DNA of 63,473 nucleotides, filler included. It is 7 parts of 7 records of this genome, joined end to end, with 100 filler letters (N's around TTAATTAATTAA, not from the genome) between each part and the next. Parts side by side here need not be neighbours in the genome. Positions count along the whole stretch, not along the records: positions 26,947 to 35,969 come from DRR723986_46410; 6 more parts are not named here. One strand, given 5' to 3'. Under the pieces are notes generated by a model. The model was given only the letters and a program-made list of their open reading frames with translations. It was not told the DNA's origin and did no database searches. Positions 1-63,473 of the stretch are shown piece after piece. Both the position numbers and the translations under genes were made by a program. Numbering within the stretch: position 1 is the first letter of the stretch; every line of letters begins with the position of its first letter.

Positions 1-415
1 TCTGGGCATGGGCGACATGCTCTACATGGCCGGCGGCGGGCGCATCCAGCGTGTGCACGGGCCGTTCGTCTCCGACGACGAGGTCGAGGATATCGTCAAG
101 CACCTGAAGGTTCAGGGCACGCCGCAATATCTGGAAGCCGTGACCGAGGAAGATGACGAGGCCGAAAGCCCCTACGACGGTGGCGGCGGACTTGCCGGCG
201 GCGAGGAGGGCAACGATCTGTACGACAAGGCGGTTGCCATCGTGCTGCGCGACAAGAAAGCGTCGACCTCCTATGTGCAGCGGCGCCTTTCGATCGGCTA
301 CAACCGTGCTGCTTCGCTGATTGAGCGGATGGAAAACGAAGGCCTGATCAGCTCCGCCAACCATGCCGGAAAACGCGAAATTCTCGTGCAGAACGGCGTG
401 GAAGAAGATTTTTGA
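1..415 (+). CDS. ftsK: DNA translocase FtsK, C-terminal part (5' truncated by window edge)
   Basis: GDMLY...RVHGPFVSDDEV and gamma domain KASTSYVQRRLSIGYNRAASLIERME; upstream of lolA. Confidence 0.95.
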   Translation, partial: LGMGDMLYMAGGGRIQRVHGPFVSDDEVEDIVKHLKVQGTPQYLEAVTEEDDEAESPYDGGGGLAGGEEGNDLYDKAVAIVLRDKKASTSYVQRRLSIGYNRAASLIERMENEGLISSANHAGKREILVQNGVEEDF

Positions 416-499
416 TGGTAAACTGCCAAAGCTTTGCCACACACGCTCCCTAGCTAGGGGGAAACGTGTCACACAGAGAACGATTTAGGACATTGCATC

Positions 500-1147
500 A
501 TGCTGAAACGCTTCGCTTCCCGCCTGATCAAACCTATGCTGGCAGCCGGTATTGCTGCGGCTCTGTCCCTGTCGGCACTGCTGCCCGCCGCGGCGCTGAC
601 CGAGCAGGAACAAAATGCCCTCAGGGATCTCAACTCCTATTTCAACTCGGTGAAGACCATGCATGGCGACTTCATCCAGTTCGGTCCTGACGGAAACCAG
701 TCCGACGGCAAGTTCTACATGGCCCGCCCGGGAAAGGTGCGCTTCTACTACAACAAGCCTTCCGTGCTCGACATTGTGGCCGACGGCAAGTCGGTGTCCG
801 TGCGCGACCGCAAGCTGAACACCCAGGACATCTGGCCTCTTGGCCAGACGCCGCTGCGCTTCCTGCTGTCCGACGACATCGACCTGCAGAAGGACACCAA
901 CGTCACCAACGTTCTGGTGGAAGAAGACCTGATCACCGTCACGATCCTGGACAAGACCAAGTTCAATTCCGGTACGCTGACGCTGATCTTCGATGCCAAG
1001 GACTACGCATTGAAGCAGTGGACCGTTACCGACCAGCAGGGCTACGACACCTCCGTTGCGGTCTATAACGTTGTGTCCAACGGCCCGACCAATCCGGACC
1101 TTTTCAAGATCGATTATCTGGCCAACGCCCGCCAGAAAAACAACTGA
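500..1147 (+). CDS. lolA: Outer-membrane lipoprotein carrier protein LolA
   Basis: Signal peptide; GDFIQ...GKFYMARPGKVRFYY...IVADGK; ftsK-lolA synteny. Confidence 0.9.
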   Translation: MLKRFASRLIKPMLAAGIAAALSLSALLPAAALTEQEQNALRDLNSYFNSVKTMHGDFIQFGPDGNQSDGKFYMARPGKVRFYYNKPSVLDIVADGKSVSVRDRKLNTQDIWPLGQTPLRFLLSDDIDLQKDTNVTNVLVEEDLITVTILDKTKFNSGTLTLIFDAKDYALKQWTVTDQQGYDTSVAVYNVVSNGPTNPDLFKIDYLANARQKNN

Positions 1148-1166
1148 CAGCCCGGCTGGCCCCAGC

Positions 1167-2129
1167 ATGACGGAAACGGCCGGCCGGCGCGCACTCGTCT
1201 TTGACTTGCTTGAGGCCTATTGCGCCCGCAAAGGCTACCGCCTGACGGCGGGCGACGGCCATGGCCATGCCGGCATGGTCGAAAGCCCGTCCGGCAAGCG
1301 CTGGTTCTTCAAAGGCACAAGGTTCGACCTCAACACGCTCGGCGCAGCGGAAATCGCCACCGACAAGGCCTATGCCGCGGCCTTTCTGAAGGCCGCAGGC
1401 CTGACAGTGCCGGACGGACTTCTGGTTTTCGCACACGACATCCGCACGAGCCGAACTGCGCCGCAAGACCTTCTGGATTTTGTCGGGAACCAGGGGTTCC
1501 CGCTTTACGTCAAACCGAATTGTGGCCGGGAAGGGCGGGATGTAGTGCGGGTCGACACCAGTCACACCCTTCAAACGGCCCTGCACACCCTCGCCAAGAG
1601 CAACGACCAGCTGCTGGTGCAACCGGAAATCCGCGGACAGGAACTGAGAATTATCATTCTGGACGACGATGTGCTGTGCGCCATCGAACGCCATCCGCCT
1701 CAGATCACGGGCGACGGTCATCGCAGTATTGCCGAGATTATCGGTGCCGATCCGCGCTTCGACGCCGCCGACCCCCGCCTCGTCCTCGAACTGCAGCAAC
1801 AAGGGCTGATGCTGGAAACGGTTCCCGCGCCAGGCCAGACGGTCACGCTTCTGCCCGTGGTCAATCTGTCCGCGGGCGGCACGGCCAGAATTGTCACCGG
1901 CTCGCTCGCCCCGGACCTTGCAGCCCTTGCCCGCGAGGCCGCGCAGGCCCTGTCTCTGCGTTATGCCGCCGTTGACCTGATCTTGCCGACTGCAGCCAAC
2001 GCAGAACCTGTTGTCCTGGAGGTCAACGCCGCGCCAGGTCTCGGCAACCTCGCCCGGCAGGGGTCTGAAGAGACCGCAGTGGTGAAGCATATCTACGAGC
2101 GTGTGTTCGAAGCGACATTCGCCGAATAG
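1167..2129 (+). CDS. Stand-alone ATP-grasp ligase (cyanophycin synthetase / GshF ATP-grasp-like)
   Basis: DKAYA, FPLYVKP..G..G, R.PPQITGDG..SI.E, NLSAGG, YAAVDLI, VLEVNAAPGL; start moved to ATG 1167 after the lolA stop. Confidence 0.8.
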   Translation: MTETAGRRALVFDLLEAYCARKGYRLTAGDGHGHAGMVESPSGKRWFFKGTRFDLNTLGAAEIATDKAYAAAFLKAAGLTVPDGLLVFAHDIRTSRTAPQDLLDFVGNQGFPLYVKPNCGREGRDVVRVDTSHTLQTALHTLAKSNDQLLVQPEIRGQELRIIILDDDVLCAIERHPPQITGDGHRSIAEIIGADPRFDAADPRLVLELQQQGLMLETVPAPGQTVTLLPVVNLSAGGTARIVTGSLAPDLAALAREAAQALSLRYAAVDLILPTAANAEPVVLEVNAAPGLGNLARQGSEETAVVKHIYERVFEATFAE

Positions 2130-2258
2130 ATCCCGCTGACCCCGGGAGCGCTGCGCGTCTAAGCGCCTGGGAAGGCTATGCCAAAGCAGGCTGCCGACAA
2201 AACTTGACCTTGGCGGGTGGGTTTTCAGATCCTACATGGAGCTCCAACGGAGATATCC

Positions 2259-3254
2259 ATGCAGCATTTTTCCCTTCTCGATCTGTCCCCTGTGCCGGAA
2301 GGCCAGACAGCGGCCGCGGCTCTGGCAAACACGGTCGATCTGGCGCGGTCCGCGGAACAGGCAGGCTACCATCGCTACTGGCTGGCCGAGCATCACAACA
2401 TGCCTGGCATCGCCAGCGCCGCAACATCCCTTGTCATCGGCCAGGTGGCGGCAGCAACCTCCACCATGCGCGTCGGCGCGGGCGGTATCATGCTGCCCAA
2501 CCACTCGCCGCTGATCATCGCCGAGCAATTCGGCACGCTGGCAACGCTGTACCCGGGCCGGATCGACCTGGGCCTGGGCCGTGCCCCGGGCACGGACATG
2601 GCGACGGCCAGGGCCCTGCGTCGCCACATGGCCGGTGAGGACAGTTTTCCGCAGGATGTCCAGGAGCTGATGGGCTATTTCAGACCCGCTTCTGAAACCA
2701 GCAGGGTGCGCGCGATCCCGGGCGAAGGCACGCAGGTTCCGATCTGGATCCTTGGCTCGAGCCTTTACGGCGCGCAACTCGCGGCGGCCTTCGGGCTGCC
2801 CTATGCCTTTGCCTCCCATTTCGCACCGGACATGCTGGAGGAGGCGCTGGAGATTTATCGGGCAACCTTCCAGCCGTCACCGCAGCTCGCCAGACCGCAT
2901 GTGATGGTGGCAGCTGGCGTATTTGCTGCCGACACCGACGAAGAGGCAGATTACCTGCGCTCTTCCCAGTTGCTCGCTTTCGCCCGGTTGCGCATGGGCA
3001 ACCCCGGTAAACTGCCCCTGCCGGTGGAAAATGTCCCCGCCGAAATTCCGCCCGCCGTACTGGCGCAAGTCGAACACGCCCTGTCCTGCTCGGCAACGGG
3101 ATCTCCGGCGACGATCCGCGACCAACTGTCGGCAATCATCACCCGCTACCAGCCCGACGAACTGATGATCACCGGCATGATCCACGATCACGGTGCCCGC
3201 GTGAAATCCTTCCAGCTCGCGGCCGACGTCCTGAAGGATCTCGTGACAGCTTAG
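2259..3254 (+). CDS. LLM class flavin-dependent oxidoreductase (luciferase-like)
   Basis: [48 protein letters not shown] before ATG 2259. Confidence 0.92.
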
Positions 3255-3866
3255 TCAACCATCAAAGGCGCTTCGACAAATATGGGCGGTTTCCTCCAGC
3301 CAGTCTTGCCGCTGGGGATAGGAGCTGCCCACAACGGGCCTGAAGACGTGGCGCTCATAATCCAGAGCGCCACAATACGGCAGTACGCACCGGCCCCAGA
3401 TCAGCTCCAGCGGGTCACCAAGATCAAGCCGCTCTCGCTCCGCCTCGGTGTCGGACGTGTTGAAGACGACGGCATTGCGGATCGACAGCAGCCCTTCCGG
3501 CAGACCGTCGGCAGTCTGCAGCCGATAGGCAACGCCCGGCACCAGCACACGGTCCATCCAGCCTGCAAGGATCGCCGGCGGTTTGCCCCACCAGTTCGGA
3601 TGGACGACCAGCAGACCATCGGCGTTCGAAATACCTTCCCTGTGCCGCGCAACAACGGCATCCTCTGAACGGGACAGCACTTCTTCCAGGGTATCGCCGA
3701 TCGAGTAGGCTTCCTCTGCTGTCAGACAGGGATCGAACTCTTCGGCGTAAAGATCGTGGTGATCTATCTGGTGCCCCTCGGCCTCCAGAGCATCACGCGC
3801 CTGTTTCGACAGCGCATGGCAGAAGCTGTTGTCCCTGGGGTGCGCCAGAAGGGAAAAGATGCGCAA
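3255..3866 (-). CDS. NAD(P)H-dependent oxidoreductase (flavodoxin-like fold 2)
   Basis: AHPRDNSFCHAL, DLYAEEFDP, HPNWWGKPPAILAGWMDRVL; TTG start at 3866 inferred (ORF track opens at 3950). Confidence 0.85.
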   Translation of the reverse strand: MRIFSLLAHPRDNSFCHALSKQARDALEAEGHQIDHHDLYAEEFDPCLTAEEAYSIGDTLEEVLSRSEDAVVARHREGISNADGLLVVHPNWWGKPPAILAGWMDRVLVPGVAYRLQTADGLPEGLLSIRNAVVFNTSDTEAERERLDLGDPLELIWGRCVLPYCGALDYERHVFRPVVGSSYPQRQDWLEETAHICRSAFDG

Positions 3867-4145
3867 CGGCCTGTTTCCTTGATGCAAATTGAAAATACCG
3901 GCTCGCAAATGTGCCGGAGCAATTCCTGTTCCCATGACTTCGCAATTCATTTCAGCCCTTTCAACCCTGACAAGACCATTTGCCTGGTTTGACCTTCTGG
4001 ACGGCTGTCGAAGGATCGAAATCCGCGCGTAAGCATCTGCTTATGATGCCCGGCGTCAGCAGTCCTTCAATCGACCGAAGCAGAGTTTGCGGCCAATCAG
4101 GACGAAGACCGCAACGGTCGCAGAAACCTGATGAAGGACAAAATC

Positions 4146-4406
4146 ATGCTGAAGAAATCTCTCGCCGTACTTTGCCTCTGCCTTGCTCCGGTCGCCGCGC
4201 AGGCCATGCCCGCCGTTGGTGACATGGTCGGCACCAATCCCGAGGAGGCCACCGCGGCGCTGGCCAAGGCCGGTTGCACCGTCAAGGAATTCGAAGCCGA
4301 GGACGGCAAGATCGAAGCGAAATGCACCGATGCGCAAAACAAGCTTTGGGAAGTCTACATCGACCCGAAATCCGGCAAGGTCACCAACGTCAAGAACGAA
4401 GACTGA
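4146..4406 (+). CDS. PepSY domain-containing periplasmic protein
   Basis: Signal peptide; EFEAEDGKIEA...WEVYIDPKSGKV. Confidence 0.8.
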   Translation: MLKKSLAVLCLCLAPVAAQAMPAVGDMVGTNPEEATAALAKAGCTVKEFEAEDGKIEAKCTDAQNKLWEVYIDPKSGKVTNVKNED

Positions 4407-4408
4407 TC

Positions 4409-5062
4409 ATGGGTGCCTCAAACACCCCGCAATCGAACGAGGGGGCGCAAAGCCCCCCCGAATTGTGGGATCCGCTGGTGCGTATCAGCCATTGGCTGAT
4501 CGCAGTCGCGGTGATAGCCAACGGTCTCCTCAACAAGCCGGGTGGCACCATTCACATCTGGATTGGCTGGGGAGTTCTCGCCCTGCTTGCGCTCCGTTTT
4601 GTCTGGGGATTTCTCGGACCGGCGGAAGCCAGGTTCTCCGCCTTTCCACCTGACCCACGCGCTGCGGTGTCTCACCTGATCGATCTCGTTCGCGGTAGCC
4701 CGCGCCACTACCGCTCCCATAATCCCGCCGGAGCGATCATGGTCTATGCGCTCTGGGCCTGCCTTGTGGTGGTAACCGGAACCGGCCTTTACATGACCGG
4801 TGCCAAGAGCCCCATCACGATTGCCGAGGAAAAGGCGGCGGTTGCCGCCGGAGACTGGTCGGTGCTCGTCAAGGACGACAATGATGAAAAGGGCGAAGAC
4901 AGCAAGGTGCTGGGGGAAGCTGCAAAGGAAGTTCATGAAATCGCAGCCAACCTGATGCTGGTGCTGGCCCTGATCCATGTCGCAGGTGTCGCAGTTGAAA
5001 GTCGCGCGACGAGGCGTAATCTGGTCCGACCCATGCTGGTTGGCCGGAACAGGGAAAAATGA
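4409..5062 (+). CDS. Cytochrome b/b6 domain membrane protein (Ni-hydrogenase cyt b-like)
   Basis: WDPLVRISHW, HIWIG, HNPAGA, EVHE...LIHVAGV heme-ligand His pattern. Confidence 0.88.
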   Translation: MGASNTPQSNEGAQSPPELWDPLVRISHWLIAVAVIANGLLNKPGGTIHIWIGWGVLALLALRFVWGFLGPAEARFSAFPPDPRAAVSHLIDLVRGSPRHYRSHNPAGAIMVYALWACLVVVTGTGLYMTGAKSPITIAEEKAAVAAGDWSVLVKDDNDEKGEDSKVLGEAAKEVHEIAANLMLVLALIHVAGVAVESRATRRNLVRPMLVGRNREK

Positions 5063-5592
5063 CATTTACAGGGATCAACCTTCGACAGGGGCGGCGGGAG
5101 ACGACCGCCCTTGCCGCGTTCATGCTGTTGCAGTCCGTTGCCGCGATCTTTTTTGTCGGCGATGCCTTTACCGATCTTGTGACCGACGTCAGCAGCCCGC
5201 ATTCCATTTTCGAATTCTTTGTCGCCTTCGTGTTGATCGTCGGCATTTTTCTGGCCGGCTGGCAGTTGCGGCTCACCCTGGAAAGACTGCGCAATCAGGA
5301 GCGCGCCCTTGGAGCCGCCCGTGGCGACCTTGCCCGGATCATTGACGCGCAGTTTGCCGAATGGGGCCTGACGCCTGCCGAAAGCGATGTCGGCCTCCTG
5401 GCCCTGAAAGGCCTGGATCTTTCCGAAATCGCTCAGCTGCGGGGCGCGGCACAGGGAACCGTGCGCGCCCAATTGACCAGAATCTACGCAAAGGCCGGTG
5501 TTTCAGGCCGTCACCAGTTTGCGGCCTGGTTCGTTGAAGACCTGCTTCAGGACGGCATTGCGGACAGGGCCACGGTGTCCGCTGAGGCCTGA
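5059..5592 (+). CDS. Membrane-anchored LuxR-type HTH regulator
   Basis: Two N-terminal TM segments; WGLTPAESDVGLLALKG...EIAQLRG...GTVRAQLTRIYAKAG; ATGA overlap with cyt b. Confidence 0.85.
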   Translation: MTFTGINLRQGRRETTALAAFMLLQSVAAIFFVGDAFTDLVTDVSSPHSIFEFFVAFVLIVGIFLAGWQLRLTLERLRNQERALGAARGDLARIIDAQFAEWGLTPAESDVGLLALKGLDLSEIAQLRGAAQGTVRAQLTRIYAKAGVSGRHQFAAWFVEDLLQDGIADRATVSAEA

Positions 5593-5763
5593 GCCTGTTT
5601 GGCGACACCAGAGCCCGAACAGATCCCGGGCAAATCCCGGATAAATCCCGAACACGACCATTCCGTGCATTAAGCGTAAGTACTATCACAGCTTGGCTAA
5701 TTGCCATGTTGCATCTACTCTCCCAGAGGAACTCACCGAGCGTGTTCAAGGGAGACGAGGATC

Positions 5764-7350
5764 ATGTCTTTTCGACATCTGCTTGCAGGCCTGCCCATCG
5801 CACTTCTCATGGCGTGCACAACGTCCATGGCGCAAGAGTCAAAACCACCAAACATATTGGTCATCTGGGGCGACGATGTCGGTTGGCAAAATGTTTCCGC
5901 CTACGGCATGGGCACCATGGGTTACACCACGCCCAACATCGACCGCCTGGCGAATGAAGGCCTCCGCTTCACCGATCACTACGCCCAGCCGAGCTGCACC
6001 GCAGGCCGTGCGGCCTTCCTGACCGGTCAGTACCCGATCAGGTCCGGCATGACCACCGTGGGTCAACCCGGGTCGTCGCTCGGTCTGAAAGCAGAGTCGC
6101 CAACGCTTGCGGAGGAACTGAAACAGATCGGCTACCGCACGGGGCATTTCGGCAAGAACCATCTGGGTGACCGGAACGAACACCTGCCCACCGTCCATGG
6201 CTTCGACGAATTCTTCGGTAATCTCTATCATCTCAATACGCAGGAAGAAGCCGAACAGCGCGACTACCAGCGTTTCGGCGAAGCCTTTTCCGGCAGCCTT
6301 GAGGAATACGAGAAGCAGTTCGGAACACGGGGCGTCATACACAGCTTTGCATCGGAAACCTTCGACGATACCGAACAGCCCAGGTTTGGCGTCATAGGCA
6401 AGCAGACGGTCGAGGACACCGGTCCGCTCACCCAGGAGCGGATGAAGAACTTCGATGAGGGTGAAGTCATCCCTCTGGCCAAGGACTTCATGAAAAACGC
6501 CCAGGAAGCAGGCGAACCGTTCTTTGTCTGGCTGAACACCAGCCGCATGCATCTCTACACGCGGCTGAACGACGAGTGGCGCTATGCCGCAGAAACCTAT
6601 ACGACCGAAGCCGACTACCACGGCTCGGGCATGCTGCAGCACGACCATGATATCGGCCTGGTGCTGGACTGGCTCGACCAACAGGGCCTGACCGAAAACA
6701 CCATTGTCTGGTATTCGACCGACAACGGACCCGAGCATTCTTCCTGGCCCCACGGCGCAACCACTCCGTTCCGGGGCGAAAAGATGACCACCTATGAAGG
6801 CGGCGTCCGTGTCATTTCCATGGTTCGCTGGCCGAACATACTGGAAGCCGGCAAGACACTTACCGGAATTCAGGCACACCAGGACATGTTCACCACCCTG
6901 GCTGCCGCAGCCGGCATTGAAGACGTCAAGGCCGAAGTGATGGCCGAGAAGCAGCAGTTCATCGACGGGGTCAACAACCTGGCTTACTGGAAGGGCGAAC
7001 AGGCCAATTCCAATCGCAACCACATCTTCCACTACTACGAAAGCGTGCTGACGGCGATCAGGATGGGACCGTGGAAATTCCACTTCTCGACCAAGGAAGA
7101 TTATTACGCCAACCTGGTTCCGCGGACAGCACCTTTGGTGTTCAACATCCGAGCGGATCCGTTTGAAAGCTACGATTCAACCGATGGCTACGGACACCTG
7201 ATGCAGAAGGTATCGTGGCTTATCCAGCCGATGGGTGTGCTCATGGGTCAACATCTGCAAAGCCTTGCCGACTATCCCCCGGTCCAAGGAGGTGCGTCGT
7301 TCAACATGTCGAACATCGTCGAGGACTTTCTGTCGAAGGGGATGCAGTAG
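5764..7350 (+). CDS. Arylsulfatase (Cys-type, formylglycine-dependent)
   Basis: [39 protein letters not shown]; signal peptide. Confidence 0.92.
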
Positions 7351-7380
7351 CGAACCGAACTTCATGACCCGACAAAGCGA

Positions 7381-7408
7381 AACGGCCCCGGAACTTTCCG
7401 GGGCCGTT
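7381..7408. terminator. Inverted-repeat terminator between convergent genes
   Basis: AACGGCCCCGGAA-CT-TTCCGGGGCCGTT perfect stem. Confidence 0.75.
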
Positions 7409-7458
7409 GAATTTTCAGCGATCGCGCAGAGCAACCTGATTCCTGGAAACAACTGCGA

Positions 7459-7665
7459 TCAATAGTCGCCGAGCTTGATATCCCGGGAGTATTCAACGCC
7501 TTCGACTTCCTTTGTCACTGCCTGGCCGCAAATGGTCGCGCCACGCGTCGCGTCGTAGGTGAGCGAAGGAGAACCGGACAGCTGCCAGCCCTTGTTGAGA
7601 GCCTGGGTAACCCGGTGGCAGAATTCGCTGTCGTCGATGCCGGTGATGAAGCGGTAGAGTTTCAT
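7459..7665 (-). CDS. DUF1737 family protein
   Basis: MKLYRFITG.DDSEFCHRVT.ALNKGWQLSGSPSL; typical neighbour of CoA ester lyase. Confidence 0.8.
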   Translation of the reverse strand: MKLYRFITGIDDSEFCHRVTQALNKGWQLSGSPSLTYDATRGATICGQAVTKEVEGVEYSRDIKLGDY

Positions 7666-7682
7666 GAGAGCTCTCTTGTGTG

Positions 7683-7917
7683 TCAGGTCCGGGCAGCGAT
7701 GGCGTCGGCGATGGCGATCACCCGCTTGCCCATGTCCGCATGTAGCCTTTCAACCATCTTGCCGTCCACCTGGATTGCGCCCTTGCCCGCATTTTCAGGC
7801 TCATCGAACAGAGAATTGATCTTGCGTGCCCAGGCAACTTCCTCTTCCGACGGACTGAAGGCTGCGTGGCAGGGGGCGATCTGTTTCGGGTGGATCAGCG
7901 TCTTGCCGTCCATGCCC
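7683..7917 (-). CDS. CoA ester lyase (CitE/HpcH family), 3' part
   Basis: GKTLIHPKQI...FSPSEEEVAWA...VDGKMVERLH; cut by spacer. Confidence 0.85.
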
Positions 7918-8017
7918 NNNNNNNNNNNNNNNNNNNNNNNNNNNNNNNNNNNNNNNNNNNNTTAATTAATTAANNNNNNNNNNNNNNNNNNNNNNNNNNN
8001 NNNNNNNNNNNNNNNNN
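7918..8017. other. Artificial contig spacer
   Basis: N44-TTAATTAATTAA-N44; abrupt GC and taxon change across it. Confidence 0.99.
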
Positions 8018-8063
8018 CACCTGATTATGAGTCAGGTGCTCTAACCAACTGAGCTATGGGACC
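8018..8063 (-). tRNA. tRNA with CAT anticodon (probably tRNA-Ile2), 5' half only
   Basis: Reverse strand GGTCCCATAGCTCAGTTGGTTAGAGCACCTGACTCATAATCAGGTG: D-arm and anticodon arm CCTGA-CTCATAA-TCAGG. Confidence 0.85.
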
Positions 8064-8109
8064 AATAAGGCTGCAATATTACTATATATTTTAAAACTCT
8101 ACAAGAAAA

Positions 8110-8514
8110 TTATTCCTTAATATCTTGACACAACTCTACCAAAACACCATTTGTTGATTTAGGATGAAGAAATGCAATTATTTTACCATCAGCACCTTTC
8201 TTAGGTGATTTGTGAATCATTTCAAATCCCTCTTTACTTAACCTTTTAATTTCTTTTTCAATATTGTCCACAGCAAATGCAATATGATGAATACCTTCGC
8301 CTTTTTTTTCTATGAATTTAGCTATTGGACTATTTTTATTAATAGCCTGCAATAATTCAATTTTATTCGGTCCACATTTAAAGAATGATGTTTTAACTCC
8401 TTCACTTTCTACTTCTTCAATTTTATAATGCGCTTTATCAAATAGGGCTTTAAAAAGACTATTAGATGCTTCAATATCTTTTACTGCTATACCGATGTGT
8501 TCTATTTTTCTCAT
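8110..8514 (-). CDS. mce: Methylmalonyl-CoA epimerase
   Basis: IEHIGIAV, KIELL, GEGIHHIAFAV, FLHPKSTNGVLVELCQ. Confidence 0.92.
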   Translation of the reverse strand: MRKIEHIGIAVKDIEASNSLFKALFDKAHYKIEEVESEGVKTSFFKCGPNKIELLQAINKNSPIAKFIEKKGEGIHHIAFAVDNIEKEIKRLSKEGFEMIHKSPKKGADGKIIAFLHPKSTNGVLVELCQDIKE

Positions 8515-8606
8515 TTGTGTTATATTTTGTTGCGAAAGAACGGAATTCTTACTCAGAAATAATATGATTTTTGTTATATAAAAATACTATAATCCTTAAA
8601 ATGCTA

Positions 8607-8614
8607 TACTTTTG
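8607..8614 (+). promoter_or_regulatory. Bacteroidota -7 promoter element (TAnnTTTG)
   Basis: TACTTTTG just upstream of the rbfA ATG at 8619. Confidence 0.45.
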
Positions 8615-8618
8615 CAAT

Positions 8619-9011
8619 ATGGAAAGCAACAGACAAAAAAAAATAGCAGGAATTTTACAACAAGACTTAGTGGATGTTTTACAGCGTGCTGCATCTACTG
8701 GAGGTCTGAAAGGTGTAATTATTTCAGTATCTAAAGTTAGCGTAACTGTAGACCTATCTATAGCAAAAGTTTATCTGAGTATTTTCCCAAACAAAGAAGC
8801 AAAAACACTTCTTAAAGGCATAAGGTCTAACACTCCTTTAATTAGGCATGAGTTAGCACAACGCACGCGCCACCAACTAAGGCGCATGCCACAGTTGGAG
8901 TTTTTTATAGACGACTCATTAGAATATATTGATGGTATTGAACGTTCGCTTAAAGGAGAAGACAACCCTCTTGAAAACCCTGATTTACTCGGAAAGCGTA
9001 AAAAATCTTAA
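8619..9011 (+). CDS. rbfA: Ribosome-binding factor A
   Basis: MESNRQKKIA...VTVDLSIAKVYLSIFP...QLRRMPQLEFFIDDSLEY. Confidence 0.95.
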   Translation: MESNRQKKIAGILQQDLVDVLQRAASTGGLKGVIISVSKVSVTVDLSIAKVYLSIFPNKEAKTLLKGIRSNTPLIRHELAQRTRHQLRRMPQLEFFIDDSLEYIDGIERSLKGEDNPLENPDLLGKRKKS

Positions 9012-10214
9012 GTGAATTTCCCTCTATATATAGCAAAACGATATTTATTCTCTAAAAGCAGTAATAATGCTATAAACATTATGACATTGATTGCCTCAGG
9101 AGGGGTAATCATTGCCTCGGCTTCGTTATTAATTGTATTGTCTGTATTCGCAGGTTTAAAGGACTTTAGTCTTCAATTCTCTTCATTTGTTGATCCAGAT
9201 TTAAAACTAATACCTACGGAAGGTAAATCCTTTAAATGGACCCATGAAGATGAGGTTAAACTTCTTGAGATTTCTGATGTGGTGAATTATTCAAAAATTA
9301 TTGAAGAACGAATTATTATTAAATCAGAAAATAAAAACCTATTGGCCACTCTGAAAGGGGTTGATGAAAACTATTTAATAGTTACTAAAATAGATTCAAT
9401 GGTAACCAAGGGTAATTGGATTTCTCCTGAGGGTAATGAAGTTGTTGCCGGTTGGGGAATTTCTAATAAGTTGTCTTTTGGCGTTTTTGATTATCTAAAA
9501 CCCTTATCACTTTATGTGCCTAAGCCAGGTAAAGGGCAGATAAGTTCTTTGCGCGGAGCTTACAATACTGTATTAGTAAATAATGTGGGATTGTTTGATA
9601 TTAATGAAGAGCTCAATGAAGAATTTGTTTTTACCAATATAGAATTAGCAAGAGGACTTTTAAACTACTCAGAAAATCAAATAAGCTCCTTAGAATTAAA
9701 ACTACTTGAAGACGCTCATGAAGATGATATAAGGGAACAGCTATTTAATATATATAATAACCGTTTTATAATTAAAAACAGGGAGCAATTAAACGATGCG
9801 TTATTTAAAATGCTCAACACCGAAAATCTGGCAATCTATCTTATTTTTACATTAGTTATTATAATTGCTTTATTTAATGTTATTGGAGCAATCATTATGA
9901 TGATTCTAGATAAAAAGAAATCTCTTAACACTTTGTTTAATCTTGGCACAGAACCAAAAACAATAAAAAGAATCTTCTTTTTTCAAGGCAGCTTAATGAC
10001 TATCGTAAGCGGAACAATAGGTGTCTGCTTAGGTGTTTTAATTGTTCTATTTCAACAATCATTTGAATGGGTTATGTTAACACCTGAACTTCCCTATCCA
10101 GTACGCTTAAATTTACTGAATATTATTATTGTAATTGCCACAATTTTTGCCCTTGGTATTTTGGCCTCTAGGATTGCATCTCAAAGAATTACAAAGCAAC
10201 TTATACAATCTTAA
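9012..10214 (+). CDS. ABC transporter permease, LolC/E (FtsX-like) family
   Basis: FPLYIAKRYLFSK, large periplasmic loop, IIALFNVIG. Confidence 0.85.
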   Translation: MNFPLYIAKRYLFSKSSNNAINIMTLIASGGVIIASASLLIVLSVFAGLKDFSLQFSSFVDPDLKLIPTEGKSFKWTHEDEVKLLEISDVVNYSKIIEERIIIKSENKNLLATLKGVDENYLIVTKIDSMVTKGNWISPEGNEVVAGWGISNKLSFGVFDYLKPLSLYVPKPGKGQISSLRGAYNTVLVNNVGLFDINEELNEEFVFTNIELARGLLNYSENQISSLELKLLEDAHEDDIREQLFNIYNNRFIIKNREQLNDALFKMLNTENLAIYLIFTLVIIIALFNVIGAIIMMILDKKKSLNTLFNLGTEPKTIKRIFFFQGSLMTIVSGTIGVCLGVLIVLFQQSFEWVMLTPELPYPVRLNLLNIIIVIATIFALGILASRIASQRITKQLIQS

Positions 10215-11207
10215 CTACACAAATTGGTGGTCGGCAAATTTTTCTAGTACCTCATCAAAAGTAGCAAAGACATCTTTAGAGTCATCACTGGTTACCATTT
10301 TCATTCGGTATTCTTTAAAGTTTGGAATACCCTTAAAATAGTTGGTGTAATGTCTTCTTGTTTCAAAAACACCTAGTTTCTCCCCTTTCCAATCAATAGA
10401 CATCTGAAGATGACGTCTAACAGCCTCAACACGCTCTGGCATAGAAATAGCTGGTAAATATTCACCTGTTTTAAAATAATGTTTTACCTGTTTAAAAAAC
10501 CATGGATTTCCAATAGATGCTCTTCCAATCATTGCGCCATCTAAACCGTAACTATCTCGCATTTCAGCAGCACGTTCTGGTGTATTAACATCACCGTTTC
10601 CAAATACAGGGATATGCATTCTTGGATTGTTTTTAACCTCAGCAATCGGTTTCCAGTCAGCATCACCTTTATACATTTGTGCTCTTGTTCTGCCGTGTAT
10701 AGCAATAGCTTTACAGCCCACATCCTGAAGTCGTTCTGCAACTTCAACTATTCTAATTGAATCATGATCCCAACCCAGTCTTGTCTTTACCGTGACAGGT
10801 AAATTGGTGCGTTTAACCATTTCTGCTGTTAACTGTTCCATTAAACAGATATCTTTTAAAATACCTGCGCCAGCTCCCTTTGAAACTACTTTTTTTACAG
10901 GACAACCAAAATTAATATCAATAATATCAGGATTAGACTTCTCTACAATATCAATTGTCTGTAGCATACTGTCCATATTGGCGCCAAAAATCTGTATCCC
11001 AACTGGCCGTTCTTTTTCATAGATGTCTAACTTCATAACGCTTTTTGCAGCGTTTCTTATGAGGCCTTCACTAGATACAAACTCAGTGTACACAACATCT
11101 GCACCTTGTTCTTTGCACAGTGCGCGAAAAGGAGGGTCGCTCACATCTTCCATCGGTGCCAAAAGCAATGGAAATTCTCCTAGTTCTATGTCTCCTATTT
11201 TAACCAA
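10215..11207 (-). CDS. dusB: tRNA dihydrouridine synthase DusB
   Basis: LLAPMEDVSD, IDINFGCPVKKV, HGRTRAQMY, GNGDV. Confidence 0.93.
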   Translation of the reverse strand: MVKIGDIELGEFPLLLAPMEDVSDPPFRALCKEQGADVVYTEFVSSEGLIRNAAKSVMKLDIYEKERPVGIQIFGANMDSMLQTIDIVEKSNPDIIDINFGCPVKKVVSKGAGAGILKDICLMEQLTAEMVKRTNLPVTVKTRLGWDHDSIRIVEVAERLQDVGCKAIAIHGRTRAQMYKGDADWKPIAEVKNNPRMHIPVFGNGDVNTPERAAEMRDSYGLDGAMIGRASIGNPWFFKQVKHYFKTGEYLPAISMPERVEAVRRHLQMSIDWKGEKLGVFETRRHYTNYFKGIPNFKEYRMKMVTSDDSKDVFATFDEVLEKFADHQFV

Positions 11208-11228
11208 AGCTAAATTTTTTGAGCAAAA

Positions 11229-11618
11229 TTACGTTTTTTTAGAATACTCCCTAATTGTTACCCAAAACCCATAAAATCCTAGTATTAATTCACCAATAGT
11301 TCCATAGCCAAATGCCAATGAAGGTGTTCCGTCTAACAGAATACTAACTAGTCTTCCTATACCAAGTCCCAGCATAAATAAAACATTGGAAAACAAAGCT
11401 GCTTTTAAAAATTTAGAGTAGAAAACGCCCAATAACCATAATGCAGAAAAAGCTAGATATAATACCATTATGGCTTTGAAGATATTCTTCTCATCGATAG
11501 TGTTTAAGTTAATGTCTAAAAATAGATCTGGATTAAAACCATAGATAATAGCAGCAGGAATTACTATTATTATAGAAATAATTAAGTGAACTCTAGATAT
11601 TATATAATTCTTAGTCAT
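11229..11618 (-). CDS. Small membrane protein (DUF4345-like)
   Basis: Four TM segments; GLGIGRLVSILLDGTPS. Confidence 0.6.
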   Translation of the reverse strand: MTKNYIISRVHLIISIIIVIPAAIIYGFNPDLFLDINLNTIDEKNIFKAIMVLYLAFSALWLLGVFYSKFLKAALFSNVLFMLGLGIGRLVSILLDGTPSLAFGYGTIGELILGFYGFWVTIREYSKKT

Positions 11619-11680
11619 ACTGTATATCTAAAATTCACTTAATTATTATAATGATTGCTTAAGAGCAATTACATTATCTC

Positions 11681-12802
11681 TTAATATGTAACGTCAACTA
11701 CGCCCTGAGTAAGGTTTAAGTCTGCACCTGCACTACTCTCTACTAAGCCAAAGAAAGTAGCTTGCAATACATTTCCACTACTAACAGTTGTGTCTGAAGT
11801 AAAATCGTCAAACCCTTGTGTTGAAGGAAAATAGTCTGTTCCATTAAGTGTTAATACAAAATTCTGAAACACATTCGTTCCTGTATCTCCTTCTGTAATT
11901 TGAAAGTAAATTTCGTAACTACCACCAGCGCTAACACCCTCAACCGTAATTAAGCTATCTTCAATACTAATAGTTTGTTGAGTGAATTCAATTGGCAATG
12001 TTCCTGTGGTAACTTTAAGCGTACCGCCTGCCGTAGTGCCAGAGCATTCACCTAATTCATCAATTATATTTTGTAAACTACCATCTGCATCACCGCATTC
12101 AGTAATTTGATTTTCTAAAGCAATTCTGTAGGCTATACATAAATCTTCATTTGTATTGTCTTGATTGTAAGCCGTTGCAGCAGCATTTGTTTCGGCTTGT
12201 GCATCACAAGTGTTCGACACGGAGCCTCTTGTCCAAACAGAAGTAGATACCTGTGTGCTTGTTACTGTTGCACCTGTAGGGTCAGTGTCTGTAGTGGTTT
12301 CATTCTGGCTAAATGTTAATGTCTGCCCATTATCAGTAATTTGAAAGTTGGCTGTCTGTTCTCCTTGTAATTCTTCAAAGTCCATACCTTGAAAAGAAAA
12401 CTCAAAAAAGGACCCATCAATTGTCATTTCATTTCCGTTAACAGAATATGACCCACTACCATTCACATCGGTCAATGTATAAGGCTCCGCTGGGATATTA
12501 ATTCCATTAGCTGTAATATCTGCTATATATGAATAGCTTCCGCTTGTGTTGAAATTGCTTTCAGTAAAATCAATAGTATAATTTACTGTTGTGCTATTAA
12601 TATCAACATCTGACGAAATTTGTTGTCCTTGAAAATTGGTAGTTGTGCTTACCGAAGCATCAAAACTTACTAAATTCCATTCACCTAATAATTCAGGATC
12701 ACTATCGGTAGATGTTTCTGCATCAAAATCTAAAGGTTCGTCTTCACATGTAAAAGCAAATAACAATGTGAATAAGCACAAGAGGGGAAATAATTTTTTC
12801 AT
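11681..12802 (-). CDS. Hypothetical lipoprotein (lipocalin-like N-terminal domain plus Cys-containing segment)
   Basis: Lipobox LFAFTC; LLGEWNLVS; acidic, Thr-rich. Confidence 0.6.
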   Translation of the reverse strand: MKKLFPLLCLFTLLFAFTCEDEPLDFDAETSTDSDPELLGEWNLVSFDASVSTTTNFQGQQISSDVDINSTTVNYTIDFTESNFNTSGSYSYIADITANGINIPAEPYTLTDVNGSGSYSVNGNEMTIDGSFFEFSFQGMDFEELQGEQTANFQITDNGQTLTFSQNETTTDTDPTGATVTSTQVSTSVWTRGSVSNTCDAQAETNAAATAYNQDNTNEDLCIAYRIALENQITECGDADGSLQNIIDELGECSGTTAGGTLKVTTGTLPIEFTQQTISIEDSLITVEGVSAGGSYEIYFQITEGDTGTNVFQNFVLTLNGTDYFPSTQGFDDFTSDTTVSSGNVLQATFFGLVESSAGADLNLTQGVVDVTY

Positions 12803-12872
12803 TTTATATTGATATGATTGAGGCCGTAAATTTACAATTAAATTATAAAGTGTGATTTTTAGTACAAATTCC

Positions 12873-14117
12873 TTAAAATTTCACTTTAGTTTCTATTGTT
12901 TTATCCTCTCTCACAACTGTAATATCAGCCTCGTCTCCCTTCTCAAATACAGAAAGCGCTCTCATATAACTCATCATGTCTGTAATAGTGCTATCTCCCA
13001 ATTTTATTACCACATCGCCTTTTTGTAGACCAGCATTAAAAGCAGGGGTTTCTTCTCTTGTACCATCTATGCGCATACCTTTACCATCATATAAATAATC
13101 CGGTACTACACCTAAACCAACTTTAAATCGTGGAGTTTCTTCACTTTCGTTTTTTGTTTTTGTGAAGGCGAGTTCACCATTATCGTCTAAATCAGTAATT
13201 ATTTGGTAGATATAATCTGAGATAAGATTCATTCCTTCATAATTTAACTTGTCTGAATCATCTCCTGGTTTATGATAATCTTCGTGCTGACCTGTAAAGA
13301 AATGAAGCACGGGTACATCTATTAAGTAAAACGAAGTGTGGTCGCTTGGTCCTACACCACTCTCATTTTCAACCAATTTGAACTTATTATTATTTGCTTT
13401 AAGTGTTTGTTTAAACATGGGTGAGGTTCCGGTTCCGTAAACAGCTAAAGTGCTATCTGCCTTCATGCGCCCAACCATATCCATATTTATCATGTAGTTA
13501 ATAGACTCCGCTGTAATAGTAGGGTTTTTTGAAAAATAATTTGATCCTAACAATCCCATTTCCTCACCAGAAAATGCCATAAACAAGTAGTTGTTATTAT
13601 CTTTTATTTGTGAGTTATCATTTTTGATTTTTAATCTACTCGCTAAATTCAACATTACTGCAACTCCACTTGCATTATCATCTGCGCCATTATGAATAGC
13701 TTTTTCTTCACCTCTATACAACGACCCTTCACCACCAAATCCTAAATGATCATAATGTGCGCCAATAACTATGGTTGTGTTGGCATTATTATTTATATAA
13801 CCAATAACATTATTACCTGTAGTAGTGCTATCTGCATTGGTTGTAAACTCCACTTCTTTGTGTGGATCTGTTTTAGGCTTAAATGAAAATGGTTGTAAAT
13901 AACCGTTTGTTCCTTTTGGATCAAGACCTATAGTTTTATATCGTTCAATTATGTATTCAGAGGCTAGAGCTTCACCCTGTGTTCCGGTTTGTCTACCTTC
14001 TAATTTATCGTCTGCTAAAAACGTTACATCCTCTTTTATGTTGTTTTCAGCAATTTTTGGTTCATTCTTACAAGAAAAGATGCTTGTCAAAAACAATAAA
14101 AACACTAATTTTTTCAT
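12873..14117 (-). CDS. M28 family peptidase with C-terminal PDZ domain (lipoprotein)
   Basis: IGAHYDHLG, NGADDNASG, FSGEEMGLLGS, NMDMVGR, SDH; LGVVPDY PDZ. Confidence 0.92.
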   Translation of the reverse strand: MKKLVFLLFLTSIFSCKNEPKIAENNIKEDVTFLADDKLEGRQTGTQGEALASEYIIERYKTIGLDPKGTNGYLQPFSFKPKTDPHKEVEFTTNADSTTTGNNVIGYINNNANTTIVIGAHYDHLGFGGEGSLYRGEEKAIHNGADDNASGVAVMLNLASRLKIKNDNSQIKDNNNYLFMAFSGEEMGLLGSNYFSKNPTITAESINYMINMDMVGRMKADSTLAVYGTGTSPMFKQTLKANNNKFKLVENESGVGPSDHTSFYLIDVPVLHFFTGQHEDYHKPGDDSDKLNYEGMNLISDYIYQIITDLDDNGELAFTKTKNESEETPRFKVGLGVVPDYLYDGKGMRIDGTREETPAFNAGLQKGDVVIKLGDSTITDMMSYMRALSVFEKGDEADITVVREDKTIETKVKF

Positions 14118-14178
14118 GAGTATATCTTATTTTTGCGCAAAATTAGGCATTAAAAGTCATTTATTATAATTCTTTACT

Positions 14179-15294
14179 ATGAAGAAAACAGCTGTAATTC
14201 TTATTCTCTTTTTATCATTTTTGGCTTGTAAAAATGAAAACTCAAAAACCACAGAGATAGAAGTTGAAACCAAAGTTGATTCCGCTGAGAACAAAAATCC
14301 TTTAATCTATCCTGAAGAAAAGAATTTTAAGTCTATTAGACAGGTAACTTTTGGTGGAGATAATGCGGAAGCGTACTGGAGTTTTGATGATAAACAGTTA
14401 GTGTTTCAATCTAATAATGCAAAATGGGGAGTTGGGTGTGACCAAATGTTTTTAATGAATGCTGATGAAACTTTTACTGATAGCATCGCACCTCCAATGA
14501 TTAGTACTGGAAAAGGCAGAACAACCTGTGCTTATTTTTTACCGGACAATAAACATATTATTTACGCTTCAACACATTTGGGTGATGAAAAGTGTCCTGA
14601 AACGCCATTGCGTAAAAACGGAAAGTACATTTGGCCAATTTACGATAGCTATGATATTTTTGTAGCTGATCTAGGGGGTAATATTGTTAAGCAATTAACC
14701 AATGAAATAGGTTACGACGCAGAGCCTACAGTTTCACCTAAAGGAGATAAAATTGTGTTTACCTCAACCAGAAGCGGTGATTTAGAGCTCTATACTATGA
14801 ATATTGACGGCTCTGATGTAAAGCAAATCACCAATGAATTAGGTTACGATGGAGGCGCCTTCTTTTCACCAGATGGTTCTAAGCTCATCTTCCGTTCTTC
14901 TCGCCCAAAGACCGAGCAAGAAATAAAAGAATATAAAGATTTACTGGCTGAAGGGTTAGTTGAACCAACTGAAATGGAGCTTTATATCTGCAATGCCGAT
15001 GGTTCTGATTTAAGACAACTGACTGAATTAGGAAATGCAAATTGGAGTCCGTTTTTTCACCCATCTGGAGAGAAAATCTTATTTTCATCTAATTTTGAGG
15101 CAGAGCGAGGATTTCCTTTCAATTTGTATTTAATCGATATTGATGGTAAAAACCTAACTAGAGTTACACACGGAGAAACTTTTGATGCATTTCCTGTGTT
15201 TTCTAATGATGGCAAATACTTAGCTTTTTCTTCTAACCGTAATAATGGAGGTGGTAGAGACACCAATTTATTTATTGCTGAGTGGCAAGACTAA
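14179..15294 (+). CDS. PD40/TolB-like beta-propeller lipoprotein
   Basis: Repeats such as YDAEPTVSPKGDKIVFTS and YDGGAFFSPDGSKLIF. Confidence 0.88.
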   Translation: MKKTAVILILFLSFLACKNENSKTTEIEVETKVDSAENKNPLIYPEEKNFKSIRQVTFGGDNAEAYWSFDDKQLVFQSNNAKWGVGCDQMFLMNADETFTDSIAPPMISTGKGRTTCAYFLPDNKHIIYASTHLGDEKCPETPLRKNGKYIWPIYDSYDIFVADLGGNIVKQLTNEIGYDAEPTVSPKGDKIVFTSTRSGDLELYTMNIDGSDVKQITNELGYDGGAFFSPDGSKLIFRSSRPKTEQEIKEYKDLLAEGLVEPTEMELYICNADGSDLRQLTELGNANWSPFFHPSGEKILFSSNFEAERGFPFNLYLIDIDGKNLTRVTHGETFDAFPVFSNDGKYLAFSSNRNNGGGRDTNLFIAEWQD

Positions 15295-15295
15295 A

Positions 15296-17698
15296 TTATT
15301 GTAAATCTTTTATACGTTCGCGCTCTTCAGCAGCTGTAGAACGCTCATTAGTAGTTAATTTAGTATTTCCAAACTTATAACGGAATCCTATTTTTATCAA
15401 TCGATTATCTACATTAAGTTTACTCGAGCTAGACTGATTTAAGTAGCTTAAAGAGGTTTCGTAATCTTGTAGATTAAACATATCTTCTACAGATAATGAA
15501 AGCGTTCCTCTTTTATTAAAGATTGATTTTGAAACACTAAATTCTGAAACAAGTCTGTTTTCAACAGTCAGAAATTGCTGAAGGTTTTTTCCAACCCATG
15601 TCAAAGTAAGATCTACATTAAGACTATTGTCCTTTAACATGGTTAGGCTATTTGTTAAAACGCTATAGTTAGACCATTGATCTAATTTAACAAAGCCTTC
15701 TCCAAAATCAGATTCTTCTGTTAGATTATAAAAAGACGTTACGAAGTATAAATTCCATCTACTCGTAGGATAATAATCAAACGCGAAATCAAACCCATAA
15801 TCTACCTTTTTATCTAAATTGGTTGGTGTATAGGCGACAATATTCGTCTCATTATTTTGTCGTGGTAACTCTACAATATCACCGTCATAATTCATATAAT
15901 AAGCCTCGATGGTAAAATGCTCTAAAAAATTGGTTCCAATTTTAAAGTGATCTCTGTAAGCTGGAATTAAATTAGGATTTCCTAATACCACCGTATTTTC
16001 ATTTAAGAAAAACGTAAATGGATTTAAATCGGTATAACTGGGTCTAGCAATACTGCGCTTATAGCTCCCATAAACACTGAAGTCTTCAGAAATTTGATGA
16101 GCTAAGCTAGCGTTTGGGAACCAATTAAAATAATCTTGTGTGTTGGTTTCTTCTAAAGTCAAAGACTCTCCTTCAATATTCGTTTGCTCAACACGTAAAC
16201 CAAAATTTACATCCCACTTATCCCAAGATTTGCTAAAATTTGTATAGGCAGCGAATACAATTTCATCATGTTTAAATGCATCAGAATTAGCTGTGTTAAT
16301 AACTTCATTATTGTTTATAATATCTGTCCTTGTGATATCACTATCCGTGTTGACATTAGAAAATTTAATGCCTAAATCAAAACTAGACGACTCGGTTATT
16401 GACACATTATAATCAACTTTTCCTGTAAGTATCTGTGTGTTTTGATTTGCGCGCGTGTTAAATTCTGAGTCTTCATCCGTCAACTCATCTTGGAAAACGC
16501 TTTGATTACGTTCGTAATCATAAATAGTATGGTGCATATTAAAACTAAGGCTCGATTCATTATCAAAATCATGCCTAAAAATTATATCAGAACCTATATT
16601 ATACTTATTGTCTCTAGATAAATTATCAGCTGAGAAGCTAGACAGAAACTCATCGTTTGCATCAAAAATATTTGTGTGGTTTTTTATTTGATACTTAAAA
16701 TACGGCGTATATAAACCTGTACTTGTTATACTTAGTGTGTTATTGTCGTTAATATAATAATCAAAATTAACATTAAGATTGTGCGACTCAGACCATGTGT
16801 TTCTGTTGATATTAGAGCGCCAAATTTGTTCTATTTGGTTAGAATTGTCTAAGAAGTTTACTCTATCATTTTGGTCTCGATTAATCTTACTGTTGCTATA
16901 ACTATAATTTAGGTTTAAGTTAATCTTGTTGTTTTTAAAATAGTGACTTGTTCCTGCATTGTATCTTGGGAAAACCCCTTGGGTGTAATTGGTGAAAACA
17001 CTGCCGCGATAACCAGTAACTAAATTTTTGCTCATAATAATATTAACTACAGAACCACTATCAGCATCATAACTCGCTGGCGGGTTGGTTATTACCTCAA
17101 TGGATTTTATGCTATTTGCTGGTGCGCTTTCCAAAAGTTGTATTAGCTCATCTGAAGTTAATTGTACTCTCCGGTTGTTTATATAAACAGCGGCTGGTGC
17201 ACTTTTAATATTAATACTGCCCTCTGAAATAATTATACCAGGAGTGTTTTTTAAAACCCCAAGTGTTGAGCCTTCAGTAAGTGCTGTGTTTTCAATATTA
17301 AATATTAAACGATCTGGTTTTCTGGTAATGGTTGGTTTCGTTGCAATTATATCTATTTGACCTAGTGTTTCTGCGCCTTCATTTAGCACAATAGTCTTAA
17401 TATCTAAATTACCTGTCAGTTTTATTATTTGTTCAAACTCTTTAAAACCTATGTAGCTAATGTTGAGAAAATACGTTTCGGGTTGTAAATTGTTTATAGT
17501 AAAATTGCCATTGTTATCCGTGGAAGTACCCTTAATAAATTCACCACCTTTTTTCTTTAGGATTATTACATTGGCAAATTCAATTGGTGCATTGTTTACA
17601 TCAACTACTTTTCCTGTAACAGAAAAATTCTGCGCAAAACTAAAACTGGCAAGGAGTATTAATAATAAGCTAATTAAGGGTCTTTGGTGAGCTATCAT
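15296..17698 (-). CDS. Outer-membrane beta-barrel / TonB-dependent receptor-like protein
   Basis: Signal peptide, carboxypeptidase-regulatory-like N-domain, IKSIEVITNPPASYDA plug motif, C-terminal GFRYKFGN; start moved to ATG 17698. Confidence 0.85.
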   Translation of the reverse strand: MIAHQRPLISLLLILLASFSFAQNFSVTGKVVDVNNAPIEFANVIILKKKGGEFIKGTSTDNNGNFTINNLQPETYFLNISYIGFKEFEQIIKLTGNLDIKTIVLNEGAETLGQIDIIATKPTITRKPDRLIFNIENTALTEGSTLGVLKNTPGIIISEGSINIKSAPAAVYINNRRVQLTSDELIQLLESAPANSIKSIEVITNPPASYDADSGSVVNIIMSKNLVTGYRGSVFTNYTQGVFPRYNAGTSHYFKNNKINLNLNYSYSNSKINRDQNDRVNFLDNSNQIEQIWRSNINRNTWSESHNLNVNFDYYINDNNTLSITSTGLYTPYFKYQIKNHTNIFDANDEFLSSFSADNLSRDNKYNIGSDIIFRHDFDNESSLSFNMHHTIYDYERNQSVFQDELTDEDSEFNTRANQNTQILTGKVDYNVSITESSSFDLGIKFSNVNTDSDITRTDIINNNEVINTANSDAFKHDEIVFAAYTNFSKSWDKWDVNFGLRVEQTNIEGESLTLEETNTQDYFNWFPNASLAHQISEDFSVYGSYKRSIARPSYTDLNPFTFFLNENTVVLGNPNLIPAYRDHFKIGTNFLEHFTIEAYYMNYDGDIVELPRQNNETNIVAYTPTNLDKKVDYGFDFAFDYYPTSRWNLYFVTSFYNLTEESDFGEGFVKLDQWSNYSVLTNSLTMLKDNSLNVDLTLTWVGKNLQQFLTVENRLVSEFSVSKSIFNKRGTLSLSVEDMFNLQDYETSLSYLNQSSSSKLNVDNRLIKIGFRYKFGNTKLTTNERSTAAEERERIKDLQ

Positions 17699-17812
17699 TA
17701 GTTGGGTTTGTACCGCAAGATATAAATTGTTTTTAACTTTATATTGTGGTTTTCCCGCAAGAGTGTACATTTTTATTGTCATTTATGATGCATTAAAGCA
17801 CAAGAAATCAAT

Positions 17813-17820
17813 TATATTTG
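17813..17820 (+). promoter_or_regulatory. Bacteroidota -7 promoter element (TAnnTTTG)
   Basis: TATATTTG about 30 nt upstream of lepA. Confidence 0.45.
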
Positions 17821-17850
17821 TATTCCTATAATTTGCTATAGAAAAGATAA

Positions 17851-19647
17851 ATGAAGAACATACGCAACTTTTGCATTATTGCACATATAGATCACGGAAA
17901 AAGTACTCTTGCAGACAGATTACTTGATTATACGGGCTCTGTTACGGCGCGAGAAAAACAAGATCAATTACTAGATAGTATGGATCTAGAGCGTGAGCGT
18001 GGAATTACCATTAAATCTCATGCTATTCAGATGGAGTATGTTCTAGATGGTGAAGAATATATACTTAACTTAATTGACACTCCTGGTCACGTAGATTTTT
18101 CATATGAAGTATCTCGATCGATTGCTGCATGTGAAGGAGCATTACTTATTGTTGATGCAGCACAAAGTATACAAGCACAAACAATCTCTAACCTATATCT
18201 TGCCCTAGAGAATGATTTGGAAATTATTCCGGTATTAAATAAGGTAGATTTACCTAGTGCCAATCCTGAAGAAGTTACCGATGATATAGTTGATTTGTTA
18301 GGTTGCGGTCCCGATGAAGTAATACATGCCAGTGGTAAAACCGGTTTTGGCGTTGACAATATTTTAAAAGCTATTATTGAGCGAATTCCTGCTCCAAAAG
18401 GAAACATTGATGAGCCTCTTCAAGCCTTAATATTTGACTCTGTTTATAATACATTTAGAGGTGTTGAAACTTATTTTAGAGTTTTTAATGGTGAAATTAA
18501 AAAAGGGCAGAAAATTAAATTTGTCGCTACAGGTAAAGAGTATTTTGCAGACGAAGTTGGTACTTTAAAATTAAATCAGGTGCCAAAACAAAGCGTAAAA
18601 GCTGGTGATGTTGGCTACTTAATTACAGGAATAAAAACTGCAAAAGAAGTGAAAGTTGGAGACACTATTACAGATTTTGCAAACCCTACCACAAATATCG
18701 TAGAAGGATTTGAAGATGTAAAGCCAATGGTCTTTGCGGGTATTTATCCTGTAGATACGGAAGATTATGAAGAATTACGTGCTTCAATGGAGAAATTGCA
18801 GCTCAATGATGCTTCGTTAGTGTTTCAACCAGAAAGTTCTGCTGCATTAGGTTTTGGTTTTCGTTGTGGGTTCTTAGGAATGCTACATATGGAAATTATA
18901 CAAGAACGTTTGGAGCGTGAATTTGATATGACCGTTATTACAACTGTGCCTAACGTGTCTTATTATGCATACACCAACAAGGAACCAGACGTGCCTGTAA
19001 TTGTAAATAACCCAAGTGATTTACCAGACCCAACAACCGTTAATCGTGTAGAAGAACCATTTATCAAGGCAACAATAATTACCAAGTCTGATTTTGTAGG
19101 TAATGTAATGAGTCTCTGTATTGAAAAGCGTGGAATGATCATTAATCAAACCTATTTAACTACTGAACGAGTTGAATTGATTTTTGAAATGCCATTGGCT
19201 GAAATTGTTTTTGATTTCTATGATCGCCTAAAAACGGTGTCAAAAGGTTATGCTTCATTTGATTATCACCCAATAGGAATGAAGGTTTCTAAACTGGTGC
19301 GTCTAGACGTTTTATTAAATGCGCAACCTGTAGATGCGCTTTCTGCCTTAATACATGCTGATAACGCACACACCATAGGCAAGAAAATGTGTGAAAAATT
19401 AAAGGAGTTAATCCCGCGCCAACAATTTGATATACCAATTCAAGCAGCTATTGGCGCAAAAATTATTGCCCGAGAAACTGTTAAAGCCCTTCGAAAGGAC
19501 GTGACTGCCAAATGTTATGGTGGTGATATTTCGCGTAAGCGTAAACTCCTTGAAAAGCAGAAAAAAGGTAAAAAACGAATGCGCCAAGTTGGTAATGTAG
19601 AAATACCTCAACAAGCGTTTATGGCTGTACTTAAGCTTAACGATTAA
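17851..19647 (+). CDS. lepA: Translation elongation factor 4
   Basis: [46 protein letters not shown]. Confidence 0.98.
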
Positions 19648-19664
19648 ACTGCGTACAGTCTTCT

Positions 19665-21515
19665 TTAACCCTCTTCTTTTACTACCTTCTCAATATCAAA
19701 TGGTTTACCTAGATAAACGAGCTTGGAGTCTTCTCCTAAACTCTCTACTTCCGTGTTATATGAAGATATGATATGAAGTTCTCCTTCATCATCTTTTAAA
19801 AATAGTGGTATGATGTCTTTATCCTTATTTGTAATTTCTATTAAACTCTCATAATGGGCTTTATCTTCAATATCAATTTCTTGTATTGATGGATAATTAC
19901 GTGTGACATCAGAAAGTGTTAAATAATCATCCGTATGAGAAAATAACCCTTCTTTAGGGTTGTCTTGTGGATTATTCATTTCTTCTGTTGTCACCAGTCT
20001 AAACGAGCCGTTTTCCCCAAACTGCTTACTAAACTTGTTAATCGCATATTTGTTAATATCAGAACTACCTGTCATTGCCATAAGATATCCAACATCGTTT
20101 AACTCTATATTATCAGATAAAGTTTCTGAATAAATATTAGTGTTTATAGCTTCAATACCCAATTCTTTGGCTTTTTCGATATTGCTTTGGTTGCTGTCTA
20201 TAAGAACTACATGTCTTCCATTATCCTCTAAATAATGACCTAATAAGCGAGCAACTTTTGAGGCACCAACGATTAAAATACCATTAGGCTTTGTTAAGAA
20301 AACACCAACTATTTTTGCAAATAATCTTGCCGTTGTTGCGTTTAATAAAACCGTACCTAAAACAATCATAAACACTAATGGTGTAATATACTCTGCGCCT
20401 GCTACTCCTTGTTTTAATAATTTACTACCAAAAAGAGAAGCAATACCTGCGGCGACTATACCTCGAGGTCCAACCCAGCTTATAAAGAGTTTTTCATTGA
20501 ATTTTAATTTTGATCCTTGGGTACTAAGAAATACAGCTAATGGTCGTATAACAAAAACTACAATAGCAAATAAAGCTGAAGTTTTCCAAGTGTAAAGCAA
20601 TTCTAAATCTCCAATATTTATGTTTGCCGCTAAAAGAATAAATAGAATTGATATTAGCAGTACGCTAAGAGATTCTTTAAAGTATAATAGCTCTTTTAAG
20701 TTCTCTAGTTTACTGTTTCCTAAAACCATACCCATAACTACAACTGCTAAAAGTCCTGATTCATGAGCAAAAATTTCAGATTCTACAAAAACCAATAAAA
20801 CAACCGAAAGAGAAACAACATTCAATAAGTAATGCGGAATGAGCTTTTTATTAATGGCAAATGCTAATGCGTGAGCGAATGTAAAACCAAATGTGGTTCC
20901 AAAAAGTACAATTTTTCCAAACTCAATCAATGCTGTTTTTGTAAATCCACTGTCACCTCCAACGCTTATAAACTCAAATACTAATACCGCGACAAGTGCG
21001 CCGATTGGGTCAATAAGAATACCTTCCCATTTTAAAACTGCCGATACATCTTTCTTAAGTGGAATATTTCTTAAAATTGGCGTTATAACTGTTGGGCCTG
21101 TAACAATTATAAGCCCAGCAAATAAAAATGATAAATCCCAACGCAAACCAAAAATATAATGCGCTACAATACCTGCACCAAAAAAGGTGACCGCAGAACC
21201 CAATGTAATAAGCTTTGTTATAACCGGTCCTACGTTTTTAATTTCAGATCGTTTTAATGTAAGACCTCCTTCAAAAAGAATAATACTAATGGCTAAGGAC
21301 ACAAAATAATACAAAGATTCACCGGGAAAAAGCCCTTTTTTACCATTCCAAATGGGTTCAATCCACTTTACACCATCTTCACTTAGAAACTCTGCCGCAA
21401 TTGGCCCAACCAACAAACCAATAAGTATCAAAGGTAAAATTGCTGGAATTTTAAACTTCCAGGCAACCCATTGTGCTAATATTCCTAAAATAATTATTCC
21501 TGCTAACTCTAACAT
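19665..21515 (-). CDS. Cation:proton antiporter (CPA1) with TrkA-N domain
   Basis: ILFEGGL, WEGILIDPIG, WVGPRGIVAA, ILIVGAS. Confidence 0.88.
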   Translation of the reverse strand: MLELAGIIILGILAQWVAWKFKIPAILPLILIGLLVGPIAAEFLSEDGVKWIEPIWNGKKGLFPGESLYYFVSLAISIILFEGGLTLKRSEIKNVGPVITKLITLGSAVTFFGAGIVAHYIFGLRWDLSFLFAGLIIVTGPTVITPILRNIPLKKDVSAVLKWEGILIDPIGALVAVLVFEFISVGGDSGFTKTALIEFGKIVLFGTTFGFTFAHALAFAINKKLIPHYLLNVVSLSVVLLVFVESEIFAHESGLLAVVVMGMVLGNSKLENLKELLYFKESLSVLLISILFILLAANINIGDLELLYTWKTSALFAIVVFVIRPLAVFLSTQGSKLKFNEKLFISWVGPRGIVAAGIASLFGSKLLKQGVAGAEYITPLVFMIVLGTVLLNATTARLFAKIVGVFLTKPNGILIVGASKVARLLGHYLEDNGRHVVLIDSNQSNIEKAKELGIEAINTNIYSETLSDNIELNDVGYLMAMTGSSDINKYAINKFSKQFGENGSFRLVTTEEMNNPQDNPKEGLFSHTDDYLTLSDVTRNYPSIQEIDIEDKAHYESLIEITNKDKDIIPLFLKDDEGELHIISSYNTEVESLGEDSKLVYLGKPFDIEKVVKEEG

Positions 21516-21568
21516 TTAATTACATTTTTGATGAAATTACTAAATATAAGGGAATATAAGACCGGGCA

Positions 21569-21907
21569 TTAGCTACTCTCTAGATCGGTCTTGTAATACA
21601 ACCGCTTTAAACTTCTCTTTAAAAGAGTAAATCTATAAACGTCAATAATAAAGAATATAATGCTAAAAATTATTGCAGTGAGTGCTAAATACTCAAAGTT
21701 TGAGTATTCTTTTAATTGATAAAACGCAATACTACCTAACAATAAATAAAGTGATGACCTTACATATGACAAAAGTGTTCTTTCGTTAGCAAGGCGTGTA
21801 CGTTCTATGGCTAAATAATCTCTTAGTATCACTTGTTCGTCTGGTTTAAAGCCTCTGCCGAATCGTAATAGTTTCATTTTTTTTATTCTGAGTTTAGACT
21901 TTGCCAT
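21569..21907 (-). CDS. DUF202 (YidH-like) membrane protein
   Basis: RDYLAIERTRLANERTLLSYVRSSL; start uncertain. Confidence 0.85.
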   Translation of the reverse strand: MAKSKLRIKKMKLLRFGRGFKPDEQVILRDYLAIERTRLANERTLLSYVRSSLYLLLGSIAFYQLKEYSNFEYLALTAIIFSIIFFIIDVYRFTLLKRSLKRLYYKTDLESS

Positions 21908-22071
21908 AAATTTCCTTTTATTATTGCTTTATGTCTAAATGTAATTAATATTTTAATCTTAATAAATTTAGGCCTGTAAAATTGTTAAATATCCTCTAAT
22001 TAATTTCTTTTAAGCTCATTTATTTTACTTGCATTTAGTATTTTGCAATTTCTGAAAAATAAGATCAATAA

Positions 22072-22932
22072 ATGCAATTATATCCTATACAAACTGGTAA
22101 TTTTAAATTAGATGGTGGAGCTATGTTTGGTGTGGTGCCTAAGTCTCTTTGGCAAAGAACAAATCCAGCAGATAACAATAATATGATTAATATTGCGGCA
22201 CGTTGTTTGCTTATTGAAGATGGTGACCGGTTGACACTGGTTGATACTGGCATGGGTAACAAACAGAGTAATAAATTTTATGGATATTACTATTTATGGG
22301 GAGATGACTCCATTGATAAGTCGTTAGCAAATTATGGTTTTCATAGAGATGATATAACCGAAGTTTTTATGACGCACCTTCATTTTGATCATTGCGGAGG
22401 TAGTATTCAATGGAATAAAGACAGAACAGGTTATGAACCCGCTTTTAAAAATGCCTCGTTTTGGTCTAATGAAGATCACTGGAAATGGGCCACACAACCA
22501 AACCGAAGAGAAGTGGCTTCTTTTTTAAAAGAAAATATATTACCAATGGAAGATTCTGGTCAATTAAAATTCACCTCTGTTCCTAAAGAACATATTTTAA
22601 AGAATTCTGAACTGGGTTTTGATATTTTTTTCGCTAATGGTCATACAGATAAGCAAATGATTCCTATGATTAATTACAAGGGCAAAACCATTTGCTTTAT
22701 GGCAGATTTATTACCAACCGCAGGCCATTTACCATTACCATTTGTAATGGGATATGATACCAGGCCGCTCTTAACACTAGACGAAAAAGAACTGTTTTTA
22801 AATATGGCGGCTGATAATAATTTTTATTTATTTCTAGAGCACGATGCGCATAACGAAATAATTACAGTAAAACACACAGACAAGGGTGTGCGTTTAAATA
22901 ATACATATACTTGCACCGATATTTTTAACTAA
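22072..22932 (+). CDS. MBL-fold metallo-hydrolase
   Basis: FKLDGGAMFGVVPK, THLHFDHCGG. Confidence 0.92.
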   Translation: MQLYPIQTGNFKLDGGAMFGVVPKSLWQRTNPADNNNMINIAARCLLIEDGDRLTLVDTGMGNKQSNKFYGYYYLWGDDSIDKSLANYGFHRDDITEVFMTHLHFDHCGGSIQWNKDRTGYEPAFKNASFWSNEDHWKWATQPNRREVASFLKENILPMEDSGQLKFTSVPKEHILKNSELGFDIFFANGHTDKQMIPMINYKGKTICFMADLLPTAGHLPLPFVMGYDTRPLLTLDEKELFLNMAADNNFYLFLEHDAHNEIITVKHTDKGVRLNNTYTCTDIFN

Positions 22933-22943
22933 AAAATGAAAAA

Positions 22944-24554
22944 ATGAAAATTAATTTTAACTACAAATTAATAGCCTGTTTAGGGCTTATTACAACACTA
23001 TTTTTAGGGTGTGGATCAACCGCAGATATTCTTTCAACACCTGTGGAAAACATCGACACATCTCCATTAAAAGTAAGTGACTTAACAGAGGCTGAAAAAA
23101 AGAATTGGGGACATTTAGATTTAGAGCGAGATACGATCCCTGGAATGGCAGTTGATAGAGCCTACGAAGAAATAATAAAAAATAAAAAAGGGCAAAAAGT
23201 CATTGTTGCTGTAATAGATTCGGGTATTGATATAGACCATGAAGATTTAGATGGAGTAATTTGGACTAATAAAGATGAAATTCCTAACAACGGTAAGGAT
23301 GACGACAATAATGGTTATGTAGATGATATACATGGTTGGAATTTCTTAGGTGAGGCCTATGACGAACAGCTGGAATATGTTCGTTTAATTGCGTCTGGTA
23401 ATACATCAGATCCGAGATATCAAGAAGCGGTAGAGTTGCTCGAGTCAGAATACCAAAAATGGTTAGGTAGAAAAACACAATACGATCAAATAGCTCAAGC
23501 GGTTAAAAATGCAGACGATACTTTGTCTAAACATTTAAACAAGACTGAGTATACTATGGATGATATTAACGCTATAGAAACTGAAAATCAAAATGTATTA
23601 CAAGCAGTTCAAATAGCTAAAAACATTAATGCTAATGGGTTGTCAATGTCCGAAGCAAAAGTGCAAATAGATGGTGCCTTGGTACAAATAAATGAACGTT
23701 TAAATTATCATTTGAATAAAGATTTTTCTGGTCGTAAAACAGATGATGATATAAACGATTTGACAGACATGGGTTATGGTGATGGAAATGTTAAACCGGT
23801 TAAAAAAGATGAAGCACACGGAACTCATGTAGCTGGTATCATTGCTGCTGAAAGAAATAACGGATTAGGCGCAAATGGCGTGGCAAATAATGTTGAGATT
23901 ATGTCACTTAGAACTGTGCCAAATGGTGATGAATATGATAAGGATGTGGCATTGGCAATTAGATATGCAGTTGACAACGGAGCTAAAGTTATTAATGGAA
24001 GTTTTGGTAAGTCATTCTCACCACACTCAGAATGGGTAAGAGATGCTATAAAATACGCATCAGACAATGACGTTGTTTTTGTTCATGCTGCAGGAAACGA
24101 CAGTAATAATATAGACGTAAACCCTAACTTTCCTGACGATAATGTAGATTTTGTGGAGATTTCTAATACATACATTAGAGTTGGGTCTTTAACGCAAAAG
24201 TATGGCTCTAAATTAATATCTGGTTTTTCAAACTATGGCAAAAAGAATGTAGATGTGTTTGCTCCTGGTTCGGCAATTTATTCTACAATGCCAGAAAACG
24301 AATATGATTACAATAGCGGTACATCTATGGCTGCTCCAGGAGTTGCTGGTATAGCGGCATTAATCCGCTCCCAATTCCCTAAGTTAACTGCCGCTCAGGT
24401 TAAACAAGTAATTATAGATTCTGGTTTGCCATTAACAACGCGAGTAGTAGTTGGTGGAGACGCTAATAATGTAAAGCCTTTTGCCGATTTATCTAAATCT
24501 GGCAGAATCGCAAATGCCTACAATGCCTTAATAATGGCTTCAAAAATTAAATAA
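22944..24554 (+). CDS. S8 subtilisin-family serine peptidase (lipoprotein)
   Basis: Catalytic triad motifs VAVIDSG, HGTHVAG, GTSMAAP. Confidence 0.94.
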   Translation: MKINFNYKLIACLGLITTLFLGCGSTADILSTPVENIDTSPLKVSDLTEAEKKNWGHLDLERDTIPGMAVDRAYEEIIKNKKGQKVIVAVIDSGIDIDHEDLDGVIWTNKDEIPNNGKDDDNNGYVDDIHGWNFLGEAYDEQLEYVRLIASGNTSDPRYQEAVELLESEYQKWLGRKTQYDQIAQAVKNADDTLSKHLNKTEYTMDDINAIETENQNVLQAVQIAKNINANGLSMSEAKVQIDGALVQINERLNYHLNKDFSGRKTDDDINDLTDMGYGDGNVKPVKKDEAHGTHVAGIIAAERNNGLGANGVANNVEIMSLRTVPNGDEYDKDVALAIRYAVDNGAKVINGSFGKSFSPHSEWVRDAIKYASDNDVVFVHAAGNDSNNIDVNPNFPDDNVDFVEISNTYIRVGSLTQKYGSKLISGFSNYGKKNVDVFAPGSAIYSTMPENEYDYNSGTSMAAPGVAGIAALIRSQFPKLTAAQVKQVIIDSGLPLTTRVVVGGDANNVKPFADLSKSGRIANAYNALIMASKIK

Positions 24555-24556
24555 AA

Positions 24557-26389
24557 ATGAAAAAAATATTGCTATGCTTTTTTGTTGTTTCATTTATTTT
24601 TTCTTGTGGGGCAACAGAAAAAATAACAACTATAAATCAAACTAAAGAAGCTAATTCAAATGGCTATTGGCAACAGCATGTTGATTACCAGATGGAAATT
24701 GATATGGATGTTAATTCGTTTCAGTATTCTGGAAAACAAAAATTAGTATATACTAACAATTCTCCAGATGTTCTCAATAGAGTCTATTATCACTTATATT
24801 TTAATGCTTTTCAGCCCGGAAGCGAAATGGATGTCCGCTCACGTACCATCCAAGATCCGGACAGAAGAGTTACCGACCGCATTAGTAAACTAGAGCCTAA
24901 TGAAATTGGTTATATAAAAGTTAACTCGCTTAAACAAGATGGTGTAGCGCTTACATATAAAACTGTAGGTACAGTTTTAGAGGTAAAGCTAAGCGAACCT
25001 ATTCAGCCTGGTGAAAAAATAACTTTTGATATGGATTTTGATGGTCAAGTGCCAAAACAAATCCGTAGGTCTGGTAGAAACAATGCAGATGGTATCGCGC
25101 TTTCTATGACACAATGGTATCCAAAATTAGCTGAATACGATTTTGAAGGATGGCATGCAGATCCTTACATAGGAAGGGAGTTTCATGGTGTTTGGGGTGA
25201 TTTTGATGTAAAAATAACTATTGATAAGTCTTACATCATTGGTGGCACTGGTTATTTGCAGAATGCCAATGAAATTGGTTACGGATACCAAAATGCTGAG
25301 GTAAAAAGACCACGTGGAAATAAATTGACTTGGCATTTTAAAGCGCCAAAAGTACATGACTTCACTTGGGCTGCAGACCCAGATTATATTCATGATACAA
25401 TACAAGTACCTGATGGTCCTTTATTACACTTTTTATACACTGGTGATAAAAAAACACAAGACAATTGGAAAAAATTGCAACCACAAGCGGTTAAGTTAAT
25501 GGCGTTTTTTAGTGAAAATGTGGGTAATTACCCTTATGATCAATATTCATTCGTTCAAGGTGGAGATGGCGGAATGGAATATGCTATGTGTACACTAATC
25601 ACTGGTGGATCAAATTATGGTGGATTACTAGGTACTGCCTCGCACGAATTAGCGCATTCATGGTTTCAGTTTTTATTAGCAAGTAACGAGGCTAAACACG
25701 AGTGGATGGATGAAGGTTTTACAAGTTATATTTCAGCCTTGGCTATGAATTCTTTAAGAGAAGAAAAAAGAGAAAATCCCTTTGCCGGATCTTATAGAAG
25801 TTATATAAGACTCGCTAATTCTGGTTTTGAACAGCCTTTAACTACTCATGCAGATAGGTACGCTCTAAATGGAGCCTATGGTGCTGCGGCTTACAGTAAA
25901 GGTGGTGTATTTATGGCGCAATTAGGTTATGTTATTGGGCAAGAAAATTTAGATAAAACGATAAAGAAGTATTTTGAAGATTTTGCATTTAAACACCCAA
26001 AGCCATTAGACATTGTCCGTACAGCTGAACGTGTGACGGACTTTGAATTAGACTGGTATCTTATAGATTTTGCACAAACAACAAACACAATAGACTACGG
26101 AGTAAAATCTGTTGAAGGAAAGACTATTACCTTAGAGCGTATAGGATTAATGCCAATGCCAATTGATTTAACTGTAACTTATACTGATGGCTCTACAGAG
26201 GAATTTTATATTCCGTTACAAATGATGAGGGGTGAAAAACCAACTTCAGCAACAATTATAAATGATTGGGCTTGGGCAATGCCTACATATACTCTTGAAG
26301 CTAACAAGGAAGTGAAATCGGCAGAGATCGACAATTCTCGGTTAATGGCAGATATTAATAGGGATAACAACGTTTATCCTGCAGAATAA
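24557..26389 (+). CDS. M1 family metallopeptidase (lipoprotein)
   Basis: GGMEY, HELAHSWF...WMDEGFT. Confidence 0.93.
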   Translation: MKKILLCFFVVSFIFSCGATEKITTINQTKEANSNGYWQQHVDYQMEIDMDVNSFQYSGKQKLVYTNNSPDVLNRVYYHLYFNAFQPGSEMDVRSRTIQDPDRRVTDRISKLEPNEIGYIKVNSLKQDGVALTYKTVGTVLEVKLSEPIQPGEKITFDMDFDGQVPKQIRRSGRNNADGIALSMTQWYPKLAEYDFEGWHADPYIGREFHGVWGDFDVKITIDKSYIIGGTGYLQNANEIGYGYQNAEVKRPRGNKLTWHFKAPKVHDFTWAADPDYIHDTIQVPDGPLLHFLYTGDKKTQDNWKKLQPQAVKLMAFFSENVGNYPYDQYSFVQGGDGGMEYAMCTLITGGSNYGGLLGTASHELAHSWFQFLLASNEAKHEWMDEGFTSYISALAMNSLREEKRENPFAGSYRSYIRLANSGFEQPLTTHADRYALNGAYGAAAYSKGGVFMAQLGYVIGQENLDKTIKKYFEDFAFKHPKPLDIVRTAERVTDFELDWYLIDFAQTTNTIDYGVKSVEGKTITLERIGLMPMPIDLTVTYTDGSTEEFYIPLQMMRGEKPTSATIINDWAWAMPTYTLEANKEVKSAEIDNSRLMADINRDNNVYPAE

Positions 26390-26407
26390 ATAATATAAAT
26401 CTTGCTT

Positions 26408-26439
26408 AAAAAACCGCATTGTTTATGATGCGGTTTTTT
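26408..26439. terminator. Bidirectional intrinsic terminator
   Basis: AAAAAACCGCAT...ATGCGGTTTTTT between convergent genes. Confidence 0.8.
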
Positions 26440-26440
26440 A

Positions 26441-26846
26441 TTAGTACCAATCTTCTTTGCGATACATTTGATTTTTAGACACACGCTCTCGGTTATATAG
26501 CAATAAGTGTGAGCTATCTATTTGCTTGTTTCTGTAACCAAACAAATGAAAAATAGATTTTGCCATAAAACGAGTTACAGATAGATTTGCTTTTAATACT
26601 CCTGTTTTTTTGTTGTGCCAGCTTATACCTGGTAAATAGGTTAATAAGCTATCTGCGTTTACGTTTCTCAAAAATTCAGATAGTTTTAAGAAAAATCTTG
26701 GTATTGATCTAATGATAAAATAACCGTCATTGCCTGATTTTTGATATAATGGCATAAATAACTTAGCGTTATGGTCTGAGTAAATTTTAATGCCATCTGT
26801 TATGGCTAGTAATGTTCCTCTTTTAATATTTTGAAAGCTTTCAAAA
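26441..26846 (-). CDS. Probable succinylglutamate desuccinylase/aspartoacylase family protein, 3' part
   Basis: Frame open to contig end: FESFQNIKRGTLLA...LFMPLYQKSGNDGYFIIR, resembling flavobacterial AstE/AspA C-termini. Confidence 0.6.
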
Positions 26847-26946
26847 NNNNNNNNNNNNNNNNNNNNNNNNNNNNNNNNNNNNNNNNNNNNTTAATTAATT
26901 AANNNNNNNNNNNNNNNNNNNNNNNNNNNNNNNNNNNNNNNNNNNN
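26847..26946. other. Artificial contig spacer
   Basis: N44-TTAATTAATTAA-N44. Confidence 0.99.
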
Positions 26947-26980
26947 GCGCGAAGAGCGTGAAGAGATGTGCCCGGTGACC

Positions 26981-27211
26981 TGAGACCCGACTTCCCTCCA
27001 GCCTTTGGGAGAATCCGATGGTTGATTTCTGGCCTCATGCAGCCTGGGTTTCCAGTCTCGATTTGATTGCAAATTCCTCGGGCGTCAGGTTGCCGAGGGA
27101 TGAGTGGGGTCTTTGACGGTTGTAGTCCTCCTTCCAGGCTGTGATCTTCTCGCAGGCCTCAGACAGCGACGAGAACAGCGTTTCGTTGAGAAGCTCATCG
27201 CGGAAGCTGCC
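26981..27211 (-). mobile_element. IS3-family remnant: transposase C-terminus and probable right end
   Basis: GSFRDELLNETLF...AWKEDYNRQRPHSSLGNLTPEEFA, stop at 27035; putative end TGAGACCCGACTTCCCTCCA at 26981. Confidence 0.85.
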
Positions 27212-27310
27212 TGCGTAATCCGGTGTGATCCGGCCACCCATTCCAAAAACATCCGGCCACCCCTACCGATTTTACCCGGCCATTGAATCCGGAACATCCG
27301 GCCACCTCTC
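27212..27310. mobile_element. IS21-family terminal region
   Basis: Starts TGCGTAATCCGG, followed by 3-4 spaced copies of (AT)CCGGCCA(CC), typical of the multiple transposase-binding repeats at IS21 ends. Confidence 0.6.
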
Positions 27311-27356
27311 TGACGTGTTGCTGTGAGGCGATCAGCAGCCCGCTACCTTGCGGTTC

Positions 27357-27523
27357 GGTGCTGGCAGACTAATCCGAACCAGTCTCTGCTAGGACAGTCT
27401 CACTGCCCCCTATTCGGCGCAAAGTCCCCGCCACTCGGCCAGAGCGGCGGTTCGGTTCAGCTTGAAGAGGTTTCGGCTGGAGAGACTGCGTTCCTGGTTA
27501 AAGTGGTTTGAGATTGAGGCATG
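27357..27523 (-). mobile_element. IS6-family remnant: transposase C-terminus and end
   Basis: HASISNHFNQERSLSSRNLFKLNRTAALAEWRGLCAE* (stop 27410); IR-like GGTGCTGGCAGAC at 27357. Confidence 0.75.
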
Positions 27524-28433
27524 GTGCGTGCCATGGGGCTGACAGGGACCTCGAAGAGCCAGGTCTCGCGGCTTTGCGAGGACATCGACGAGCGGGTGCA
27601 AGCATTCCTGAACCGCCCCATTGAGGGCGACTGGCCCTTCCTTTGGCTCGACGCCACCTACGTGAAGCTGCGTGAGTGCGGACGCATCGTCTCGATGGCG
27701 GTGATAGTGGCCGTCGCGGTCAACACCGACGGACGCCGGGAGATCCTCGGGATCACGGTTCTGCCCTCGGAGGCCGAGACGTTCTGGTCCGACTTCCTTC
27801 GCTCTCTGACGCGACGCGGCCTGCGCGGCGTGCAGATGGTGATCAGCGACGCCCACGAGGGCCTGAAGGCCGCCGCGCGCAAGGTCCTGGGGGCCGGATG
27901 GCAGCGTTGCCGGGTGCATTTTCAGCGCAACCTGCTCGCCCGGGTGAACAAGGCCCACAAGCCCGTGGTCAGCGCCGTGGTGAAGACCGTTTTCGCCGAG
28001 AAGGAGCGCGACCAGGCCCATGTCCGCTGGCGCGAGGTGGCTGACAACCTGCGGGAGCGGTTCCGAGACGTGGCCGAGTTGATGGACGAGGCCGAACACG
28101 ACGTACTCGCCTATATGGCTTTCGACGAGAGCCTGCGCTCGAAGTTGCACAGCACAAACCCGCTGGAGCGCCTCAACAAGGAGATCAAGCGGCGGACCAA
28201 CGTGATCGGGATCTTCCCGAACCGCGAGGCCGTAATCCGCCTCGTCGGCGCGCTCATGCTCGAGCAGAACGATGAGTGGGCCGTCTCGCGCCGCTACATG
28301 CCGGTGGAAAAACTGACCGCCATGTGCAACGATCAAGATGCGGCGACGATGATCGCCGCTCAGTGAAAGAACGACACCAGCTATGAAGAAGCAGGTGGAC
28401 GCCAGTTCCTACACCACTTCACGGGACACTACC
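27521..28433 (+). mobile_element. IS256-family element, 5' truncated (transposase fragment 27521-28366)
   Basis: SKSQVSRLC, LWLDATYVK, VISDAHEGL, WQRCRVHF, STNPLERLNKEIKRRT; N-terminal part missing; end TTCCTACACCACTTCACGGGACACTACC. Confidence 0.9.
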
Positions 28434-28878
28434 CGGTGACGCGACGAGCGGAAACGATCAATACGAGAACCGGAGCCTGGGTCAGATCGCTGCTGATGCG
28501 CAAGCCGACACGAATCGTCACCGTAGCCATTGCGAACAAGACGGCACGCACCGCCTGGGCGCTACTGGCGAAGGGCGGCACATACCGAGCCGCGCCGGCC
28601 AACTGATCGAAGGAGAAACACGGCGGCGAATGCAGCGTCGCAACGAGATGCAAGGGCAATAGAGAGTGATGATAATCGAAAGCGGCCGCTACCAGGATAC
28701 CCCGAGGCATTGTCTGGACCTCAGAGTCCGATCTTCTGATCGGGACCCGGTACGCGGACTTCATCAGGGCCAGCGGTCAAATGCACCGCGCACAAAGGCC
28801 GGACAAATGACCGCAACCTGCTTCGATCAAACATCGCTCAACAAATCCCTTGCAAAACAGGAGCCGTCCACAAATGAC
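28434..28878 (+). mobile_element. IS110-family (IS1111 group) remnant: transposase C-terminus (28436-28606) and long right non-coding end
   Basis: Frame not in ORF track: WVRSLLMRKPTRIVTVAIANKTARTAWALLAKGGTY; about 270 nt downstream NCR ending CTTGCAAAACAGGAGCCGTCCACAAATGAC. Confidence 0.8.
28607..28830 (+). ncRNA. Candidate bridge/seek RNA of the IS1111-type element (boundaries approximate)
   Basis: Lies in the right NCR; contains ACAAATGAC (identical to the element end) and GGCATTGTC (near reverse complement of the right flank). Confidence 0.5.
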
Positions 28879-29294
28879 AGTGCCCTTTCATATTGAACCG
28901 TCCTTTCAATATAAGTGTTCGAATTACACTTATTGCTCTACAGGACGCGCCCTTCAACAGATAGTGTGAAATATAAAGTAACATAATGTTTCAAGGTGTT
29001 ACAAGAACCGCTCTTCAGCCCGATGAACGGCGGACTAGCTATTGTCATCAGGCGTACCAGGTCGATCTATAGACCCTATCCAAGTAGACACAACCAGAGG
29101 ATCTAACACTGAGGGGTACGCACGAAACGGCCGATGGCATCACCAAGGCGCGATCCAAGGTGCTCTCATCAAGCCGGGTTTCTGTCCTAGCCTTCAGGAA
29201 GCAGTTTGCAATTTCGGGCAGGAGGCGTAAGCAGCAATGTTATGGTGAGTCGGAGTGTTTCAATCTACATCTTTAAGACTGAGGAGATGGACTG

Positions 29295-29948
29295 ATGCCT
29301 CTCGAAGTCGTAGGCGCTGGCTTCGGCAGAACCGGAACCTATACGATCAAGCTGGCTTTGGAGTATCTCGGGTTCAGCCCCTGTCATCACATGTACGAGG
29401 TCAGAAAACGCCCGGAGATGCTGCGTCCATGGCAGGATGCTTTGATTGGACAGAGCCCCGATTGGGGGAAGGTGTTTGCAGATTTCCGCGCTCAGGTGGA
29501 CTGGCCAGCAGCAGCCTATTGGAAAGAGCTGGTCAACGCCTTCCCAGAGGCGAAAGTTCTACTTTCGGTTCGTGATCCAGATGAATGGTATGCAAGCGTT
29601 TCAGCGACGATCCTCCCTTCAGTTACCGAGGGCCTTGAGCTCGACCGGGATAACTTCTCCCGGGAGGCTTCAGAAATGATCTTCCATACTGTCCATGAAA
29701 AAGTGTTTGGTGGGCGCCTCGGCGATAAGAAGACGGCTATATCAATCTACCTTGCGCACATAGATGAAGTGCGCTCCAGTGTCCCCGCCGAGCGCCTTTT
29801 GGTCTACAACGTTTCGTCAGGTTGGGAGCCACTGTGCGCCTTCCTGGGAAAGGAGTGCCCCAATGTGCCGTTTCCACACACGAACTCCACCAATGAGTTC
29901 CTCAGGCGCAAGCCACACCTTAGCGCCCTCACCACTAACATAAATTAG
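29295..29948 (+). CDS. Sulfotransferase family protein (Sulfotransfer_4-like)
   Basis: GAGFGRTGT 5'-PSB loop, CHHM, DWP, LSVRDPDEWYAS 3'-PB motif, GWEPLCAFLG..P..PFPHTN; GAGGAG RBS. Confidence 0.88.
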   Translation: MPLEVVGAGFGRTGTYTIKLALEYLGFSPCHHMYEVRKRPEMLRPWQDALIGQSPDWGKVFADFRAQVDWPAAAYWKELVNAFPEAKVLLSVRDPDEWYASVSATILPSVTEGLELDRDNFSREASEMIFHTVHEKVFGGRLGDKKTAISIYLAHIDEVRSSVPAERLLVYNVSSGWEPLCAFLGKECPNVPFPHTNSTNEFLRRKPHLSALTTNIN

Positions 29949-30074
29949 CGGGAGCGCTCTGCTGGAATGATTAATGCGGAAGATCCTTTCGCGCCCGGCG
30001 TATCGGTCGCAACATAATCAGATCCTGCAAAAAGCTACTAGAAATCAAAATACCCAACCTCCTCTGTTGAGGCT

Positions 30075-31541
30075 ATGGAGGAAAGTGAAATGATCACAGA
30101 GCACCACACAGACACAGTTGGGACGAAATTCCTGCGGACAGCAGCGCGATGCCCAGACCACTTTGCAATCATTTCTGAGGACATGTTCATCAACTATGAA
30201 GAACTCTCAGAGTCTACGTTGCGAATAGCAGGCCGTCTGAAGCAGCATGGCGTCGCCCCAGGATCCCTGGTTACGCTCGATGGTGAGGACTTCCTGATTG
30301 TTGTACAATCGATTATCGCTTGCTCCCTCCTTGGCGCCGCTTGGATAGCCAGAAAGAATCTTGAGGCCGCGCCAGGCGTTGTCGAACCAACACACATTCT
30401 AAGCCTCCAGGAAACTGAGGGCATGGATCAGTCGGCTATTCTGAGAATTGACCAATCTTGGCTGGAAGGACCGAAACTTCAGGGGCCGTACGCAAAAGAC
30501 GTCGAAGCTCCCCTCATCTTTACAAACACCTCCGGAACAACGGGTACTCCAAAGATGCTGTCGCTCAGCCAAAAGAGCATGATGCTCAGGGCACAGGCTG
30601 CATGCGAGGATTTTAGAGAGCGTGAAACGGTCTTTACGAGCCTCTTTCGCCCAATCGCATTTCCATACATTGCGCGCTTCCTCTCGGCATTGGTTAACGG
30701 GTCGACCGTTGTGCATAGCCGAAACGTAGACTTCTGGCGGGCTTGTGGCCTCAACCACCTGTACGGATCAGTGACACAAGTCGCAGACTTCCTGGGTGAC
30801 AAGATACTATCTCCGAGACTTCCGATGATACATGTTTCGGGATCGAAACTTCGGGATGGACTTGCGCGGAACTTGCTGAAGAGTTTCGACGTAGTTGTTG
30901 ATCTATATGCCTCAACAGAAACCAATCGAAGTTTCAAGAACTTGAAGTCTCTTGGAGACAACGGGGACATTGTTACAACGGGTCAGCCACTTGATAGCGA
31001 GGTGCAGATCGTCTCTGAGGACGGACAACTCTTACCGACTGGCGAAGTCGGCTATGTTAGGGTCCGCAACAAATACCTCGCCGAAACCTATTTGAATGCC
31101 CCTCAGGCTGCGAAAACGTCGTTCCGTGACGGCTGGTTCTTTAGTGGAGACATGGGTGTTTTCGGGCCTCGCGGAGAGCTCAAGATACTTGGTCGGACGG
31201 GTGATGTCATCAATACTGGCGGGATAAAAGTAAATGCCTCAGCCATCGATGACTTCTTGCTGGAACAAGAGGGGATTGTGGATGCCATGTGCTTCGAACA
31301 TCCAACAGATTTCGGGCCGAGCGAGATATTCGCACTTCTCGTTCTAGAGAACGGGCAGAGGCTCAATGAGGTCGCTGAACGGGTTGCAAGGGCGTGTCAA
31401 AAGTCCCTTGGTATCGCTAGAACACCAAAACGGATGATTGAGGTCGCTGAAGTTCCTAGAGCTCACGACGGGGGCGCTAAACGGTCGGAATGCCTCAACC
31501 TCTACAAGTCACTGGTAGGAGCCGTAAATGCTTCCAGTTGA
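30075..31541 (+). CDS. ANL/AMP-binding enzyme paralogue 1
   Basis: TSGTTGTPK, YASTETN, GWFFSGDMG, GRTGDVINTGGIKV; A10 region PRAHDGGAKR lacks the canonical GK. Confidence 0.85.
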   Translation: MEESEMITEHHTDTVGTKFLRTAARCPDHFAIISEDMFINYEELSESTLRIAGRLKQHGVAPGSLVTLDGEDFLIVVQSIIACSLLGAAWIARKNLEAAPGVVEPTHILSLQETEGMDQSAILRIDQSWLEGPKLQGPYAKDVEAPLIFTNTSGTTGTPKMLSLSQKSMMLRAQAACEDFRERETVFTSLFRPIAFPYIARFLSALVNGSTVVHSRNVDFWRACGLNHLYGSVTQVADFLGDKILSPRLPMIHVSGSKLRDGLARNLLKSFDVVVDLYASTETNRSFKNLKSLGDNGDIVTTGQPLDSEVQIVSEDGQLLPTGEVGYVRVRNKYLAETYLNAPQAAKTSFRDGWFFSGDMGVFGPRGELKILGRTGDVINTGGIKVNASAIDDFLLEQEGIVDAMCFEHPTDFGPSEIFALLVLENGQRLNEVAERVARACQKSLGIARTPKRMIEVAEVPRAHDGGAKRSECLNLYKSLVGAVNASS

Positions 31542-33012
31542 CGAAGCGGCGCGCACGCTCGCCCGGAGCTATCAATCTGCTGCCGAAGAATTTGGTGACT
31601 TCCCGTGCATCGTCACACATTCTGGTCACTTATTACACCGCGACTTTTGGCGCATTAGTTTGGCCTTCGCAGAGAAGATCAGTGCGCTGGGGGTGCCTCG
31701 TGGGGCTCTCATCGCCCTGAATACCGCCGACATCGTAGTGTCGCTCGCGGTAATGATGGCAAGTTCCCTCCTGGGTCTGCGTTTGGTGGTGGCTAGTCAC
31801 ACCCTTGCAGGCTCCAAGTTGTTCAAACCAGATCTCTTCTTGAAGTCCCCGGAGGCAAAGGGCAGCACAAGAGTAGACTTCGAGGTGATTGATCAAAGCT
31901 GGTATCCGGGACAATCAGAGCCACTTGCGGATAACTTCGAGGGTCCTGAGGATCTTCACGCGGATTGGCTCTATCTCCATACCTCTGGGACGACCGGTCA
32001 ACCGAAGTATTTTGCTCTCAGCGAGCGGTGCGTTCTAGACCGCAGCAGGGCGGTGTCCTTCGACTTCCCGGAAGCCCAGATCACACTCGCAATGACCTAC
32101 AAAGTTGGCTCGCGTCCCTTCTATGCAAGAACCACAGCAGCCCTTTTGAATGGCTGCGCAATCGTGGAAGGCGCTGATCCGGAGTTTTGGGAAAGAAGTG
32201 GGGTGAATTTTGTTTGTGGATCGCCATCACAATTGTCCAAGATTCTGGAGCGCAGCAGCCTCTCCAGAAAATTGGAATGTGTTGAAACCGCAGGGGCGCC
32301 CCTAACCGATGAGATCGCGTTTGAGTGCCTCTCTCGCTTCGAGCGTGTTACGGACATCTATGGTGCGGGCGAAACCAACAAAACCTATGTCAATGTCGTT
32401 TCCCTTCAGTCTGATGGGCATCTCTCTCTCAGCGGCTTCGCGGTTCCAGGGAGCACTGTCGAGATTGTCGATGACACCGGCCGTGCACTGGAAACGGGAA
32501 AGATTGGCAAAGTGAGGGTCAGAAACAATCACATGATCTCAGGATATATCGGGCGTGATGCCAACCATGATTCACCTTTTCTGGATGGTTGGTTTTACCC
32601 AGGGGATTTGGGGTACATTGATCTTCAGGGCGCTCTTCATATTGTTGCACGTGACGATGATGTTCTCAATCTGGGTGGTTACAAGATCAATGCAAACTTA
32701 GTTGATGCAGTCGTGCGGTCGATTCCTGGGGTTAAAGATGCCATTAGTATCCGCAATCCGATCCCGGGGGCGGCGAACCCAGTTCTTATCTTCGCAGCCT
32801 TCAATCAGCATGATGATCCGGGCGCTCTCGCAGGGGTGATGGAGGACATCAGACAACGTTGCCAGGTCAACCTGAGCCTGGTTCTCGGGATTACCGCGAT
32901 CCGCGAGATTGATGAAGTTCCGTACAATGAGGCGGGAAAACCGAGCCGACGCGCTTGCGAAGCGATGGTTCTGGCTCGCGAGGGCACTCAGCGAGGACAC
33001 CGAGCGAAATGA
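31528..33012 (+). CDS. ANL/AMP-binding enzyme paralogue 2 (A3, A5, A7, A8 and A10 motifs intact)
   Basis: TSGTTGQPK, YGAGETN, GWFYPGDLG, RDDDVLNLGGYKI, PYNEAGKPSR. Confidence 0.87.
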   Translation: MLPVDEAARTLARSYQSAAEEFGDFPCIVTHSGHLLHRDFWRISLAFAEKISALGVPRGALIALNTADIVVSLAVMMASSLLGLRLVVASHTLAGSKLFKPDLFLKSPEAKGSTRVDFEVIDQSWYPGQSEPLADNFEGPEDLHADWLYLHTSGTTGQPKYFALSERCVLDRSRAVSFDFPEAQITLAMTYKVGSRPFYARTTAALLNGCAIVEGADPEFWERSGVNFVCGSPSQLSKILERSSLSRKLECVETAGAPLTDEIAFECLSRFERVTDIYGAGETNKTYVNVVSLQSDGHLSLSGFAVPGSTVEIVDDTGRALETGKIGKVRVRNNHMISGYIGRDANHDSPFLDGWFYPGDLGYIDLQGALHIVARDDDVLNLGGYKINANLVDAVVRSIPGVKDAISIRNPIPGAANPVLIFAAFNQHDDPGALAGVMEDIRQRCQVNLSLVLGITAIREIDEVPYNEAGKPSRRACEAMVLAREGTQRGHRAK

Positions 33013-34454
33013 CCGATCTATCATCAGGTGTCGCCGGGCTTTTTCGGAGTGTAGCCTCCCGGATACCAGATCACCCCGCCATCATCGCACCTGACATTAC
33101 AATCTCCTATGGGAAGCTTTGGCGGATTGCCCGCGGGTTTGCCCTCAGGATGTCTCAACTGGGGATTGATGATCGCTCAATCATTGCACTGCACTCGCAT
33201 GATATGATTGCAACTCTTGCGACCATGCTTGCTGCATCCATTCGCAACGCGGCATTGGTTTCATACGAACCTCGTCTGATCACCGACGCTGTCGTCAGGC
33301 CAACACACTTCCTTTGTACGCCGGACATGATAAAGCATGGCGGCGAAAATATGCATCTCATCAGCGCGGATTGGCCGCAAGCTGCCCCAGAAGATGAGAG
33401 TGAATTGGGTGACCACCCACCAGCGCTGCTGGACAAGCCCTGGTGGACCCTTCGTACCTCCGGAACAACAGGTACGCCAAAGTACATGATGATCTCGCAA
33501 CGCTGTGTCGTGGCTCGGTCGCGCGCTGTTTCACAAGATTTCAAGGAACAAGAGACGGTCATGACTTCCTTGTTCAGTTGTCATACACGTCCCTTCATGG
33601 TCCGTGCGACCGCCTCCCTGCTAAATGGGTGTACGATCGTCGACTCCGTCGATCCCCAATTTATGGCCAGCAATGACGTCAACCTCGTTTTCGGATCTCC
33701 CTCCAGTGCGATAGCGTGGCTTTCTGGCCGCGTCATTGCGCCACGAATGAAACGACTCCAGGTTAGCGGCGCGCCACTTTCGGATGCGGCTGCGAAAACG
33801 CTTCTCAGAAGCTTCGAAACTGTTGAAGACGTGTACGGTGCCAGCGAAACAAATAAGTCATTTGTAAACGTGAAATGTCTTGAGAACGGGGAAGTCGTAA
33901 CCTTCGGCGTCCCTCAGGACAGCGACGTTGAAATTGTCGATCCAACCGGCGCCGTCTGCCCAAAGGGGGTAACGGGCTCCGTGAGAGTGAGAAACAACTA
34001 TATGGCCTCAGGGTATATAGATGAGCCGGATGCGACCGCCAGATGCTTCATAGATGGATGGTTTGTACCAGGAGACATAGCCGAGTGGACTGAAAAGGGC
34101 GCATTGCGCGTAGCTGGGCGCATAGATAATGTCATCAACATCGGGGGAAGAAAGGTCGAAACCTCCCAAATCGAAAGAATACTCGAAGCGACCCAGGGCA
34201 TCATCGATGCAATCGCATTTGAGGATCCTGTTGATCGCGAAACCCCTGGCGTACTCGCCATGGTGCGTCTCTCGGATCGCGTTCATGCAGATGCCGTGAT
34301 AGCCGCTGCACGTCAGGCATGCCTGGAACAGCTCGGACCCGCGCTCGCGCCACGCTATATCTATGTGATGCAGTCCTTCCCAAAGACAGATGATGGAGTG
34401 ACTTCCAGAGCAGAAGCCGCAATGCTTGCTAGGTCTCTGCCTCGCCCAAAATGA
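33009..34454 (+). CDS. ANL/AMP-binding enzyme paralogue 3
   Basis: ATG 33009 overlaps the previous TGA; TSGTTGTPK, YGASETN, GWFVPGDIA, GRIDNVINIGGRKV; A10 PKTDDGVTSR (Lys to Val). Confidence 0.85.
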   Translation: MTDLSSGVAGLFRSVASRIPDHPAIIAPDITISYGKLWRIARGFALRMSQLGIDDRSIIALHSHDMIATLATMLAASIRNAALVSYEPRLITDAVVRPTHFLCTPDMIKHGGENMHLISADWPQAAPEDESELGDHPPALLDKPWWTLRTSGTTGTPKYMMISQRCVVARSRAVSQDFKEQETVMTSLFSCHTRPFMVRATASLLNGCTIVDSVDPQFMASNDVNLVFGSPSSAIAWLSGRVIAPRMKRLQVSGAPLSDAAAKTLLRSFETVEDVYGASETNKSFVNVKCLENGEVVTFGVPQDSDVEIVDPTGAVCPKGVTGSVRVRNNYMASGYIDEPDATARCFIDGWFVPGDIAEWTEKGALRVAGRIDNVINIGGRKVETSQIERILEATQGIIDAIAFEDPVDRETPGVLAMVRLSDRVHADAVIAAARQACLEQLGPALAPRYIYVMQSFPKTDDGVTSRAEAAMLARSLPRPK

Positions 34455-35929
34455 ATAAGTCAAGGCCATATGAGCCTTCAAATGAGAGCGACATGAACCC
34501 CGCATCCAAGCTATTTGACCTCGCATCCGCTGCACCTGAACGCATCGCACTCGAGTTTCCTGATCACGCATTTACCCTCGAAAATCTTGCTGCACTGGTG
34601 TCGTCCTTTGCCATGAAGATGAGAGACTGCGGTGTCGGTGGAGGAACACTTGTTGAAATTCGCAAGGGAGATGACTTGGTTAGGTTGGCCGTGTGTTTCG
34701 CAACGGCTGCCTTGGGGGCGAAACTGCTTGTTATTGACGAAGGATTGAACAATCCCGCCTCGCCTGAGGCGGAAATCTGCCTCACGACCGGACATATTCA
34801 TGACAGCGGCGAGAGTTTTCGAGGAAAGACCTTTGTAATCGACGAATCTTGGGCTCCCAAGTCCAGTTCTGAGCGGATGGCCCCCGAGGGGTCCATTGAG
34901 AGCGATGCCCCTTGGATTATTGCTTCTACGGTCTGGACCGTCGGACCGCCTAGGCTTCTCAGCATCTCACACAGACTGCTCGCGGCCCGGCTCCATACCG
35001 CTTCAGCAATCAGTCCGCGGGCAGGAAAGAGGATCTTTGCATTGCCAGGGATCGGACGCACTGCCCGCCTCATGGAGGCAATAAATTGCATCCTGGCTGG
35101 TGGGACTTGGATTGCTGAGGAAGATTCTAGCGTGCTTCGCGATGATGGTGCGCGTGTTGTCGTCGGAACGGCGCCTGATCTTCTTAGGTATGCAAGGCTT
35201 GCTGCGCCGCAGGCTCTTGGCCCTGCAGAACTAGCGACATCGTTTTTTCTTGATGCGGATATTTCGGCGATTTTAGATCAGTTTAAGTCCGTATCGGCTA
35301 CTGTCACACCGCTTGAGTTTGGCCCATTGTGTTGCCTGCCGATCAAGCATGGACGTGTCCTTGCGCGCTTCGATGAAGGATCGCTTGGAGAAACTGAAAT
35401 TCTGTTTGTTGATGGTGAAGGCTCAAGTGTTAAGCAGGGTCACACAGGCATTGCACTGATAAAAAGTCCCCACATGGCGGATATGCTGGACCCGAGTGAT
35501 CTTGAACAGACGTCAACCGAGCGTCAGGGTTTTCTTCCTCTACACAGAGTGGGTCGACGGCTGGACGACGGGAATATCGAGATAGGCCAGACGGCTCATT
35601 TCATCCAGATGGACACTGGGCAGATCGTTGACGCTGCGGAGGTGGAAGAGTCCTGTAGACTTGGCCACGACATCGTTGATGCCATAGCTTTTTTGAACCC
35701 AAAGGACGGAGCAGTAAAAGAGTTTTTCGCGTTCCTGAAGGCGGAAGAAGGCCGCAATCAGCTTCAGCTAATTGCCTCTGCAAAATACCATGTTGGAAAG
35801 CGTGTAGGAAAAGGTGCAGTCCCTCGAATCATTCAAGTCGTTGGCGACATTCCCCGCGACAGTTTTGGGCGCCCTGACCGCGAGGCCTGTGCGAAGTTCA
35901 TTTTGGAGGCTCGAGGGCGAAGCCGTTGA
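34451..35929 (+). CDS. Degenerate ANL-fold paralogue 4 (probable pseudo-enzyme)
   Basis: Collinear with paralogues 1-3 (VIDESW, DAIAF.NP, IPRDSFGRPDR) but P-loop reads STVWTVGPPR and the GD and GR.D motifs are lost; reading frame intact. Confidence 0.7.
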   Translation: MNKSRPYEPSNESDMNPASKLFDLASAAPERIALEFPDHAFTLENLAALVSSFAMKMRDCGVGGGTLVEIRKGDDLVRLAVCFATAALGAKLLVIDEGLNNPASPEAEICLTTGHIHDSGESFRGKTFVIDESWAPKSSSERMAPEGSIESDAPWIIASTVWTVGPPRLLSISHRLLAARLHTASAISPRAGKRIFALPGIGRTARLMEAINCILAGGTWIAEEDSSVLRDDGARVVVGTAPDLLRYARLAAPQALGPAELATSFFLDADISAILDQFKSVSATVTPLEFGPLCCLPIKHGRVLARFDEGSLGETEILFVDGEGSSVKQGHTGIALIKSPHMADMLDPSDLEQTSTERQGFLPLHRVGRRLDDGNIEIGQTAHFIQMDTGQIVDAAEVEESCRLGHDIVDAIAFLNPKDGAVKEFFAFLKAEEGRNQLQLIASAKYHVGKRVGKGAVPRIIQVVGDIPRDSFGRPDREACAKFILEARGRSR

Positions 35930-35969
35930 TAACACTTATGGAACGTCTGAAGAACCTCCCCATTTTGGC

Positions 35970-36069
35970 NNNNNNNNNNNNNNNNNNNNNNNNNNNNNNN
36001 NNNNNNNNNNNNNTTAATTAATTAANNNNNNNNNNNNNNNNNNNNNNNNNNNNNNNNNNNNNNNNNNNN
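35970..36069. other. Artificial contig spacer
   Basis: N44-TTAATTAATTAA-N44. Confidence 0.99.
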
Positions 36070-36283
36070 GCATGAGCAGTTCAAGCGCACCAGCTTGGTC
36101 TTGTTCTTCACGAACTATGATTTCAACTTTTTGCAACACCTTCAGACCCAATGGTAACCAGCTGTATATGCCGGCAGCCCCTTGGCGCACCATTCCAGCT
36201 CGCAGCATCAAACGATGAGATGCAATTTGAGCATCTGCGGGCGTTTCTTTTAAAGTCGGCAAAAAATATCGACTTAATCTCAT
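36070..36283 (-). CDS. proS: Proline--tRNA ligase, 5' part
   Basis: [31 protein letters not shown]...[10 protein letters not shown]. Confidence 0.95.
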
Positions 36284-36658
36284 ATCATGTCTACCCAATA
36301 ATCCACGGCGAACCCGCCAAACAAAGCATTGTTTTGAAGGCTGTAGCTTCTAAAGGCAATCTCTATTTCTTTGTGTAACAAATTTTCTTTCTGCATTACC
36401 GGCCTATTACCCAGAAAATAGACACAACATAATGTTTTACTAGCGCACAAAAAAATAGTTACCAATTCCAGGTTTCATCACAATGCGCACAACTCATGGT
36501 GACAAATCTGCCCTCTTTTCCCAACTATACTCAACAAATTGCCAACGCAATGACGTGGCCTATGCACAGGGCGGGCATACCACCATACAGAAATATTAAA
36601 TGTGGGTATTAAAAACAGGATTTTACGACCCTGTTTTAATGGATGTAGCAAAACTACT

Positions 36659-36904
36659 TTACGCCCGAAAACTAATTAAGTCAGACGCTGCCAAAAAATA
36701 ATAAGCGACCGTAATAATCAGCGCTATCACGCTGGTATATATTGCCTTTTTCTTCAAATTAGGGTTGGACGGTGCGCCAGAGTCAGCGCCCTCAACTCGC
36801 TCATCGTCCGATTCTTGTTGGTGTTTAACACCCACCGGCAGTGCTGCAAAAAATACAAGCCACCATATAACAACATAAATAAGAATTAATGTTACAAAAC
36901 TCAT
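36659..36904 (-). CDS. DUF1467 family membrane protein
   Basis: IYVVIWWLVFFAALPVGV...GADSGAP..PNLKKK; conserved position after mce. Confidence 0.85.
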   Translation of the reverse strand: MSFVTLILIYVVIWWLVFFAALPVGVKHQQESDDERVEGADSGAPSNPNLKKKAIYTSVIALIITVAYYFLAASDLISFRA

Positions 36905-36910
36905 TTGAGT

Positions 36911-37315
36911 TCACACCTGTTCAATTTCAACGAGAGTGCCGCAGAAGTCTTTGGGGTGCAAAAACAAAACGGGTTTGCCGTGCGCACCAATTTTTGGCTC
37001 GCTGCTGCCCAATATGCGCGCACCGTCAGCAATAAGTTTATCTCTGGCAGCATAGATATCGTCAACTTCGTAGCATATGTGATGCATGCCGCCGTCTTTG
37101 TTGCACTCAAGGAACTTAGCAATCGGAGAATCTTCACCTAACGGGTAAAGCAATTCAATTTTCGTGTTGGGGAGGTTGACAAAAACAGTGGTAACGCCAT
37201 GGTCAGGCAAATCATTTGGCGCAGACACAACAGCTCCTAACGTGTCCCGATACGTTGCACTGGCAGCTGCAAGATCAGGCACTACAATCGCGACATGATT
37301 TAATTTACCTATCAT
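36911..37315 (-). CDS. mce: Methylmalonyl-CoA epimerase
   Basis: LNHVAIVVPDL, GGMHHICYEV, FLHPKDFCGTLVEIEQ. Confidence 0.93.
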   Translation of the reverse strand: MIGKLNHVAIVVPDLAAASATYRDTLGAVVSAPNDLPDHGVTTVFVNLPNTKIELLYPLGEDSPIAKFLECNKDGGMHHICYEVDDIYAARDKLIADGARILGSSEPKIGAHGKPVLFLHPKDFCGTLVEIEQV

Positions 37316-37340
37316 AGCTATTCCTATCGTGTAATTTTGA

Positions 37341-39011
37341 TTATGCGTATTCTAACCGGGTTATCAAAACCGCTACACCGGGGTTTTTACCGAGCTCGGC
37401 TCTGCACATCCGGCGCATTCCTACTCTAACAGCTTCCTCAACCATATCATCATTCATACGGCGCTTGGGGGCCATTCGATCAACCGCTTGTTCGCAAACG
37501 TCTAATAACTGGTCATAGAAGATGTCAGGATACTGAGAAGGCAAACCCAACACAGCAAGCTGTGGATCGGCTGCAAGGTGGCTATCATCATCCAGTACAA
37601 TACTTGCCGTAATGAAGCCTTGTTGAGCAGAACGCCGCCGATCAGCCATTGAGGGGCTATCCGCCGGAATAACCTGTCCTCCATCTAAAATCATACGGCC
37701 TGTAGGCGCTTCATCTACTTTTTTAGCGCCAGACGTAGATATCTCAATGATATCGCCGTTTGCGGGAACAAGCGTATGATCTACGCCGCAAGATCTAGCT
37801 AATGATGCATGTGCAATTAGATGGCGAGCCTCACCATGAACAGGGATAGCCACTTTTGGTCTAACCCAGTCATACATATCTTTCAAATCAGGTTGTCCCG
37901 GGTGGCCCGAAACATGAACAAACGCATCTTTTTCGGTAATAACTTTTATATTATTTGAAACCAGTGTGTTGAAAAGCTGACCTAAAACTAGTTCATTGCC
38001 AGGAATTATTTTCGATGAAAAAATAACCGTGTCATCAGCCGCCAGTGTTAGATGTTTGTGATCATCGCGGGCTATTCTTGCTAAAGCCGCCCTATTCTCT
38101 CCCTGACAGCCAGTGCAGAGAATAAGCAGTTTATCTCTTGGAACATGGCTGGCATCTTCCTCGTCCAATACATCTGGAAAATCTTGCAGGTAACCTGTCG
38201 CTTTTGCGGCGTTAGTTATACGATGCATTGAACGTCCTAGCAAAACTATATGACGCCCGGTTGCACGCGCAACTTTGCCCGCTGTATCTAATCTCGCAAC
38301 GTTTGATGCAAAGGTTGTCAGCACAATTCTGCCATTTAACCCCTTACAAATCTTAATTAAACTATCGCGTACTGCCAGCTCTGAGCCAGCATTCTCTGGG
38401 TTAAAAACATTGGTTGAATCGCCGACCATTGCCAAAACACCCTTGTCGCCGATGGCTTTTAACTTATCGGACGGGCATACGGGCCCTATTAATGGATCGG
38501 GATCAAGTTTCCAATCGCCAGTATGGAAAACAACGCCCTGCCCGGTTTCTATAACCAGCCCATGACCCTCAGCAGTTGAGTGCGCTAATGCCAAGTATGT
38601 AATGGTGAATGGACCTAAATCGAATGGGCCGTCTTGCCCAACAATATGTAATTCAACGTCGTCTATCAGTCCCGCTTCAGCCAACTTGTCAGTGATAAGT
38701 GCTGCTGTGAAAGGCGTTGCATATATAGGGCAACCAAAACGACGCCAAATATGAGGGATAGCGCCAATATGATCCTCATGACCGTGGGTAACCACCAAAC
38801 CAACAAGATTATCTCTTTCGCGTTCAATGAATATTGGGTCTGGAAAGACTAAGTCCACCCCCGGGAAATGATCACCGGCAAAGGACATACCGCAGTCAAC
38901 CATCAACCATTTTCCCTTATGGGCGTATAGGTTTAAGTTCATCCCGATTTCGCCCGAACCACCTAAAGGCAGAAACAATAGGCGATCATCGCTTTTTTTC
39001 ATGTAAGGCAA
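37341..39011 (-). CDS. rnj: Ribonuclease J
   Basis: PLGGSGEIGMN, THGHEDHIGA, HTGDWK, HVSGH, PVHGE; start may be ATG 39002. Confidence 0.93.
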   Translation of the reverse strand: MPYMKKSDDRLLFLPLGGSGEIGMNLNLYAHKGKWLMVDCGMSFAGDHFPGVDLVFPDPIFIERERDNLVGLVVTHGHEDHIGAIPHIWRRFGCPIYATPFTAALITDKLAEAGLIDDVELHIVGQDGPFDLGPFTITYLALAHSTAEGHGLVIETGQGVVFHTGDWKLDPDPLIGPVCPSDKLKAIGDKGVLAMVGDSTNVFNPENAGSELAVRDSLIKICKGLNGRIVLTTFASNVARLDTAGKVARATGRHIVLLGRSMHRITNAAKATGYLQDFPDVLDEEDASHVPRDKLLILCTGCQGENRAALARIARDDHKHLTLAADDTVIFSSKIIPGNELVLGQLFNTLVSNNIKVITEKDAFVHVSGHPGQPDLKDMYDWVRPKVAIPVHGEARHLIAHASLARSCGVDHTLVPANGDIIEISTSGAKKVDEAPTGRMILDGGQVIPADSPSMADRRRSAQQGFITASIVLDDDSHLAADPQLAVLGLPSQYPDIFYDQLLDVCEQAVDRMAPKRRMNDDMVEEAVRVGMRRMCRAELGKNPGVAVLITRLEYA

Positions 39012-39785
39012 TTATGTATTCCGCTCATATATTAGGCGTAGGCCTTCAAGGGTTAATTCCCCCGCTACCTCATCAATCGCGTCGGTACGGTTAGCGAAAA
39101 TGGCTGCAAGGCCACCTGTCGCCAAAACTTTAAGCTCAGGACTGTGCTCGTCCTTCAAGCGCTGCACGAGGCCTTCAATCATGCTGGCATAGCCCCAGAA
39201 AATACCGAATTGCATCGCTTCCTGTGTTGTTTTGCCTGTTATATGCTTAGCTGAAGGCGCGGTTACCGCGATGCGCGGCAATTTGGCAGCCGCCTGATGC
39301 AAGGCTGACAAAGACAAATTTATGCCAGGGCAAATAAGACCGCCCAAATAGGCCCCATCAGCGCCGATTACATCAAAAGTTGTAGCCGTGCCAAAGTCAA
39401 CAACAACCAAGGGGCCGCCGTAAATATGGTCTGCAGCCACAGCATTAACCAAACGATCGGCCCCCACCTCGTGCGGGTTATCAACCAACACATTAATACC
39501 CAATTTTACTTCTGGAGTTCCTACAATCATTGGTGAGCAGTCAAAGTATGTCGTGCAAAGTTTTGATAAAGGCCACAAGACCTGTGGGACTACGCTTGCT
39601 ATAATCGCGCCGGTAACGTCAGATGCATCACGGTTGTGCAGCATCATAAGCTGGCTAATCCAAACCATATACTCATCAACCGTGCGCTGATCATCTGTTG
39701 ACAGTCGCCATTGCTGAACAATTTCACCGTTGTCTATAAGGGCAAAGACCGTATTGGTGTTGCCTGCATCAATTGCCAGTAGCAT
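39012..39785 (-). CDS. coaX: Type III pantothenate kinase
   Basis: LLAIDAGNTN, VGADRLVN, VVDFGTATTFD, ATGG. Confidence 0.93.
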   Translation of the reverse strand: MLLAIDAGNTNTVFALIDNGEIVQQWRLSTDDQRTVDEYMVWISQLMMLHNRDASDVTGAIIASVVPQVLWPLSKLCTTYFDCSPMIVGTPEVKLGINVLVDNPHEVGADRLVNAVAADHIYGGPLVVVDFGTATTFDVIGADGAYLGGLICPGINLSLSALHQAAAKLPRIAVTAPSAKHITGKTTQEAMQFGIFWGYASMIEGLVQRLKDEHSPELKVLATGGLAAIFANRTDAIDEVAGELTLEGLRLIYERNT

Positions 39786-39799
39786 ATGCGCTCTCTCGA

Positions 39800-40612
39800 T
39801 TATTCATTTGAAGGTGAAGCAAATACATCACCAGCATACAATTGCTTTTCAATACCATTGTCTAGTCGCAGAGATAAGCCGCCATCATCATTAAGGCCAA
39901 TCAATGTTGCGTGAAAAGTTTCATCATTAGTTTTGATTTCGCGGCGCATTCCCATTCCCCAAGCGTGAGCGCGCCATTCATTTATAATATCTTCAGCACC
40001 CTTGTGGTTCCGAGCATTTAGTCTTTTATTTAAAGCATGAGACAATACTTTAAACCCTGTCATTACACTTGGGGTACGGCCGACCTCATTGGCAATTGAC
40101 GTTGCAGGGAATTGAGCATCACTGGGAAAGTGCGCCAAGTTTAACCCAATACCCACAACAATATAGCCATTATGCAGACCCGGTGCTGCGCTGCTCTCTA
40201 TTAAAATACCGCTCGCTTTTTTCTCTGAGATCAACACATCATTAGGCCATTTGCACAAAACACTATTAGGAGAACAACCCAAGTTTAAAAAGGTATCCCT
40301 CACCGCAAGTGATATTAGAAATGGTAGTTTGGTTAACCCGACATCGTTCAGATGCGGCTTAAACAGGTAAGAACCATAGAAGTTACCGACAGGAGATGAC
40401 CAAACACGCCCTCGGCGGCCTCGTCCGGTTTTTTGCTCACCTGCCAAAAACCATTTAGGAACCTCAACACATTCTGCACCCGCCCTATTCGCTAAAATGT
40501 TAGTACTTTCGCATTCTGAATGGAATTCAACGCCGGTGCCGTTCGGCGCCAGCGAACTCCAATCAACACTCACTGCTAAGCTCACTGGAATAGCAGTGAA
40601 TTCGCGGCCCAT
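39800..40612 (-). CDS. birA: Biotin--[acetyl-CoA carboxylase] ligase
   Basis: [26 protein letters not shown]...KASGILIE; true start probably just after the nuoN stop. Confidence 0.92.
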
Positions 40613-42036
40613 GTCGCCGCTCCAGCAAGTGAAGAAATCAGTAAAAAGCTAACTGGGGAGTTTAATACGGCCGACGTACCAATGACAAAAGAAACAGCCC
40701 TGCCATGCCCGCCCTCAAAAGCACCACTAGGCTCGTCAAAGAACATCACTTTGATAATGCGCAAATAATAGTAGCAAGCCACTACACTGCTAAGGAATCC
40801 TATGATTGCGAGCGGAACCAAGCCAGCTTCAACCGCTGCGAGGAATATGTACCATTTACCGAAAAAGCCAGCGAGCAAAGGAATACCCGCAAGTGAAAAC
40901 ATAAAGATAGAAATGGCAACAGCCATAGGCAAATTGGTCTCAGAAAGCCCTGCCAAATCATCAATATTTTCCACCATACCATCACTTTTACGCATTGATA
41001 AGATGGCCGCAAATGTGCCCAAGGTCATTGTTAGGTATATTGCCAAGTAAATCAAAAGCGCTTCAACGCCAGCTTCTGTGCCCGCCGCTAATCCAACAAG
41101 GGCATATCCAATGTGCCCTATTGAACTATATGCCATCAGCCGTTTTATGTTGGTCTGTACTAACGCAACAAAGGCGCCAACCAGCATCGATGCAATTGAT
41201 ACAAATATAATGATCTGCTGCCATTCACCAACCATTCCGGGAAAGCCGTTAATCATCGCGCGAACCAAAAGTGCCATTGCTGCAACTTTTGGTGCCGCTG
41301 CAAAAAAGGCTGTTACAGGTGTTGGTGAGCCTTCATACACATCGGGTGTCCACATGTGAAACGGCACAGCAGAAACTTTAAATGCTAACCCTGAAAGCAA
41401 GAATACGAGGCCAACGATAATACCAATAGCTGGCGCTTCGTCGCCGCTTAAGCTGGTTGCCAGAACATCGAATTCTGTAGTGCCAGAGAAGCCATAAATA
41501 AGGGAAATTCCATAGAGCAACATACCCGATGATAACGCGCCCAGAACGAAATATTTCAAACCGGCCTCTGTGGACCGCAACCGGTCACGGTTCATGGCTG
41601 CAAGCACATACAAAGACAAGCTCTGAAGTTCCAAGCCTACATACAAACTCATTAGGTTATTGGCTGAAATCATAATCAGCATGCCAAGTGTCGCAAACAA
41701 TATCAAAATTGGATATTCGAACTTGGCAATTTTGTGTTCAGCCAAAAACTTACCAGAAATGAGCATCGCAACAGCACTGCCAACGTAAACCAATACTTTG
41801 GTAAACACAGCAAAAGCATCGGTTACAAACATATTGTTAAAAGTAACTTGTCGGTCGCCGCCAACTTCGCTGACCATGACAAAAGCGCAGACCAACAAAA
41901 GCGCGACAGACAAATTCGTCACCAAATTAAAGCTATCGTTGCCGCGGAAAACACCCAACATAAGCAATGCCATCGCTCCAATTGCCAAAATCAGTTCTGG
42001 CAGTGCTGGTAATAAAGCGGGAATTTCACCGTTCAT
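40582..42036 (-). CDS. nuoN: NADH-quinone oxidoreductase subunit N
   Basis: [40 protein letters not shown]. Confidence 0.96.
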
Positions 42037-42047
42037 CGGTAAGCTCC

Positions 42048-43415
42048 TTAGCGGCCAACAACAAGCGAAGCATCGCTTGTTGCAGCATGTGCGGTTTCAA
42101 TAGAATAATGATTTTCAAGTAAAGCCTGAACACTTGCATGCATTGGCTCAAGGAAACTATTGGGGTAAATACCCATCCATAGAACAACGATAATCAACGG
42201 CGCAAAAATCAACTTTTCGCGCAATGAAAGGTCTGGCATAGCCTTGACATCGTCTTTGTCCAATTCACCAAATATAAGCCGCCGGACCAGATAAAGCATG
42301 TATGCGGCACCCAAAATAACACCGGTTGCGGCAAGGAAGGTGATCCAACTACTAACGGCAAAGCTGCCATTGAGAACCAGAAACTCACCAACGAACCCAC
42401 TTGTACCTGGCAGCCCTACTGATGCGAGGGAAAACAAAATGAACACAACTGCGTAAACTTTCATGTTTATCGCAAGGCCACCATACCGGCCAATCTCCCG
42501 GGTATGCAGACGGTCATATATAACGCCAACGCACAAGAATAATGCACCAGACACAACACCGTGGCTTAGCATTGTGAAAATAGCCCCTTCAATACCATTG
42601 GTATTAAGCAGGAATATGCCAATGGTGACAAAACCCATATGCGCTACAGAAGAATATGCAATCAGCTTTTTAATATCTTCCTGAACCAGCGCAACCAACG
42701 AGGTGTAAATAATCGCAATGATCGATAAGGCAAACACAAGCCAAGACCATTCAACAGTTGCTTCTGGTAGCATGGGCAAACTAAACCTTAGGAAACCATA
42801 GCCACCCATTTTCAGCAGGACACCCGCCAGAATAACCGAACCGCCAGTTGGCGCTTGTACGTGAGCATCGGGCAGCCATGTATGAACAGGCCACATCGGC
42901 ATTTTTACCGCAAAGGATGCAAAGAATGCCAACCAAAGCCATGACTGAACATTCACATCAAAATCATGAAGCATTAATTCTGGAATGTCTGTCGTTCCGG
43001 CTTCAAGGTACATATACAGCACAGCAACCAGCATCAAAACAGAGCCCAGTAATGTGTATAGGAAAAATTTGAAGCTGGCATAAATGCGATTAACCCCGCC
43101 CCATACACCGATCAGCAAATACATCGGGATAAGGCCACCCTCAAAAAATACATAGAACAGGAATATATCAAGGGCAGTGAACACACCGATCATTAACGCT
43201 TCCAAAACCAGAAACGCGATCATGTATTCTTTAACTCGGTTACCTATGGATTCCCAACTGGCCAAAATAACGATTGGCATTAAGAATGCTGTGAGCAACA
43301 CAAACAGAACAGATATTCCGTCTACGCCTAGGTAATAGCTAATACCATCACCGAACCAAGCCATTTTTTCAACAAACTGAAAATCAGCTGTCGAATTATC
43401 GAAGCCAGCCCACAA
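42048..43415 (-). CDS. nuoM: NADH-quinone oxidoreductase subunit M (5' truncated)
   Basis: [44 protein letters not shown]. Confidence 0.96.
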
Positions 43416-43515
43416 NNNNNNNNNNNNNNNNNNNNNNNNNNNNNNNNNNNNNNNNNNNNTTAATTAATTAANNNNNNNNNNNNNNNNNNNNNNNNNNNNN
43501 NNNNNNNNNNNNNNN
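43416..43515. other. Artificial contig spacer
   Basis: N44-TTAATTAATTAA-N44. Confidence 0.99.
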
Positions 43516-43906
43516 GCAGGAACTGGACAACAACGCCCAGGGTATTTTGGGTTATGTGGTTCGCTGGGTTGACCAAGGTGTAGGTTGCTCCAAGGTGCCC
43601 GACATCAACAACGTGGGCCTGATGGAAGACCGCGCCACACTGCGCATTTCCAGCCAGCACATTGCCAACTGGATTCACCACGGCATTGTGAGCAAAGAGC
43701 AAGTGATGGAAACCATGAAGCGCATGGCCGCCGTGGTTGACCAGCAAAACGCTGGCGACCCCGCGTACAAGCCCATGGCTGGCAACTTTGAAACATCCGC
43801 CGCATTCAAGGCCGCATGTGACTTGGTGTTCAAAGGCATGGAACAACCAGCCGGTTACACCGAGCCACTGCTGCACGCATGGCGCTTGAAGGTGAAAGCC
43901 GCTTAA
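43516..43906 (+). CDS. glcB: Malate synthase G, 3' part
   Basis: [22 protein letters not shown]...[13 protein letters not shown]...GYTEPLLH. Confidence 0.95.
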
Positions 43907-43927
43907 GTTTGAGTGGTTTGATTTGAG

Positions 43928-43962
43928 AAAGCCAGGTGCTGAACAGTACCTGGCTTTTTTTT
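43928..43962 (+). terminator. Intrinsic terminator of glcB
   Basis: AAAGCCAGGTGCTG-AA-CAGTACCTGGC followed by T8. Confidence 0.85.
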
Positions 43963-43985
43963 GGAACGATTACATGCTTAGTTGA

Positions 43986-44243
43986 TCAGAAGTTATTCAA
44001 CTTTGATCGGGAGAAAAGTTTCATCAGAAAGCTGAACAACAAATACATCAACAATCCTCCCATGGCGCCAATTACAAACCAAAGGCTGAAGAGGCCAAGA
44101 GAGTATTTGTAATCGATACCGCCACTTGAAAGATAAAACTCCGACTGCGAATTGTGTGAGAAACCCAGAGCGATCATCACGCTTGCCAGAACGAGGCCAC
44201 ATGCCATGGCCACAATCAATGCCTTACCTTTAAGCAGTTTCAT
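43986..44243 (-). CDS. Small two-TM hypothetical protein
   Basis: ATG 44243 overlaps the upstream TGA; two hydrophobic helices. Confidence 0.65.
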   Translation of the reverse strand: MKLLKGKALIVAMACGLVLASVMIALGFSHNSQSEFYLSSGGIDYKYSLGLFSLWFVIGAMGGLLMYLLFSFLMKLFSRSKLNNF

Positions 44244-44863
44244 TTTTCTGCCTTCCGAAGCCATGGTTGTGCCAAATAGATTTTTTCTACGCGGGCGCCG
44301 TAATCACTCACACGTTGAGCATTGATGTTGTTGTACAAAGTAGCTATGTGACGAACCGAAGTACCCTGAGGAACATTTGCAGTAATCCGTTTGAGAATTT
44401 CTGCGCCAGCTCTGATGTTCTTGTACGGATCATTCATAGCTTGGCGGTTACCAAATGTGCTACCCCAGTACTCCACGTTCACATTCATCGGAAGAACAGA
44501 TTTGTTCATCCCGAGAATCGCCAACGGCGCATCGTAATAACCGTGAGTTGTTTCCATATACATAATGGCTCGTATCAACCGACCGTCCAGCATTAGCTCG
44601 CGGGCCACGCGATCAATCAATGCTGAGTTTCTCGAAACCGCAGAGAACGCAGCTATTTCATAAATGGGCTCAGAGCCGTCTGCATTCGGGTTCTCAAGTA
44701 CTACGAATTTGCAGGTCTTGATGTTTTGTACAAGACATTCTTTTCTTGCGGGTTGAACCATTTGGGTGTTGTTCTCTTTGACTGGAAGTTGAAGATGATC
44801 AACTTCGAGATTACAAGACTTTTGAGCGACTGCTAAACTGTAGGTTCGTTCACTCTTGAGCAC
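44240..44863 (-). CDS. Lysozyme-like / lytic transglycosylase (SLT-like) domain protein
   Basis: LIRAIMYMETTHG (putative catalytic Glu), PMNVN, DPYKNIRAGAEILK, ATLYN...YGARV; start uncertain. Confidence 0.65.
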   Translation of the reverse strand: MLKSERTYSLAVAQKSCNLEVDHLQLPVKENNTQMVQPARKECLVQNIKTCKFVVLENPNADGSEPIYEIAAFSAVSRNSALIDRVARELMLDGRLIRAIMYMETTHGYYDAPLAILGMNKSVLPMNVNVEYWGSTFGNRQAMNDPYKNIRAGAEILKRITANVPQGTSVRHIATLYNNINAQRVSDYGARVEKIYLAQPWLRKAEK

Positions 44864-44912
44864 TTCAGTGTTGGAGAGCTAATGGCACCAGTTCAGGTGT
44901 CAAGGTCGTCAG

Positions 44913-45407
44913 CTATTGTAGAAGTGCGAACTCCTCTATGCCTTGTTGAGTGATTTTCAAATTAACCTGAAAAAACTTTCTCGGAAGTTTTGGATTGGCA
45001 CGCGTTGCAAAGCGATGATATTCACGGAACGTAAGAACCAACTCGGCTTGGTCAACTGTTGTTTCAGGTGTTTTGGAAAGCACCCAATCAGCTTTCACAA
45101 ACTCCCCTTTCGCTTGCAATGTGTGTACTTGAACTTCCGGTAGTTCATCGAAAGTGGCAACAGTGATCAGGTGATTATTTTTACAAGTGGCACCAGTTTC
45201 AAGCCCACAAGTTTCATCGCGAGCTGGCGTTGCAAACAGGCGCAACATCAAGCCCTTCTGCTGCCCGGAGCTGTATTGATTCAGTTCGATCAACTGCCCG
45301 TACGCCAAGTTTTTCAAGAGGGTTTGTTCTCCCACCTCCGTTGCCCAGCTTGAGTTTGCGAACAATACCAAAGCGCTGCCTGCTATTAATTTTTGAATGT
45401 TGTTCAT
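44913..45407 (-). CDS. Secreted hypothetical protein
   Basis: Signal peptide ending SSWA; one Cys pair; no recognised family. Confidence 0.65.
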   Translation of the reverse strand: MNNIQKLIAGSALVLFANSSWATEVGEQTLLKNLAYGQLIELNQYSSGQQKGLMLRLFATPARDETCGLETGATCKNNHLITVATFDELPEVQVHTLQAKGEFVKADWVLSKTPETTVDQAELVLTFREYHRFATRANPKLPRKFFQVNLKITQQGIEEFALLQ

Positions 45408-45510
45408 TGATCGACCCAGAAAACGGATGGGTTGTTCCTCACACTGTTGTGAATATTCAAGCCAAATTGAACTTGAACATTATTGATTTGGTTGGGGATA
45501 ACTGCCATGC

Positions 45511-45541
45511 GGTGCCTTTTAAACGAATTTAAAGAGGCACC
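45511..45541. terminator. Hairpin, possible terminator
   Basis: GGTGCCTTTTAAA-CGAA-TTTAAAGAGGCACC. Confidence 0.5.
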
Positions 45542-45606
45542 TTAAAGAGAAGGAATGGGGGGTTACAAATTGCGGGGTGGTGGTAGCTTGGTGTGATTAC
45601 ACCGCG
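45535..45606. repeat. 72-bp direct repeat, copy A
   Basis: Matches 46261-46332 with 5 mismatches by manual alignment. Confidence 0.9.
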
Positions 45607-45607
45607 C

Positions 45608-45748
45608 TTAAACGGAAGGATTATTCTTGAAACAGTTGATTCTGATTCGATGGGCAAGACCATCCCAGCCGTAGTGTTCAACAAGCTTCACGACGACATT
45701 TTCTAGCGTGACTCCTTGCATGGGATTATTCGATTGCTCGTCACTCAT
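45608..45748 (-). pseudogene. Truncated VF530 (DUF2132) copy, 46 aa
   Basis: [46 protein letters not shown], paralogous to 46344-46586. Confidence 0.85.
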
Positions 45749-45786
45749 GCTTGAAGTCGGTCCTTAAAATTGTGTGGTGGGCCTGG

Positions 45787-46089
45787 TCAGCCCGGAAGCT
45801 TTGCCGCAAGGACATCGACCTTTTCGATTGATGGCGGCGTGGCGAACAAGTCACCCGCTTTTTCCATCAGCGCAGCTGCCACCTTCCCGGAAAGATGAGC
45901 TTGTCGCCCAGCCTCATCTGGAAATGCATCGAAGATGCCAAAGGTTGATGGCCCCAAGCGAATACCGAACCAAGCTGTAGTAGCTGGCTCTGCCTGAACA
46001 AGGGGTAGACCACTTAATAGAAAGTTCTCTACCTCTTTCTCTTTACCAGGCTTGGCTTCAAGACGAACGAACAACGCGAGTTTGACCAT
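45787..46089 (-). CDS. Antibiotic biosynthesis monooxygenase (ABM) family protein
   Basis: VRLEAKPGKE, EPATTAWF, FGIFDAFPDEAGRQAHL. Confidence 0.85.
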   Translation of the reverse strand: MVKLALFVRLEAKPGKEKEVENFLLSGLPLVQAEPATTAWFGIRLGPSTFGIFDAFPDEAGRQAHLSGKVAAALMEKAGDLFATPPSIEKVDVLAAKLPG

Positions 46090-46260
46090 GACACATCTCC
46101 AATTTTTTTAAACAAACATCAAAATGCCCACTTTCCAGCGGGCCCGGCGTTCGAGGTACGTGGCAAATTCGAAGTTGCAGTTTTGTGGAATACCTTTGTT
46201 TGGATGTTCAGTACATACCTGATACTACTACCTTTTTGTTCATTGGCAATAATTAAAAAA

Positions 46261-46332
46261 AGGCACCTTAAAAAGAAGGAATGAGGGGTTACAAATTGTG
46301 GGGTGGTGATAGCTTGGTGTAATTACACCGCG
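46261..46332. repeat. 72-bp direct repeat, copy B, containing the perfect palindrome GGTGTAATTACACC (46316-46329)
   Basis: Direct comparison with 45535-45606. Confidence 0.9.
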
Positions 46333-46343
46333 TGGCAGACGAC

Positions 46344-46586
46344 TTAACTTTTTCGCACTTCAGTTTGTGCCGCAAATGTAGACAGGTAAAGGTGCTCTAC
46401 CTGCTCTCTTGCCCAAGGCGTTTTTCGAAGAAACTTCAGGCTGGATTTCACGGAAGGATCGTTCTTGAAGCAATTGATTTTGATTCGATTGGCAAGCCCA
46501 TCCCAGCCGTAGTGCTCAACAAGCTTTACCACGATGGTTTCAAGCGTGACTCCATGCATGGGGTTCTTGGATTGCTCGGTATTCAT
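46344..46586 (-). CDS. VF530 family (DUF2132) small DNA-binding protein
   Basis: NPMHGVTLE...HYGW..L...[26 protein letters not shown]. Confidence 0.88.
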
Positions 46587-46629
46587 GCTGGGCTTTGATC
46601 CTTGAAGCGATTGCTTTTTATAAGAAGTT

Positions 46630-47226
46630 TCAGGCTGGCAATTCATACGAAACCTTGGTGCCCGCAATACTGACTATTCCTTTCGTCTGTAACTCTAGCA
46701 GCAATGACTGAAGCTCTTCATCGGATAGTTGCTTTTGAAACATGTTGCTGATGGTACTAGTAAGCGTTTTGACGGCGCGTGGCTTGGCTGCTCCCCTACG
46801 CTTTAAATCAGCGATGATTACAGCAATTTTTTCGCTGGGTGATTTGGAGTTTGACGCCTTGACAATCGGAATGTCAGTGACATCTTTGGAACGACACGCG
46901 AGGATCTTTTTGCCCTTGAGGTGATTGATCAGCGGGTCGAAGCCCGTGTCTTTGGAAACAATGTGGAAGTAGGCCTCTGGCTCTTTGCTGGCCAACAAAC
47001 CAATGTAGTAGGCAATGTGAAAGTCGAGCGCGTTAGAGCCATTGCCAGAAATCTTGATGTACTCGGCACGCTCCCCCATTTGCTGAAGTGCTGATGCCAC
47101 CTCGAAGGTAACCTTGGCTTGATTGGCACCGACGAATACGATCACTTTGAAGTGCTCTTTGCTGAGCACCGCCATTGCCTCTGGCTGCACGTTTTCGTAA
47201 TCGATAAGAACGTAATTTGTTCGCAA
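46630..47226 (-). CDS. PIN-domain protein with C-terminal helical domain
   Basis: [35 protein letters not shown]. Confidence 0.85.
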
Positions 47227-47296
47227 TTGAAATCCTGGTTTTGGGCTTTGGTCTTTATAAGTCAGCAGGCTAGTTCTATAGGCTGATCGACCTCAA

Positions 47297-47713
47297 TTAA
47301 ACGGGCATTTCTGGATTGAATGCAACTTCCCAAAGGTGACCATCTGGATCTTGAAAGTAACCCGCATAGCCACCCCAAAAAGTTGCGCCTGCGGGCTTAA
47401 CGATTTTTGCACCCGCCGTGGTTGCCTGCTGCATAACATCATCAACCTCTTCTTGAGAAGCCACATTGTGGGCAAGACTAAAGCTGCCGGTGCCCCCACC
47501 TTTAAGTGGCAAGCCCGTGTCGGCGGCTAAACTTGTGCGCGGCCACACTGCGAGTTTCAGGTTGGGTTGAAGATCGAAAAAGGCCACCGCACCGATCTCG
47601 AACTCTGTACCCATGATGCCATTGGTGGGTAACCCAAGCCCGTCCCGATAGAATGCGACGGCACGTTGTAGATCTTCAACGGCCAGGGTGATGAGACTAA
47701 TGTGTGGGCGCAT
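47297..47713 (-). CDS. VOC (glyoxalase) family protein
   Basis: ISLITLAVEDL..AVAFY...FWGGYAGYFQDPDGHLWEVA. Confidence 0.9.
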   Translation of the reverse strand: MRPHISLITLAVEDLQRAVAFYRDGLGLPTNGIMGTEFEIGAVAFFDLQPNLKLAVWPRTSLAADTGLPLKGGGTGSFSLAHNVASQEEVDDVMQQATTAGAKIVKPAGATFWGGYAGYFQDPDGHLWEVAFNPEMPV

Positions 47714-47814
47714 AAGTTAGTTGCAGGAAACTCCCGGGCAGATCAGGTGGACGAACAACTTCTCCATTCCAACCAATGCGGGCACTTCAACGCGATGCGA
47801 ATTGCACCTGTTAA

Positions 47815-48393
47815 TTATTTTTTGCTGGCACTCCACTTGCCGTTTAATCCGATCGCGCCAGAAGGAATTTTTTCAACTCGCATCACGTTCATCGAATTAT
47901 TGGGCACGAAGGATAATCTCTTTTCTTTGCGATCAAGGTCGTCGTTGTAATTGATTTCGCAAGGCCCCCAATAGGCCTCATATCGAGACATCTGTGTGGC
48001 GCCTGGAACGTACTGAGGTGCTCTGCGTAAGTTGCATTGAGCGGAGTATCTGTAAACGGTTTGAGCGGAAAAGCCGTGAGTGGGACGGGCAGGAATATCG
48101 CGGGTGCCTAAAAATCGAATATCCTTAGCAATAATGTCTCCGGCTTGATACTGCTGCTCAAGGCTTCCTTCGTGTGGAACATTCAATATCATCTGATCTC
48201 CACTGACAGTAGCCACCTGCATGTGCCATAGAGACTCGGGTGAACCGTCAGGGAGTTTTTTGCCAGTCTGTCGGTAGCTTTGCCAATCACCTTTCAAATT
48301 ATCCAACCCGCCATCGGCTGTTGCAGAAAAAGAAATGGTGAACGCTAAGAGAAAAATTCCGGTCGTAAGAGGCTTTTTCATGTTCAATATCAT
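47815..48393 (-). CDS. Secreted hypothetical protein
   Basis: Signal peptide ending ATA; no recognised family. Confidence 0.6.
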   Translation of the reverse strand: MILNMKKPLTTGIFLLAFTISFSATADGGLDNLKGDWQSYRQTGKKLPDGSPESLWHMQVATVSGDQMILNVPHEGSLEQQYQAGDIIAKDIRFLGTRDIPARPTHGFSAQTVYRYSAQCNLRRAPQYVPGATQMSRYEAYWGPCEINYNDDLDRKEKRLSFVPNNSMNVMRVEKIPSGAIGLNGKWSASKK

Positions 48394-48536
48394 TTAACTG
48401 GGGTTAGAGGAAGTAAGCCACCAAACTACTATATAGCAAGCACTGACATTTGGATCGTGGAAGATCCCCGCCCGCTAACAATCTGATGCAATGAGCAGTT
48501 AACTCCCTTCAAAATATTCATTGATGCCGAATAGTG

Positions 48537-48632
48537 ACTTAACGTTCGAGGTAACCGGCCGCCGGAGCGCGAAGCGCGGAGGGAACCCGCAAGCGCAGCT
48601 CGCGAGCGGTCCGGTTGACGGATGGGTTAGCC
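48537..48632 (-). mobile_element. Integron attC site 1 (96 bp)
   Basis: Minus strand GGCTAAC-CCATCC-GTCAACCGG...CCGGTTAC-CTCGAAC-GTTAAGT, long imperfect palindrome directly after the TAG of the upstream gene. Confidence 0.9.
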
Positions 48633-49409
48633 CTATGGGATATCGCGCGCCACATAGTAGTCGATGCCCATGCCGACGTTGTGAAGTATCTTGTCTTCAT
48701 CGCCATGAATATCGCCCACTCCGAAGCAGTTAGGCACATTGTCGGCGCGAAATTGCTTGAGGGCGGCAGCACCGTCTTGTTCAACAACTACTGGGACAAA
48801 CTTATCCCATACCGGCGGCGCTCCCGCGGGGCAATAGCCGAGATAGAAATTCCTATAGTTACCGGCATTCCCAAGATGGATTTTTTCGAAGTATTCGTAG
48901 TACTTTGACGTCATTCCGCTTGATACGTGCTCTGCCTCGCCAAAAGACGCAAATCGCGATTCCATAAGGTTCCCGCCAAGCCTTGGTATTGTGGGACGGA
49001 ACTCCTGTGATCGCGTTGTAACGGAATAGAAGATGACCTTGCCTTCACGCGAAACTACCGCCTGAAGAAAGAAACGTGGAAAGACGAAAACTAGATTATC
49101 TATACCCAATTCAGCGTACTGATCAACAAACCTGGCGGGGCCGAATAGGGTCCCAAGTGATTCTCTACTAATGCCAGTTGTAAGCGTTTCTAACAGGGCT
49201 TCTTGATTGGAAGATCCACTCTGCAAAGGTGTTCCTACGACATTGTTGTTGCCCTGTATGAGTACGTTCTGGCTTCCAGTAATTGAAGGTCCATTGGAAT
49301 GCGGAGGCGTGGGAGACTCGGGCGGTTTAAGATAAGTCCAAACGCCCAATGCCACTGCAAAGACAGTCCCAACAATCGTTGCAATCCAACTCGCTCGTTC
49401 TAAATTCAT
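48633..49409 (-). CDS. Cassette-borne membrane-anchored hypothetical protein (possibly ETEC_3214-like)
   Basis: N-terminal TM helix, Pro/Ser linker; bounded by attC1 and attC2; family guess from memory only. Confidence 0.7.
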   Translation of the reverse strand: MNLERASWIATIVGTVFAVALGVWTYLKPPESPTPPHSNGPSITGSQNVLIQGNNNVVGTPLQSGSSNQEALLETLTTGISRESLGTLFGPARFVDQYAELGIDNLVFVFPRFFLQAVVSREGKVIFYSVTTRSQEFRPTIPRLGGNLMESRFASFGEAEHVSSGMTSKYYEYFEKIHLGNAGNYRNFYLGYCPAGAPPVWDKFVPVVVEQDGAAALKQFRADNVPNCFGVGDIHGDEDKILHNVGMGIDYYVARDIP

Positions 49410-49435
49410 ACCTTCGGTTCAATGGGGAGGAAAAG

Positions 49436-49507
49436 GGCTAACGCCTAGCTCACCGGAAAATTAAGAGCATAGCGAGTAATTTTTCCGCGTGCAGCAACTT
49501 GTTAGGT
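49436..49507 (-). mobile_element. Integron attC site 2 (72 bp)
   Basis: Minus strand ACCTAAC-AAGTTGCTGCACGCGGAAAAATTA...TAATTTTCCGGTGAGCTAGGC-GTTAGCC; upstream stop TAA lies inside the R'' box. Confidence 0.88.
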
Positions 49508-50791
49508 GCTTACAATATTTGGTTTCGCTTTTGCCAGCTTTTTAGGGTCTATTTCTATCAATGAATCTCCCGCTTTTATTTTTATAGAAGAAGCACTGCC
49601 CATTAACGCAGACGCCAGTTGATCTGCCGGGTGATGTAGCGGGTCGAGTTTTTCTTTTTCTTTAGAGAAAAGGTTATTAGACAAACTCTGTAACAGCTCA
49701 GGTGGGATAGCGGTACCCTTTGCGTCCTTCCATTCCAAGCTTGTCTCAACCAGCCAACTTGCTCGCTCCATATCAAGTTCAAAATTTTTAAGCTCAAATT
49801 CAGACTGAGAATGAAGCTCAAACCAACGGTTCATCCAGCGGATCATGAAAATAATCGAACCAATCGCGCCAGCAGAATAAATTGCTTGCTTGACTCCCGC
49901 TATTACTATTTTGTTTATATCATTACCTTGTAAAACTTCATAAAACTCTTTAGCTGAAACTGATCCCAACGCAACGAAAATTGCTATGAGGCCAAGCATA
50001 GCGATTGCTATTGGCATCCTGAGCTTATTCGTTCCTTCGGTAAGGCTATACTTTGTTTGTCTTGCCTTAATTTCTTTAAGGATGTCTCGACGGATTTCTC
50101 TTCGAGCATGAGTATTGCTGCTGTCATCTAGCTCCTTTTTCTTTTTATCTAACTCGTCGAATTCCCTTTTTAGTCTTTCTTCCTTAGCAAGATATTCGGC
50201 TTCAAGCTGTTTGCGTTTTTCCTCTAAGACCTCTTCGGCCTTATCTATTTTTTCTCCGAACTCGCGATCCAACTGGATTCTATAGTCATGGGTGTTCTTT
50301 ACTAGGTTTTCATTAAGAGATTCCAGCCTCTCAATGTTTGAAATATGAATTGCGTCGAAATGTGCATGCGCATCAGTGCTTGCAGAGGAGGATCTATTTG
50401 GATCGAATGCTTTCAATCTTCGATTAATAGTCGTTACAATTTCAATAGCTACTTTAGGATCAACAACTCCCTGGCTGCCCTGACGAAGTACAATTTCATC
50501 AAATATCCCAGACTTTTCCTGCGGCTGATAATGTCCACCTCTGTAAAACGATATACCTAGTCCTGGGAAGTTCATTGATACCGATTCAATGATGGCTGAG
50601 TTTTTCTTTATCAATAGATTAATGACCTCAGGGGTTTCACCAATGAGATCTACACTACCAATGGAGTTAAATCCTAATGCGGTAACGTTAATCTTTTCAG
50701 TGCCAGTATGTTTTGCGAGCTCTTTAAAACAGTCAATAATGGATTTATCTGCCGCCCTTGGTACCTTTATTCTTTGCTCTGACACATCCAC
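49502..50791 (-). CDS. Cassette-borne hypothetical protein: globular N-domain, coiled coil, two TM helices
   Basis: GTG start with AGGAG RBS; E/K-rich segment; two hydrophobic helices in the C-terminal half. Confidence 0.75.
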   Translation of the reverse strand: MDVSEQRIKVPRAADKSIIDCFKELAKHTGTEKINVTALGFNSIGSVDLIGETPEVINLLIKKNSAIIESVSMNFPGLGISFYRGGHYQPQEKSGIFDEIVLRQGSQGVVDPKVAIEIVTTINRRLKAFDPNRSSSASTDAHAHFDAIHISNIERLESLNENLVKNTHDYRIQLDREFGEKIDKAEEVLEEKRKQLEAEYLAKEERLKREFDELDKKKKELDDSSNTHARREIRRDILKEIKARQTKYSLTEGTNKLRMPIAIAMLGLIAIFVALGSVSAKEFYEVLQGNDINKIVIAGVKQAIYSAGAIGSIIFMIRWMNRWFELHSQSEFELKNFELDMERASWLVETSLEWKDAKGTAIPPELLQSLSNNLFSKEKEKLDPLHHPADQLASALMGSASSIKIKAGDSLIEIDPKKLAKAKPNIVST

Positions 50792-50904
50792 TCCTTAATT
50801 GTGAAAACCCATCGGGTATATAACGTTTGATTTTTAGTCCGCCCATCAAGCGATTTGCATAACTAGTAAGGTGCAAATTTACTCGGCCTTAGCTTCTTTT
50901 TCTT

Positions 50905-51123
50905 TTATTTTTTGGTCAGCTTTACGTATTCAGATAGTAGCGCCAAAGCTTCCATTGTTTCTTTGCGCACTTCTCTGAATTCTTGGGCTTCGATTAATTC
51001 TGTTTGCCTTTGCGCAAGTCTGATGGTTTTGTAGCTAAAGTAAGAAGACGCTACGACTGTCGTAGCGAGAATGAGTGACAGCACAAGATTGGCTGTTTCA
51101 AGTGGTGTATTTGACAAACGCAT
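50905..51123 (-). CDS. Small single-TM hypothetical protein (72 aa)
   Basis: ATG 51123 lies just inside the attC3 core site; TM segment LVLSLILATTVVASSYFSY. Confidence 0.6.
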   Translation of the reverse strand: MRLSNTPLETANLVLSLILATTVVASSYFSYKTIRLAQRQTELIEAQEFREVRKETMEALALLSEYVKLTKK

Positions 51124-51128
51124 TTTGT

Positions 51129-51160
51129 ACCTAACGTTCAAGGTAAGGGGCGGACCGCTT
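51129..51160 (-). mobile_element. Integron attC site 3, right half (cut by contig end)
   Basis: Plus strand ACCTAACGTTCAAGGTAAGGGGCGG resembles attC1 ACTTAACGTTCGAGGTAACCGGCCG. Confidence 0.75.
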
Positions 51161-51260
51161 NNNNNNNNNNNNNNNNNNNNNNNNNNNNNNNNNNNNNNNN
51201 NNNNTTAATTAATTAANNNNNNNNNNNNNNNNNNNNNNNNNNNNNNNNNNNNNNNNNNNN
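51161..51260. other. Artificial contig spacer
   Basis: N44-TTAATTAATTAA-N44. Confidence 0.99.
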
Positions 51261-51397
51261 ATTTACGTAAATATGGTACAGCTGTGCATTCAGGTTTTGG
51301 TTTAGGGTTTGAACGTTTAGTTATGTTTGCTACAGGCATGAGTAATATTAGAGATGTAATTCCTTACCCTCGAACACCACAGAATGCTGAGTTTTAA
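51261..51397 (+). CDS. asnS: Asparagine--tRNA ligase, 3' end
   Basis: [20 protein letters not shown]...[17 protein letters not shown] (translated by hand). Confidence 0.9.
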
Positions 51398-51422
51398 TTA
51401 TTTTTATCACTAACAAAAGTAT

Positions 51423-52889
51423 ATGTCCCTAAAACAGTATTTACAATTTAAACTATCTCAAAAGCTGTCACCACAGCAGATTCAACTTATGAAGTTGATT
51501 CAGTTGCCTACACAAGCCTTTGAGCAACGTTTAAAACAAGAGCTAGAAGAAAATCTCGCTCTAGATACTGGAAAGGAATCCGATGCCTCAGAAGACGCAT
51601 TTGATGATTTTGATAATTCTACAGATGAATATAATGATAACGATACGATTGATGCAGAAGATATAAATGTTGATGAATACTTGAGTGACGATGAGATACC
51701 AGATTATCGTACACAAGCCAATAACTATAGTTCTGACGATGAAGACAAAAGTGTACCATATGCTGCAGGTACGTCCTTTACTCAACATTTAATAAACCAA
51801 CTAAACACATTTAGGCTTTCTGAACAAGAAGAAGAAATAGCTTATTTCTTAGTTGGTAGTGTCGACGAAAGTGGATATATAAGAAGAACATTATCTGATA
51901 TTACAGATGATTTGGCTTTTACTCAAAACGTATTTACTACAGAAGAAGAAATTGAAAAAGTCTTAAAAATAGTTCATCAATTAGATCCTGCTGGTGTTGG
52001 TGCTAGGAATTTACAAGAGTGCTTAAGTATACAATTACATCGTAAAGAACAGAATCCAGATATAGAGTTAGCAATAGCTATTATTGACAAAAGTTTTGAG
52101 CAATTTACAAAAAAGCATTACAAAAAGTTAATGCAAAAATTTAACATCGATGAGGAACAACTTAAAGATGCTATAGAAGAAATTGAACGCCTCAATCCTA
52201 AACCAGGTGGTTCTTATGCCGGAAATAACAAGATTGTAGAACATATAGTACCTGACTTTGCAATTAAAATCGTTGATGGCGAATTAGAATTAACGCTAAA
52301 TGGTAGAAATGCACCAGAGCTTCACGTTTCCAGAGAATACAACAACATGCTAAAAGGCTATAAAGACACTAAAGAAAAGTCTAAAGCACAGAAGGATGCT
52401 GTTATGTTTATTAAGCAGAAGTTAGATGCAGCAAAATGGTTTATAGAAGCTGTGAAACAGCGACAACAAACGCTTTTTGTTACAATGAGCGCTATTATGC
52501 ACTATCAGAAAGAATACTTCTTATCTGGTGATGAGCGTAAACTCCGCCCAATGATATTAAAAGATATTGCAGATGAAATTGAAATGGATGTCTCAACTGT
52601 ATCTCGAGTGGCTAATAGTAAATATGTTGATACACCTTATGGTACTAAACTAATTAAAGAGTTCTTTTCTGAATCCATGACAAATGCAGAGGGTGAAGAA
52701 GTCTCTACACGTGAGATAAAAAAAATCTTAGAAACTGTAATTGAGGACGAGAATAAAAAGAAGCCATTAACAGATGAGGCGCTATCTAAAATTTTGAAAG
52801 AAAAAGGATACCCAATTGCAAGACGAACCGTTGCAAAGTATAGAGAACAATTAGATATTCCTGTTGCTCGTCTAAGAAAGAAGATTTAA
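51423..52889 (+). CDS. rpoN: RNA polymerase sigma-54 factor
   Basis: Q-rich region I, DPAGVGARNLQECL, RpoN box ARRTVAKYRE. Confidence 0.97.
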   Translation: MSLKQYLQFKLSQKLSPQQIQLMKLIQLPTQAFEQRLKQELEENLALDTGKESDASEDAFDDFDNSTDEYNDNDTIDAEDINVDEYLSDDEIPDYRTQANNYSSDDEDKSVPYAAGTSFTQHLINQLNTFRLSEQEEEIAYFLVGSVDESGYIRRTLSDITDDLAFTQNVFTTEEEIEKVLKIVHQLDPAGVGARNLQECLSIQLHRKEQNPDIELAIAIIDKSFEQFTKKHYKKLMQKFNIDEEQLKDAIEEIERLNPKPGGSYAGNNKIVEHIVPDFAIKIVDGELELTLNGRNAPELHVSREYNNMLKGYKDTKEKSKAQKDAVMFIKQKLDAAKWFIEAVKQRQQTLFVTMSAIMHYQKEYFLSGDERKLRPMILKDIADEIEMDVSTVSRVANSKYVDTPYGTKLIKEFFSESMTNAEGEEVSTREIKKILETVIEDENKKKPLTDEALSKILKEKGYPIARRTVAKYREQLDIPVARLRKKI

Positions 52890-52905
52890 CCTTTATATTT
52901 ATAGG

Positions 52906-53514
52906 ATGAAAGATTATATTTTAAAAGGAATCTCTTTTGTTTTTCATCCATTAATAATGCCTTTACTTGGTGTTCTTTTTTACTTTTCAAAAACACCACG
53001 GTTTATACCAGAGCCTGTAATGAAGGCTAAAATATTTTCTATAGTTATATTAACAATTATACTACCTATTTTACTTTTCTACTTACTTAAAACCGTTAAT
53101 AAAGTAGAAACGATATACTTAAAGACAACAAAAGAACGCCTTATTCCACTTTTTATTAATTGCGTTATTATTACGCTAATACTTATACGCGTTTTACCTC
53201 CTAATGAAATTATAGAGTTATATTACTTCTTCCTTGGAATACTATGCTCAACATTAGCCTGTTTTATACTTGCTGTTTTTAAGATAAAAGCAAGTATACA
53301 TATGATTGCGGTTTCTGGCTTTTTTATGTATACAATAGCATTGGCTGTGCATTATCAAATAAACATTAATGGCAGTGTTGCTTTAATTTTAATTATTATG
53401 GGTGCAATTGCAACATCAAGGCTTCATTTAAAAGCACATACAAGTTACGAGCTAATTATAGGCCTTTTTACAGGACTCTTCCCTCAACTTATACTTCTTA
53501 ATTATTGGTTATAG
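52906..53514 (+). CDS. Conserved membrane protein (PAP2-like C-terminus)
   Basis: FHPLIMP, KASIHM, SRLHLKAHT; multiple TM segments. Confidence 0.7.
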   Translation: MKDYILKGISFVFHPLIMPLLGVLFYFSKTPRFIPEPVMKAKIFSIVILTIILPILLFYLLKTVNKVETIYLKTTKERLIPLFINCVIITLILIRVLPPNEIIELYYFFLGILCSTLACFILAVFKIKASIHMIAVSGFFMYTIALAVHYQININGSVALILIIMGAIATSRLHLKAHTSYELIIGLFTGLFPQLILLNYWL

Positions 53515-54201
53515 AATATAAAACATTAGGCCAATTTTAATAGATTTCATGTCTATTGACTTTCCTTCTAATTGTGCGGAACTATCAAATATAGTATTTA
53601 GACCATAATAGAAATGAAAATTCCAAGTCCCATAACCCACACTTAGCGTTAAACCGTATTGCAATTTATTAAAGTCTTCAATTTGTGATAAATTATTATC
53701 ACCTTCATCACTATTAAACTTGGTAGAGTTATACAAGAGATACCCTAACTTAAATCCTGTATAAATACGCCAGAAATTATAATCTGTTGGTGTAGAAGTT
53801 CTCCATCGAAGTTCTAAAGGAAATTCCACCAAATAAGTGGTGAATTTATTCTTAGATACATTTATCTCACTTTCATCTATTACACTATAGATATATTCAT
53901 TATTAACCTCATCTATATAAAGATTTTGATTATAAGAGTTGGTTGAAACCCCAATACCCAAACCTAAAGCAAAATCTCTATCCTTATTAATAGGCATGTC
54001 TCTAATAAAACCAAAATGAAAACCTGTTGAGAAACCACTTTGAGACACATTACTTGGTTTTTCGTTAAGCAAATTATAGGTTACAGATGCATAGAATTGG
54101 TCTTCTCTGTACTTTTCATAATCTTCTTTATCTGAATTGTTATTCTGAGAAAGGCTTTTATAAGCAATTAAGCTAACAAATAGAAAAAAGTAATACTTCA
54201 T
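53509..54201 (-). CDS. Porin-family / PorT-like outer-membrane beta-barrel
   Basis: YREDQFY, EFPLELRWR, terminal IGLMFYIL. Confidence 0.75.
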   Translation of the reverse strand: MKYYFFLFVSLIAYKSLSQNNNSDKEDYEKYREDQFYASVTYNLLNEKPSNVSQSGFSTGFHFGFIRDMPINKDRDFALGLGIGVSTNSYNQNLYIDEVNNEYIYSVIDESEINVSKNKFTTYLVEFPLELRWRTSTPTDYNFWRIYTGFKLGYLLYNSTKFNSDEGDNNLSQIEDFNKLQYGLTLSVGYGTWNFHFYYGLNTIFDSSAQLEGKSIDMKSIKIGLMFYIL

Positions 54202-54238
54202 ATGTATAAAACTACAAAATCTTTAAATGGATTCTAAT

Positions 54239-54271
54239 AAAAAACGTCCTGAATTCTCAGGACGTTTTTTT
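54239..54271. terminator. Intrinsic terminator after the exbD genes
   Basis: AAAAAACGTCCTGA-ATTC-TCAGGACGTTTTTT. Confidence 0.8.
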
Positions 54272-54291
54272 ATAAAATTAAGAAATAAATC

Positions 54292-54756
54292 CTATTGCTC
54301 TGCTTTCGTATTGGTGATATACATCACCTTTAATGTATTAGCTTTACGTAATTCTTGTTTGATATCAGAAACTAATCCGGCATTGGTCTCTTTATCTACT
54401 TTTAGACCAACAACAATTTTACTTTTTAAATCTTCATTCATATCTGCTTGAGCTTGCAAAACTGCAGGCTTAACATCTTCTACTCCAACAAAAGCATCAT
54501 TTATTTGAATACGGGCTTCCGTACCAAACTTTTTGTATTGACTACTAGGCTTTCCTGCATAAATAAAAGTAGTTCTATCCTTTTTTAATTTCTCTACTTG
54601 ATCTGCAGATGGCAGTCTATTTTCAATCATTAAAGAGCTATCTCTCATTACAGTTGCTACCATGAAAAAGAAAAGCAACATAAATACAATATCAGGTAAG
54701 GATGCCGTTGAAATTGCTGGCAATTCACTTTTTCCTCCTTTTTTAAATTTAGACAT
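54292..54756 (-). CDS. exbD: Biopolymer transporter ExbD
   Basis: STASLPDIVFMLLFFFMV. Confidence 0.9.
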   Translation of the reverse strand: MSKFKKGGKSELPAISTASLPDIVFMLLFFFMVATVMRDSSLMIENRLPSADQVEKLKKDRTTFIYAGKPSSQYKKFGTEARIQINDAFVGVEDVKPAVLQAQADMNEDLKSKIVVGLKVDKETNAGLVSDIKQELRKANTLKVMYITNTKAEQ

Positions 54757-54767
54757 AATTGTTACTT

Positions 54768-55382
54768 TTAATTTTTATCTGGTTCTGCTTCAGAAAGCTT
54801 CATAGGGAATAAATCCTTTATTCTTTCTATTTGCTCATTTAATTTCTCGTCTTTCTTAAACTGATTCTTTTCTTTCTCTTCTAACATAGATTGAAAAGAT
54901 CTGTTGAAAAGACGTTGTGCTTCACGTTCACGCAGTACATTATAAGCGGCTACAAGCTCGTTTTGAACTTCTATATACTTATCATAAGATGTTTCTCTAT
55001 CGTGTTTCATAGAGATAATTGCTTTGTCAGGATGATCAGAAGAACTTTCTGAACGTTTTCCTTTACAATATGTACATGATTCATCTTCTGCATTTATACC
55101 TCCTCCATTATCAAGGAAATCTATAGCTGCTTGTCTTAAATCCTTCAATTGCATTTCCTCTTCTTCAACAAGCAATTGGTTATTACGGTTTATAAGTACA
55201 GTAAATAGATTTTTTTGTTTAATGATTGGTGGTTCTGTCTCTGAATCATCAATAGGTGGCAAACTTCTTAAAATACCTTTATCCTTCTCAATTGTAGTTG
55301 TTACTAAGAAAAAGATAAGTAATAAGAAGGCAATGTCAGCCATTGATCCTGCATTTACTTCGGGTGCTGCTCTTTTTGCCAT
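54768..55382 (-). CDS. exbD: Biopolymer transporter ExbD
   Basis: NAGSMADIAFLLLIFFLVTT. Confidence 0.9.
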   Translation of the reverse strand: MAKRAAPEVNAGSMADIAFLLLIFFLVTTTIEKDKGILRSLPPIDDSETEPPIIKQKNLFTVLINRNNQLLVEEEEMQLKDLRQAAIDFLDNGGGINAEDESCTYCKGKRSESSSDHPDKAIISMKHDRETSYDKYIEVQNELVAAYNVLREREAQRLFNRSFQSMLEEKEKNQFKKDEKLNEQIERIKDLFPMKLSEAEPDKN

Positions 55383-55388
55383 AAATAT

Positions 55389-55829
55389 TTATTTACTAAT
55401 TACTTTTTTAACTCCTGAGAAAATCATTGCTAAAGCTGCAACGACAATTAGCACATAAAATGCTGTTAGTCCTGCACCCACCATATGTGATTGTGTGTCT
55501 GTAGCAAAACCGTCTTGAAGTTTATACTGTCTTGTGTCACCACCAGCAACAACATATGAAATAACTAATACTACGGCAAAGGCACCTAATCCTATAAGTG
55601 TATTTTTAAGACCTGCTGTATTTGTAAATAGATTTTTAATTACAAAAACTACCACAAATAATAAAACTAGTCCTAATATAATGTAAGCAATCCAAGCCAT
55701 TGGCTCAACAAGACCTGCCTTTTCGCCAGTCTCAATTGCTTCGTCACCTGCTGCTATAATTCTAATTAAGGATATAATCCCTGCTAAACTTAGAACAGCG
55801 GCTACTATTTTTAATATTTTATGTAACAT
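55389..55829 (-). CDS. Membrane protein of the Bacteroidota exbB-exbD operon
   Basis: Four TM segments; lies between exbB and exbD. Confidence 0.75.
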   Translation of the reverse strand: MLHKILKIVAAVLSLAGIISLIRIIAAGDEAIETGEKAGLVEPMAWIAYIILGLVLLFVVVFVIKNLFTNTAGLKNTLIGLGAFAVVLVISYVVAGGDTRQYKLQDGFATDTQSHMVGAGLTAFYVLIVVAALAMIFSGVKKVISK

Positions 55830-55844
55830 AATTTTTGTGGTCTT

Positions 55845-56615
55845 TTATTTTTTGTGTCTTACTAATAAGTCCATCAACGTGATTGATGCATCTTCCATAT
55901 CATTTACAATACTATCTATTTTAGCAATGATATAGTTGTAAAAAATCTGCAATATAATTGCCACAATAAGACCGAATACTGTTGTTAAAAGTGCTACTTT
56001 AATACCACCTGCCACTAAAGAAGGTTGCATATCACCAGCTGCTTCAATTTTATCAAAGGCCTGAATCATACCAATTACTGTACCCATGAAACCAAGCATT
56101 GGTGCCAAGGCGATAAATAATGAAATCCAAGACACATTCTTTTCTAATTGTCCCATTTGAACTCCTCCATAAGCTACGACAGCTTTCTCTGCAGCATCAA
56201 TGTCCTCATCTGCTCTATCTAATCCTTGATAGAAAATAGAAGCTACGGGCCCTTTAGTATTTCTACATACTTCTTTAGCCGCCTCAATACCGCCAGATGC
56301 TAAGGCATCTTCAACATTTTGAGTTAATTTTTTTGTGTTTGTTGTTGAAAGGTTTAAAAAGATAATTCTCTCAATAGCGATAGCTAATCCAAGAATTAAA
56401 CATAACAATACAATACCCATAAAGCCTGGGCCACCTTCAATAAAACGCTTTTTTAATTCTTGATGGAAACTCAAATCTTCTGAAGCAGTTTCTTCAGCCT
56501 GAGTTACGCTAGTTACTGTTGTTGTTGGTGTTGCTAATGTTGTAGTTGCATTTGCATTAACAGTTCCGATAGCCATTAAACATGTTATGGCAAGAATAGA
56601 AAATAATCTTTTCAT
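55845..56615 (-). CDS. exbB: MotA/TolQ/ExbB proton channel protein
   Basis: APMLGFMGTVIGMI, GIKVALLTTVFGL. Confidence 0.9.
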   Translation of the reverse strand: MKRLFSILAITCLMAIGTVNANATTTLATPTTTVTSVTQAEETASEDLSFHQELKKRFIEGGPGFMGIVLLCLILGLAIAIERIIFLNLSTTNTKKLTQNVEDALASGGIEAAKEVCRNTKGPVASIFYQGLDRADEDIDAAEKAVVAYGGVQMGQLEKNVSWISLFIALAPMLGFMGTVIGMIQAFDKIEAAGDMQPSLVAGGIKVALLTTVFGLIVAIILQIFYNYIIAKIDSIVNDMEDASITLMDLLVRHKK

Positions 56616-56689
56616 TGTTCTTAATCTTAATTTTATTAGTTAAAGTGTTAAAGATAAAAAAAATAATGTAACTATTGCCTAGAACATAA

Positions 56690-56721
56690 GCAGAGAGGAA
56701 GGGATTCGAACCCTCGATACC
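56690..56721 (-). tRNA. tRNA 3' fragment (probably tRNA-Ser)
   Basis: Reverse strand GGTATCGAGGGTTCGAATCCCTTCCTCTCTGC: T-arm and acceptor strand; anticodon not in view. Confidence 0.7.
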
Positions 56722-56821
56722 NNNNNNNNNNNNNNNNNNNNNNNNNNNNNNNNNNNNNNNNNNNNTTAATTAATTAANNNNNNNNNNNNNNNNNNNNNNN
56801 NNNNNNNNNNNNNNNNNNNNN
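56722..56821. other. Artificial contig spacer
   Basis: N44-TTAATTAATTAA-N44. Confidence 0.99.
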
Positions 56822-56825
56822 CCGA

Positions 56826-58778
56826 TTAATTAATCGGCTCAAATAAATGGAATGTATATGGCTCCATGATCAAATATTCGTGATCTAACCCAACCTTAAA
56901 TTCCTGTCCTGTCCAATGATCAAGTAGCTTTTCCGGAATTGGCGTGTGTTCTTTAAAAGCATACCACGTCAAGAATGCTGTTTCTGCACTGAAATTAAAA
57001 ACGCCGTAAAGCTTTTGGTTTCCAAATTTGCGCAAGTATCCAGCCACATGAATGTTGTGAGGTGGTAGCCATGTCAGATTATTATGATCAGCCACTACAT
57101 TCAATTTTTTTCTAATCGAAATTAATTTCTTAGTGCTTTCAAAGATCTGACTCTCAATACTTCCGGAGTTTTGTCTCTTTTGGTTTTTATCCCAATCCAT
57201 TACTGGCCTATGCATCCAACGATTATCATAATTCTTACCAGAATCATTCAGGTAGGAATAATCATTTGTGTACCCAAGTTCATCGCCATAGAAAATAATT
57301 GGTAATCCGCCGATAAAGAATGAATGCGCCTGCATCAACACTATTTTTTGAATTGAAAGAGTAATGCTAAATTCATTTTGATCTTCCAAAGCCTTTTCCA
57401 AACCACAAAGAGAAGCTAATGACCCACTAATCCGCGCATCTCCGGTTTTTGGGTTGGAAGAGAACAAAGCACCTTTTGCAGGGCTGTGTGCTTGATTTCC
57501 GGTGAAGTAATCCTTGAGAAACTTTCGATGCTCATATGGATTTTTTCCTGTTTGAGCTATCATATAATCATCGTATCCCAGACCTATATCATCATGGCAA
57601 CGGGTGTAGGTGATCCAGCTTGTGCCATAGGGTTTTTTGAGGATTTCATGTTGGGCGGCAAGCATTACCTTGGTTTCTCCAGAGGCTAGCATATCCCATT
57701 GTAGCGCCATATGCGTGGCGTTGTAGGCAAAATCACATTCTTTTGCCAAAAACTCACCGGATCCGAAATATTTAATAATCTCCTTAGGAGCTACGATGGC
57801 TTCACCCAAAATAGCCATTCCTGGAGTGGCCACTTCTACACATTGTTTGATTAACCGTAATAAAGTGTGTGCCTGTGGGAGGTTTTGAGAGCTTGTACCT
57901 GTCTGCTTCCAAATAAATGCAGGAGCGTCAATTCTGAGTACATCCACTCCAAGATTTCCATAGAACAGAATATTGTCTAGCATCGCCCTGAAAACTGCAG
58001 GATTCATGTAATTCAAGTCCCACTGGTAATCATGAAAAACAGTCATTACCCATTTATTACACTCAGGTACAAAAGTGAAATTACCTGGTGAGCTCTCTGG
58101 GAAAATTTCTGGCATGGATGCATCAAACTGATTTGGAATCCAGCGATCATCATACATGTAGAAATAGTCCTGAAATTCCGTATCTCCCTGCTTTGCCTTC
58201 TCTGCCCATTCATGACGATGGGAAGTATGATTTAATACGATGTCCAGCATTAAATACATATCCTTCTTTTGCATGGACTTTCTTAGGTCAATTAATTCAG
58301 CCAACGTCCCATATCGCTCGTCTATTTTCCTGAAATTAGATACGGCATATCCTCCATCACTTTCACCTGCCGGACTTTCAAACAAAGGCATTAAATGAAG
58401 AAAATTAACCCCCAGTTCTTCAAAATAGTCCAGTTTGGTTTCCATGCTTTTTAGATTACCCGAAAACCTATCTACGTATAGACTCATTCCTACCAGATCA
58501 TTGCTGAGAAACCATTTTCCAGATTCTTCTTTGGACTTGTCTCTTTGCTTTAGGTCATTTCCCCTTTCCTGATTTGCTTTCGCTATGGTGAGTACTAGCT
58601 CTTCGAAAAATTGGTTTGCCTGATAAGAGTGACCATATATTTCTCCAAAAAGGAAAGCTATAGTGTCGATAGATTGAGTGAGCCGCAGATAAAATGAGGG
58701 GTCATCTTTCTGGGAAAATCCATTTTTTGATAAAATATCAACTGCAAAAGATTGAGCAGACTGATTCAATGTAAACAT
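56826..58778 (-). CDS. GH13 amylosucrase/sucrose hydrolase-like glycosidase
   Basis: SDGGYAVS, DIVLNH, LRIDAPAFIWK, GEAIV, RCHDDIG, DNRWMHRP. Confidence 0.88.
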   Translation of the reverse strand: MFTLNQSAQSFAVDILSKNGFSQKDDPSFYLRLTQSIDTIAFLFGEIYGHSYQANQFFEELVLTIAKANQERGNDLKQRDKSKEESGKWFLSNDLVGMSLYVDRFSGNLKSMETKLDYFEELGVNFLHLMPLFESPAGESDGGYAVSNFRKIDERYGTLAELIDLRKSMQKKDMYLMLDIVLNHTSHRHEWAEKAKQGDTEFQDYFYMYDDRWIPNQFDASMPEIFPESSPGNFTFVPECNKWVMTVFHDYQWDLNYMNPAVFRAMLDNILFYGNLGVDVLRIDAPAFIWKQTGTSSQNLPQAHTLLRLIKQCVEVATPGMAILGEAIVAPKEIIKYFGSGEFLAKECDFAYNATHMALQWDMLASGETKVMLAAQHEILKKPYGTSWITYTRCHDDIGLGYDDYMIAQTGKNPYEHRKFLKDYFTGNQAHSPAKGALFSSNPKTGDARISGSLASLCGLEKALEDQNEFSITLSIQKIVLMQAHSFFIGGLPIIFYGDELGYTNDYSYLNDSGKNYDNRWMHRPVMDWDKNQKRQNSGSIESQIFESTKKLISIRKKLNVVADHNNLTWLPPHNIHVAGYLRKFGNQKLYGVFNFSAETAFLTWYAFKEHTPIPEKLLDHWTGQEFKVGLDHEYLIMEPYTFHLFEPIN

Positions 58779-58789
58779 CTTGATAGAAT

Positions 58790-60268
58790 TTAATGTCCGC
58801 CAGCTCCCATTACAGAACTGTCGATGTTGGTGGTTTCTTTTATTCTCAATACTGCAACGGCTCCCATAAGCAATAAAATGCCAGCGAATGTGATTGCTGA
58901 TCCAGGATTATTGTCTAGGAAAGTCTTGGAGATATAGCCAAAGCTCAGGGTTTGGAAAATCATAGGGATTACTATCATCATGTTAATGATTCCCATATAC
59001 ACTCCATATCGTTCCTTTGGTATTTCGTTGACTACCAGTAAATAAGGGACTCCCATCATGCTTGCCCACGCAATTCCAAAGCCTGTCATAGGTGCAAATA
59101 GCAAGTATTTATTTTCAATTAATGGAAATGCCAAAAGGCCAACTCCTGCCATTATCAAACAGATGAAATGTACTTTTTTAGGACCAAATCTGGTGGCCAT
59201 TCTGGCTAGGAAAAAGGCTGAAAGAAAAGTGACAATATTATACCAGCCATTTACAAGTCCTGTCCATCCTACTGCCTGCTCATACAGTTGTTTATTCTCC
59301 AATGGGCTAGTATTCCATACAGACTGGGCTATGCTTTTGGCTGCATTTTGCCAATAGCAAAACAAGGCATACCACTGAAATAGATACACCAAAGCAAGTT
59401 TCCACATCACAGAAGGCATTTGAATTATAGACTCAATTATTTCTAAGTTTTGCGCAAACACAACCTTTACCGTAGGATGATTTTCGGCCCATTTGATAGT
59501 TTTTCTAATAATGGTCCTATCAAAAATGGATGGAATAAGCAGAATAAATAGCGCTAAATACCCGATCAAGGTCGTTAATATGGATAAGAAAAATTGAATG
59601 ACGGGATGAGGCATGCCCTTATTCTTTTCCTCCAAGATCTTTAACTCCTCTTCTGATGGTGGGTATTCCGGTGTTTTGGACATACTCCACAGGACCGAGC
59701 CAATAGAACAGACCGTACCTAAAAAGAAAGAAGCATAAACCCAGACCGGTAAAGAGCCCACAATACCTGGAATATATTTTTGAAAGACAAAAAGGGAAAC
59801 GTTTGCCAAGGTAATTCCTAAGCCAGTGAAGAAGCTTTGTGTAAGAAAGCCTTTGCTGTATTGGGACTCAGGAAGCACATCTGCAATCAAAGCGCGATAC
59901 GGCTCCATCGCAGTATTATTTGCAGCATCTAAAACCCACAATAGTCCTGCTGCCATCCAAAGCGAGCTACTAAACGGATAAAAGAACAGACAAATACTAC
60001 ATATCAATGCACCAATGAAAAAGAAGGGTTTCCTTCTTCCAAATTTAGGACTCCAAGTACTATCACTTAACGCTCCAATTATCGGCTGGATGAGTAGCCC
60101 TGTCATTGGTCCTGCCAAATTCAAAATAGGGATTTCGTCAGGAGCAGCACCAAGCATATCATAAATTGGATTTACTGCACTCTGCTGCAACCCAAAGCTA
60201 TATTGTATCCCAAAAAAGCCAACGTTCATATTGATAATCTGGGAAAGAGAGAGCTGAGGTTTTCTCAT
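58790..60268 (-). CDS. MFS sugar transporter (SLC45/MalT-like)
   Basis: [19 protein letters not shown]...[31 protein letters not shown]. Confidence 0.9.
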
Positions 60269-60551
60269 TGGTTTCTTTTGGGTTAGGCGTTTTGGGCTGA
60301 GATCAAAGGATTAGGTAACTCGCATCCTTTAAATCAGGTTTAAAATACACATTAAACTCTTCAGACAAATGATAGTAAGGTACAATGAGGGCGCTGTTTG
60401 CTCTTATTTAGAAGAGAAATTGTGTGTTTATTTACTGTTTCAATCGGTTGAAATCAAAAGAAAACTGAGGTTAAAATTTTTTATTTTTTTTTATATACCA
60501 GCTCAAAAAATTAGGATTAGGAGTGAAAAAAAGGTTTTCAAACTCTTTTTC

Positions 60552-61439
60552 TTACTTCATTGCCTCTCGTATTTCCTGAAGAAAAACAGAAACTTTCACT
60601 TTAGGATCGCCTTCGCCCAATGTCTCAATTGGGATATATCCACGGTAACCGGATTTCTTAATTAAGGCCATGATTTTGGTGACATCAGTTTTTTGCTCCA
60701 CGCCATTCAGATATAAATTTTCTTTCAATTGCCAGCTGACCGCGTAGGGAATTGCCTTTTCTATTTCTTTATAAGCATCATTACGAAAACTTCCAATATC
60801 CAGAATCAACCCAAACCAATCTGAGTTTACTCGATTGATGATTTCAATAGTCTCTTCTGCCGTTTTTAGAAAATCATGATGGTTTTGTATGCCAACAACA
60901 ACGCCATGAGCTTTTCCAAATTCAACACATTCTTTAAGATCGGCGACCATATAGTCCACCACTTTTTCACGAGGGATATTACTAACATCAGCAGTTCCGG
61001 AGAAAACCCGGATAACCGGAGCGCCAATTTTTTCTGCTGCCAAAATCCAATTTTTAACCAACTTCACACTTTCTCTTCGCTTGGCTGGATCTGGATCGGT
61101 AAAATCGTTGCGAACTCCTGTTCCGCTTATTTCAAGTCCGAGAAGAAAAGCTTTCTGTTTGATATGATACAAATACTCATCTGAAGGAACCTCGGGATAA
61201 CCAGGGAAATAGTAGGCTGTAATATCAACAGCGTCAAATTGATTGGCGGCACAATATTCCAACAATTCATCTAGGTTCATTTCCCCTTTCATCAATGGCC
61301 GATTAAATGAATAGGCATTTAGGCTGGTCTTTAATTTTGTAGGAAGTTGTTGCTGTGATTTTCCTGTAAAAGGAAGACAAATGACCAAAAAAAGAAGGAG
61401 GGCAATAATGTGGATTTTATCTTTCTGATTTCGGTTCAT
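60552..61439 (-). CDS. Sugar phosphate isomerase/epimerase (xylose isomerase-like TIM barrel), secreted
   Basis: Signal peptide; SLNAYSF, IRVFSG, QNHH, LDIG, PIETL. Confidence 0.85.
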   Translation of the reverse strand: MNRNQKDKIHIIALLLFLVICLPFTGKSQQQLPTKLKTSLNAYSFNRPLMKGEMNLDELLEYCAANQFDAVDITAYYFPGYPEVPSDEYLYHIKQKAFLLGLEISGTGVRNDFTDPDPAKRRESVKLVKNWILAAEKIGAPVIRVFSGTADVSNIPREKVVDYMVADLKECVEFGKAHGVVVGIQNHHDFLKTAEETIEIINRVNSDWFGLILDIGSFRNDAYKEIEKAIPYAVSWQLKENLYLNGVEQKTDVTKIMALIKKSGYRGYIPIETLGEGDPKVKVSVFLQEIREAMK

Positions 61440-61464
61440 AGTCTTAATTGTATTTAAAGATGCA

Positions 61465-62343
61465 TTAGAATTCGCTTTTGAAAGGTAAATAGCCTTGGCA
61501 GGCAGTTTTTACTAAAAAGACATCGCCGCTCATCGGAAATTTCTTCAATTGTTCTGAGCTCATATTCTCCTGGGCAGTTGTGATCAAAAGCGTATCAAGG
61601 TTTTCTCCACCAAAGCAACAAGAAGTAACGTGCGGTACAGGGAGTTCGATTTTATCTAGCAATTCACCGTTTTTTGGATTCCATCTATAAACTCCCGATC
61701 CTCCATAATGTGCCACCCAAAGCATTCCGTCCCGGTCGATGCACATGCCATCAGGAAATCCCAATTCCTCTGGAATATCGACAGCAATCTTTTCAAATTC
61801 TATTTCGCCAGTTTCAAGATCAAAGTGAAAGGCTTTGATTTGCCGAGTAGGTGTATCGATAAAGTAAAAAGTTTGATTGTCTTCTGTCCAAGCCATTCCG
61901 TTGGAAATAGTCAGATTTGATAGTTTCTTTTTTGGTTCTAAATCCCGATTGATACAATAAAGCGAGCCTGCTCCCATTGTGAATTTGGTGCTCAAAGTTC
62001 CTATCCAAATTCTTCCTTTAGGATCCACTTTTCCATCATTGAAGCGATGCAAGGTATAATCTGATTCCACTTCGCATAGCCAGGATAGTTCTTCCGTTTC
62101 CAAATCAAACTTTGCAATCTTTCGATCTAAACCTAAGATTAAACTTCCGTCTTCTGATTCTAAAACCACAGCCAAACGATGTGGGAAACTTCGCGTTTTC
62201 GTCTCCCCAGTCTTGAGATGATGTTCGAATAGCTTTCCGTTTTCAATATCCACCCAGAAAAAACTTTGTCTTCCTGCATGCCAATAAGGTCCTTCGCCTA
62301 GGAAGCATTGAGAGGGGATGGAGGTGTAGTTGTAGGTATTCAA
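61465..62343 (-). CDS. SMP-30/gluconolactonase/LRE family protein
   Basis: LGEGPYW, RFNDGKVD, ISNGMAW, PDGMCID, VTSCCFGG; TTG start at 62343 inferred. Confidence 0.9.
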   Translation of the reverse strand: MNTYNYTSIPSQCFLGEGPYWHAGRQSFFWVDIENGKLFEHHLKTGETKTRSFPHRLAVVLESEDGSLILGLDRKIAKFDLETEELSWLCEVESDYTLHRFNDGKVDPKGRIWIGTLSTKFTMGAGSLYCINRDLEPKKKLSNLTISNGMAWTEDNQTFYFIDTPTRQIKAFHFDLETGEIEFEKIAVDIPEELGFPDGMCIDRDGMLWVAHYGGSGVYRWNPKNGELLDKIELPVPHVTSCCFGGENLDTLLITTAQENMSSEQLKKFPMSGDVFLVKTACQGYLPFKSEF

Positions 62344-62378
62344 GGTTGTTTCGATTAAATGTTTTATAAATCTTCGAG

Positions 62379-62412
62379 GAAATTTCTCAGTCCTTCCTCC
62401 TTCGAAGTGACA
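62379..62412 (-). repeat. REP-like intergenic element
   Basis: TGTCACTTCGAAGGAGGAAGGACTGAGAAATTTC resembles a Bacteroidota intergenic repeat as recalled; single copy here. Confidence 0.4.
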
Positions 62413-62434
62413 CCTCAAAAGTTAAAAAGAGGGC

Positions 62435-62469
62435 CGTAAATCGTAAATCCGATATCATAAATCTTAAAT
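62435..62469. repeat. Degenerate heptamer tandem repeat (5 units)
   Basis: CGTAAAT CGTAAAT CCGATAT CATAAAT CTTAAAT. Confidence 0.65.
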
Positions 62470-63356
62470 CAATTGTGCCAATACTGAGCAATTTTCTTTT
62501 TCAAAAATGCCACAGATCGCTGTAGTTGATCCATGCCATCGACCCCATCTTCTATGCTGATCCAATTGTCAAAACCTACCCGTTTCAACTCGGTGAAAAT
62601 GGCATCGTAATCATTTAAGCCTTTGCCAACTTCCCCATGACTCAGTCTCGCAGCATAGCCAGTCACGCCACTTTCTTCATTGTTCAAATCTTCAATAGTT
62701 CCATACTTCAAAAACCGATCGCTGGCATGCATGGTGACTACTCGCTCCGAAACCTCATACAGTAAATCGAGGGGATCTTCACCTGCTAAGAAAGCATTGC
62801 TTGGATCGTAGTTCACCCCGAAATTCGTATGCTTGATGCTATTGACCAACTTGGTGAAAAGGGCTCTTTTCTGCGCAAACTCTGGATAATCCCAAAAGTC
62901 ATCTTTATAGTGATTCTCCAATATCAGCGTGATTCCAAGGGACTTGGCATAAGGTAAACAGGATTGAATTGACTCAACAGCATATTTTATTCCCTCATCT
63001 TCCGTGAGTTCAGGCCTATATTGCCCAGATAGTACGCGGCAGTATTTTCCTCCTAGTTCATCCGTCATATCTATCCAACGCTTCTGTTTTTGAATTTCTC
63101 TGTCCCGAAAAGCTTTGTCAGGATGAGTGAAATCCGGGGAACAGCACATCATGGGAATCACCATTCCCTTGTCTTCCACCATTCTTCGAAATACGCGCCA
63201 GTTGTCTTCTTTTTCCATTTCCAGAAAACCTGCATACCACTCCAATCCATCAATTTCTAGTGCTGCGGAAAGTTCTATCCACTCCGACAATTTCATACTT
63301 CCATCTTTGCAGAGTGCTTGCATGAAAGCTTTTGGGAAGGCGGCAATTTTGGGCAT
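62469..63356 (-). CDS. Sugar phosphate isomerase/epimerase family protein
   Basis: CCSPDFTHPD, CRVLSGQ, LENHYKD, NYDPSN, HASDR, WISIEDG. Confidence 0.87.
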   Translation of the reverse strand: MPKIAAFPKAFMQALCKDGSMKLSEWIELSAALEIDGLEWYAGFLEMEKEDNWRVFRRMVEDKGMVIPMMCCSPDFTHPDKAFRDREIQKQKRWIDMTDELGGKYCRVLSGQYRPELTEDEGIKYAVESIQSCLPYAKSLGITLILENHYKDDFWDYPEFAQKRALFTKLVNSIKHTNFGVNYDPSNAFLAGEDPLDLLYEVSERVVTMHASDRFLKYGTIEDLNNEESGVTGYAARLSHGEVGKGLNDYDAIFTELKRVGFDNWISIEDGVDGMDQLQRSVAFLKKKIAQYWHN

Positions 63357-63445
63357 TGTGTACTGTTGTTGAAGTTTGTTTTTATTGGTATTTATTAAAA
63401 ACCTAAAGCAAAGAAGTTGCTGTTAAACTCTTGAGTTTAGGGGCT

Positions 63446-63473
63446 TCGGTCATCCGTCTTCGGTCTTCCAGCC
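63446..63473. repeat. Degenerate heptamer tandem repeat (at least 4 units, cut by window end)
   Basis: TCGGTCA TCCGTCT TCGGTCT TCCAGCC. Confidence 0.5.

Follow-up and report, generated by a model that had tools for sequence, protein, structure and literature searches.

Five co-oriented genes, encoding a sulfotransferase and four ANL proteins, may form the core of a conserved, mobile and carrier-free gene cluster that would sulfate a hydroxybenzoic acid and ligate it to an acceptor. Judging from sequence comparisons, we give this candidate pathway about an even chance of being correct. The genes lie in the window, i.e. the whole stretch of 63,473 nucleotides that was analysed (parts of seven records joined end to end, filler included). 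The cluster is apparently undescribed so far, and no published description of a four-ANL cluster was found. It is a recurring cluster type, devoid of NRPS, PKS and carrier domain, in about 2% of the sampled Rhodobacteraceae, a dominant group of coastal surface colonisers.

All five reading frames were confirmed on the + strand of contig DRR723986_46410 (26947-35969). The sulfotransferase gene (29295..29948, 217 aa) precedes gene 1 (group A, 30075..31541), gene 2 (group B, 31528..33012, 494 aa), gene 3 (group C, 33009..34454, 481 aa) and gene 4 (group D, 34451..35929). The 14-nt overlap, the two ATGA overlaps and the IDQSW-type motifs reported in the earlier note for this set of genes were found as described. 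Gene 1 probably starts at ATG 30090 (483 aa), given the GGAGG that closely precedes this codon. Whether gene 4 is coupled by its ATGA is uncertain, because P0122, the orthologue of gene 4, starts at the equivalent of Met15 (34493), and a cluster member is called at 478 aa. Promoter and terminator scans of the locus stayed at chance level. Metatranscriptome contigs from one estuary run touch genes 1 to 4 and the sulfotransferase gene, which cannot show transcription. Recurrence in other genomes shows the arrangement to be more than a chance one.

The stop codon of gene 4 is followed by 40 nt before the contig ends, and the coordinates confirm this earlier observation. At 35940 another contig with a different upstream sequence joins, contigs of three runs stop at 35969, and read depth is up in the last bin of the contig. 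The repeat at 35940..35969, where the contig breaks, is likely an IS end, the IS identity being our deduction. On the other side, nested IS remnants occupy 26947..28860. They comprise an IS256-type transposase (27521-28366, PF00872) lacking the first ~120 profile positions and two short C-terminal transposase fragments, at 27035-27262 (- strand) and 28367-28606 (+ strand), which we take to be IS3-like and IS110-like, respectively. The suspicion that partner genes are missing at the contig end proved justified: a gene for a small outer-membrane beta-barrel follows group D in many relatives, and is absent from the contig of the window.

The four-ANL cluster was detected in 7 of 401 Rhodobacteraceae genomes (~2%), and this mobile, patchy occurrence agrees with the proposal of a horizontally acquired block. 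Its hosts are aquatic alphaproteobacteria, and 7 of the 8 relatives having all four groups keep the order A-B-C-D. In GTDB, a pattern scan yielded only distant loci (77, at 22-32% identity), and no group B match at E 1e-30 was found on plasmids. No gene with a PF00550 (PP-binding) domain lies within about 60 kb of the cluster in any of 5 genomes, nor was an ACP-like motif found in 16 loci, so that the earlier remark that no carrier protein is visible extends to the relatives. An NRPS or carrier-linked pathway was rejected on these absences near the clusters. An anti-phage defence system was also considered and rejected, as none of 8 proteins matched in PADLOC at E 1e-5.

Genes 1 to 3 score above the PF00501 cut-off of 29.9 bits (96.9, 81.7 and 108 bits); gene 4 falls below it (19.1 bits), yet groups with clade D. 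Among the 25 best NCBIfam models shown per protein, none passed (best 131.6 bits, cut-offs 317-2500), and TIGR01733 gave 84-119 bits against a cut-off of 317. The predicted model of gene 2 has an ANL fold (mean pLDDT 92.5), with Foldseek TM values of about 0.6-0.77 and identities of 16-22% to ANL structures. Grouping of the clade members places the four proteins in one subfamily, as had been proposed. Expansion in place, which had been proposed as well, has to be abandoned: all 36 of 36 B, C and D genes are matched best by the gene with the same letter in a different cluster, and the duplications are therefore old. By sequence grouping, the ANL genes are four old orthologous groups, A-B-C-D, of this subfamily. 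A natural B-C fusion protein (P0257) exists as a single sequence that could be an assembly frameshift.

The motifs presented as shared signatures were only partly so. ETN[KR] is found in genes 1 to 3 and missing in gene 4. Genes 2 and 3, but not gene 1, have Arg where PLFH has its His; the Arg that is nearly invariant comes five residues after that position. The P-loop, A5 Glu, A7 Asp and A8 Arg/Lys are intact in genes 1 to 3. Throughout the clade (n=139), the P-loop Lys is conserved in 134 members, A5 Glu in 139, A7 Asp in 137, A8 Lys in 134, and Arg172 in all 139. The A10 Lys, whose loss normally cripples adenylation, behaves differently. It is kept in 21 of the 139 members and absent in 118: group A has Gly at this position (9/9), group B keeps the Lys in 20 of 87 and group C lacks it in 20 of 20. 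Within the window only gene 2 has it (Lys471), with G, V and R in genes 1, 3 and 4. New Arg or Lys residues are present at acid-pocket positions, assigned by profile alignment to LgrA: Arg196, Arg201 and Lys285 in group B numbering. In the sister single-ANL clade, the A10 Lys is present in 6/6, and equivalents of Arg196 and Lys285 are absent. Pocket gain and Lys loss go together in a Fisher test, the p-value of which overstates the support because both probably reflect one evolutionary event.

In gene 4, the Ser-Gly and Lys of the P-loop are gone, together with the A7 Asp, A8 Arg and A10 Lys, and the reading frame is still full length. P0122, 60% identical, is equally degenerate. Going by these motifs, gene 4 is a degenerate, putatively catalytically dead pseudo-enzyme. 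This degeneration, and the loss of the A10 Lys across most of the family, were overlooked in the earlier reading.

The sulfotransferase belongs to the PAPS-dependent Sulfotransfer_4 family, with a full-length PF17784 match (210.6 bits, cut-off 22.8, profile positions 1-215) including the PAPS-binding loop. It shares 44-56% identity with its counterparts in 11 related clusters, and is conserved over 12 aligned cluster members. The presumed link between ANL genes and sulfotransferase held in the neighbourhood check, with a sulfotransferase in 12 of 13 relative loci. The nearest solved structures are 9kf1 and SgdX2 (8y9p); SgdX2 and the Schistosoma SULT-OR are of the same family (E 2.7e-52 and about 1e-26, respectively). 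SULT-OR sulfates a hydroxymethyl group, turning it into a leaving group, according to an excerpt of PMC8193065, and SgdX2 is called an ‘activating’ sulfotransferase in a title within the reference list of PMC11677658. By comparison with the SULT-OR route, either a stable aryl sulfate or a reactive benzylic sulfate could be formed here. For the latter, an SDR could reduce the acid, but only 6 of the 13 relative loci have one. An APS kinase domain for PAPS supply was found in 5 of 5 hosts, which says little since it is common (11 of 14 control genomes).

Partner genes were counted in these 13 loci, single-ANL loci being treated apart. The beta-barrel is present in 12. Enzymes forming protocatechuate are of two kinds, never found together: PobA in 6 loci and a QuiC-type dehydratase in 3 others. 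All 3 PobA proteins tested passed the NF006091 cut-off, and Tyr201, Arg214, Tyr222, Pro293 and Tyr385 are kept in 6 of 6; the conserved Tyr385 makes a gallate-forming variant unlikely. The QuiC-type domain is recognised at E 1e-82 to 1e-90, below the full-length cut-off. The remaining partners are optional: a chorismate-lyase-fold protein (5 loci), an FMO (5), the SDR and a P450 (1). The 160-aa chorismate-lyase-fold protein was identified by fold search, a PDB sequence search having given no identification; its presence in 5 loci points to synthesis rather than breakdown. A chorismate lyase-FMO fusion had been suspected from 8 long FMO homologues, but this was not borne out. The P450 is closest to 8fbc, presumably a CYP203A member. 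Three loci (G250, G378 and L086) have no PobA, QuiC-type or P450 gene. That two unrelated routes to protocatechuate alternate in the cluster favours the proposed pathway; against it count the three loci just named, the typical role of PobA, QuiC, CYP203A-like P450s and FMOs in catabolism as well, and the occurrence of the barrel in single-ANL loci too.

From the genes present, how they are conserved and ordered, the families they belong to, the lack of a carrier gene nearby and the motif changes, we infer a pathway in five steps, with protocatechuate as the most likely substrate. The range given in the earlier note, a glycan, lipid, protein or small molecule, is narrowed to a hydroxybenzoate/protocatechuate unit. 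In relatives, protocatechuate would be supplied by the chorismate-lyase-fold protein and PobA, or by the QuiC-type dehydroshikimate dehydratase. No aromatic-acid gene is present on the contig of the window, and its host would draw them from elsewhere. The sulfotransferase would then move sulfate from PAPS to a hydroxyl. The four ANLs, in turn or as a complex, would adenylate the acid and link it to an acceptor through an ester, amide or CoA thioester bond, and in this third step Arg196, Arg201 and Lys285 might grip the anionic substrate and replace the role of the lost A10 Lys. In the window lineage, group D would likely be a non-catalytic partner. The optional FMO, P450 and SDR may tailor the product, and the small barrel would pass or carry it at the cell surface.

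Three other explanations were weighed against this sulfation and ligation pathway. An activated (sulfo)catechol acid could decorate the envelope, being ligated onto the barrel or a surface polysaccharide rather than released as a free metabolite. We consider this possible but doubtful. Across the whole clade, with the single-ANL loci counted in, no partner is as constant as the barrel, and Tyr is slightly more frequent in cluster barrels than in the other barrels of these genomes (mean 6.6%, n=13, versus 5.4%, n=16; p=0.014, relatedness ignored). However, the excess is small with overlapping ranges, and the invariant barrel residues, mostly glycines and strand aromatics, contain no obvious acceptor motif. 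Capsule or glycosyl-looking ORFs border some clusters (L078, L186, L197), and more distant family members adjoin autotransporter or IalB genes, but the glycan-type neighbours differ from locus to locus.

Uptake, detoxification or catabolism appears somewhat less probable still: the barrel would import aromatic acids, the ANLs convert them to CoA esters, PobA, P450 and FMO oxidise them, and the sulfotransferase conjugate phenols so that they can be disposed of. The single-ANL loci do have transporters, of the TctA/TctC or ABC type, in place of biosynthetic enzymes, and CYP203A1, to which the P450 may be related, binds 4-hydroxybenzoate, with a possible part in aromatic degradation, as excerpted from PMC7780096. 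Against this stand the chorismate-lyase-fold gene, the absence of any ring-cleavage dioxygenase, transporter or regulator among the scanned neighbours inside four-ANL clusters, and the fact that such a funnel needs no four co-linear ligases. Least likely of the three, and not by much, the ANLs would be mostly non-catalytic subunits binding ATP or aryl acids (scaffold, sensor or chaperone), the chemistry being left to the sulfotransferase and oxygenases. The widespread loss of the A10 Lys would fit, as would a group D from which most motifs have disappeared, in the window as well as in P0122, and which is still full length. Nevertheless, at least 134 of 139 members retain each of the P-loop Lys, A5 Glu, A7 Asp and A8 Arg/Lys, and all have Arg172, as would be expected of active enzymes.

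Among known ligases, McbA, ShABS, MenE, PchD, CahJ and EntE/DhbE resemble the ANLs of the window in fold and single-domain size, and McbA-type enzymes work without a carrier. The proteins described here differ from them by the frequent loss of the A10 Lys and by their four co-linear orthologous groups. The cluster lets adenylation without A10 Lys, and hetero-oligomeric ANL catalysis, be tested directly. In petrobactin asb, AsbF is a dehydratase, AsbC adenylates 3,4-DHB and AsbD is the carrier. Similarly, a probable dehydroshikimate dehydratase route to protocatechuate adjoins ANL enzymes in relatives; unlike asb, the scanned neighbours include no carrier gene and no NIS synthetase, and four ANLs and a sulfotransferase are present instead.

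Another likeness is to the bmp bromophenol/PBDE cluster, the minimal trio of which is the brominase Bmp5, the chorismate lyase Bmp6 and the P450 Bmp7, according to excerpts of PMC6520454 and PMC7918430. Relatives pair a chorismate-lyase-fold gene with a ~510-aa FMO, and a trio including the P450 is found in G473 (1 of the 13 multi-ANL loci) and in the single-ANL loci L084 and L088. The cluster FMO has Lys272, Thr-Lys being present in 116 of 120 homologues, and ancestral FMOs have no Lys in that stretch. Lys277 of Bmp5 is described likewise in an excerpt of PMC10306068; the likeness is to this published description, and a non-cluster FMO (G792) has a Lys at the same place too. On the other hand, the trio genes are absent from the contig of the window, the FMO is optional, and the bmp gene lists consulted include no sulfotransferase, barrel or four-ANL set. 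Searches for a Bmp5 homologue gave only one unrelated 30% match on plasmids, and one match in 380 gammaproteobacterial genomes, whose ORFs are not a bmp cluster.

Sulfated and brominated catechols of this sort are usually credited to seaweeds. We would tentatively suggest, as a rather improbable extension of the pathway, that the clusters make sulfated, in some cases brominated, catechol compounds by a carrier-free line of four ligases, with the lysine role shifted to the acid pocket and export through the barrel. The optional FMO is a candidate single-component halogenase linked to a sulfotransferase, and could be a bacterial source of sulfated bromophenols. The closest orthologues of the window genes include P0002 and P0122, and experiments are feasible since named isolates, Tabrizicola soli and Rhodobacterales HKCCSP123, carry family members.

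The earlier observation of a sulfotransferase gene (29295-29948) followed by adenylate-forming (ANL) genes on the + strand held: in the profile search the PF17784 match spanned the entire sulfotransferase, and ANL genes 1 to 3 (30075-31541, 31528-33012 and 33009-34454) passed the PF00501 cut-off, which gene 4 (34451-35929) missed. None of the four came near any cut-off of the NCBIfam ligase models shown. Identity of gene 1 to genes 2-4 was 22-35%. Gene 4 lacks the P-loop signature, the A7 Asp, the A8 Arg and the A10 Lys. Because an orthologue in Rhodobacterales HKCCSP123 is 60% identical, full-length and equally degenerate, gene 4 is predicted to be a maintained pseudo-enzyme, and not a case of fresh decay. 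The start of this orthologue corresponds to Met15 of gene 4, so the start of gene 4 is uncertain, and with it the ATGA coupling that the earlier note had proposed there.

The window strings together seven contigs that are unrelated to one another, with N-TTAATTAATTAA-N linkers between them. The GC contents of the contigs, from about 32% to 62%, are so different that the window must come from a mixed assembly, and genes on opposite sides of a linker are no true neighbours. The contig of interest is 9,023 bp long (26947-35969). Near-identical DNA, meaning that at least half of the sampled words were matched, turned up in 10 metagenome runs, whose sources were seawater, algae, plastic and estuary; two of them may have supplied the window itself. 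Position 35969 was the exact contig end in three runs, read depth climbed there, and one contig with other upstream sequence joined at 35940. This indicates a break at a repeat, which is likely another IS.

About 90 close relatives of gene 2 were found (35-74% identity), followed by a drop to generic ANL matches; those with names came chiefly from Rhodobacteraceae and related alphaproteobacteria. With a profile of this family, members were detected in 10 of the 401 Rhodobacteraceae genomes sampled, with several copies in 7 of these; an overlapping sample at order level, also of 401 genomes, gave 6. All are lower bounds, as only three candidates were scored per genome and completeness was not given. 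In trees the genes of the window fell into four groups, A, B, C and D, with FastTree supports of 1.0, 0.97, 1.0 and 0.93 and SH-aLRT values of 100, 77, 100 and 67, which makes B and D the weaker clades. For all 36 B, C and D genes of 12 clusters the best match was a same-letter gene elsewhere, and mean identity was 41.6% between orthologues versus 34.4% between paralogues of one cluster. On these comparisons, the paralogues had already diverged when the cluster spread. A single B-C fusion, of 991 aa, was recovered from 1.84 billion representatives.

Active-site positions were assigned via profile alignment to LgrA. The ATP-binding residues hardly vary among the 139 clade members analysed. The catalytic A10 Lys is retained in only 21 of them (A 0/9, B 20/87, C 0/20, D 0/18), the group B sample being inflated because gene 2 served as query. 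Arg replaces the acyl-CoA ligase His at its position in 126 of the 139; 137 have a second Arg five residues further along, and 132 a Lys or Arg three residues past the A5 Glu. Clade S, formed by single-copy members, has the A10 Lys in 6/6, and neither the Arg at the His position nor the Lys/Arg after the A5 Glu. For gene 2, the structure model adopts an ANL fold with good confidence, and none of the structures listed shares more than 22% identity with it.

The comparison covered 13 relative loci, each carrying two or more of these ANL genes (G327, G014, G272, G225, G176, G250, G378, G473, L078, L079, L080, L086 and L087; L082, a duplicate of G250, was counted once, and the short fragments L081, L083 and L089 were left out). 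All four groups were present in 8, in the order A-B-C-D in 7 of those; 4 loci had B-C-D only, and G250 had two basal members. A Sulfotransfer_4 gene and a barrel gene (about 200 aa, PF13505, apparent signal peptide) were each found in 12 of the 13, the short contig L078 being the sole locus devoid of both. The cluster sulfotransferase was the only PF17784 gene in four of the cluster genomes, and this family was absent from all 14 control genomes. The other partners were less constant: PobA in 6 loci, a QuiC-type dehydratase domain (once as a fragment) in 3 others, an extended SDR in 6 (one partial), a FMO of about 510 aa in 5, a P450 in 1, and in 5 a 160-aa protein with a chorismate lyase/DUF98 fold (Atlas score 0.95, model pLDDT 80.6), for which Foldseek placed DUF98 and UbiC on top and UTRA domains close behind. 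No carrier-protein gene was seen near the cluster in 5/5 genomes. Flanks varied from host to host. IS elements adjoin the cluster in G250 and L087 as well as in the window, as would fit a mobile unit. The cluster copy of G378 is frameshifted and decaying (L190:10168-17869); this genome also has two apparently identical chorismate-lyase-like genes far off (L221:8237-8707 and L222:8812-9282).

Clade S genes belong to a second conserved system (L085, L192, L194, L198, L165 and L225; for example L194:10992-19254), in which a single clade S gene is accompanied by a barrel of the type seen in the main cluster, by a divergently arranged pair of less closely related ANL genes, and by transporter genes, of the TctC-like plus TctA type and sometimes of the ABC type. 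Both systems occur in G272. Other distant ANL-clade members adjoin a Trp_halogenase-family gene and small ORFs of about 100 aa (L093:7441-13295, with two ANL copies, and L091:7437-11782), or FecR and CHASE2-cyclase genes, IalB, or an autotransporter (L090:2274-8293; L092:8853-18064; L094:9923-13808).

PobA and the QuiC-type dehydratase represent two unrelated routes to protocatechuate that alternate in the cluster; no other evidence points as strongly to the substrate. The chorismate-lyase-fold protein speaks for synthesis, and a sulfated aromatic acid is suggested by the constancy of the sulfotransferase together with the basic pocket. A protocatechuate-type acid would be provided by either route and sulfated by the cluster sulfotransferase; the adenylate, since there is no carrier, would be passed to CoA or straight to a hydroxyl or amine. 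The ANLs may act jointly, as suggested by their fixed order and joint inheritance, by the fusion, and by the fact that a dead subunit has been kept. We give an even chance to this reading as a whole, the synthesis of a sulfated aromatic acid by a carrier-free ANL cluster.

The cluster could instead decorate the envelope: the barrel is nearly constant, and the envelope-type neighbours of the distant members hint at a general tie of the ANL clade to the cell envelope. We consider this unlikely. Uptake or detoxification appears less likely still; transporter genes lie beside clade S, and the presence of chorismate lyase favours synthesis. Least likely is that the ANLs are chiefly non-catalytic, a reading that the frequent loss of the A10 Lys favours and the nearly invariant ATP-binding residues speak against.

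The enzyme families are already known; what appears undescribed is this type of cluster, along with the changed active site of the ANLs. The full-text literature searched, which lacks most subscription journals, yielded no paper on this gene combination; the papers listed for PF17784 did not concern this cluster by title and opening abstract lines, and no listed paper joined bmp genes to such a cluster. PDB 8fbc is presumably a structure of the CYP203A subfamily. According to an excerpt of PMC7780096, CYP203A1 binds 4-hydroxybenzoate, and in an excerpt of PMC8193065 and a title cited by PMC11677658 the characterised Sulfotransfer_4 relatives of the cluster sulfotransferase include activating enzymes.

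Chorismate lyase, FMO and P450 form the minimal bromophenol (bmp) set in excerpts of PMC6520454 and PMC7918430. The latter relays a proposal that bromocatechols arise from Bmp5-type bromination of 3,4-dihydroxybenzoate, and an extract of PMC10051162 reports tyrosine bromination by a Bmp5 homologue of 35% identity. The cluster FMO, found in 3 genomes of the 401-genome sample and adjoining the cluster each time, has a conserved Lys at a site where ancestral FMOs have none; Lys277 of Bmp5 is described likewise in PMC10306068, and PMC13519999 gave no usable Bmp5 motif. Since a FMO outside such clusters also aligns a Lys at this site, and the likeness to Bmp5 is by description, halogenation by the cluster FMO is taken as a lead. 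Chorismate-lyase-fold, FMO and P450 genes are consecutive, as in bmp6-bmp5-bmp7, in alphaproteobacterial-type loci (L084:247-6653, L088:5687-12094 and L196:6368-10269), a candidate bromophenol module; in L084 and L088 one ANL gene and a barrel gene are joined to them. The FMO family of about 510 aa (P0137-P0256) is widespread, with source names from marine cyanobacteria, Flavobacteria and Rhodobacteraceae. Thr-Lys is conserved in 116 of its 120 members; 8 exceed 600 aa, and the two scanned carry an unassigned N-terminal extension of about 170 aa.
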